A stretch of 64,000 nucleotides of DNA from Eledone cirrhosa (Eukaryota). Under the pieces are notes generated by a model, which was not told where the DNA came from, did no database searches, and saw nothing but the letters and a program-made list of their open reading frames with translations. The first letter of the stretch is position 1; every line of letters begins with the position of its first letter. The DNA lies in NCBI GenBank assembly GCA_964016885.1, contig OZ024740.1:10602001-10666000 (forward strand), in the 5' to 3' direction. Below, piece by piece: positions 1 through 64,000 of the stretch. The translations under genes were made by a program, and so were the position numbers.

Positions 1-157
1 AGGAAATCTGCTGTACTCAGGCCTGGAGAGGGATGGGCTCTGCCGGGCTTAAAATGTTCAAGAAATGCTGTATGTCAATATGGCGCCCCTACGACTCTAT
101 CAGGAGTGACGAGACTAAACTTACAAACACACAAACTAAAAAGAATAAAGCAATTGA

Positions 158-213
158 CTTTTATATTACAGTTAATAATTTAAACCTTTTATATTACAGT
201 TAATCATTTAAAC
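158..213. repeat. 28-bp direct tandem duplication
   Basis: CTTTTATATTACAGTTAAT(A/C)ATTTAAAC occurs twice. Confidence 0.85.
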
Positions 214-392
214 CGGCTGTATCCGGCCAGAATTCTCTCACCTCTTTCTCTTCAAACCAGCTGTAACTCGCCGCTCATACTTATGTTAAGGTATTTTTCT
301 CAAAATAAATAGTATCAAAATCTCATAGATTTGATATTACATGAGATAAAAATACAATAGTATATATAGAGTAATGTAAATAGTAAAGGCCT
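205..392 (+). mobile_element. MITE copy 1 (same family as 918-1576), left end eroded
   Basis: Colinear similarity to 926-1118 plus 1560-1576 (CATTTAAA..GCCAGAATTCTCTCACCTCTTTCT..AATGTAAAT..TAAAGG). Confidence 0.7.
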
Positions 393-499
393 TAGATGCA
401 CTGAAAAATGGGTTTAATGGGAGATCTTTTATACTAAAAATATTGTGGATGGTTATATTATATTTTTATATTTAATTTATTAATATATTTATTATTCAG

Positions 500-572
500 T
501 CAAGTGTGTGTAGAAGGAATTGAAGAAAAATCGTCCAGTCATCAGTTATGGTTGCTTCTTTACCAAGTTCAG
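500..572 (+). CDS. MRM1: Internal coding exon of a SpoU-family rRNA methyltransferase (MRM1-like): (x)QVCVEGIEEKSSSHQLWLLLYQVQ
   Basis: Acceptor ttattattcag ends at 499 and donor gttagt starts at 573. The exon is 73 nt and ends in phase 0. It joins in frame to DPMNFGAILRS at 58062, giving QLWLLLYQVQDPMNFGAILRSA, which matches SpoU motif 1 of MRM1. Confidence 0.82.
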
Positions 573-601
573 GTTAGTTAAGTACTTTCCAACATCATTA
601 A

Positions 602-790
602 TCGGTGGATTGGCAGTATCAGTAGAGGGTCGGATGCCATGCTTTCCAGCATAGTTACGTCCCTTTACGATCTGAGTTCAAATCCCGCCGAGGTTGACTT
701 TGCCTTTCATCCTTACGGGGTCGATAAAATAAAGTATCAGTAATGCACTGGGTAATTGCTGGCCTTGTGCCTAAAGTAGAAACAATTATT
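602..790 (+). mobile_element. tRNA-derived SINE (family 2)
   Basis: B-box-like GAGTTCAAATCC and central GACTTTGCCTTTCATCCTTACGGGGTCGATAAAATAAAGTA. An inverted paralog lies at 62976-63164. Confidence 0.8.
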
Positions 791-917
791 TGTTAATATG
801 TACATCACCTTCCACTTTTTTCCTGAAGCTCCATTGAACCTGTGCTCACCACAGTATCGGTAGTTCCCACTTATACTAACCTTTGCACCCTCACCTCTTT
901 CACCAGTATTTCTTTAA

Positions 918-1576
918 CCCTTTAACATTTAAAACGACTGTATCCAGCCAGAATTCTCTCACCTCTTTCTGTCCAAACCAGGTGTAACCAGCCACTCATA
1001 CTTATGTTAAAGTATTCTCAAAATAAATAATATCAAAATCTCATAGATTCAATATGATGTGAGATATTTATGTGAGATAAAGCTTTTACTGTAAAAATAC
1101 AATAGTATATATAAAGTATGGCTTAGTGGTTAGAGCATTGGCCTTGCAATCGAAAGATTGTGAGTTCAATTCTCAGACCGGGTGATGTGTTGTTTCCTTG
1201 AGCAAGACACTTTATTTCACATTGCTCCAGTTTACTCAACTGTAGAAATGAAATGATAGGACTGGGGTCCCTATCATTCCACTGCAAAGTGGTTGTGGAG
1301 GTGCCACGACAAAAAAGCACCCAGTCCACACTGTAAAGTGGACGTGTAGGCACCACGGAAAAAAAGCACCCAGCACTCACTGTAAATGAAGTTGGTGTTA
1401 GGAAGGGCATCCAGCTGTAGAAATCAAGCCAGAATCAGTTCCCGTATGAACAAGACAAGGTCAGCCGACTGGACACTGCCCACAACAGGACAACCCGTCT
1501 AACCCATGCTACCGTGGAAGAACGGACGTAAAATGGTGATTATGATGATGATGAAAGTAATGTAAATGCTAAAGGA
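918..1576 (+). mobile_element. piggyBac-like MITE with TTAA target-site duplication, interrupted by a SINE
   Basis: TTAA(914-917)-CCCTTTAACATTTA ... TAAATGCTAAAGGA-TTAA(1577-1580). The terminal inverted repeats are imperfect and start with CCC; the flanks are TTAA. Confidence 0.72.
1119..1553 (+). mobile_element. tRNA-derived CORE-type SINE (family 1) with a (GAT)n tail
   Basis: A box TGGCTTAGTGG, B box GAGTTCAATTC, CORE-like CCTTGAGCAAGACACTTTATTTCAC and a GATGATGATG tail. AAAGTA is duplicated at 1113-1118 and 1554-1559. Confidence 0.85.
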
Positions 1577-1997
1577 TTAATCAATTTAAACAGTGTAAAC
1601 CATGACACACTGGGCAGGGTATGTAATACTCCTTACAATTAATACAGGAGGCAAAATAAAGGGGAAAACAAGGGCAACTATTAATACGTGGAGCCCCATA
1701 TTGACATACATCGTTTCTTGGGCATTTTTAAAAAGCCTGGCAGAACCCATCTCCTCTCCAGGAATACAGCAGATTGATAGCAAACCTCCTGAAAGCACCT
1801 CTAATTCTAAAATACAAAATTGTTTATTTTAAAGTGTTTATGGCTGAATTGGTAACTAAAGGGTTCATCAAAATTTTTTATTTTTTTATTATTCCTATTT
1901 TAGCAAGTCATTTGGGTATGAAATACTTGGTTCAGCTCTATACAATACATGATATGTAGAGCAAGTCATGAGCTATGTAAAAAATATAATAAGTAAC

Positions 1998-2153
1998 ATC
2001 ATCATCATTGCCATTTAACGTCCATTTTTCCACACTGGCATTGGTTAGATGAGTTATTATGTTGTGAGCAATGCTAGGTTAGGTAGCCATGTCATGCTCA
2101 TACAGAACCGATTTTTTGCTTGGTTTCTACAGCTGTATGCCCTTCCTAGTGCC
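1998..2153 (-). mobile_element. 3' part of a family 1-like SINE, reverse orientation
   Basis: (CAT)n tail, TTTAACGTCC and GGTTTCTACAGCTGTATGCCCTTCCTA, the reverse complement of the TAGGAAGGGCATCCAGCTGTAGAAA motif at ~1399-1423. Confidence 0.75.
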
Positions 2154-2199
2154 AGGGCATCCAGCTGTAAAAAAACAAAATGCAACAGAAATATGGTTG

Positions 2200-5100
2200 T
2201 ACTTATACCTAGATAACAACACAAGCTACTTATAGTTAGATAGCAACAATATATTTATAGTTAGATAGCAACACAATATAATAGTTATATAGCCACATAA
2301 CATACTTATAGTTAGATAGCAACACAGCCTACTTATAGTTAGATAGCAACACAATATATTTAGAGTTAGATAGCAACACAATATATTTATAGTTAGATAG
2401 CAACACAATATATTTATAGTTAGATAGCAACACAACATACTTATAGTTAGATAGCAACGCAATCTACTTATAGTTAGATAGCAACAGAGGATACTTATAG
2501 TTATATAGAAAAACAACACACTTATAGTTAGATAGCCACACAACATACTTATAGTTAGATAGCAACACAACATACATATAGTTAGATAGCAACACAACAT
2601 ATTTATAGTTAGATAGCAACACAACATATTTATAGTTAGATAGCAACACAACATACATATAGTTAGATAGCAACACAACATACATATAGTTAGATAGCAA
2701 AACAACATATTTATAGTTAGATAGCAACACAGCCTACGTATAGTTAGATAGCAACACATATTTATAGTTAGATAGCAACACAGCCTACTTATAGTTAGAT
2801 AGCGACAGAGCCTACTTATAGTTAGATAGCAACACAACATATTTATAGTTAGATAGCAACACAGCCTACTTATAGTTAGATAGCAATACAACATATTTAT
2901 AGTTAGATAGCAACACAACATATTTATAGTTAGATAGCAACACAGCCTACTTATAGTTAGATAGCAACACAGGATACTTATAGTTAGATAGCAACACAAT
3001 ATATTTATAGTTAGATAGCAACACAACATACTTATAGTTAGATAGCAACACAACCTACTTATAGTTAGATAGCAACACAGGATACTTATAGTTAGATAGA
3101 AAAACAACACACTTATAGTTAGATAGCCACACAACATACTTATAGTTAGATAGCAACACAACATATTTATAGTTAGATAGCAACACAACATATTTATAGT
3201 TAGATAGCAACACAACATATTTATAGTTAGATAGCAACACATCCTATTTATAGTTAGATAGCAACACAGCATATTTATAGTTAGATAGCAACACAACATA
3301 TTTATAGTTAGATAGCAACACAACATACATATAGTTAGATAGCAACACAACATATTTATAGTTAGATAGCAACACAACATATTTATAGTTAGATAGCAAC
3401 AAAACATATTTATAGTTAGATAGCAACACATCCTATTTATAGTTAGATAGCAACACAGCATACTTATAGTTAGATAGAAAAACAACATATTTATAGTTAG
3501 ATAGCAACACAACATACATATAGTTAGATAGCAACACAACATACATATAGTTAGATAGCAACACAACATGCATATAGTTAGATAGCAACACAACATATTT
3601 ATAATTAGATAGCAACACAGCCTACTTATAGTTAGATAGCAACACAACATTTATAGTTAGATAGCAACACAGCCTACTTATCGTTAAATAGCAACACAGC
3701 CTACTTATAGTTAGATAGCAACACAGCCTACTTATAGTTAGATAGCAACACAGTCTACATATAGTTAGATAGCAACACAACATATTTATAGTTAGATAGC
3801 AACACAGCCTACTTATAGTTAGATAGCAACACAACATATTTATAGTTAGATAGCAACACAGCCTACTTATAGTTAGATAGCGACAGAGCCTACTTATAGT
3901 TAGATAGCAACACAACATATTTATAGTTAGATAGCAACACAGCCAACTTATAGTTAGATAGCAACACAACATATTTATAGTTAGATAGCAACACAACATA
4001 TTTATAGTTAGATAGCAACACAGCCTACTTATAGTTAGATAGCAACACAGGATACTTATAGTTAGATAGCAACACAACATATTTATAGTTAGATAGCAAC
4101 ACAATATATTTATAGTTAGATAGCAACACAACATACTTATAGTTAGATAGCAACACAACCTACTTATAGTTAGATAGCAACACAGGATACTTATAGTTAG
4201 ATAGAAAAACAACACACTTATAGTTAGATAGCCACACAACATACTTATAGTTAGATAGCAACACAACATATTTATAGTTAGATAGCAACACAACATATTT
4301 ATAGTTAGATAGCAACACATCCTATTTATAGTTAGATAGCAACACAACATATTTATAGTTAGATAGCAACACAACATATTTATATTTAGATAGCAACACA
4401 ACATACATATAGTTAGATAGCAACACAACATATTTATAGTTAGATAGCAACACAACATATTTATAGTTAGAAAGCAAAACAACATATTTATAGTTAGATA
4501 GCAACACATCCTATTTATAGTTAGATAGCAACACAGCATACTTATAGTTAGATAGAAAAACAACATATTTATAGTTAGATAGCAACACAACATACATATA
4601 GTTAGATAGCAACACAACATACATATAGTTAGATAGCAACACAACATATTTATAGTTAGATAGCAACACAACATATTTATAGTTAGATAACAACACAACC
4701 TACTTATAGTTAGATAGCAACACAACATATTTATAGGTAGATAGCAACACAACATATTTATAGTTAGATAGCAACACAACCTACTTATAGTTAGATAGCA
4801 ACACAGCCTACTTATAGTTAGATAGCAACACAACATATTTATAGTTAGATAGCAACACAGCCTACTTATAGTTAGATAACAACAGAGCCTACTTATAGTT
4901 AGATAGCAACACAACATATTTATAGTTAGATAGCAACACAACATATTTATAGTTAGATAGCAACACAGCCTACTTATAGTTAGATAGCAACACAACATAT
5001 TTATAGATAGATAGCAACACAATATATTTATAGTTAGATAGTAACACAATATATTTATAGTTAGATAGCAACACAGCCTACTTATAGTTAGATAGCGACA

Positions 5101-8100
5101 GAGCCTACTTATAGTAAGATAGCAACACAACATATTTATAGTTAGATATCAACACAGCCTACTTATAGTTAGATAGCAACACAACATATTTATAGTTAGA
5201 TAGCAACACAGCCTACTTATAGTTAGATAGCACAGAGCCTACTTATAGTTAGATAGCAACACAACATATTTATAGTTAGATAGCAACACAGCCTACTTAT
5301 AGTTAGATAGCAACACAACATATTTATAGTTAGATAGCAACACAACATATTTATAATTAGATAGCAACACAGCCTACTTATAGTTAGATAGCAACACAAC
5401 ATTTATAGTTAGATAGCAACACAGCCTACTTATCGTTAAATAGCAACACAGCCTACTTATAGTTAGATAGCAACACAGCCTACTTATAGTTAGATAGCAA
5501 CACAGCCTACATATAGTTAGATAGCAACACAACATATTTATAGTTAGATAGCAACACAGCCTACTTATAGTTAGATAGCAACACAACATATTTATAGTTA
5601 GATAGCAACACAGCCTACTTATAGTTAGATAGCGACAGAGCCTACTTATAGTTAGATAGCAACACAACATATTTATAGTTAGATAGCAACACAGCCTACT
5701 TATAGTTAGATAGCAACACAACATAGTTATAGTTAGATAGCAACACAACATATTTATAGTTAGATAGCAACACAGCCTACTTATAGTTAGATAGCAACAC
5801 AGGATACTTATAGTTAGATAGCAACACAATATATTTATAGTTAGATAGCAACACAATATATTTATAGTTAGATAGCAACACAACATACTTATAGTTAGAT
5901 AGCAACACAACCTACTTATAGTTAGATAGCAACACAGGATACTTATAGTTAGATAGAAAAACAACACACTTATAGTTAGATAGCCACACAACATACTTAT
6001 AGTTAGATAGCAACACAACATATTTATAGTTAGATAGCAACACAACATATTTATAGTTAGATAGCAACACATCCTATTTATAGTTAGATAGCAACACAAC
6101 ATATTTATAGTTAGATAGCAACACAACATATTTATAGTTAGATAGCAACACAACATACATATAGTTAGATAGCAACACAACATATTTATAGTTAGATAGC
6201 AACACAACATATTTATAGTTAGATAGCAACACAACATATTTATAGTTAGATAGCAACACATCCTATTTATAGTTAGATAGCAACACAGCATACTTATAGT
6301 TAGATAGAAAAACAACATATTTATAGTTAGATAGCAACACAACATACATATAGTTAGATAGCAACATAACATACATATAGTTAGATAGCAACACAACATA
6401 CATATAGTTAGATAGCAACACAACATATTTATAGTTAGATAGCAACAGAGCCTACTTATAGTTAGATAGCAACACAACATTTATAGTTAGATAGCAACAC
6501 AGCCTACTCATCGTTAAATAGCAACACAGCCTACTTATAGTTAGATAGCAACACAGCCTACTTATAGTTAGATAGCAACACAGCCTACATATAGTTAGAT
6601 AGCAACACAACATATTTATAGTTAGATAGCAACACAGCCTACTTATAGTTAGATAGCAACACAACATATTTATAGTTAGATAGCAACACAGCCTACTTAT
6701 AGTTAGATAGCAACACAACATATTTATAGTTAGATAGCAACACAACATACTTATAGTTAGATAGCAACACAACCTACTTATAGTTAGATAGCAACACAGG
6801 ATACTTATAGTTAGATAGAAAAACAACACACTTATTGTTAGATAGCCACACAACATACTTATAGTTAGATAGCAACACAACATATTTATAGTTAGATAGC
6901 AACACAACATATTTATAGTTAGATAGCAACACAACATATTTATAGTTAGATAGCAACACATCCTATTTATAGTTAGATAGCAACACAACATATTTATAGT
7001 TAGATAGAAACACAACATACATATAGTTAGATAGCAACACAACATATTTATAGTTAGATAGCAACACAACATATTTATAGTTAGATAGCAACACAACATA
7101 TTTATAGGTAGATAGCAACACAACATATTTATAGTTAGATAGCAACACAACCTACTTATAGTTAGATAGCAACACAGCCTACTTATAGTTAGATAGCAAC
7201 ACAACATATTTATAGTTAGATAGCAACACAGCCTACTTATAGTTAGATAACAACAGAGCCTACTTATAGTTAGATAGCAACACAACATATTTATAGTTAG
7301 ATAGCAACACAACATATTTATAGTTAGATAGCAACACAGCCTACTTATAGTTAGATAGCAACACAACATATTTATAGATAGATAGCAACACAATATATTT
7401 ATAGTTAGATAGTAACACAATATATTTATAGTTAGATAGCAACACAGCCTACTTATAGTTAGATAGCGACAGAGCCTACTTATAGTAAGATAGCAACACA
7501 ACATATTTATAGTTAGATATCAACACAGCCTACTTATAGTTAGATAGCAACACAACATATTTATAGTTAGATAGCAACACAGCCTACTTATAGTTAGATA
7601 GCACAGAGCCTACTTATAGTTAGATAGCAACACAACATATTTATAGTTAGATAGCAACACAGCCTACTTATAGTTAGATAGCAACACAACATATTTATAG
7701 TTAGATAGCAACACAACATATTTATAATTAGATAGCAACACAGCCTACTTATAGTTAGATAGCAACACAACATTTATAGTTAGATAGCAACACAGCCTAC
7801 TTATCGTTAAATAGCAACACAGCCTACTTATAGTTAGATAGCAACACAGCCTACTTATAGTTAGATAGCAACACAGCCTACATATAGTTAGATAGCAACA
7901 CAACATATTTATAGTTAGATAGCAACACAGCCTACTTATAGTTAGATAGCAACACAACATATTTATAGTTAGATAGCAACACAGCCTACTTATAGTTAGA
8001 TAGCGACAGAGCCTACTTATAGTTAGATAGCAACACAACATATTTATAGTTAGATAGCAACACAGCCTACTTATAGTTAGATAGCAACACAACATAGTTA

Positions 8101-11100
8101 TAGTTAGATAGCAACACAACATATTTATAGTTAGATAGCAACACAGCCTACTTATAGTTAGATAGCAACACAGGATACTTATAGTTAGATAGCAACACAA
8201 TATATTTATAGTTAGATAGCAACACAATATATTTATAGTTAGATAGCAACACAACATACTTATAGTTAGATAGCAACACAACCTACTTATAGTTAGATAG
8301 CAACACAGGATACTTATAGTTAGATAGAAAAACAACACACTTATAGTTAGATAGCCACACAACATACTTATAGTTAGATAGCAACACAACATATTTATAG
8401 TTAGATAGCAACACAACATATTTATAGTTAGATAGCAACACATCCTATTTATAGTTAGATAGCAACACAACATATTTATAGTTAGATAGCAACACAACAT
8501 ATTTATAGTTAGATAGCAACACAACATACATATAGTTAGATAGCAACACAACATATTTATAGTTAGATAGCAACACAACATATTTATAGTTAGATAGCAA
8601 CACAACATATTTATAGTTAGATAGCAACACATCCTATTTATAGTTAGATAGCAACACAGCATACTTATAGTTAGATAGAAAAACAACATATTTATAGTTA
8701 GATAGCAACACAACATACATATAGTTAGATAGCAACATAACATACATATAGTTAGATAGCAACACAACATACATATAGTTAGATAGCAACACAACATATT
8801 TATAGTTAGATAGCAACAGAGCCTACTTATAGTTAGATAGCAACACAACATTTATAGTTAGATAGCAACACAGCCTACTCATCGTTAAATAGCAACACAG
8901 CCTACTTATAGTTAGATAGCAACACAGCCTACTTATAGTTAGATAGCAACACAGCCTACATATAGTTAGATAGCAACACAACATATTTATAGTTAGATAG
9001 CAACACAGCCTACTTATAGTTAGATAGCAACACAACATATTTATAGTTAGATAGCAACACAGCCTACTTATAGTTAGATAGCAACACAACATATTTATAG
9101 TTAGATAGCAACACAACATACTTATAGTTAGATAGCAACACAACCTACTTATAGTTAGATAGCAACACAGGATACTTATAGTTAGATAGAAAAACAACAC
9201 ACTTATTGTTAGATAGCCACACAACATACTTATAGTTAGATAGCAACACAACATATTTATAGTTAGATAGCAACACAACATATTTATAGTTAGATAGCAA
9301 CACAACATATTTATAGTTAGATAGCAACACATCCTATTTATAGTTAGATAGCAACACAACATATTTATAGTTAGATAGAAACACAACATACATATAGTTA
9401 GATAGCAACACAACATATTTATAGTTAGATAGCAACACAACATATTTATAGTTAGATAGCAACACAACATATTTATAGTTAGATAGCAACACATCCTATT
9501 TATAGTTAGATAGCAACACAGCATACTTATAGTTAGATAGAAAAACAACATATTTATAGTTAGATAGCAACACAACATACATATAGTTAGATAGCAACAC
9601 AACATATTTATAGTTAGATAGCAACACAACATATTTATAGTTAGATAGCAACACAACATATTTATAGTTAGATAGCAACACAACATATTTATAGTTAGAT
9701 AGCAACACAGCCTACTTATAGTTAGATAACAACAGAGCCTACTTATAGTTAGATAGCAACACAACATATTTATAGTTAGATAGCAACACAACATATTTAT
9801 AGTTAGATAGCAACACAGCCTACTTATAGGTAGCTAGCAACACAACATATTTATAGATAGATAGCAACACAATATATTTATAGTTAGATAGTAACACAAT
9901 ATATTTATAGTTAGATAGCAACACAACATACTTATAGTTATATAGCAACACAGGATACTTATAGTTAGATAGAATAACAACACACTTATAGTTAGATAGC
10001 CACACAACATATTTATAGTTAGATAGCAAGACAACATATTTATAGTTAGATAGCAACACAGCCTACTTATAGTTAGATAGCAACACAGCCTACTTATAGT
10101 TAGATAGCAACACAACATATGTATAGTTAGATAGCAACACAACATATTTATAGTTAGATAGCAACACAACATATTTATAGTTAGATAGCAACACAGCCTA
10201 CTTATAGTTAGATAGCAACACAGCCTACTTATAGTTAGATAGCAACACAACATATTTATAGTTAGATAGCAACACAGCCTACTCATAGTTAGATAGCAAC
10301 ACAACATATTTATAGTTAGATAGCAACACAGCCTACTTATAGTTAGATAGCAACACAACATATTTATAGTTAGATAGCCGCACAACATATTTATAGTTAG
10401 ATAGCAACACAGCCTACTTATAGTTAGATAGCAACACAACATATTTATAGATAGATAGCAACACAATATATTTATAGTTAGATAGCAACACAATATATTT
10501 ATAGTTAGATAGCAACACAACATACTTATAGTTATATAGCAACACAGGATACTTATAGTTAGATAGAATAACAACACACTTATAGTTAGATAGCCACACA
10601 ACATATTTATAGTTAGATAGCAACACAACATATTTATAGTTAGATAGCAACACAGCCTACTTATAGTTAGATAGCAACACAGCCTACTTATAGTTAGATA
10701 GCAACACAATATATTTATAGTTAGATAGCAACACAACATACTTATAGTTATATAGCAACACAGGATACTTATAGTTAGAATAACAACACACTTATAGTTA
10801 GATAGCCACACAACATATTTATAGTTAGATAGCAACACAACATATTTATAGTTAGATAGCAACACAGCCTACTTATAGTTAGATAGCAACACAGCCTACT
10901 TATAGTTAGATAGCAACACAATATGGTTATAGTTAGATAGCAATACAGCCTATTTATAGTTAGATAGCAACACAACATACATATAGTTAGACAGCAACAC
11001 AACATATTTATTGTTAGATAGCAACACAACATACATATAGTTAGATAGCAACACAACATACATATAGTTAGATAGCAAAACAACATATTTATAGTTAGAT

Positions 11101-14100
11101 AGCAACACAGCCTACTTATAGTTAGATAGCAACACAACATGTATAGTTAGATAGCAATACAGCCTACTTATCGTTAAATAGCAACACAGCCTACTTATAG
11201 TTAGATAGCAACACAGCCTACTTGTAGTTAGATAGCAACACAGCCTACTTATAGTTAGATAGCAACACAACATATTTATAGTTAGATAGCAACACAGCCT
11301 ACTTATAGTTAGATAGCAACAGAACATATTTATAGTTAGATAGCAACACAGCCTACTTATAGTTAGATAGCAACACAACATATTTATAGTTAGATAGCAA
11401 CACAGCCTACTTATAGTTAGATAGCGACAGAGCCTACTTATAGTTAGATAGCAACACAACATATTTATAGTTAGATAGCAACACAGCCTACTTATAGTTA
11501 GATAGCAACACAACATAGTTATAGTTAGATAGCAACACAACATATTTATAGTTAGATAGCAACACAGCCTACTTATAGTTAGATAGCAACACAGGATACT
11601 TATAGTTAGATAGCAACACAATATATTTATAGTTAGATAGCAACACAATATATTTATAGTTAGATAGCAACACAACATATTTATAGTTAGATAGCAACAC
11701 ATCCTATTTATAGTTAGATAGCAACACAACATATTTATAGTTAGATAGCAACACAACATATTTATAGTTAGATAGCAACACAACATACATATAGTTAGAT
11801 AGCAACACAACATATTTATAGTTAGATAGCAACACAACATATTTATAGTTAGATAGCAACACAACATATTTATAGTTAGATAGCAACACATCCTATTTAT
11901 AGTTAGATAGCAACACAGCATACTTATAGTTAGATAGAAAAACAACATATTTATAGTTAGATAGCAACACAACATACATATAGTTAGATAGCAACATAAC
12001 ATACATATAGTTAGATAGCAACACAACATACATATAGTTAGATAGCAACACAACATATTTATAGTTAGATAGCAACACAGCCTACTTATAGTTAGATAGC
12101 AACACAACATTTATAGTTAGATAGCAACACAGCCTACTTATCGTTAAATAGCAACACAGCCTACTTATAGTTTGATAGCAACACAGCCTACTTATAGTTA
12201 GATAGCAACACAGTCTACATATAGTTAGATAGCAACACAACATATTTATAGTTAGATAGCAACACAGCCTACTTATAGTTAGATAGCAACACAACATATT
12301 TATAGTTAGATAGCAACACAGCCTACTTATAGTTAGATAGCGACAGAGCCTACTTATAGTTAGATAGCAACACAACATATGTATAGTTAGATAGCAACAC
12401 AGCCTACTTATAGTTAGATAGCAACACAACATATTTATAGTTAGATAGCAACACAACATATTTATAGTTAGATAGCAACACAGCCTACTTATAGTTAGAT
12501 AGCAACACAGGATACTTATAGTTAGATAGCAACACAACATATTTATAGTTAGATAGCAACACAATATATTTATAGTTAGATAGCAACACAACATACTTAT
12601 AGTTAGATAGCAACACAACCTACTTATAGTTAGATAGCAACACAGGATACTTATAGTTAGATAGAAAAACAACACACTTATTGTTAGATAGCCACACAAC
12701 ATACTTATAGTTAGATAGCAACACAACATATTTATAGTTAGATAGCAACACAACATATTTATAGTTAGATAGCAACACAACATATTTATAGTTAGATAGC
12801 AACACATCCTATTTATAGTTAGATAGCAACACAACATATTTATAGTTAGATAGCAACACAACATATTTATAGTTAGATAGAAACACAACATACATATAGT
12901 TAGATAGCAACACAACATATTTATAGTTAGATAGCAACACAACATATTTATAGTTAGATAGCAACACCACATATTTATAGTTAGATAGCAACACATCCTA
13001 TTTATAGTTAGATAGCAACACAGCATACTTATAGTTAGATAGAAAAACAACATATTTATAGTTAGATAGCAACACAACATACATATAGTTAGATAGCAAC
13101 ACAACATATTTATAGTTAGATAACAACACAACCTACTTATAGTTAGATAGCAACACAACATATTTATAGTTAGATAGCAACGCAGCCTACTTATAGTTAG
13201 ATAACAACAGAGCCTACTTATAGTTAGATAGCAACACAACATATTTATAGTTAGATAGCAACACAACATATTTATAGTTAGATAGCAACACAGCCTACTT
13301 ATAGGTAGCTAGCAACACAACATATTTATAGATAGATAGCAACACAATATATTTATAGTTAGATAGTAACACAATATATTTATAGTTAGATAGCAACACA
13401 ACATACTTATAGTTATATAGCAACACAGGATACTTATAGTTAGATAGAATAACAACACACTTATAGTTAGATAGCCACACAACATATTTATAGTTAGATA
13501 GCAACACAACATATTTATAGTTAGATAGCAACACAGCCTACTTATAGTTAGATAGCAACACAGCCTACTTATAGTTAGATAGCAACACAATATGTTTATA
13601 GTTAGATAGCAACACAACATACTTATAGTTATATAGCAACACAGGATACTTATAGTTAGATAGAATAACAACACACTTATAGTTAGATAGCCACACAACA
13701 TATTTATAGTTAGATAGCAAGACAACATATTTATAGTTAGATAGCAACACAGCCTACTTATAGTTAGATAGCAACACAGCCTACTTATAGTTAGATAGCA
13801 ACACAGCCTACTTATAGTTAGATAGCAACACAACATATTTATAGTTAGATAGCAACACAACATATTTATAGTTAGATAGCAACACAGCCTACTTATAGTT
13901 AGATAGCAACACAGCCTACTTATAGTTAGATAGCAACACAACATATTTATAGTTAGATAGCAACACAGCCTACTCATAGTTAGATAGCAACACAACATAT
14001 TTATAGTTAGATAGCAACACAGCCTACTTATAGTTAGATAGCAACACAACATATTTATAGTTAGATAGCCGCACAACATATTTATAGTTAGATAGCAACA

Positions 14101-17100
14101 CAGCCTACTTATAGTTAGATAGCAACACAACATATTTATAGATAGATAGCAACACAATATATTTATAGTTAGATAGCAACACAATATATTTATAGTTAGA
14201 TAGCAACACAACATACTTATAGTTATATAGCAACACAGGATACTTATAGTTAGATAGAATAACAACACACTTATAGTTAGATAGCCACACAACATATTTA
14301 TAGTTAGATAGCAACACAACATATTTATAGTTAGATAGCAACACAGCCTACTTATAGTTAGATAGCAACACAGCCTACTTATAGTTAGATAGCAACACAA
14401 TATATTTATAGTTAGATAGCAACACAACATACTTATAGTTATATAGCAACACAGGATACTTATAGTTAGATAGAATAACAACACACTTATAGTTAGATAG
14501 CCACACAACATATTTATAGTTAGATAGCAACACAACATATTTATAGTTAGATAGCAACACAGCCTACTTATAGTTAGATAGCAACACAGCCTACTTATAG
14601 TTAGATAGCAACACAATATGGTTATAGTTAGATAGCAACACAGCCTATTTATAGTTAGATAGCAACACAACATATTTATAGTTAGATAGCAACACAACAT
14701 ATTTATCGTTAGATAGCAACACAACATACATATAGTTAGATAGCAACACAACATATTTATAGTTAGATAGCAACACAACATACATATAGTTAGATAGCAA
14801 CACAACATATTTATAGTTAGATAGCAACACAACATACATATAGTTAGATAGCAACACAACATACATATAGTTAGATAGCAAAACAACATATTTATAGTTA
14901 GATAGCAACACAGCCTACTTATAGTTAGATAGCAACACAACATGTATAGTTAGATAGCAATACAGCCTACTTATCGTTAAATAGCAACACAGCCTACTTA
15001 TAGTTAGATAGCAACACAGCCTACTTGTAGTTAGATAGCAACACAGCCTACTTATAGTTAGATAGCAACACAACATATTTATAGTTAGATAGCAACACAG
15101 CCTACTTATAGTTAGATAGCAACAGAACATATTTATAGTTAGATAGCAACACAGCCTACTTATAGTTAGATAGCAACAGAGCCTACTTATAGTTAGATAG
15201 CAACACAACATATTTATAGTTAGATAGCAACACTGCCTACTTATAGTTAGATAGCAACACAACATATTTATAGTTAGATAGCAACACAACATATTTATAG
15301 TTAGATAGCAACACAGCCTACTTATAGTTAGATAGCAACACAGGATACTTATAGTTAGATAGCAACACAACATATTTATAGTTAGATAGCAACACAACAT
15401 ATTTATAGTTAGATAGCAAAACATCCTATTTATAGTTAAATAGCAACACAGCATACTTATAGTTAGATAGAAAAACAACATATTTATAGTTAGATAGCAA
15501 CACAACATACATATAGTTAGATAGCAACACACCATACATATAGTTAGATAGCAACACAACATATCTATAGTTAGATAGCAACACAGCCTACTTATAGTTA
15601 GATAGCAACACAACATATTTATAGTTGGATAGCAACACAACATTTATAGTTAGATAGCAACACAGCATATTTATAGTTATATAGCAAAACAACATATTTA
15701 TAGTTAGATAGCAACACAGCCTACTTATAGTTAGATAGCAACACAACATTTATAGTTAGATAGCAACACAGCCTACTTATAGTTAGATAGCCACACAACA
15801 TACTTATAGTTAGATAGCAACACAACATATTTATAGTTAGATAGCAACACAACATATTTATAGTTAGATAGCAACACATCCTATTTATAGTTAGATAGCA
15901 ACACAACATATTTATAGTTAGATAGCAACACAACATATTTATAGTTAGATAGCAACACAACATACATATAGTTAGATAGCAAAACAACATATTTATAGTT
16001 AGATAGCAACACAACATATTTATAGTTAGATAGCAACACAACATATTTATAGTTAGATAGCAACACATCCTATTTATAGTTAGATAGCAACACAGCATAC
16101 TTATAGTTAGATAGAAAAACAACATATTTATAGTTAGATAGCAACACAACATACATATAGTTAGATAGCAACACAACATACATATAGTTAGATGGCAACA
16201 CAACATACATATAGTTAGATAGCAACACAACATATCTATAGTTAGATAGCAACACAGCCTACTTATAGTTAGATAGCAACACAACATATTTATAGTTAGA
16301 TAGCAACACAACATATTTATAGTTAGATAGCAACACAACATATTTATAGTTAGATAACAACACAACCTACTTATAGTTAGATAGCAACACAACATATTTA
16401 TAGTTAGATAGTAACACAACATATTTATAGTTAGATAGCAACACAGCCTACTTATAGTTAGATAGCAACACAACATATTTATAGTTAGATAGCAACACAA
16501 CATGTTTATAGTTAGATAGCAACACAGCCTACTTATAGTTAGATAGCAATACAGCCTATTTATAGTTAGATAGCAACACAACATATTTATAGTTAGATAG
16601 CAACACAACATATTTATCGTTAGATAGCAACACAACATACATATAGTTAGATAGCAACACAACATATTTATAGTTAGATAGCAACACAACATACATATAG
16701 TTAGATAGCAACACAACATATTTATTGTTAGATAGCAACACAACATACATATAGTTAAATAGCAACACAACATACATATAGTTACATATCAAAACAACAT
16801 ATTTATAGTTAGATAGCAACACAGCCTACTTATAGTTAGATAGCAACACAACATTTATAGTTAGATAGCAACACAGCCTACTTATCGTTAAATAGCAACA
16901 CAGCCTACTTATAGTTAGATAGCAACACAGCCTACTTATAGTTAGATAGCAACACAGCCTACTTATAGTTAGATAGCAATACAACATATTTATAGTTAGA
17001 TAGCAACACAGCCTACTTATAGTTAGATAGCAACACAACATATTTATAGTTAGATAGCAACACAGCCTACCTATAGTTAGATAGCAACAGAGCCTACTTA

Positions 17101-20100
17101 TAGTTAGATAGCAACACAACATATTTATAGTTAGATAGCAACACAGGCTACTTATAGTTAGATAGCAACACAACATATTTATAGTTAGATAGCAACACAA
17201 CATATTTATAGTTAGATAGCAACACAGGATACTTATAGTTAGATAGCAACACAACATACTTATAGTTAGATAGCAACACAACATATTTATAGTTAGATAG
17301 CAACACAATATATTTATAGTTAGATAGCAACACAACATACTTATAGTTAGATAGCAACACAACCTACTTATAGTTAGATAGCAACACAGGATACTTATAG
17401 TTAGATAGAAAAACAACACACTTATAGTTAGATAGCTACACAACATACTTATAGTTAGATAGCAACACAACATATTTATAGTTAGATAGCAACACAACAT
17501 ATTTATAGTTAGATAGCAACACATCCTATTTATAGTTAGATAGCAACACAACATATTTATAGTTAGATAGCAACACAACATATTTATAGTTAGATAGCAA
17601 CACAACATACATATAGTTAGATAGCAACACAACATATTTATAGTTAGATAGCAACACAGGATACTTATAGTTAGATAGCAACACAACATATTTATAGTTA
17701 GATAGCAACACAATATATTTATAGTTAGATAGCAACACAACATACTTATAGTTAGATAGCAACACAACCTACTTATAGTTAGATAGCAACACAGGATACT
17801 TATAGTTAGATAGAAAAACAACACACTTATAGTTAGATAGCCACACAACATACTTATAGTTAGATAGCAACACAACATATTTATAGTTAGATAGCAACAC
17901 AACATATTTATAGTTAGATAGCAACACATCCTATTTATAGTTAGATAGCAACACAACATATTTATAGTTAGATAGCAACACAACATACATATAGTTAGAT
18001 AGCAACACAACATATTTATAGTTAGATAGCAACACAACATATTTATAGTTAGATAGCAACACAACATATTTATAGTTAGATAGCAACACAGCCTACTTAT
18101 AGTTAGATAACAACAGAGCCTACTTATAGTTAGATAGCAACACAACATATTTATAGTTAGATAGCAACACAACATATTTATAGTTAGATAGCAACACAGC
18201 CTACTTATAGTTAGATAGCAACACAACATATTTATAGATAGATAGCAACACAATATATTTATAGTTAGATAGTAACACAATATATTTATAGTTAGATAGC
18301 AACACAGCCTACTTTTAGTTAGATAGCGACAGAGCCTACTTATAGTTAGATAGCAACACAACATATTTATAGTTAGATATCAACACAGCCTACTTATAGT
18401 TAGATAGCAACACAACATATTTATAGTTAGATAGCAACACAGCCTACTTATAGTTAGATAGCACAGAGCCTACTTATAGTTAGATAGCAACACGACATAT
18501 TTATAGTTAGATAGCAACACAGCCTACTTATAGTTAGATAGCAACACAACATATTTATAGTTAGATAGCAACACAACATATTTATAGTTAGATAGCAACA
18601 CAGCCTACTTATAATTAGATAGCAACACAACATTTATAGTTAGATAGCAACACAGCCTACTTATCGTTAAATAGCAACACAGCCTACTTATAGTTAGATA
18701 GTAACACAGCCTACTTATAGTTAGATAGCAACACAGCCTACATATAGTTAGATAGCAACACAAAATATTTATAGTTAGATAGCAACACAGCCTACTTATA
18801 GTTAGATAGCAACACAACATATTTATAGTTAGATAGCAACACAGCCTACTTATAGTTAGATAGCGACAGAGCCTACTTATAGTTAGATAGCAACACAACA
18901 TATTTATAGTTAGATATCAACACAGCCTACTTATAGTTAGATAGCAACACAACATATTTATAGTTAGATAGCAACACAGCCTACTTATAGTTAGATAGCA
19001 CAGAGCCTACTTATAGTTAGATAGCAACACGACATATTTATAGTTAGATAGCAACACAGCCTACATATAGTTAGATAGCAACACAACATATTTATAGTTA
19101 GATAGCAACACAACATATTTATAGTTAGATAGCAACACAGCCTACTTATAGTTAGATAGCAACACAACATTTATAGTTAGATAGCAACACAGCCTACTTA
19201 TCGTTAAATAGCAACACAGCCTACTTATAGTTAGATAGCAACACAGCCTACTTATAGTTAGATAGCAACACAGCCTACATATAGTTAGATAGCAACACAA
19301 AATATTTATAGTTAGATAGCAACACAGCCTACTTATAGTTAGATAGCAACACAACATATTTATAGTTAGATAGCAACACAGCCTACTTATAGTTAGATAG
19401 CGACAGAGCCTACTTATAGTTAGATAGCAACACAACATATTTATAGTTAGATAGCAACACAGCCTACTTATAGTTAGATAGCAACACAACATAGTTATAG
19501 TTAGATAGCAACACAACATATTTATAGTTAGATAGCAACACAGCCTACTTATAGTTAGATAGCAACACAGGATACTTATAGTTAGATAGCAACACAATAT
19601 ATTTATAGTTAGATAGCAACACAATATATTTATAGTTAGATAGCAACACAACATACTTATAGTTAGATAGCAACACAACCTACTTATAGTTAGATAGCAA
19701 CACAGGATACTTATAGTTAGATAGAAAAACAACACACTTATAGTTAGATAGCCACACAACATACTTATAGTTAGATAGCAACACAACATATTTATAGTTA
19801 GATAGCAACACAACATATTTATAGTTAGATAGCAACACATCCTATTTATAGTTAGATAGCAACACAACATATTTATAGTTAGATAGCAACACAACATACA
19901 TATAGTTAGATAGCAACACAACATATTTATAGTTAGATAGCAACACAACATATTTATAGTTAGATAGCAACACAACATATTTATAGTTAGATAGCAACAC
20001 ATCCTATTTATAGTTAGATAGCAACACAGCATACTTATAGTTAGATAGCAACACAACATTTATAGTTAGATAGCAACACAGCATACATATAGTTAGATAG

Positions 20101-23100
20101 CAACATAACATACATATAGTTACATAGCAACACAACATACATATAGTTAGATAGCAACACAACATATTTATAGTTAGATAGCAACACAGCCTACTTATAG
20201 TTAGATAGCAACACAACATTTATAGTTAGATAGCAACACAGCCTACTTATCGGTAAATAGCAACACAGCCTACTTATAGTTAGATAGCAACACAACATAT
20301 TTATAATTAGATAACAACGCAGCCTACTTATAGTTAGATAGCACAGAGCCTACTTATAGTTAGATAGCAACACGACATATTTATAGTTAGATAGCAACAC
20401 AGCCTACTTATAGTTAGATAGCAACACAACATATTTTTAGTTAGATAGCAACACAGCCTACTTATAGTTAGATAGCAACACAACATTTATAGTTAGATAG
20501 CAACACAGCCTACTTATCGTTAAATAGCAACACAGCCTACTTATAGTTAGATAGCAACACAGCCTACATATAGTTAGATAGCAACACAACATATTTATAG
20601 TTAGATAGCAACACAGCCTACTTATAGTTAGATAGCAACACAACATATTTATAGTTAGATAGCAACACAGCCTACTTATAGTTAGATAGCGACAGAGCCT
20701 ACTTATAGTTAGATAGCAACACAACATATTTATAGTTAGATAGCAACACAGCCTACTTATAGTTAGATAGCAACACAACATAGTTATAGTTAGATAGCAA
20801 CACAACATATTTATAGTTAGATAGCAACACAGCCTACTTATAGTTAGATAGCAACACAGGATACTTATAGTTAGATAGCAACACAATATATTTATAGTTA
20901 GATAGCAACACAATATATTTATAGTTAGATAGCAACACAACATACTTATAGTTAGATAGCAAAACAACCTACTTATAGTTAGATAGCAACACAGGATACT
21001 TATAGTTAGATAGAAAAACAACACACTTATAGTTAGATAGCCACACAACATACTTATAGTTAGATAGCAACACAACATATTTATAGTTAGATAGCAACAC
21101 ATCCTATTTATAGTTAGATAGCAACACAACATATTTATAGTTAGATAGCAACACAACATATTTATAGTTAGATAGCAACACAACATACATATAGTTAGAT
21201 AGCAACACAACATATTTATAGTTAGATAGCAACACAACATATTTATAGTTAGATAGCAACACAACATATTTATAGTTAGATAGCAACACATCCTATTTAT
21301 AGTTAGATAGCAACACAGCATACTTATAGTTAGATAGAAAAACAACATATTTATAGTTAGATAGCAACACAACATACATATAGTTAGATAGCAACATAAC
21401 ATACATATAGTTAGATAGCAACACAACATACATATAGTTAGATAGCAACACAACATATTTATAGTTAGATAGCAACACAACATTTATAGTTAGATAGCAA
21501 CACAGCCTACTTATCGTTAAATAGCAACACAGCCTACTTATAGTTAGATAGCAACACAGCCTACTTATAGTTAGATAGCAACACAGCCTACATATAGTTA
21601 GATAGCAACACAACATATTTATAGTTAGATAGCAACACAGCCTACTTATAGTTAGATAGCAACACAACATATTTATAGTTAGATAGCAACACAGCCTACT
21701 TATAGTTAGATAGCGACAGAGCCTACTTATAGTTAGATAGCAACACAACATATGTATAGTTAGATAGCAACACAGCCTACTTATAGTTAGATAGCAACAC
21801 AACATATTTATAGTTAGATAGAAACACAACATATTTATAGTTAGATAGCAACACAGCCTACTTTTAGTTAGATAGCAACACAGGATACTTATAGTTAGAT
21901 AGCAACACAACATATTTATAGTTAGATAGCAACACAATATATTTATAGTTAGATAGCAACACAACATACTTATAGTTAGATAGCAACACAACCTACTTAT
22001 AGTTAGATAGCAACACAGGATACTTATAGTTAGATAGAAAAACAACACACTTATTGTTAGATAGCCACACAACATACTTATAGTTAGATAGCAACACAAC
22101 ATATTTATAGTTAGATAGCAACACAACATATTTATAGTTAGATAGCAACACAGCCTACTTATAGTTAGATAGCAACACAACATATTTATAGTTAGATAGC
22201 AACACAGCCTACTTATAGTTAGATAACAACAGAGTCTACTTATAGTTAGATAGCAACACAACATATTTATAGTTAGATAGCAACACAACATATTTATAGT
22301 TAGATAGCAACACAGCCTACTTATAGTTAGATAGCAACACAACATATTTATAGATAGATAGCAACACAATATATTTATAGTTAGATAGTAACACAATATA
22401 TTTATAGTTAGATAGCAACACAGCCTACTTTTAGTTAGATAGCGACAGAGCCTACTTATAGTTAGATAGCAACACAACATATTTATAGTTAGATATCAAC
22501 ACAGCCTACTTATAGTTAGATAGCAACACAACATATTTATAGTTAGATAGCAACACAGCCTACTTATAGTTAGATAGCACAGAGCCTACTTATAGTTAGA
22601 TAGCAACACGACATATTTATAGTTAGATAGCAACACAGCCTACTTATAGTTAGATAGCAACACAACATATTTATAGTTAGATAGCAACACAACATATTTA
22701 TAGTTAGATAGCAACACAGCCTACTTATAGTTAGATAGCAACACAACATTTATAGTTAGATAGCAACACAGCCTACTTATCGTTAAATAGCAACACAGCC
22801 TACTTATAGTTAGATAGTAACACAGCCTACTTATAGTTAGATAGCAACACAGCCTACATATAGTTAGATAGCAACACAAAATATTTATAGTTAGATAGCA
22901 ACACAGCCTACTTATAGTTAGATAGCAACACAACATATTTATAGTTAGATAGCAACACAGCCTACTTATAGTTAGATAGCGACAGAGCCTACTTATAGTT
23001 AGATAGCAACACAACATATTTATAGTTAGATATCAACACAGCCTACTTATAGTTAGATAGCAACACAACATATTTATAGTTAGATAGCAACACAGCCTAC

Positions 23101-26100
23101 TTATAGTTAGATAGCACAGAGCCTACTTATAGTTAGATAGCAACACGACATATTTATAGTTAGATAGCAACACAGCCTACTTATAGTTAGATAGCAACAC
23201 AACATATTTATAGTTAGATAGCAACACAACATATTTATAGTTAGATAGCAACACAGCCTACTTATAGTTAGATAGCAACACAACATTTATAGTTAGATAG
23301 CAACACAGCCTACTTATCGTTAAATAGCAACACAGCCTACTTATAGTTAGATAGCAACACAGCCTACTTATAGTTAGATAGCAACACAGCCTACATATAG
23401 TTAGATAGCAACACAAAATATTTATAGTTAGATAGCAACACAGCCTACTTATAGTTAGATAGCGACAGAGCCTACTTATAGTTAGATAGCAACACAACAT
23501 ATTTATAGTTAGATAGCAACACAGCCTACTTATAGTTAGATAGCAACACAACATAGTTATAGTTAGATAGCAACACAACATATTTATAGTTAGATAGCAA
23601 CACAGCCTACTTATAGTTAGATAGCAACACAGGATACTTATAGTTAGATAGCAACACAATATATTTATAGTTAGATAGCAACACAATATATTTATAGTTA
23701 GATAGCAACACAACATACTTATAGTTAGATAGCAACACAACCTACTTATAGTTAGATAGCAACACAGGATACTTATAGTTAGATAGAAAAACAACACACT
23801 TATAGTTAGATAGCCACACAACATACTTATAGTTAGATAGCAACACAACATATTTATAGTTAGATAGCAACACAACATATTTATAGTTAGATAGCAACAC
23901 ATCCTATTTATAGTTAGATAGCAACACAACATATTTATAGTTAGATAGCAACACAACATACATATAGTTAGATAGCAACACAACATATTTATAGTTAGAT
24001 AGCAACACAACATATTTATAGTTAGATAGCAACACAACATATTTATAGTTAGATAGCAACACATCCTATTTATAGTTAGATAGCAACACAGCATACTTAT
24101 AGTTAGATAGCAACACAACATTTATAGTTAGATAGCAACACAGCATACATATAGTTAGATAGCAACATAACATACATATAGTTACATAGCAACACAACAT
24201 ACATATAGTTAGATAGCAACACAACATATTTATAGTTAGATAGCAACACAGCCTACTTATAGTTAGATAGCAACACAACATTTATAGTTAGATAGCAACA
24301 CAGCCTACTTATCGGTAAATAGCAACACAGCCTACTTATAGTTAGATAGCAACACAACATATTTATAATTAGATAACAACGCAGCCTACTTATAGTTAGA
24401 TAGCACAGAGCCTACTTATAGTTAGATAGCAACACGACATATTTATAGTTAGATAGCAACACAGCCTACTTATAGTTAGATAGCAACACAACATATTTAT
24501 AGTTAGATAGCAACACAGCCTACTTATAGTTAGATAGCAACACAACATTTATAGTTAGATAGCAACACAGCCTACTTATCGTTAAATAGCAACACAGCCT
24601 ACTTATAGTTAGATAGCAACACAGCCTACATATAGTTAGATAGCAACACAACATATTTATAGTTAGATAGCAACACAGCCTACTTATAGTTAGATAGCAA
24701 CACAACATATTTATAGTTAGATAGCAACACAGCCTACTTATAGTTAGATAGCGACAGAGCCTACTTATAGTTAGATAGCAACACAACATATTTATAGTTA
24801 GATAGCAACACAGCCTACTTATAGTTAGATAGCAACACAACATAGTTATAGTTAGATAGCAACACAACATATTTATAGTTAGATAGCAACACAGCCTACT
24901 TATAGTTAGATAGCAACACAGGATACTTATAGTTAGATAGCAACACAATATATTTATAGTTAGATAGCAACACAATATATTTATAGTTAGATAGCAACAC
25001 AACATACTTATAGTTAGATAGCAAAACAACCTACTTATAGTTAGATAGCAACACAGGATACTTATAGTTAGATAGAAAAACAACACACTTATAGTTAGAT
25101 AGCCACACAACATACTTATAGTTAGATAGCAACACAACATATTTATAGTTAGATAGCAACACAACATATTTATAGTTAGATAGCAACACATCCTATTTAT
25201 AGTTAGATAGCAACACAACATATTTATAGTTAGATAGCAACACAACATATTTATAGTTAGATAGCAACACAACATACATATAGTTAGATAGCAACACAAC
25301 ATATTTATAGTTAGATAGCAACACAACATATTTATAGTTAGATAGCAACACAACATATTTATAGTTAGATAGCAACACATCCTATTTATAGTTAGATAGC
25401 AACACAGCATACTTATAGTTAGATAGAAAAACAACATATTTATAGTTAGATAGCAACACAACATACATATAGTTAGATAGCAACATAACATACATATAGT
25501 TAGATAGCAACACAACATACATATAGTTAGATAGCAACACAACATATTTATAGTTAGATAGCAACACAACATTTATAGTTAGATAGCAACACAGCCTACT
25601 TATCGTTAAATAGCAACACAGCCTACTTATAGTTAGATAGCAACACAGCCTACTTATAGTTAGATAGCAACACAGCCTACATATAGTTAGATAGCAACAC
25701 AACATATTTATAGTTAGATAGCAACACAGCCTACTTATAGTTAGATAGCAACACAACATATTTATAGTTAGATAGCAACACAGCCTACTTATAGTTAGAT
25801 AGCGACAGAGCCTACTTATAGTTAGATAGCAACACAACATATGTATAGTTAGATAGCAACACAGCCTACTTATAGTTAGATAGCAACACAACATATTTAT
25901 AGTTAGATAGAAACACAACATATTTATAGTTAGATAGCAACACAGCCTACTTATAGTTAGATAGCAACACAGGATACTTATAGTTAGATAGCAACACAAC
26001 ATATTTGTAGTTAGATAGCAACACAATATATTTATAGTTAGATAGCAACACAACATACTTATAGTTAGATAGCAACACAACCTACTTATAGTTAGATAGC

Positions 26101-29100
26101 AACACAGGATACTTATAGTTAGATAGAAAAACAACACACTTATTGTTAGATAGCCACACAACATACTTATAGTTAGATAGCAACACAACATATTTATAGT
26201 TAGATAGCAACACAACATATTTATAGTTAGATAGCAACACAGCCTACTTATAGTTAGATAGCAACACAACATATTTATAGTTAGATAGCAACACAGCCTA
26301 CTTATAGTTAGATAACAACAGAGCCTACTTATAGTTAGATAGCAACACAACATATTTATAGTTAGATAGCAACACAACATATTTATAGTTAGATAGCAAC
26401 ACAGCCTACTTATAGTTAGATAGCAACACAACATATTTATAGATAGATAGCAACACAATATATTTATAGTTAGATAGTAACACAATATATTTATAGTTAG
26501 ATAGCAACACAGCCTACTTTTAGTTAGATAGCGACAGAGCCTACTTATAGTTAGATAGCAACACAACATATTTATAGTTAGATATCAACACAGCCTACTT
26601 ATAGTTAGATAGCAACACAACATATTTATAGTTAGATAGCAACACAGCCTACTTATAGTTAGATAGCGCAGAGCCTACTTATAGTTAGATAGCAACACGA
26701 CATATTTATAGTTAGATAGCAACACAGCCTACTTATAGTTAGATAGCAACACAACATATTTATAGTTAGATAGCAACACAACATATTTATAGTTAGATAG
26801 CAACACAGCCTACTTATAGTTAGATAGCAACACAACATTTATAGTTAGATAGCAACACAGCCTACTTATCGTTAAATAGCAACACAGCCTACTTATAGTT
26901 AGATAGCAACACAGCCTACTTATAGTTAGATAGCAACACAGCCTACATATAGTTAGATAGCAACACAAAATATTTATAGTTAGATAGCAACACAGCCTAC
27001 TTATAGTTAGATAGCAACACAACATATTTATAGTTAGATAGCAACACAGCCTACTTATAGTTAGATAGCGACACAACATATTTATAGTTAGATAGCAACA
27101 CAGCCTACTTATAGTTAGATAGCAACACAACATAGTTATAGTTAGATAGCAACACAACATATTTATAGTTAGATAGCAACACAGCCTACTTATAGTTAGA
27201 TAGCAACACAGGATACTTATAGTTAGATAGCAACACAATATATTTATAGTTAGATAGCAACACAATATATTTATAGTTAGATAGCAACACAACATACTTA
27301 TAGTTAGATAGCAACACAACCTACTTATAGTTAGATAGCAACACAGGATACTTATAGTTAGATAGAAAAACAACACACTTATAGTTAGATAGCCACACAA
27401 CATACTTATAGTTAGATAGCAACAACATATTTATAGTTAGATAGCAACACAACATATTTATAGTTAGATAGCAACACATCCTATTTATAGTTAGATAGCA
27501 ACACAACATATTTATAGTTAGATAGCAACACAACATACATATAGTTAGATAGCAACACAACATATTTATAGTTAGATAGCAACACAACATATTTATAGTT
27601 AGATAGCAACACAACATATTTATAGTTAGATAGCAACACATCCTATTTATAGTTAGATAGCAACACAGCATACTTATAGTTAGATAGCAACACAACATTT
27701 ATAGTTAGATAGCAACACAACATACATATAGTTAGATAGCAACATAACATACATATAGTTAGATAGCAACACAGCCTACTTATAGTTAGATAGCAACACA
27801 ACATTTATAGTTAGATAGCAACACAGCCTACTTATCGGTAAATAGCAACACAGCCTACTTATAGTTAGATAGCAACACAGCCTACTTATAGTTAGATAGC
27901 AACACAGCCTACATATAGTTAGATAGCAACACAACATATTTATAGTTAGATAGCAACACAGCCTACTTATAGTTAGATAGCAACACAACATATTTATAGT
28001 TAGATAGCAACACAGCCTACTTATAGTTAGATAGCGACAGAGCCTACTTATAGTTAGATAGCAACACAACATATGTATAGTTAGATAGCAACACAGCCTA
28101 CTTATAGTTAGATAGCAACACAACATATTTATAGTTAGATAGCAACACAACATATTTATAGTTAGATAGCAACACAGCCTACTTATAGTTAGATAGCAAC
28201 ACAGGATACTTATAGTTAGATAGCAACACAACATATTTATAGTTAGATAGCAACACAATATATTTATAGTTAGATAGCAACACAACATACTTATAGTTAG
28301 ATAGCAACACAACCTACTTATAGTTAGATAGCAACACAGGATACTTATAGTTAGATAGAAAAACAACACACTTATTGTTAGATAGCCACACAACATACTT
28401 ATAGTTAGATAGCAACACAACATATTTATAGTTAGATAGCAACACAACATATTTATAGTTAGATAGCAACACAACATATTTATAGTTAGATAGCAACACA
28501 TCCTATTTATAGTTAGATAGCAAGACAACATATTTATAGTTAGATAGCAACACAACATATTTATAGTTAGATAGCAACACAACATACATATAGTTAGATA
28601 GCAACACAACATATTTATAGTTAGATAGCAACACAACATATTTATAGTTAGATAGCAACACAACATATTTATAGTTAGATAGCAACACAGCCTACTTATC
28701 GTTAAATAGCAACACAGCCTACTTATAGTTAGATAGCAACACAGCCTACTTATAGTTAAATAGCAACACAGCCTACATATAGTTAGATAGCAACACAACA
28801 TATTTATAGTTAGATAGCAACACAGCCTACTTATAGTTAGATAGCAACACAACATATTTATAGTTAGATAGCAACACAGCCTACTTATAGTTAGATAGCG
28901 ACAGAGCCTACTTATAGTTAGATAGCAACACAACATATTTAGAGTTAGATAGCAACACAGCCTACTTATAGTTAGATAGCAACACAACATAGTTATAGTT
29001 AGATAGCAACACAACATATTTATAGTTAGATAGCAACACAGCCTACTTATAGTTAGATAGCAACACAGGATACTTATAGTTAGATAGCAACACAATATAT

Positions 29101-32100
29101 TTATAGTTAGATAGCAACACAATATATTTATAGTTAGATAGCAACACAACATACTTATAGTTAGATAGCAACACAACCTACTTATAGTTAGATAGCAACA
29201 CAGGATACTTATAGTTAGATAGAAAAACAACACACTTATAGTTAGATAGCCACACAACATACTTATAGTTAGATAGCAACAACATATTTATAGTTAGATA
29301 GCAACACAACATATTTATAGTTAGATAGCAACACATCCTATTTATAGTTAGATAGCAACACAACATATTTATAGTTAGATAGCAACACAACATACATATA
29401 GTTAGATAGCAACACAACATATTTATAGTTAGATAGCAACACAACATATTTATAGTTAGATAGCAACACAACATATTTATAGTTAGATAGCAACACATCC
29501 TATTTATAGTTAGATAGCAACACAGCATACTTATAGTTAGATAGCAACACAACATTTATAGTTAGATAGCAACACAACATACATATAGTTAGATAGCAAC
29601 ATAACATACATATAGTTAGATAGCAACACAGCCTACTTATAGTTAGATAGCAACACAACATTTATAGTTAGATAGCAACACAGCCTACTTATCGGTAAAT
29701 AGCAACACAGCCTACTTATAGTTAGATAGCAACACAGCCTACTTATAGTTAGATAGCAACACAGCCTACATATAGTTAGATAGCAACACAACATATTTAT
29801 AGTTAGATAGCAACACAGCCTACTTATAGTTAGATAGCAACACAACATATTTATAGTTAGATAGCAACACAGCCTACTTATAGTTAGATAGCGACAGAGC
29901 CTACTTATAGTTAGATAGCAACACAACATATGTATAGTTAGATAGCAACACAGCCTACTTATAGTTAGATAGCAACACAACATATTTATAGTTAGATAGC
30001 AACACAACATATTTATAGTTAGATAGCAACACAGCCTACTTATAGTTAGATAGCAACACAGGATACTTATAGTTAGATAGCAACACAACATATTTATAGT
30101 TAGATAGCAACACAATATATTTATAGTTAGATAGCAACACAACATACTTATAGTTAGATAGCAACACAACCTACTTATAGTTAGATAGCAACACAGGATA
30201 CTTATAGTTAGATAGAAAAACAACACACTTATTGTTAGATAGCCACACAACATACTTATAGTTAGATAGCAACACAACATATTTATAGTTAGATAGCAAC
30301 ACAACATATTTATAGTTAGATAGCAACACAACATATTTATAGTTAGATAGCAACACATCCTATTTATAGTTAGATAGCAAGACAACATATTTATAGTTAG
30401 ATAGCAACACAACATATTTATAGTTAGATAGCAACACAACATACATATAGTTAGATAGCAACACAACATATTTATAGTTAGATAGCAACACAACATATTT
30501 ATAGTTAGATAGCAACACAACATATTTATAGTTAGATAGCAACACAGCCTACTTATCGTTAAATAGCAACACAGCCTACTTATAGTTAGATAGCAACACA
30601 GCCTACTTATAGTTAGATAGCAACACAGCCTACATATAGTTAGATAGCAACACAACATATTTATAGTTAGATAGCAACACAGCCTACTTATAGTTAGATA
30701 GCAACACAACATATTTATAGTTAGATAGCAACACAGCCTACTTATAGTTAGATAGCGACAGAGCCTACTTATAGTTAGATAGCAACACAACATATTTAGA
30801 GTTAGATAGCAACACAGCCTACTTATAGTTAGATAGCAACACAACATAGTTATAGTTAGATAGCAACACAACATATTTATAGTTAGATAGCAACACAGCC
30901 TACTTATAGTTAGATAGCAACACAGGATACTTATAGTTAGATAGCAACACAATATATTTATAGTTAGATAGCAACACAATATATTTATAGTTAGATAGCA
31001 ACACAACATACTTATAGTTAGATAGCAACACAACCTACTTATAGTTAGATAGCAACACAGGATACTTATAGTTAGATAGAAAAACAACACACTTATAGTT
31101 AGATAGCCACACAACATACTTATAGTTAGATAGCAACACAACATATTTATAGTTAGATAGCAACACAACATATTTATAGTTAGATAGCAACACATCCTAT
31201 TTATAGTTAGATAGCAACACAACATATTTATAGTTAGATAGCAACACAACATACATATAGTTAGATAGCAACACAACATATTTATAGTTAGATAGCAACA
31301 CAACATATTTATAGTTAGATAGCAACACAACATATTTATAGTTAGATAGCAACACATCCTATTTATAGTTAGATAGCAACACAGCATACTTATAGTTAGA
31401 TAGCAACACAACATTTATAGTTAGATAGCAACACAACATACATATAGTTAGATAGCAACATAACATACATATAGTTAGATAGCAACACAACATACATATA
31501 GTTAGATAGCAACACAACATATTTATAGTTAGATAGCAACACAGCCTACTTATAGTTAGATAGCAACACAACATTTATAGTTAGATAGCAACACAGCCTA
31601 CTTATCGGTAAATAGCAACACAGCCTACTTATAGTTAGATAGCAACACAGCCTACTTATAGTTAGATAGCAACACAGCCTACATATAGTTAGATAGCAAC
31701 ACAACATATTTATAGTTAGATAGCAACACAGCCTACTTATAGTTAGATAGCAACACAACATATTTATAGTTAGATAGCAACACAGCCTACTTATAGTTAG
31801 ATAGCGACAGAGCCTACTTATAGTTAGATAGCAACACAACATATGTATAGTTAGATAGCAACACAGGCTACTTATAGTTAGATAGCAACACAACATATTT
31901 ATAGTTAGATAGCAACACAACATATTTATAGTTAGATAGCAACACAGCCTACTTATAGTTAGATAGCAACACAGGATACTTATAGTTAGATAGCAACACA
32001 ACATATTTATAGTTAGATAGCAACACAATATATTTATAGTTAGATAGCAACACAACATACTTATAGTTAGATACCAACACAACCTACTTATAGTTAGATA

Positions 32101-35100
32101 GCAACACAGGATACTTATAGTTAGATAGAAAAACAACACACTTATTGTTAGATAGCCACACAACATACTTATAGTTAGATAGCAACACAACATATTTATA
32201 GTTAGATAGCAACACAGCCTACTTATAGTTAGATAGCAAAACAACATATTTATAGTTAGATAGCAACACAGCCTACTTATAGTTAGATAGCAACACAACA
32301 TGTATAGTTAGATAGCAATACAGCCTACTTATCGTTAAATAGCAACACAGCCTACTTATAGTTAGATAGCAACACAGCCTACTTGTAGTTAGATACCAAC
32401 ACAGCCTACTTATAGTTAGATAGCAACACAATATATTTATAGTTAGATAGCAACACAACATACTTATAGTTATATAGCAACACAGGATACTTATAGTTAG
32501 ATAGAATAACAACACACTTATAGCTAGATAGCCACACAACATATTTATAGTTAGATAGCAACACAACATATTTATAGTTAGATAGCAACACAGCCTACTT
32601 ATAGTTAGATAGCAACACAGCCTACTTATAGTTAGATAGCAACACAATATATTTATAGTTAGATAGCAACACAACATACTTATAGTTATATAGCAACACA
32701 GGATACTTATAGTTAGATAGAATAACAACACACTTATAGTTAGATAGCCACACAACATATTTATAGTTAGATAGCAACACAACATATTTATAGTTAGATA
32801 GCAACACAGCCTACTTATAGTTAGATAGTAACACAGCCTACTTATAGTTAGATAGCAACACAATATGGTTATAGTTAGATAGCAACACAGCCTATTTATA
32901 GTTAGATAGCAACACAACATATTTATAGTTAGATAGCAACACAACATATTTATCGTTAGATAGCAACACAACATACATATAGTTAGATAGCAACACAACA
33001 TACATATAGTTAGATAGCAACACAACATATTTATTGTTAGATAGCAAAACAACATATTTATAGTTAGATAGCAACACAGCCTACTTATAGTTAGATAGCA
33101 ACACAACATGTATAGTTAGATAGCAATACAGCCTACTTATCGTTAAATAGCAACACAGCCTACTTATAGTTAGATAGCAACACAGCCTACTTGTAGTTAG
33201 ATAGCAACACAGCCTACTTATAGTTAGATAGCAACACAACATATTTATAGTTAGATAGCAACACAGCCTACTTATAGTTAGATAGCAACAGAACATATTT
33301 ATAGTTAGATAGCAACACAGCCTACTTATAGTTAGATAGCAACAGAGCCTACTTATAGTTAGATAGCAACACAACATATTTATAGTTAGATAGCAACACA
33401 GCCTACTTATAGTTAGATAGCAACACAACATATTTATAGTTAGATAGCAACACAACATATTTATAGTTAGATAGCAACACAACATATTTATAGTTAGATA
33501 GCAAAACATCCTATTTATAGTTAAATAGCAACACAGCATACTTATAGTTAGATAGAAAAACAACATATTTATAGTTAGATAGCAACACAACATACATATA
33601 GTTAGATAGCAACACACCATACATATAGTTAGATAGCAACACAACATATCTATAGTTAGATAGCAACACAGCCTACTTATAGTTAGATAGCAACACAACA
33701 TATTTATAGTTGGATAGCAACACAACATTTATAGTTAGATAGCAACACAGCATATTTATAGTTATATAGCAAAACAACATATTTATAGTTAGATAGCAAC
33801 ACAGCCTACTTATAGTTAGATAGCAACACAACATTTATAGTTAGATAGCAACACAGCCTACTTATAGTTAGATAGCCACACAACATACTTATAGTTAGAT
33901 AGCAACACAACATACATATAGTTAGATAGCAAAACAACATATTTATAGTTAGATAGCAACACAACATATTTATAGTTAGATAGCAACACAACATATTTAT
34001 AGTTAGATAGCAACACAACATATTTATAGTTAGATAGCAACACATCCTATTTATAGTTAGATAGCAACACAGCATACTTATAGTTAGATAGAAAAACAAC
34101 ATATTTATAGTTAGATAGCAACACAACATACATATAGTTAGATAGCAACACAACATACATATAGTTAGATGGCAACACAACATACATATAGTTAGATAGC
34201 AACACAACATATCTATAGTTAGATAGCAACACAGCCTACTTATAGTTAGATAGCAACACAACATATTTATAGTTAGATAGCAACACAACATTTATAGTTA
34301 GATAGCAACACAGCATATTTATAGTTATATAGCAAAACAACATATTTATAGTTAGATAGCAACACAACATATTTATAGTTAGATAGCAACACAGCCTACT
34401 TATAGTTAGATAGCAACACAATATTTATAGTTAGATAGCAACACAACATATATATAGTTAGATAGCAACACTGCATACTTATAGTTAGATAGAAAAACAA
34501 CATATTTATAGTATTTATAGTTAGATAGCAACACAGCCTACTTATAGTTAGATAGCAACACAACATATTTATAGTTAGATAGCAACACAACATATTTATA
34601 GTTAGATAGCAACACAACATATTTATAGTTAGATAACAACACAACCTACTTATAGTTAGATAGCAACACAACATATTTATAGTTAGATAGTAACACAACA
34701 TATTTATAGTTAGATAGCAACACAGCCTACTTATAGTTAGATAGCAACACAACATATTTATAGTTAGATAGCAACACAACATGTTTATAGTTAGATAGCA
34801 ACACAGCCTACTTATAGTTAGATAGCAATACAGCCTATTTATAGTTAGATAGCAACACAACATATTTATAGTTAGATAGCAACACAACATATTTATCGTT
34901 AGATAGCAACACAACATACATATAGTTAGATAGCAACACAACATATTTATAGTTAGATAGCAACACAACATACATATAGTTAGATAGCAACACAACATAT
35001 TTATTGTTAGATAGCAACACAACATACATATAGTTAAATAGCAACACAACATACATATAGTTACATATCAAAACAACATATTTATAGTTAGATAGCAACA

Positions 35101-38100
35101 CAGCCTACTTATAGTTAGATAGCAACACAACATTTATAGTTAGATAGCAACACAGCCTACTTATCGTTAAATAGCAACACAGCCTACTTATAGTTAGATA
35201 GCAACACAGCCTACTTATAGTTAGATAGCAACACAGCCTACTTATAGTTAGATAGCAATACAACATATTTATAGTTAGATAGCAACACAGCCTACTTATA
35301 GTTAGATAGCAACACAACATATTTATAGTTAGATAGCAACACAGCCTACCTATAGTTAGATAGCAACAGAGCCTACTTATAGTTAGATAGCAACACAACA
35401 TATTTATAGTTAGATAGCAACACAGGCTACTTATAGTTAGATAGCAACACAACATATTTATAGTTAGATAGCAACACAACATATTTATAGTTAGATAGCA
35501 ACACAGGATACTTATAGTTAGATAGCAACACAATATATTTATAGTTAGATAGCAACACAATATATTTATAGTTAGATAGCAACACAACATACTTATAGTT
35601 AGATAGCAACACAACCTACTTATAGTTAGATAGCAACACAGGATACTTATAGTTAGATAGAAAAACAACACACTTATAGTTAGATAGCCACACAACATAC
35701 TTATAGTTAGATAGCAACAACATATTTATAGTTAGATAGCAACACAACATATTTATAGTTAGATAGCAACACATCCTATTTATAGTTAGATAGCAACACA
35801 ACATATTTATAGTTAGATAGCAACACAACATACATATAGTTAGATAGCAACACAACATATTTATAGTTAGATAGCAACACAACATATTTATAGTTAGATA
35901 GCAACACAACATATTTATAGTTAGATAGCAACACATCCTATTTATAGTTAGATAGCAACACAGCATACTTATAGTTAGATAGCAACACAACATTTATAGT
36001 TAGATAGCAACACAACATACATATAGTTAGATAGCAACATAACATACATATAGTTAGATAGCAACACAGCCTACTTATAGTTAGATAGCAACACAACATT
36101 TATAGTTAGATAGCAACACAGCCTACTTATCGGTAAATAGCAACACAGCCTACTTATAGTTAGATAGCAACACAGCCTACTTATAGTTAGATAGCAACAC
36201 AGCCTACATATAGTTAGATAGCAACACAACATATTTATAGTTAGATAGCAACACAGCCTACTTATAGTTAGATAGCAACACAACATATTTATAGTTAGAT
36301 AGCAACACAGCCTACTTATAGTTAGATAGCGACAGAGCCTACTTATAGTTAGATAGCAACACAACATATGTATAGTTAGATAGCAACACAGCCTACTTAT
36401 AGTTAGATAGCAACACAACATATTTATAGTTAGATAGCAACACAACATATTTATAGTTAGATAGCAACACAGCCTACTTATAGTTAGATAGCAACACAGG
36501 ATACTTATAGTTAGATAGCAACACAACATATTTATAGTTAGATAGCAACACAATATATTTATAGTTAGATAGCAACACAACATACTTATAGTTAGATAGC
36601 AACACAACCTACTTATAGTTAGATAGCAACACAGGATACTTATAGTTAGATAGAAAAACAACACACTTATTGTTAGATAGCCACACAACATACTTATAGT
36701 TAGATAGCAACACAACATATTTATAGTTAGATAGCAACACAACATATTTATAGTTAGATAGCAACACAACATATTTATAGTTAGATAGCAACACATCCTA
36801 TTTATAGTTAGATAGCAAGACAACATATTTATAGTTAGATAGCAACACAACATATTTATAGTTAGATAGCAACACAACATACATATAGTTAGATAGCAAC
36901 ACAACATATTTATAGTTAGATAGCAACACAACATATTTATAGTTAGATAGCAACACAACATATTTATAGTTAGATAGCAACACAGCCTACTTATCGTTAA
37001 ATAGCAACACAGCCTACTTATAGTTAGATAGCAACACAGCCTACTTATAGTTAGATAGCAACACAGCCTACATATAGTTAGATAGCAACACAACATATTT
37101 ATAGTTAGATAGCAACACAGCCTACTTATAGTTAGATAGCAACACAACATATTTATAGTTAGATAGCAACACAGCCTACTTATAGTTAGATAGCGACAGA
37201 GCCTACTTATAGTTAGATAGCAACACAACATATTTAGAGTTAGATAGCAACACAGCCTACTTATAGTTAGATAGCAACACAACATAGTTATAGTTAGATA
37301 GCAACACAACATATTTATAGTTAGATAGCAACACAGCCTACTTATAGTTAGATAGCAACACAGGATACTTATAGTTAGATAGCAACACAATATATTTATA
37401 GTTAGATAGCAACACAATATATTTATAGTTAGATAGCAACACAACATACTTATAGTTAGATAGCAACACAACCTACTTATAGTTAGATAGCAACACAGGA
37501 TACTTATAGTTAGATAGAAAAACAACACACTTATAGTTAGATAGCCACACAACATACTTATAGTTAGATAGCAACACAACATATTTATAGTTAGATAGCA
37601 ACACAACATATTTATAGTTAGATAGCAACACATCCTATTTATAGTTAGATAGCAACACAACATATTTATAGTTAGATAGCAACACAACATACATATAGTT
37701 AGATAGCAACACAACATATTTATAGTTAGATAGCAACACAACATATTTATAGTTAGATAGCAACACAACATATTTATAGTTAGATAGCAACACATCCTAT
37801 TTATAGTTAGATAGCAACACAGCATACTTATAGTTAGATAGCAACACAACATTTATAGTTAGATAGCAACACAACATACATATAGTTAGATAGCAACATA
37901 ACATACATATAGTTAGATAGCAACACAACATACATATAGTTAGATAGCAACACAACATATTTATAGTTAGATAGCAACACAGCCTACTTATAGTTAGATA
38001 GCAACACAACATTTATAGTTAGATAGCAACACAGCCTACTTATCGGTAAATAGCAACACAGCCTACTTATAGTTAGATAGCAACACAGCCTACTTATAGT

Positions 38101-41100
38101 TAGATAGCAACACAGCCTACATATAGTTAGATAGCAACACAACATATTTATAGTTAGATAGCAACACAGCCTACTTATAGTTAGATAGCAACACAACATA
38201 TTTATAGTTAGATAGCAACACAGCCTACTTATAGTTAGATAGCGACAGAGCCTACTTATAGTTAGATAGCAACACAACATATGTATAGTTAGATAGCAAC
38301 ACAGGCTACTTATAGTTAGATAGCAACACAACATATTTATAGTTAGATAGCAACACAACATATTTATAGTTAGATAGCAACACAGCCTACTTATAGTTAG
38401 ATAGCAACACAGGATACTTATAGTTAGATAGCAACACAACATATTTATAGTTAGATAGCAACACAATATATTTATAGTTAGATAGCAACACAACATACTT
38501 ATAGTTAGATAGCAACACAACCTACTTATAGTTAGATAGCAACACAGGATACTTATAGTTAGATAGAAAAACAACACACTTATTGTTAGATAGCCACACA
38601 ACATACTTATAGTTAGATAGCAACACAACATATTTATAGTTAGATAGCAACACAGCCTACTTATAGTTAGATAGCAAAACAACATATTTATAGTTAGATA
38701 GCAACACAGCCTACTTATAGTTAGATAGCAACACAACATGTATAGTTAGATAGCAATACAGCCTACTTATCGTTAAATAGCAACACAGCCTACTTATAGT
38801 TAGATAGCAACACAGCCTACTTGTAGTTAGATACCAACACAGCCTACTTATAGTTAGATAGCAACACAATATATTTATAGTTAGATAGCAACACAACATA
38901 CTTATAGTTATATAGCAACACAGGATACTTATAGTTAGATAGAATAACAACACACTTATAGCTAGATAGCCACACAACATATTTATAGTTAGATAGCAAC
39001 ACAACATATTTATAGTTAGATAGCAACACAGCCTACTTATAGTTAGATAGCAACACAGCCTACTTATAGTTAGATAGCAACACAATATATTTATAGTTAG
39101 ATAGCAACACAACATACTTATAGTTATATAGCAACACAGGATACTTATAGTTAGATAGAATAACAACACACTTATAGTTAGATAGCCACACAACATATTT
39201 ATAGTTAGATAGCAACACAACATATTTATAGTTAGATAGCAACACAGCCTACTTATAGTTAGATAGTAACACAGCCTACTTATAGTTAGATAGCAACACA
39301 ATATGGTTATAGTTAGATAGCAACACAGCCTATTTATAGTTAGATAGCAACACAACATATTTATAGTTAGATAGCAACACAACATATTTATCGTTAGATA
39401 GCAACACAACATACATATAGTTAGATAGCAACACAACATACATATAGTTAGATAGCAACACAACATATTTATTGTTAGATAGCAAAACAACATATTTATA
39501 GTTAGATAGCAACACAGCCTACTTATAGTTAGATAGCAACACAACATGTATAGTTAGATAGCAATACAGCCTACTTATCGTTAAATAGCAACACAGCCTA
39601 CTTATAGTTAGATAGCAACACAGCCTACTTGTAGTTAGATAGCAACACAGCCTACTTATAGTTAGATAGCAACACAACATATTTATAGTTAGATAGCAAC
39701 ACAGCCTACTTATAGTTAGATAGCAACAGAACATATTTATAGTTAGATAGCAACACAGCCTACTTATAGTTAGATAGCAACAGAGCCTACTTATAGTTAG
39801 ATAGCAACACAACATATTTATAGTTAGATAGCAACACAGCCTACTTATAGTTAGATAGCAACACAACATATTTATAGTTAGATAGCAACACAACATATTT
39901 ATAGTTAGATAGCAACACAACATATTTATAGTTAGATAGCAAAACATCCTATTTATAGTTAAATAGCAACACAGCATACTTATAGTTAGATAGAAAAACA
40001 ACATATTTATAGTTAGATAGCAACACAACATACATATAGTTAGATAGCAACACACCATACATATAGTTAGATAGCAACACAACATATCTATAGTTAGATA
40101 GCAACACAGCCTACTTATAGTTAGATAGCAACACAACATATTTATAGTTGGATAGCAACACAACATTTATAGTTAGATAGCAACACAGCATATTTATAGT
40201 TATATAGCAAAACAACATATTTATAGTTAGATAGCAACACAGCCTACTTATAGTTAGATAGCAACACAACATTTATAGTTAGATAGCAACACAGCCTACT
40301 TATAGTTAGATAGCCACACAACATACTTATAGTTAGATAGCAACACAACATACATATAGTTAGATAGCAAAACAACATATTTATAGTTAGATAGCAACAC
40401 AACATATTTATAGTTAGATAGCAACACAACATATTTATAGTTAGATAGCAACACAACATATTTATAGTTAGATAGCAACACATCCTATTTATAGTTAGAT
40501 AGCAACACAGCATACTTATAGTTAGATAGAAAAACAACATATTTATAGTTAGATAGCAACACAACATACATATAGTTAGATAGCAACACAACATACATAT
40601 AGTTAGATGGCAACACAACATACATATAGTTAGATAGCAACACAACATATCTATAGTTAGATAGCAACACAGCCTACTTATAGTTAGATAGCAACACAAC
40701 ATATTTATAGTTAGATAGCAACACAACATTTATAGTTAGATAGCAACACAGCATATTTATAGTTATATAGCAAAACAACATATTTATAGTTAGATAGCAA
40801 CACAACATATTTATAGTTAGATAGCAACACAGCCTACTTATAGTTAGATAGCAACACAATATTTATAGTTAGATAGCAACACAACATATATATAGTTAGA
40901 TAGCAACACTGCATACTTATAGTTAGATAGAAAAACAACATATTTATAGTATTTATAGTTAGATAGCAACACAGCCTACTTATAGTTAGATAGCAACACA
41001 ACATATTTATAGTTAGATAGCAACACAACATATTTATAGTTAGATAGCAACACAACATATTTATAGTTAGATAACAACACAACCTACTTATAGTTAGATA

Positions 41101-44100
41101 GCAACACAACATATTTATAGTTAGATAGTAACACAACATATTTATAGTTAGATAGCAACACAGCCTACTTATAGTTAGATAGCAACACAACATATTTATA
41201 GTTAGATAGCAACACAACATGTTTATAGTTAGATAGCAACACAGCCTACTTATAGTTAGATAGCAATACAGCCTATTTATAGTTAGATAGCAACACAACA
41301 TATTTATAGTTAGATAGCAACACAACATATTTATCGTTAGATAGCAACACAACATACATATAGTTAGATAGCAACACAACATATTTATAGTTAGATAGCA
41401 ACACAACATACATATAGTTAGATAGCAACACAACATATTTATTGTTAGATAGCAACACAACATACATATAGTTAAATAGCAACACAACATACATATAGTT
41501 ACATATCAAAACAACATATTTATAGTTAGATAGCAACACAGCCTACTTATAGTTAGATAGCAACACAACATTTATAGTTAGATAGCAACACAGCCTACTT
41601 ATCGTTAAATAGCAACACAGCCTACTTATAGTTAGATAGCAACACAGCCTACTTATAGTTAGATAGCAACACAGCCTACTTATAGTTAGATAGCAATACA
41701 ACATATTTATAGTTAGATAGCAACACAGCCTACTTATAGTTAGATAGCAACACAACATATTTATAGTTAGATAGCAACACAGCCTACCTATAGTTAGATA
41801 GCAACAGAGCCTACTTATAGTTAGATAGCAACACAACATATTTATAGTTAGATAGCAACACAGGCTACTTATAGTTAGATAGCAACACAACATATTTATA
41901 GTTAGATAGCAACACAACATATTTATAGTTAGATAGCAACACAGGATACTTATAGTTAGATAGCAACACAACATACTTATAGTTAGATAGCAACACAACA
42001 TATTTATAGTTAGATAGCAACACAATATATTTATAGTTAGATAGCAACACAACATACTTATAGTTAGATAGCAACACAACCTACTTATAGTTAGATAGCA
42101 ACACAGGATACTTATAGTTAGATAGAAAAACAACACACTTATAGTTAGATAGCTACACAACATACTTATAGTTAGATAGCAACACAACATATTTATAGTT
42201 AGATAGCAACACAACATATTTATAGTTAGATAGCAACACATCCTATTTATAGTTAGATAGCAACACAACATATTTATAGTTAGATAGCAACACAACATAT
42301 TTATAGTTAGATAGCAACACAACATACATATAGTTAGATAGCAACACAACATATTTATAGTTAGATAGCAACACAGGATACTTATAGTTAGATAGCAACA
42401 CAACATATTTATAGTTAGATAGCAACACAATATATTTATAGTTAGATAGCAACACAACATACTTATAGTTAGATAGCAACACAACCTACTTATAGTTAGA
42501 TAGCAACACAGGATACTTATAGTTAGATAGAAAAACAACACACTTATAGTTAGATAGCCACACAACATACTTATAGTTAGATAGCAACACAACATATTTA
42601 TAGTTAGATAGCAACACAACATATTTATAGTTAGATAGCAACACATCCTATTTATAGTTAGATAGCAACACAACATATTTATAGTTAGATAGCAACACAA
42701 CATACATATAGTTAGATAGCAACACAACATATTTATAGTTAGATAGCAACACAACATATTTATAGTTAGATAGCAACACAACATATTTATAGTTAGATAG
42801 CAACACATCCTATTTATAGTTAGATAGCAACACAGCATACTTATAGTTAGATAGCAACACAACATTTATAGTTAGATAGCAATACAACATACATATAGTT
42901 AGATAGCAACATAACATACATATAGTTAGATAGCAACACAACATACATATAGTTAGATAGCAACACAACATATTTATAGTTAGATAGCAACACAGCCTAC
43001 TTATAGTTAGATAGCAACACAACATTTATAGTTAGATAGCAACACAGCCTACTTATCGGTAAATAGCAACACAGCCTACTTATAGTTAGATAGCAACACA
43101 GCCTACTTATAGTTAGATAGCAACACAGCCTACATATAGTTAGATAGCAACACAACATATTTATAGTTAGATAGCAACACAGCCTACTTATAGTTAGATA
43201 GCAACACAACATATTTATAGTTAGATAGCAACACAGCCTACTTATAGTTAGATAGCGACAGAGCCTACTTATAGTTAGATAGCAACACAACATATGTATA
43301 GTTAGATAGCAACACAGGCTACTTATAGTTAGATAGCAACACAACATATTTATAGTTAGATAGCAACACAACATATTTATAGTTAGATAGCAACACAGCC
43401 TACTTATAGTTAGATAGCAACACAGGATACTTATAGTTAGATAGCAACACAACATATTTATAGTTAGATAGCAACACAATATATTTATAGTTAGATAGCA
43501 ACACAACATACTTATAGTTAGATAGCAACACAACCTACTTATAGTTAGATAGCAACACAGGATACTTATAGTTAGATAGAAAAACAACACACTTATTGTT
43601 AGATAGCCACACAACATACTTATAGTTAGATAGCAACACAACATATTTATAGTTAGATAGCAACACAGCCTACTTATAGTTAGATAGCAAAACAACATAT
43701 TTATAGTTAGATAGCAACACAGCCTACTTATAGTTAGATAGCAACACAACATGTATAGTTAGATAGCAATACAGCCTACTTATCGTTAAATAGCAACACA
43801 GCCTACTTATAGTTAGATAGCAACACAGCCTACTTGTAGTTAGATAGCAACACAGCCTACTTATAGTTAGATAGCAACACAATATATTTATAGTTAGATA
43901 GCAACACAACATACTTATAGTTATATAGCAACACAGGATACTTATAGTTAGATAGAATAACAACACACTTATAGTTAGATAGCCACACAACATATTTATA
44001 GTTAGATAGCAACACAACATATTTATAGTTAGATAGCAATACAGCCTACTTATAGTTAGATAGCAACACAGCCTACTTATAGTTAGATAGCAACACAATA

Positions 44101-47100
44101 TATTTATAGTTAGATAGCAACACAACATACTTATAGTTATATAGCAACACAGGATACTTATAGTTAGATAGAATAACAACACACTTATAGTTAGATAGCC
44201 ACACAACATATTTATAGTTAGATAGCAACACAACATATTTATAGTTAGATAGCAACACAGCCTACTTATAGTTAGATAGCAACACAGCCTACTTATAGTT
44301 AGATAGCAACACAATATGGTTATAGTTAGATAGCAACACAGCCTATTTATAGTTAGATAGCAACACAACATATTTATAGTTAGATAGCAACACAACATAT
44401 TTATCGTTAGATAGCAACACAACATACATATAGTTAGATAGCAACACAACATACATATAGTTAGATAGCAACACAACATATTTATTGTTAGATAGCAAAA
44501 CAACATATTTATAGTTAGATAGCAACACAGCCTACTTATAGTTAGATAGCAACACAACATGTATAGTTAGATAGCAATACAGCCTACTTATCGTTAAATA
44601 GCAACACAGCCTACTTATAGTTAGATAGCAACACAGCCTACTTGTAGTTAGATAGCAACACAGCCTACTTATAGTTAGATAGCAACACAACATATTTATA
44701 GTTAGATAGCAACACAGCCTACTTATAGTTAGATAGCAACAGAACATATTTATAGTTAGATAGCAACACAGCCTACTTATAGTTAGATAGCAACAGAGCC
44801 TACTTATAGTTAGATAGCAACACAGCCTACTTATAGTTAGATAGCAACACAACATATTTATAGTTAGATAGCAACACAACATATTTATAGTTAGATAGCA
44901 ACACAACATATTTATAGTTAGATAGCAAAACATCCTATTTATAGTTAAATAGCAACACAGCATACTTATAGTTAGATAGAAAAACAACATATTTATAGTT
45001 AGATAGCAACACAACATACATATAGTTAGATAGCAACACACCATACATATAGTTAGATAGCAACACAACATATCTATAGTTAGATAGCAACACAGCCTAC
45101 TTATAGTTAGATAGCAACACAACATATTTATAGTTGGATAGCAACACAACATTTATAGTTAGATAGCAACACAGCATATTTATAGTTATATAGCAAAACA
45201 ACATATTTATAGTTAGATAGCAACACAGCCTACTTATAGTTAGATAGCAACACAACATTTATAGTTAGATAGCAACACAGCCTACTTATAGTTAGATAGC
45301 CACACAACATACTTATAGTTAGATAGCAACACAACATACATATAGTTAGATAGCAAAACAACATATTTATAGTTAGATAGCAACACAACATATTTATAGT
45401 TAGATAGCAACACAACATATTTATAGTTAGATAGCAACACAACATATTTATAGTTAGATAGCAACACATCCTATTTATAGTTAGATAGCAACACAGCATA
45501 CTTATAGTTAGATAGAAAAACAACATATTTATAGTTAGATAGCAACACAACATACATATAGTTAGATAGCAACACAACATACATATAGTTAGATGGCAAC
45601 ACAACATACATATAGTTAGATAGCAACACAACATATCTATAGTTAGATAGCAACACAGCCTACTTATAGTTAGATAGCAACACAACATATTTATAGTTAG
45701 ATAGCAACACAACATTTATAGTTAGATAGCAACACAGCATATTTATAGTTATATAGCAAAACAACATATTTATAGTTAGATAGCAACACAACATATTTAT
45801 AGTTAGATAGCAACACAGCCTACTTATAGTTAGATAGCAACACAACATTTATAGTTAGATAGCAACACAACATATATATAGTTAGATAGCAACACTGCAT
45901 ACTTATAGTTAGATAGAAAAACAACATATTTATAGTATTTATAGTTAGATAGCAACACAGCCTACTTATAGTTAGATAGCAACACAACATATTTATAGTT
46001 AGATAGCAACACAACATATTTATAGTTAGATAGCAACACAACATATTTATAGTTAGATAACAACACAACCTACTTATAGTTAGATAGCAACACAACATAT
46101 TTATAGTTAGATAGTAACACAACATATTTATAGTTAGATAGCAACACAGCCTACTTATAGTTAGATAGCAACACAACATATTTATAGTTAGATAGCAACA
46201 CAACATGTTTATAGTTAGATAGCAACACAGCCTACTTATAGTTAGATAGCAATACAGCCTATTTATAGTTAGATAGCAACACAACATATTTATAGTTAGA
46301 TAGCAACACAACATATTTATCGTTAGATAGCAACACAACATACATATAGTTAGATAGCAACACAACATATTTATAGTTAGATAGCAACACAACATACATA
46401 TAGTTAGATAGCAACACAACATATTTATTGTTAGATAGCAACACAACATACATATAGTTAAATAGCAACACAACATACATATAGTTACATATCAAAACAA
46501 CATATTTATAGTTAGATAGCAACACAGCCTACTTATAGTTAGATAGCAACACAACATTTATAGTTAGATAGCAACACAGCCTACTTATCGTTAAATAGCA
46601 ACACAGCCTACTTATAGTTAGATAGCAACACAGCCTACTTATAGTTAGATAGCAACACAGCCTACTTATAGTTAGATAGCAATACAACATATTTATAGTT
46701 AGATAGCAACACAGCCTACTTATAGTTAGATAGCAACACAACATATTTATAGTTAGATAGCAACACAGCCTACCTATAGTTAGATAGCAACAGAGCCTAC
46801 TTATAGTTAGATAGCAACACAAAATATTTATAGTTAGATAGCAACACAGGCTACTTATAGTTAGATAGCAACACAACATATTTATAGTTAGATAGCAACA
46901 CAGGATACTTATAGTTAGATAGCAACACAACATACTTATAGTTAGATAGCAACACAACATATTTATAGTTAGATAGCAACACAATATATTTATAGTTAGA
47001 TAGCAACACAACATACTTATAGTTAGATAGCAACACAACCTACTTATAGTTAGATAGCAACACAGGATACTTATAGTTAGATAGAAAAACAACACACTTA

Positions 47101-50100
47101 TAGTTAGATAGCTACACAACATACTTATAGTTAGATAGCAACACAACATATTTATAGTTAGATAGCAACACAACATATTTATAGTTAGATAGCAACACAT
47201 CCTATTTATAGTTAGATAGCAACACAACATATTTATAGTTAGATAGCAACACAACATATTTATAGTTAGATAGCAACACAACATACATATAGTTAGATAG
47301 CAACACAACATATTTATAGTTAGATAGCAACACAGGATACTTATAGTTAGATAGCAACACAACATATTTATAGTTAGATAGCAACACAATATATTTATAG
47401 TTAGATAGCAACACAACATACTTATAGTTAGATAGCAACACAACCTACTTATAGTTAGATAGCAACACAGCATACTTATAGTTAGATAGAAAAACAATAC
47501 ACTTATAGTTAGATAGCCACACAACATACTTATAGTTAGATAGCAACACAACATATTAATAGTTAGATAGCAACACAACATATTTATAGTTAGATAGCAA
47601 CACAACATACTTATAGTTAGATAGCAACACAACCTACTTATAGTTAGATAGCAACACAGGATACTTATAGTTAGATAGAAAAACAACACACTTATAGTTA
47701 GATAGCCACACAACATACTTATAGTTAGATAGCAACACAACATATTTATAGTTAGATAGCAACACAACATATTTATAGTTAGATAGCAACACAACATATT
47801 TATAGTTAGATAGCAACACATCATATTTATAGTTAGATAGCAACACAACATATTTATAGTTAGATAGCAACACAACATATTTATAGTTAGATAGCAACAC
47901 AACATACATATAGTTAGATAGCAACACAACATATTTATAGTTAGATAGCAACACAACATATTTATAGTTAGATAGCAAAACAACATATTTATAGTTAGAT
48001 AGCAACACATCCTATTTATAGTTAGATAGCAACACAGCATACTTATAATTAGATAGAAAAACAACATATTTATAGTTAGATAGCAACACAACATACATAT
48101 AGTTAGATAGCAACACAACATACATATAGTTAGATAGCAACACAACATAGTTATAGTTAGATAGCAACACAACATATTTATAGTTAGATAACAACACAAC
48201 CTACTTATAGTTAGATAGCAACACAACATATTTATAGTTAGATAGCAACACAATATATTTATAGTTAGATAGCAACACAGCCTACTTATAGTTAGATAGC
48301 AACACAGCCTACTTATAGTTAGATAGCAACACAACATATTTATAGTTAGATAGCAACACAGCCTACTTATAGTTAGATAACAACAGAGCCTACTTATAGT
48401 TAGATAGCAACACAACATATTTATAGTTAGATAGCAACACAGCCTACTTATAGTTAGATAGCAACACAACATATTTATAGATAGATAGCAACACAATATA
48501 TTTATAGTTAGATAGTAACACAATATATTTATAGTTAGATAGCAACACAGCCTACTTATAGTTAGATAGCGACAGAGCCTACTTATAGTTAGATAGCAAC
48601 ACAACATATTTATAGTTAGATATCAACACAGCCTACTTATAGTTAGATAGCAACACAACATATTTATAGTTAGATAGCAACACAGCCTACTTATAGTTAG
48701 ATAGCACAGAGCCTACTTATAGTTAGATAGCAACACGACATATTTATAGTTAGATAGCAACACAGCCTACTTATAGTTAGATAGCAACACAACATATTTA
48801 TAGTTAAATAGCAACACAACATATTTATAGTTAGATAGCAACACAGCCTACTTATAGTTAGATAGCAACACAGGATACTTATAGTTAGATAGCAACACAA
48901 TATATTTATAGTTAGATAGCAACACAATATATTTATAGTTAGATAGCAACACAACATACTTATAGTTAGATAGCAACACAACCTACTTATAGTTAGATAG
49001 CAACACAGGATACTTATAGTTAGATAGAAAAACAACACACTTATAGTTAGATAGCCACACAACATACTTATAGTTAGATAGCAACACAACATATTTATAG
49101 TTAGATAGCAACACAACATATTTATAGTTAGATAGCAACACATCCTATTTATAGTTAGATAGCAACACAACATATTTATAATTAGATAGCAACACAACAT
49201 TTTTATAGTTAGATAGCAACACAACATACATATAGTTAGATAGCAACACAACATATTTATAGTTAGATAGCAACACAACATATTTATAGTTAGATAGCAA
49301 CACAACATATTTATAGTTAGATAGCAACACATCCTATTTATAGTTAGATAGCAACACAGCATACTTATAGTTAGATAGAAAAACAACATATTTATAGTTA
49401 GATAGCAACACAACATACATATAGTTAGATAGCAACATAACATACATATAGTTAGATAGCAACACAACATACATATAGTTAGATAGCAACACAACATATT
49501 TATTGTTAGATAGCAACACAGCCTACTTATAGTTAGATAGCAACACAGCCTACTTATAGTTAGATAGCAACACAGCCTACATATAGTTAGATAGCAACAC
49601 AACATATTTATAGTTAGATAGCAACACAGCCTACTTATAGTTAGATAGAAAAACAACATATTTATAGTTAGATAGCAACACAACATACATATAGTTAGAT
49701 AGCAACATAACATACATATAGTTAGATAGCAACACAACATACATATAGTTAGATAGCAACACAACATATTTATTGTTAGATAGCAACACAGCCTACTTAT
49801 AGTTAGATAGCAACACAGCCTACTTATAGTTAGATAGCAACACAGCCTACATATAGTTAGATAGCAACACAACATATTTATAGTTAGATAGCAACACAGC
49901 CTACTTATAGTTAGATAGCGACAGAACCTACTTATAGTTAGATAGCAACACAACATATGTATAGTGAGATAGCAACACAGCCTACTTATAGTTAGATAGC
50001 AACACAACATATTTATAGTTAGATAGCAACACAACATATTTATAGTTAGATAGCAACACAGCCTACTTATAGTTAGATAGCAACACAGGATACTTATAGT

Positions 50101-53100
50101 TAGATAGCAACACAACATATTTATAGTTAGATAGCAACACAATATATTTATAGTTAGATAGCAACACAACATACTTATAGTTAGATAGCAACACAACCTA
50201 CTTATAGTTAGATAGCAACACAGGATACTTATAGTTAGATAGAAAAACAACACACTTATTGTTAGATAGCCACACAACATACTTATAGTTAGATAGCAAC
50301 ACAACATATTTATAGTTAGATAGCAACACAACATATTTATAGTTAGATAGCAACACAACATATTTATAGTTAGATAGCAACACAGCCTACTTATAGTTAG
50401 ATAACAACAGAGCCTACTTATAGTTAGATAGCAACACAACATATTTATAGTTAGGTAGCAACACAACATATTTATAGTTAGATAGCAACACAGCCTACTT
50501 ATAGTTAGATAGCAACACAACATATTTATAGATAGATAGCAACACAATATATTTATAGTTAGATAGTAACACAATATATTTATAGTTAGATAGCAACACA
50601 GCCTACTTATAGTTAGATAGCGACAGAGCCTACTTATAATTAGATAGCAACACAACATATTTATAGTTAGATATCAACACAGCCTACTTATAGTTAGATA
50701 GCAACACAACATATTTATAGTTAGATAGCAACACAGCCTACTTATAGTTAGATAGCACAGAGCCTACTTATAGTTAGATAGCAACACAACATACATATAG
50801 TTAGATAGCAAAACAACATATTTATAGTTAGATAGCAACACAACATATTTATAGTTAGATAGCAACACAACATATTTATAGTTAGATAGCAACACAACAT
50901 ATTTATAGTTAGATAGCAACACATCCTATTTATAGTTAGATAGCAACACAGCATACTTATAGTTAGATAGAAAAACAACATATTTATAGTTAGATAGCAA
51001 CACAACATACATGTAGTTAGATAGCAACACAACATACATATAGTTAGATGGCAACACAACATACATATAGTTAGATAGCAACACAACATATCTATAGTTA
51101 GATAGCAACACAGCCTACTTATAGTTAGATAGCAACACAACATATTTATAGTTAGATAGCAACACAACATTTATAGTTAGATAGCAACACAGCATATTTA
51201 TAGTTATATAGCAAAACAACATATTTATAGTTAGATAGCAACACAACATATTTATAGTTAGATAGCAACACAGCCTACTCATAGTTAGATAGCAACACAA
51301 CATTTATAGTTAGATAGCAACACAACATATATATAGTTAGATAGCAACACTGCATACTTATAGTTAGATAGAAAAACAACATATTTATAGTATTTATAGT
51401 TAGATAGCAACACAGCCTACTTATAGTTAGATAGCAACACAACATATTTATAGTTAGATAGCAACACAACATATTTATAGTTAGATAGCAACACAACATA
51501 TTTATAGTTAGATAACAACACAACCTACTTATAGTTAGATAGCAACACAACATATTTATAGTTAGATAGTAACACAACATATTTATAGTTAGATAGCAAC
51601 ACAGCCTACTTATAGTTAGATAGCAACACAACATATTTATAGTTAGATAGCAACACAACATGTTTATAGTTAGATAGCAACACAGCCTACTTATAGTTAG
51701 ATAGCAATACAGCCTATTTATAGTTAGATAGCAACACAACATATTTATAGTTAGATAGCAACACAACATATTTATCGTTAGATAGCAACACAACATACAT
51801 ATAGTTAGATAGCAACACAACATATTTATAGTTAGATAGCAACACAACATACATGTAGTTAGATAGCAACACAACATATTTATTGTTAGATAGCAACACA
51901 ACATACATATAGTTAAATAGCAACACAACATACATATAGTTACATATCAAAACAACATATTTATAGTTAGATAGCAACACAGCCTACTTATAGTTAGATA
52001 GCAACACAGCCTACTTATAGTTAGATAGAAAAACAACATATTTATAGTTAGATAGCAACACAACATATTTATAGTTAGATACCAACACAACATATTTATA
52101 GATAGATAGCAACACAACATAGATATTGTTAGATAGCAACACAACATATTTATAGTTAGATAACAACACAACCTACTTATAGTTAGATAGCAACACCACA
52201 TATTTATAGTTAGATAACAACACAACATATTTATAGTTAGATAGCAACACAGCCTACTTATAGTTAGATAGCAACACAACATATTTATAGATAGATAGCA
52301 ACACAATATATTTATAGTTAGATAGCAACACAATATATTTATAGTTAGATAGCAACACAACATACTTATAGTTAGATAGCAACACAACATATTTATAGTT
52401 AGATAGCAACACAGCCTACTTATAGTTAGATAGCAACACAGCCTACTTATAGTTAGATAGCAACACAATATAGTTATAGTTAGATAGCAACACAGCCTAT
52501 TTATAGTTAGATAGCAACACAACATATTTATAGTTAGATAGCAACACAACATATTTGTCGTTAGATAGCAACACAACATACATATAGTTAGATAGCAACA
52601 CAACATATTTATAGTTAGATAGCAACACAACATACGTATAGTTAGATAGCAACACAACATATTTATTGTTAGATAGCAACACAACATATTTATAGTTAGA
52701 TAGCAACACAGCCTATTTATAGTTAGATAGCAACACAGCCTACTTATAGTTAGATAGCAACACAACATACATATAGTTAGATAGCAACACAACATATTTA
52801 TAGTTAGATAGCAACACAACATATTTATAGTTAGATAGCAACACAACATATTTATAGTTAGATAGCAACACAGCCTACTTATAGTTAGATAGCAACACAA
52901 CATATGTATAGTTAGATAGCAACACAGCCTACTTATAGTTAGATAGCAACAGAGCTTACTTATAGTTAGATAGCAACACAACATATTTATAGTTAGATAG
53001 CAACACAGCCTACTTATAGTTAGATAGCAACACAACATATTTATAGTTAGATAGCAACACAACATATTTATAGTTAGATAGCAACACAACATATTTATAG

Positions 53101-56100
53101 TTAGATAGCAACACATCCTATTTATAGTTAGATAACAACACAACATACTTATAGTTAGATAGAAAAACAACATATTTATAGTTAGATAGCAACACAACAT
53201 ACATAGTTAGATAGCAACACAACATACATATAGTTAGATGGCAACACAACATACATATAGTTAGATAGCAACACAACATATCTATAGTTAGATAGCAACA
53301 CAGCCTACTTATAGTTAGATAGCAACACAACATATTTATAGTTAGATAGCAACACAACATTTATAGTTAGATAGCAACACAGCATATTTATAGTTATATA
53401 GCAACACAACATATTTATAGTTAGATAGCAACACAACATATTTATAGTTATATAGCAACACAGCATACTTATAGTTAGATAGCAACACAACATATTTATA
53501 GTTAGATAGCAACGCAGCCTACTTATAGTTAGATCGCAACAGAGCCTACTTTTAGTTAGATAGCAACACAACATATTTATAGTTAGATAGCAACACAACA
53601 TATTTATAGTTAGATAGCAACACAGCCTACTTATAGTTAGATAGCAACACAATATAGTTATAGTCAGATAGCAACACAACATATTTATAGATAGATAGCA
53701 ACACAATATATTTATAGTTAGATAGCAACACAATATATTTATAGTTAGATAGCAACACAACATACTTATAGTTAGATAGCAACACAGGATACTTATAGTT
53801 AGATAGAAAAACAACACACTTATCGTTAGATAGCCACACAACATATTTATAGTTAGATAGCAACACAACATATTTATAGTTAGATAGCAACACAACCTAC
53901 TTATAGTTAGATAGCAACACAGCCTACTTATAGTTAGATAGCAACACAATATAGTTATAGTTAGATAGCAACACAGCCTATTTATAGCTAGATAGCAATA
54001 CAACATATTTATAGTTAGATAGCAACACAACATATTTATCGTTAGATAGCAACACAACATACATATAGTTAGATAGCAACACAACATATTTATAGTTAGA
54101 TAGCAACACAACATACATATAGTTAGATAGCAACACAACATATTTATTGTTAGATAGCAACACAACATATTTATATTTAGATAGCAACACAGCATATTTA
54201 TAGTTAGATAGCAACACAACATATTTATAGTTAGATAACAACACAACATACATATAGTTAGATAGCAACACAACATATTTATAGTTAGATAGCAACACAG
54301 CCTACTTGTAGTTAGATAGCAACACAACATTTATAGTTAGATAGTAACACAGCCTACTTATAGTTAGATAGCAACACAACATTTATAGTTAGATAGCAAC
54401 ACAGCCTACTTATAGTTAGATAGCAACACAGCCTACTTATAGTTAGATAGCAACACAGCCCACTCATAGTTAGATAGCAACACAACATATTTATAGTTAG
54501 ATAGCAACAGAGCCTACTTATAGTTAGATAGCAACACAACATACATATAGTTAGATAGCAACACAACATACATATAGTTAGATAGCAACACAACATACAT
54601 ATAGTTAGATAGCAACACAGCCTACTTATAGTTAGATAGCAACACAACATATTTATAGATAGATAGCAACACAATATATTTATAGTTAGATAGCAACACA
54701 ATATATTTATAGTTAGATAGCAACACAACATACTTATAGTTAGATAGCAACACAGGATACTTATAGTTAGATAGAAAAACAACACACTTATCGTTAGATA
54801 GCCACACAACATATTTATAGTTAGATAGCAACACAACATATTTATAGTTAGATAGCAACACAACCTACTTATAGTTAGATAGCAACACAGCCTACTTATA
54901 GTTAGATAGCAACACAATATAGTTATAGTTAGATAGCAACACAGCCTATTTATAGCTAGATAGCAATACAACATATTTATAGTTAGATAGCAACACAACA
55001 TATTTATCGTTAGATAGCAACACAACATACATATAGTTAGATAGCAACACAACATATTTATAGTTAGATAGCAACACAACATACATATAGTTAGATAGCA
55101 ACACAACATATTTATTGTTAGATAGCAACACAACATATTTATATTTAGATAGCAACACAGCATATTTATAGTTAGATAGCAACACAACATATTTATAGTT
55201 AGATAACAACACAACATACATATAGTTAGATAGCAACACAACATATTTATAGTTAGATAGCAACACAGCCTACTTGTAGTTAGATAGCAACACAACATTT
55301 ATAGTTAGATAGTAACACAGCCTACTTATAGTTAGATAGCAACACAACATTTATAGTTAGATAGCAACACAGCCTACTTATAGTTAGATAGCAACACAGC
55401 CTACTTATAGTTAGATAGCAACACAGCCCACTCATAGTTAGATAGCAACACAACATATTTATAGTTAGATAGCAACAGAGCCTACTTATAGTTAGATAGC
55501 AACACAACATACATATAGTTAGATAGCAACACAACATACATATAGTTAGATAGCAACACAACATACATATAGTTAGATAGCAACACAGCCTACTTATAGT
55601 TAGATAGCAACACAACATATTTATAGATAGATAGCAACACAATATATTTATAGTTAGATAGCAACACAATATATTTATAGTTAGATAGCAACACAACATA
55701 CTTATAGTTAGATAGCAACACAGGATACTTATAGTTAGATAGAAAAACAACATACTTATCGTTAGATAGCAACACAACATATTTATAGTTAGATAGCAAC
55801 ACAACATATTCATAGTTAGATAGCAACACAGCCTATTTATAGTTAGATAGCAACACAGCCTACTTATAGTTAGATAGAAAAACAACATATTTATAGTTAG
55901 ATAGCAACACAACATATTTATAGTTAGATAGCAACACAACAAATTTATAGTTAGATAGCAACACAACATACATATTGTTAGATAGCAACACAACATATTT
56001 ATAGTTAGATAACAACACAACCTACTTATAGTTAGATAGCAACACAACATATTTATAGTTAGATAGCAACACAACATATTTATAGTTAGATAGCAACACA

Positions 56101-56988
56101 GCCTACTTATAGTTAGATAGCAACACAACATATTTATAGTTAGATTGCAACACAACATACATATAGTTAGATAGCAACACAGCCTGCTTATAGTTAGATA
56201 GCAACACAACATACATATAGTTAGATAGCAACACAACATACATATAGTTAGATAGCAACACAACATACATATAGTTAGATAGCAACACAGCCTGCTTATA
56301 GTTAGATAGCAACACAACATACATATAGTTAGATAGCAACACATCCTACTTATAGTTAGATAGCAACACAATATAGTTATAGTCAGATAGCAACACAACA
56401 TATTTATAGTTAGATAGCAACGCAGCCTACTTATAGTTAGATAGCAACACAATATAGTTATAGTTAGATAGCAACACAACATATTTATAGTTAGATAGCA
56501 ACACAGCATACTTATAGTTAGATAGCAACACAACATATTTATAGTTAGATAGCAACACAGCCTATTTATAGTTAGATAGCAACACAGCATACTTATAGTT
56601 AGATATAAAAACAACATATTTATAGTTAGATAGCAACACAACATACATATAGTTAGATAGCAACACAACATACATATAGTTAGATAGCAACACAGCATAT
56701 TTATAGTTAGAGAGCAACACAACATATTTATAGTTAGATAGCAACACAACATATTTATAGTTAGATAGCAACACAACATACTTATAGTTTGATAGCAACA
56801 CAACATACTTATAGTTTGATAGCAACACAACATTTATAGTTAGATAGCAACACAACATTTATAGTTAGATAGTAACACAATATATTTATAGTTAGATAGC
56901 AACACAACATATTTATAGTTAGATAGCAACACAACATATTTATAGTTAGATAGCAACACAACATTTATAGTTAGATAGTAACACAGCC
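2200..56988. repeat. 27-bp tandem satellite/minisatellite of ~54.8 kb (~2,000 units); consensus TATAGTTAGATAGCAACACA + (ACATATT | GCCTACT | other variants)
   Basis: Directly visible continuous head-to-tail array in one orientation. Occasional 25-bp units occur (e.g. ...ACACAACATT). The first units at ~2200-2300 are degenerate. The array ends abruptly at ACACAGCC (56988). Confidence 0.99.
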
Positions 56989-57068
56989 AGACAAGGAATA
57001 TTGAATAGTTTCGTTGTTGTTACAACTCATCAGCAATATTTACCTATCTACCGGCCCCTCTGGAGAAT
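56985..57068 (-). ncRNA. Inverted, degenerate copy of the hammerhead ribozyme
   Basis: The reverse complement reads AATATTG-CTGATGA-GTTGTAACAACAAC-GAAACTATT-CAATATT. It lacks the G of stem III (ACTAGT becomes ACTAT) and is truncated in the distal 3' arm of stem I at the satellite junction. Confidence 0.75.
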
Positions 57069-57604
57069 TGTAAAAGCACATATCGTTATATGCTTTTTCT
57101 ATGAAAATTAGTAGTGGGCAGACTAATTTGCATAGAGTGTGAGTACGCACCATTTCAGCGGAGACGATAAAAACAAATAACGAAACGAAATTAAATTTCG
57201 TTTCGTTTGTAACTCACTGGCTTTCTGGAGAATAGAGGGAAGGTGTTCCCCCGAAAACCAGTATGACTCTAAAAACCGGTTTGTCTGTGTGTTTACATAC
57301 AAAATAGCTGGGTTGCTCACAGTAAAGCAACCAGTGAAAGACTTGTTACACCTACATATATATACGTGTGTGTATTCATATACACACTAGTATTTCAGTA
57401 TGCATATGTAGATGTACATTTTTAACTTAATTGTTTAAGCGTCAGTCATACAAAAGTGAGTTACAAACGAAACGAAATTTAATTTCGTTTTGTTATTTGT
57501 TTTTATCGTCTCCGCTGAACCGGTGCGTACTCACACTCTATGCAAATTAGTCTGCCCACTACTAATTTTCATAGAAAAAGCATATAACGATATGTGCTTT
57601 TACA

Positions 57605-57700
57605 ATTCTCCAGAGGGGCCGGTAGATAGGTAAATATTGCTGATGAGTTGTAACAACAACGAAACTAGTTCAATATTCCTTGTCTGGCTTTCTGGAGAAT
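57605..57700 (+). ncRNA. Type I hammerhead ribozyme with a minimal palindromic stem III
   Basis: Stem I is AATATTG (57633-39) with CAATATT (57671-77). The core is CTGATGA (57640-46), stem II is GTTGT-AACA-ACAAC (57647-60), then GAAA (57661-64). Stem III is the palindrome ACTAGT. The triplet is GUU, with a predicted cut after 57670. Stem I extends distally through ATTCTCCAGA (57605-14) and TCTGGAGAAT (57691-700). Confidence 0.88.
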
Positions 57701-58061
57701 AGAGGGAAGGTGTTCCCCCGAAAACCAGTATGACTCTAAAAACCGGTTTGTCTATGTGTTTACATACAGAATAGCTGGGTTGCTCACAGTAAAGCAACCA
57801 GTGAAAGACTTGTTACACCTACATATGTATACGTGTGTGTATTCATATACACACTAGTATTTCAGTATGCATATGTAGATGTACATTTTTAACTTAATTG
57901 TTTAAGCGTCAGTCATACAAAAGTGAGTTACAAACGAAACGAAATTTAATTTCGTTTCGTTATTTGTTTTTAATATAAAATAAATTTAAATTATATTTGT
58001 TTGCATGAGTTCACTTTGATTTATGTTGAAGCAAATATTTCTTTCAATAAAGTATTTTCAG

Positions 58062-58141
58062 GATCCTATGAACTTTGGTGCCATTTTGCGCAGTGCTTAT
58101 TACCTTGGTGCAAACAAAGTCATTTTCTCAAAAGAAAACAG
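58062..58141 (+). CDS. MRM1: Coding exon, SPOUT motif 1: DPMNFGAILRSAYYLGANKVIFSKEN(S)
   Basis: Acceptor tattttcag ends at 58061 and donor gtaatt starts at 58142. The exon is 80 nt, phase 0 to phase 2. D-P-x-N-x-G-A-I-x-R is the SpoU/TrmH signature. Confidence 0.92.
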
Positions 58142-58221
58142 GTAATTTATTTCATTACGATTAAATTTGTCTTTGTGTGAATTTTCCACTCCTTGTGATG
58201 GTTTGAAGAATGCACCAAACC

Positions 58222-58325
58222 ATGCTGTAAAGTGGTGGGTGATAGGAAAGGCAGCCAGCCACAAAAAAACTTGATTATTGTAACATGTATTAAAATCTAG
58301 ACCTCCCGTGACCCATTTGGTCATG
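58222..58325 (+). mobile_element. Diverged SINE fragment
   Basis: CTGTAAAGTGGTGGGTGATAGGAAAGGCAGCCAGCC resembles the family 1 SINE body. Confidence 0.5.
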
Positions 58326-58433
58326 TTCCCTATAAAAATATTTTTTTAAATCATGTTCACTTAAAAATAATTTTCAAATAATTAAAATATACACAGACAT
58401 GTATATAATGTAAAATGAAATTGGAAGGCCCAC

Positions 58434-58456
58434 ATATATGTGTGTGTGTGTATATG

Positions 58457-58494
<38 letters not shown>
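58434..58494. repeat. (TG)n/(TA)n microsatellite
   Basis: Directly visible. Confidence 0.95.
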
Positions 58495-58497
<3 letters not shown>

Positions 58498-58570
58498 CCC
58501 ACTCTACTACCCTAAGTATTGAGTACTTTGGTGCGTTATGGTCCATCTGGTTCCGTACCACATTTCCTTC

Positions 58571-58573
<3 letters not shown>

Positions 58574-58640
<67 letters not shown>
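58574..58640. repeat. (TA)n(TG)n compound microsatellite
   Basis: Directly visible. Confidence 0.95.
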
Positions 58641-58644
<4 letters not shown>

Positions 58645-58858
58645 TCTGTAACCGATATACATTGGTCACAGAGACACACTTATATACACCACACACTTAG
58701 AAACCCTTCCTATGGAAATATTCGCTACACACATCCTCACACAAGTTATATGATGCATATGACTTAATATTCAGTCACCAAATTCAAGCTTGATGCAGTA
58801 ATGCTGTGTTCGATTCTTTGAAGTCACTTGTTATGATTTCATTCAACAACACCACCAG

Positions 58859-58978
58859 CTCTCTCTCTTTTCCATATTTCTTCTCTGTCTCCTTCTCTCT
58901 CCCTCTCTCTATGTCTCTCTTTCAATCTACTCTCTCACAACCACTATCTCTTTCTCTCTATCTTTCTCTCTTTCTATT
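58859..58978. repeat. CT-rich low-complexity tract
   Basis: Degenerate (CT)n. Confidence 0.8.
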
Positions 58979-59199
58979 TATGAAGCTACCTGGAATAAAC
59001 CTATATCTCGAGAACCAATGCTCTGATTTACGCGAAACTTGTTTTATTCCATTTGTATTCCCATTTCAGGGTCAACTTCCTTTCAAAGTATTTACCCATT
59101 ATGCGCCCCTTTGGCTGTATTACAAGCAAGCAAGCAATCACAGAATTTTAGTATTATATAGATAATTTGTGAGAGCTGATGTTAAATTCAAAAGTCTGT

Positions 59200-59452
59200 C
59201 TCAAGCCAAGTACTTATCTTGGTTTCGTGGTGTGAAGCAACTGAGAGAACAAGACTTCCCCCCTGGACAGGACACCAGTCCATTGCAGGATTAAACCTCC
59301 AGCTATTGCTGGTACTCATTTTCAGCTGAGTATACTGGAGCAACGTGAAATGAAGTGTTTTGTTCAAGAACACAACACACAACTCAGTCCGGAATCGAAC
59401 CCACAACTTTATGATCGTAATTCCAACACCCTTACCACTAAACTCTACGCAT
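59200..59452 (-). mobile_element. tRNA-derived CORE-type SINE, reverse orientation
   Basis: The reverse complement has TTTAGTGGTAAGGGTG (A-box-like), GGGTTCGATTCC (B box) and TTCTTGAACAAAACACTTCATTTCACGTTGCTCCAG (CORE-like). Confidence 0.8.
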
Positions 59453-59477
59453 GACGATGCTTTGGGCTCGCTGGCTT

Positions 59478-59644
59478 AGGGTGACCTTGACCTTATCGAG
59501 CAAGATCTTAAATTGCTGAAATTCACCAAGGTGATGAAGGACCGCAATGAATAGAGGGATCTTGTGCAAGAAAAGACCCATCCAACCCATGTAAGCATGG
59601 AAAAGTGAACATAAAATAGTGATGATGATGATGATGGTGATGAT
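59478..59644 (+). mobile_element. 3' end of an RTE-like LINE with a (GAT)n tail
   Basis: Similar to the reverse complement of ~60850-60920. It ends in CCAACCCATGTAAGCATGGAAAAGTGAACATAAAATAG(TGA)n, the tail shared with family 1 SINEs. Confidence 0.6.
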
Positions 59645-59675
59645 TGTCTTGTTATGGTGGTATGATGTAGTCCTC

Positions 59676-59752
59676 TACTTCTTCGCCCACTTATTCCTGA
59701 GAGGGTCATGGGGGCAGGGTCTCCAAACACTCCTTTCGACGAGTCCAGCCAA
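59676..59752 (-). mobile_element. Short retroelement 3'-end fragment (second copy ~61339-61373)
   Basis: CTTCTTC(G/A)CCCACTTAT(T/C)CCTGAGAGGGTCAT occurs at both sites, each preceded by a (CTT)n-like tail. Confidence 0.5.
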
Positions 59753-59766
59753 AATCGTGGATGTTA

Positions 59767-60066
59767 TAATAATAAAAATAATAATGAAAATTATTGTGTA
59801 CAGTGCTCAGGTGCACTACAACTCATCAAAGGTGCATGTATAGTACGTAGAATAATGGACAAATGTCAGGAAAGTTAACAGCGTATAAGTCATGATATAC
59901 ACACAGACAAACACATGGGTGCATGTGTGGAGGGGCAATATCAGGTGTAGTGTTGGCGAATTTCGGAAGCTTCAAGGTTTTGAAGGATGCGGTGCCCCAA
60001 CAGCTAACAACTGCAGCAGGTAGTTTGTTCCATGCTTCAGCAACTCTGAGCATGAAAAATGTTTGC
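59767..60066 (-). mobile_element. CR1-clade LINE 3' fragment (ORF2 C-terminus, 3' UTR and (ATT)n tail)
   Basis: The minus-strand peptide KHFFMLRVAEAWNKLPAAVVSC..ASFK matches the F-x-x-R-V-x-x-x-W-N-x-L-P motif of CR1 ORF2. Confidence 0.8.
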
Positions 60067-60278
60067 AGTGTATTCTAATTTTTTGAATATGCGGGGCCCC
60101 ACCAAACTTGAAGTAACCCCCCACCTACTAAAAAAAAAAACTGAAGTACCCCTTCCCCCACCAAGGTCTAAATCCAACCCAGCATATACACATCTGTGCA
60201 TGTCATGTATGAACAGATATGTATGCTGTATATTTAGAATGTTTTCTTATATTTCTGTTGGAGAGATTATATTAAAGT

Positions 60279-60593
60279 GTGATGTGTTGTTTCCTTGAGC
60301 AAGACACTTTATTTCACATTGCTCCAGTTTACTCAGCTGTAGAAATGAGATGTTAGGACTTGGGGTCCCTATCATTCCACTGCTAAGTGGTCGTGGATGT
60401 GCCACGGCAATAAAGCACCCAGCCCACACTGTAAAGTGGACGTGTAGGCGCCACGGAAAAAAAGCACCCAGCACTCACTGTAAATGAGGTTGGTGTTAGG
60501 AAGGGCATCCAGCTGTAGAAATCAAGCCAGAATCAGTTCCCGTCCCACCCTTGCAAGCAGGGAAAAAGCGGACGTAGAATGATGATGATGATG
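60279..60593 (+). mobile_element. Family 1 SINE copy, tRNA head largely lost
   Basis: Highly similar to 1182-1445, including the internal duplicated AAAGCACCCAG..CACTGTAAA segment. Ends in a (GAT)n tail. Confidence 0.85.
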
Positions 60594-60844
60594 TATATAT
60601 TCTGTTCAGCACTGAGGAATATCTTGGAGTGTTAGTGTGGCTAATGTCCAATTTGGACTGTTGCACTTTAGCAGTTAAGAAAGGAAACTTGGCAAATTAT
60701 ACCAACTAACAGGAAAAACACTCTGTTTAATCAAGAGCTACGAATTTAGTACATAAATTATATAATATTCATTCATGATTTATTCAAAGTAATCCAACTT
60801 ATTTTAGTAACGTGATAAAAAAAAAAACTAGACACAGTTTCACA

Positions 60845-61130
60845 GTCGTTGCCACTGCCTCTTCATTCGTCACGGTCCTTCGTCATCTCCATGAGTTTCA
60901 GTGATCTGAGGTCAACTCTCATCACCTCCGTCCATGATTTTTTGTGGTCTTCCTCTACTGCGTCTTTCTTCTACTGGGATGTCTTGGCACTTCTTTATCC
61001 AGCAGTCATCCTCCATGTGCATCACATGTCCATACCATCGCAGTCTTCTCTCCTGCACACTACAGCTTATCCCTCTTATACACGGTTTCTCTCTCAACTC
61101 GTCTATGCTTGGTCGTTCATGCACATTGAC
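60845..61130 (-). mobile_element. RTE-clade LINE ORF C-terminal fragment (frameshifted)
   Basis: The peptide VQERRLRWYGHVMHMEDDCWIKKC...RRSRGRPQK matches the RTE R-R-L-R-W-x-G-H-V / R-G-R-P motif. Confidence 0.85.
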
Positions 61131-61211
61131 ATAGGAAAGCAGTTCTTGGGGAAAGAAAATTGAGCAAAATACTTAACTTTACTTAGCTAATGTTTTTAAT
61201 TTTGGTTTCAG

Positions 61212-61314
61212 CGCTCCAATTAACCCTGTGGTGAGCAAAAGCAGTGCTGGGGCTTTAGAGCTGCTACCAATGGCTTATAGCAATACAGAACAAACTCTGG
61301 TGTCTCTATTGAAG
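61212..61314 (+). CDS. MRM1: Coding exon: (S)APINPVVSKSSAGALELLPMAYSNTEQTLVSLLK
   Basis: Acceptor tttggtttcag ends at 61211 and donor gtaaca starts at 61315. The exon is 103 nt and phase-compatible with the previous exon (AG+C = Ser). PVVSKSSAGA is characteristic of MRM1/RlmB. Confidence 0.92.
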
Positions 61315-61405
61315 GTAACATATCTTTATATTTATCTCCTTCTTCTTCACCCACTTATCCCTGAGAGGGTCATCCTCAAACATATTATTCTTTCTAGCGA
61401 GTCCT

Positions 61406-61574
61406 GAGCTAGATCTATTTATTTCTTATGATGAGCCATACACCTTTTATAGCTGAACGTGATGTCCTCATTCTTACAATGAGCCACACACCTTTTAAAG
61501 TTGAGCTAGATCTATTCATTTCTTATAATGAGCAACACATCTTTTAAAGTTGAGCTGGATGTCCTTCATTCTTA
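61406..61574. repeat. ~49-bp minisatellite, ~3.5 diverged copies
   Basis: Repeated TTCTTA..ATGAGC.A.ACA.CTTTTA.AG.TGA. Copies 1/3 and 2/4 are most alike. Confidence 0.75.
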
Positions 61575-61790
61575 AAATATATGCGTGAGTCCTGGGTTCA
61601 ATCAGGGGGTAACCACAGTAAGTAAGGTACTCAATACATTAGTTGAGTGTAAACATCATGTTTAATTACAAACAACGAAAAGCAGGAAGATATCGTTTGA
61701 ATAAAACAGTTCTAGTCCTGTAGAAGCCATTTCTATATTAAACATGATATATATGTATATATATATATACCTTCTTTTAATTATTTTCAG

Positions 61791-61911
61791 AAACTGAAGC
61801 AATGTGGATGGAAACTGCTAGGAACTGTCGGTGAAAATTGTCAGTTTGAGGGAAAGTGTTTGAAGCATGTTACAGATACCAACCTTAGTGGACCAACCGT
61901 ACTCATTGTTG
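61791..61911 (+). CDS. MRM1: Coding exon: KLKQCGWKLLGTVGENCQFEGKCLKHVTDTNLSGPTVLIV(G)
   Basis: Acceptor ttattttcag ends at 61790 and donor gtaagt starts at 61912. The 121 nt are open in frame. GW...GT and PTVLIVG precede the expected G-N-E-G motif. I could not find the next exon in this window. Confidence 0.9.
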
Positions 61912-62113
61912 GTAAGTAACTCAAGTCAATTTTGGTTGTATGTTATCTTAGGATAAATTGATGGAAATGTAATTTTACAGTAGAGTTGTTTATAAAACGT
62001 TAAAAAAATTCAAATCACTCCTATATAACACAATTCCACATACTAAAGGAGTGTTGAGGTTAGCTCCCCTGTTTATTTTTAAACTGTCAATCTTTTTTTA
62101 TCTTATTTTACTA

Positions 62114-62378
62114 TCGTCATCATCATCGTTTAACGTCTATCTTCCACACTAGCATGGATTAGACAGGAGTAGTCCCACTTGAGGCAAGATTGGTCGGGTG
62201 ACCATGTCTCACTCGTATAGAACTCTTTCTGGCAGGTTTTCTATGGCTAGATGCCTATCCTAATGCCAACCATATTTACAGTGTGGACTGGGAGCCTTTT
62301 TACCGTGTCTCCTACACAACCACTCTACAGTGTGGACTGGGTGCTTTTTGTCGTGTCACCTACACGACCACTTTACAG
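62114..62378 (-). mobile_element. Family 1-like SINE 3' portion, reverse orientation
   Basis: (CAT)n tail, TTTAACGTC and duplicated TACAGTGTGGACTGGG.GC.TTTT units. Confidence 0.8.
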
Positions 62379-62975
62379 ATTTGTAATTTTAACTTAATTC
62401 TTTACTCTTATTTTTTATCTTAGATATATGTCTGACACTATTTTGAGACACTTTGTGTACCCTTTCAAAACTCATTTATTTCAAGCAAACTATATGCTTT
62501 TTCTTTGGATGTTCTTCCTAATGCCAACCTCTTTTCAGAGTGTAGTGGGTGCATTTTATGATGACACCAGCACTACCACTTTATATATTTATATATCATC
62601 ATGTAACATCTGTTTTCCTTGCAAGCAAGGGTTTGGTAAGTTTTCACAGACTGAGTCAGTACTGAAATGGGGCTACTGACCTTACAAATGAGTCAGGGAC
62701 CAGCATCCCGTGCTCTACCAAGTGCATTTTATTGTGATACCAACACTAGGGAGGTTGTTATGTCTTTGACACAGTTGAAGGGTTTTCCTGACCCTTTATT
62801 TGTCAGGTTTTCTACAGCTAAATGCCCTTCCTATTACCTGCCACTTTACTGGGTGCATTTATCTTCTAGATCAGTTGTCACCAATCTTTCAGACCTCATT
62901 TATAATTTTATAATTTTAAATCCCGCAGACCACTAATATGAATTTTTATAAAAAGATAAATACATTTGTAAAATA

Positions 62976-63164
62976 ATTGTTTCTACTTTTGGCACAAGGC
63001 CAGCAATTATCCCAGTGTATTACTGGTACTTTATTTTATCGACCCCATAAGGATGAAAGGCAAAGTTAACCTCGGCGAGATTTGAACTCAGCCCATAAAG
63101 GTCCGTAACTCTTTGCTGCAATGCATGGCGTCCGACCCTCTACTGATACTGCCAATCCATCGCC
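62976..63164 (-). mobile_element. tRNA-derived SINE (family 2), full length with a 17-bp TSD
   Basis: Reverse-complement paralog of 602-790. AATACATTTGTAAAATA is duplicated at 62959-62975 and 63165-63181. Confidence 0.88.
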
Positions 63165-63420
63165 AATACATTTGTAAAATACTGATCAGAGAACTTCCAT
63201 TTTATTAAACAATACTGAAGTGTACCTGTGTCATATTGTCAATAGATGATACATATATACAAAATTATTTCATGGATGTTAGTTCTTTACTGAGGAGAAA
63301 CATTTTTTAGGGGTGTTATAAAATATGTTTTAACCAAATATTATTTTTGTTTTATTAATAAAACATAAAAATTGCAATGTCCAAATTTTTCTGCAGACCA
63401 CCAGTTGGCGACCGCTATTT

Positions 63421-63740
63421 TAGATCACTACCACTAGGGTGGTTGTCATGTCTTTGACACAACTGAAGGGTTCTCCTGGCCCTTTGTTTGGCAAAGCTTC
63501 TATGACTGGTGCTGTTCCTATCACCAATCACTTTACAGCATGTACCGGGTGGGTTTATCTTCTAGATCACCAACACTAGAGAGGTTGTCATGTCTTTGAC
63601 ACTACTGACGGATTACCTCAACCGTTTTTAGCAAGGATTTTATAGCAGGCTGCATTTCTTATCTCCAAACTCATTGAAGTCTGTACTGGGTGTATTTTCA
63701 TGCCACCAACACCAGAGAGGTTGTCAGTCATTGTCTCAAC
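63421..63740. repeat. Diverged ~140-bp tandem repeat derived from SINE sequence (another copy at ~62735-62872)
   Basis: CACCAACACTAG(A/G)GAGGTTGTCATGTCTTTGACAC recurs at ~62740, ~63430, ~63568 and ~63705. Confidence 0.7.
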
Positions 63741-63753
63741 TGTAAAGACCTTG

Positions 63754-63908
63754 CTGCCCTACAGGGTGGTTGGAGAAGATAAGTATGATGCTCTAGGTGT
63801 AGAACATATGTTGTGGGATATAACAATTGAAAAGCCCTTTCTGCCCTGGGGGTGGGAGAAGATAAGCATGATGATATAGGTGTATGATATATGTTGTGGG
63901 ATATAACA
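63754..63908. repeat. ~85-bp direct duplication
   Basis: CTGCCCT..GGAGAAGATAAG.ATGATG.T.TAGGTGTA...ATATGTTGTGGGATATAACA occurs twice. Confidence 0.8.
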
Positions 63909-64000
63909 GGGGGATGAGTAACGGTAAGGAATGACCTCAAGTGATGTAAGGGAGGGGTCTCACCAGGATTTTAGAGAAGGTGTAGTGATGGTGAGAATAG

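Follow-up and report, generated by a model that had tools for sequence, protein, structure and literature searches.

A high-copy hammerhead retrozyme family in Eledone cirrhosa, likely copied by a Penelope-like reverse transcriptase-endonuclease

An inverted and tandem 467-bp repeat beside a satellite array

The window analyzed here is a 64,000-nucleotide stretch of the Eledone cirrhosa genome (assembly GCA_964016885.1, contig OZ024740.1, positions 10,602,001 to 10,666,000 of the forward strand). An intron of a gene resembling the SpoU-family rRNA methyltransferases contains a short element built from a 467-bp unit, which we number from window position 57219 (u1). The features of the locus, in window coordinates, are as follows.

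2200 to 56988, plus strand: array of a 27-bp satellite, given as context only; the element adjoins its last unit
56981 to 57051, minus strand: second hammerhead, antisense, with a truncated stem I and a 1-nt deletion in helix III
56985 to 56988, no strand: 4-nt microhomology AGCC between the last satellite unit and the element, forming the left junction
56985 to 57218, minus strand: inverted arm, u237-467 plus u1-4, 98.3% identical to 57455-57689
57219 to 57233, plus strand: orphan 3' arm of stem I, identified from sequence, left over from the inversion
57219 to 57685, plus strand: full 467-bp unit, u1-u467, noncoding, with a longest Met-started frame of 20 aa
57432 to 57437, plus strand: upstream fixed end site of the family, u214-219, read through in the window copy
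57438 to 57506, plus strand: 69-nt 'tail' between the two fixed end sites, containing a 29-nt palindrome at 57466-57494
57540 to 57547, plus strand: ATGCAAAT, kept in a sister family and lying within a predicted hairpin
57605 to 57700, plus strand: type I hammerhead with a long stem I and its core at 57640-57670
57686 to 57972, plus strand: partial unit, u1-287, stopping at the downstream fixed end of the family (u286-288)
58062 to 58141, plus strand: exon of the SpoU-family rRNA methyltransferase-like host gene (SpoU_methylase, E 7.3e-5, under the curated cut-off)

The initial annotation had read the element as rc(A)-B-A-B-partial A with a period of 467 bp, and self-BLAST confirms this order, with copies that are 98.3-98.6% identical. 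The direct repeat pairs 57217-57505 with 57684-57972 at an offset of 467 (98.6%, 4 mismatches), and 56985-57218 is the reverse complement of 57455-57689 (98.3%, 3 mismatches and 1 gap). From left to right, the layout is therefore an inverted u237-467 with u1-4, then u1-467, then u1-287. Beyond the 20-aa frame no coding capacity was found in the unit, nor any LTR. The 754-nt direct arm gives a predicted fold of -242 kcal/mol (z -9.95 against 20 dinucleotide shuffles), and the upstream end site at 57432-57437 is predicted to form the loop of a small hairpin that is kept in the sister family. We take ATGCAAAT to be an octamer-like motif. Newt satellite 2 has an snRNA-type promoter with an octamer.

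The long stem I had been described as crossing the unit junction, and the fold bears this out, with stem I extending from 57605 to 57700 over 57685/57686. The core motifs are CTGATGA (57640-57646) and GAAA (57661-57664), the cut is predicted between 57670 and 57671 at a GUU triplet, and helix III is a single A-U pair closed by a palindromic CUAG. The orphaned 3' arm with which the first B segment was said to begin is likewise present, at 57219-57233, and the inverted ribozyme lacks one G (u450) of the palindromic helix III. No Rfam model matched anywhere in the window at gathering score; by E-value, Hammerhead_HH9 aligned to 57622-57693 on the plus strand (38.6 bits, E 5.3e-8) and to 56981-57051 on the minus strand (32.4 bits, E 5.3e-6), both against a gathering score of 52. 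Matches to miRNA and sRNA models in the same E-value search were rejected as low-complexity hairpins far under their cut-offs. In the family, each unit has a type I hammerhead with an intact core, the inverted window copy being damaged. Hammerheads with a one-pair helix III and a palindromic loop are described as cutting efficiently only as dimers (PMC4209133, PMC7229834), and the ribozyme of this family is predicted to cut only in that form. The window copy is predicted to cut poorly, because its single intact sense ribozyme has no sense partner, and having only one such ribozyme it would also not be 'active' by the rule given in a recent preprint (10.64898/2026.07.22.740005).

The satellite edge and exon recur in two paralogues, at 30.39 Mb of C1 (L151) and 98.52 Mb of C6 (L152), which are without the element and represent the empty site. 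Relative to these, the element replaced 317 or 314 bp of intron, from the last AGCC of the satellite to a TA 89 nt before the exon; it lies in the preceding intron of the host gene, on the same strand, 89 nt upstream of the acceptor. Its right end is the normal downstream site of the family and shares a TA microhomology with the target (57971-57972). Its left end is joined via a 4-nt match at u1-4, beside the start of the direct arm (u466-u1), and the junction is placed at AGCC on the basis that both paralogues run on into target DNA past those four bases. We infer that AGCC at 56985-56988 was the second priming site of the window copy, a left-end geometry that we take to be twin priming. No target-site duplication was found at the window locus. 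A seeming empty allele in sample S1 was considered as an insertion polymorphism and ruled out, as its letters and flank variants are also those of two paralogous loci in the assembly.

The 27-bp satellite itself extends over about 54 kb within a single intron (573-58061) of the SpoU-like gene. One 42-aa exon of this gene, used as query for homologues, gave no match. Paralogue L152 joins straight to sequence matching window position 60545, without about 2.3 kb that is present in the window. One contig from run X4 joins window 538-567 to 58057-58141 and continues to 61212, bearing the variant of the paralogues; as it links distant blocks of the window it is spliced, and X4 is therefore probably RNA.

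Two fixed ends throughout a dispersed family

Searching the 3.0-Gb genome with the unit at the DNA level returned 660 candidates, with 225 matches among the 40 scored, and an exact 36-nt ribozyme core occurs 5,098 times genome-wide (control 0). The downstream end, with u288 running into TA, is found 2,287 times. Upstream-site ends number 579 on the forward strand, which is the usable figure, the reverse count of 1,175 being inflated by overlapping matches. Copies are short and dispersed (median 981 bp), reach about 20 pure units in array length, and fall into several subfamilies, their identity to the window unit lying between about 84% and 100%. These counts dispose of the possibility, raised by the initial annotation, of a single-copy sequence lacking tandem arrays, and its retrozyme class reading is right. 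Copies and tandem arrays were found as anticipated, but among 100 fetched family loci no arm reaches an ORF. This is a new non-LTR retrozyme family of an already known class.

Covariation in the ribozyme can be followed across 15 distinct variants from the subfamilies and the sister family, in which 96.7% of cells are paired and 6 of 16 ribozyme pairs are altered on both sides; as about three lineages underlie these changes, the independent covariation events are few. The subfamily nearest the window has GUU as its cleavage triplet, more divergent subfamilies have GUC, and the sister family has GUA. GUU supports weak cleavage, and the youngest subfamily, combining GUU with a one-pair helix III, may be a poor cutter.

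The sister retrozyme family has a unit of about 483 bp that is colinear with the present one and ~66-72% identical in matched blocks (L111:7218-9501, L121-L150); it has 11,109 core matches, the GUA triplet, and an internal (TA)n of variable length. A third tandem hammerhead family, with a 310-bp unit (L215:1-1261), runs out in TA and has a palindromic helix III and a UAACAA loop 2 in common with the unit. In addition, two pairs of near-identical insertions with flanks in common (L031/L032 and L186/L187) are segmental or assembly duplicates. Contigs with pieces of the unit, in the letters of a more divergent subfamily, were found in runs X5 and X6 from two other organisms, and for this reason the family may extend to related species.

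In order to describe the insertions, we inspected the 40 top-scoring loci and 60 stretches, which cover all but three of the first 63 downstream ends in the C1 list, leaving out L032 (duplicate of L031) and L187 (duplicate of L186). For the tally of arm ends and cut sites, L157 and L204, which ran off the stretch, were also left out. Among 165 arm ends longer than 40 nt at the resulting 96 loci, 92 fall at u286-288 and 67 at u209-220, accounting for 159 of the total. Two fixed end sites are therefore present, at u214-219 and u288, about 70 nt apart and bounding a tail of 69-74 nt. The positional sample on C1 comprises 59 loci chosen via their u288 end. An inverted arm terminates at u205-221 in 42 of these and is lacking in 14; a single locus shows another end, and the remaining 2 ran past the limits of the stretch. 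TA lies on the left side in all 42 of the two-arm loci. The typical arrangement is thus two head-to-head arms, one from each fixed site, within (TA)n. The same pairing is seen from the opposite direction, as a divergent u288 end lies no more than 10 kb from 29 of 55 upstream-site ends on C1, where 0.9 are expected. One locus (L048) has two u288 ends.

Target-site duplications were assessed in 60 two-end candidates, of which 49 are pure TA, where length is undecidable, 10 are informative and 1 has none. The informative duplications measure 12 bp in four cases, 13, 14 and 17 bp in one each, and 28-30 bp in three with periodic flanks, none being shorter than 12 bp, as against the minimum of more than 4 bp for TSDs of non-LTR retrozymes; measurable duplications are mostly 12 bp with TA at both ends. 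No poly(A) tail was found, and the 3' ends fall inside the repeat. In the sister family, two ends 59 nt apart occupy the homologous positions, and both end sites are predicted unpaired or loop positions of hairpins common to the two families. A tail between two fixed ends, an inverted 5'-truncated copy and an AT-rich or microsatellite target, all marks of Penelope-like elements (PLEs), are therefore present together. The inversion in the window had been taken for a PLE-typical inverted arm; the family does carry the PLE marks, but the window inversion is its rare twin-primed form, found in the window copy and L058 and accounting for 2 of 165 arm ends.

The template and the copying enzyme

Markers inside the arms bear on the template. 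A rare variant is found in both arms of one locus at 9 of 31 two-arm loci, compared with 1.4% of between-locus arm pairs, which proves one source lineage, not strictly one molecule. Sites that vary between rounds of the repeat are represented in both arms at 4 positions in 3 of 59 two-arm loci, and the arms agree at 4 of 4 at rounds 0 and 1, with one departing at round 2. Both arms thus read unlike units in register at three loci; for at least part of the insertions, therefore, the template was a multimer whose units differed, and the two arms began in the same unit. Arms pass over the cut site u453 296 times and stop in u449-457 3 times, against 3.1 expected, and no pile-up of 5' ends at the ribozyme cut was found among 167 ends. 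As stops are not in excess at the cut site, the template was an uncut multimer or a circle, both of which fit these data equally; unless jumps from one to the next are efficient, linear monomers released by cutting did not usually serve as template. The 3' arm of stem I does hold 18 of the 167 5' ends versus 10.7 expected (p 0.02, for an interval picked after looking). The multimeric or circular RNA source proposed at the outset is accordingly upheld as far as multimers at three loci, and the 467-nt monomer circle is not needed.

Subfamily markers are discordant between arms in 11 of 33 comparisons, mostly through single-unit changes. At L035 and L054, periodic variants of 2 and 4 units are missing from the opposite arm, so that duplication at the DNA level probably also enlarged some of the long arrays. 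Contigs over the unit in run X4, one bridging 57550-57711 with the cut site, carry the letters of a more divergent subfamily; they indicate presence in a probable RNA library and are compatible with a circle, an uncut multimer or intronic read-through.

The genome contains 10,597 GIY-YIG candidates, of which 150 were scored, and fifty PLE stretches form 8 clusters. One young family is Neptune-type, with RT, CX4CxxC and GIY-YIG (L101, 938 aa; 49 scored copies at 86-100%). Its ends occur at two sites 66 nt apart; of 39 ribozyme-bearing ends, 14 at one site and 13 at the other run into TA. The family also shows inverted arms and TA targets, and its ribozyme is a minimal U3-A8 variant. No terminal repeat homologous to the unit was detected by BLAST and nhmmer in 80 PLE stretches (L071-L120, L213-L242), a partial sample of PLE diversity. 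Unit matches near PLEs were considered as homology to PLE pseudo-LTRs (pLTRs) and proved to be separate retrozyme insertions beside them. Because no examined PLE has sequence in common with the unit, we infer the partner from insertion anatomy and leave it unnamed. Mobilization in trans by a PLE reverse transcriptase, as first suggested, is supported by the fixed ends, head-to-head arms, (TA)n targets and matching autonomous PLEs, with the partner read from the ends; the unit family has no RT and GIY-YIG ORF inside the element.

With respect to the PLEs themselves, most copies of the L101 type (L101, L213-L242) have a 775-aa RT-EN frame with the first Met 162 residues in, and L101 is open over 938 aa, an arrangement that suggests a frameshift or an intron between two frames. 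Recoding at a conserved TGA of young copies was dropped as an explanation, since the TGA sits before the 775-aa frame and not within it. The 3' regions of four other PLEs (L113, L117, L119 and L120) have deviant minimal hammerhead-like cores with a common ACCGGT palindrome; all run out in TA, several with two end sites.

We favor, with a probability of roughly 85%, a recent insertion of a high-copy noncoding hammerhead tandem repeat, likely copied by a Neptune-type PLE RT-endonuclease. The PLE enzyme would nick both target strands; with one uncut RNA, multimeric or circular, as common template, each nicked strand would be primed at one of two internal sites and extended over a random length before the two cDNAs are joined. 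In the window copy, the first strand would have begun at u288 as usual, and the second target end would have annealed by 4 nt (AGCC) next to the stop of the first cDNA, which would have produced a twin-priming inversion and removed 314-317 bp of target. The predicted dimeric ribozyme would release 467-nt monomers, which may circularize.

An unlikely though better surviving alternative is that the unit is the pLTR of an unseen autonomous PLE and the arrays are 5'-truncated tandem pLTRs. Vertebrate retrozymes are often pLTR-homologous (preprint 10.64898/2026.07.22.740005) and our PLE sample is small in relation to all GIY-YIG candidates, but the 100 fetched loci with no arm into an ORF, the arrays of ~20 pure units and the 80 PLE stretches without homology all speak against it, as does the canonical type I ribozyme of the unit, unlike the U3-A8 minimal variants of PLEs in this genome. 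We regard as highly improbable that a LINE or other non-PLE RT mobilizes the element and that the inversions arise by twin priming in the manner of L1. Two loci, the window copy and L058, do show the geometry that this predicts, the outer end of the inverted arm adjoining the start of the direct arm with microhomology, but they supply just 2 of 165 arm ends, poly(A) is absent, and two fixed 3' sites inside the repeat are described as PLE-unique (PMC11167929). Least probable of all is that the arrays are satellite DNA, dispersed and inverted through DNA-level events, in which the ribozyme is a passenger, a reading that the periodic blocks in L035 and L054 and the adjoining 54-kb satellite would suit, but that is largely refuted for dispersal and plausible only for the growth of long arrays, as fixed ends, TSDs, TA targeting, dispersed short copies and compensatory ribozyme changes are not expected from unequal crossing-over.

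Returning to the favored PLE reading, the insertion anatomy supports PLE-type double priming on uncut RNA. A more specific version, which we advance tentatively, is that the arrays record double priming by a PLE enzyme pair on one uncut RNA, and that the unit and its two sister families are free-standing mimics of PLE tails by shape, not derived from a pLTR now in the genome, possibly with an snRNA-type promoter of their own. If so, double priming at sites 70 nt apart explains the PLE tail and the inverted pLTR in one step.

Relation to known retroelements

In L1 twin priming, an inversion is formed with microhomology at an internal site; unlike it, the window copy has a target deletion and no TSD, and the form is rare in its family. 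Plant LTR retrozymes also differ, with a type III hammerhead in LTRs and a 4-bp TSD, compared with a type I hammerhead and a TSD of ~12 bp here. Closer relatives are the non-LTR retrozymes known from corals, mussel and axolotl, for which circular RNA was shown and PLE partners were proposed (PMC7229834). These share noncoding tandem units with one type I hammerhead each and no LTR, GC content under 50%, thousands of copies, a highly paired predicted RNA and coexisting PLEs, and the axolotl HHR_Amex1 likewise has a helix III of one pair plus a palindromic tetraloop (PMC7229834). The 467-nt unit is slightly above the 150-450 bp range reported there, and the main text of that paper, in which the word 'inverted' does not occur, does not describe fixed double ends or head-to-head arms. 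Our literature survey, mostly of the main text of open-access papers, found no retrozyme described from a cephalopod and no account of retrozymes inserted head to head from two sites.

The link between animal retrozymes and PLEs has so far consisted of co-occurrence and partial homology. The preprint of Li, Clavereau and Pollet (2026, 10.64898/2026.07.22.740005) describes vertebrate retrozymes as non-autonomous PLE derivatives; in Xenopus, 24 of 57 retrozyme families match Repbase and 21 of 22 hits are PLEs. The present family belongs to the same class, with the same proposed partner and a unit within their 51-972 bp, and no mollusc appears in the sample as set out in the preprint text. The vertebrate link is made by co-occurrence and pLTR homology, whereas here it is made by insertion anatomy, no pLTR homology having been found.

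It is in this anatomy that the value of the family lies, as it is otherwise ordinary as a repeat. Tails and inverted copies are known PLE marks, and the origin of the tails and inverted repeats has been called undefined (Craig et al. 2021, PMC8557442). Here, short insertions with both of their junctions number about two thousand, they carry internal markers, and a young candidate enzyme is present in the same genome; the type of template and two-strand priming on one RNA thereby become directly testable. As in EN+ PLE insertions (PMC8557442, PMC11167929), we see 5'-truncated partial tandems, an inverted 5' copy, a tail at one end only, microsatellite or AT-rich targets and internal initiation at two sites; unlike them, the family has no ORF, and its tail is 69-74 nt compared with 30-40. 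For an anole PLE studied in vitro, both target strands are extended, cDNA starts at two sites inside the RNA, which delimit the tail, and ribozyme cleavage is not required for insertion (Frangieh et al. 2024, PMC11167929). The two strands are reported as equal in start site in that system (PMC11167929), whereas in Eledone nearly every two-arm insertion has one of each.
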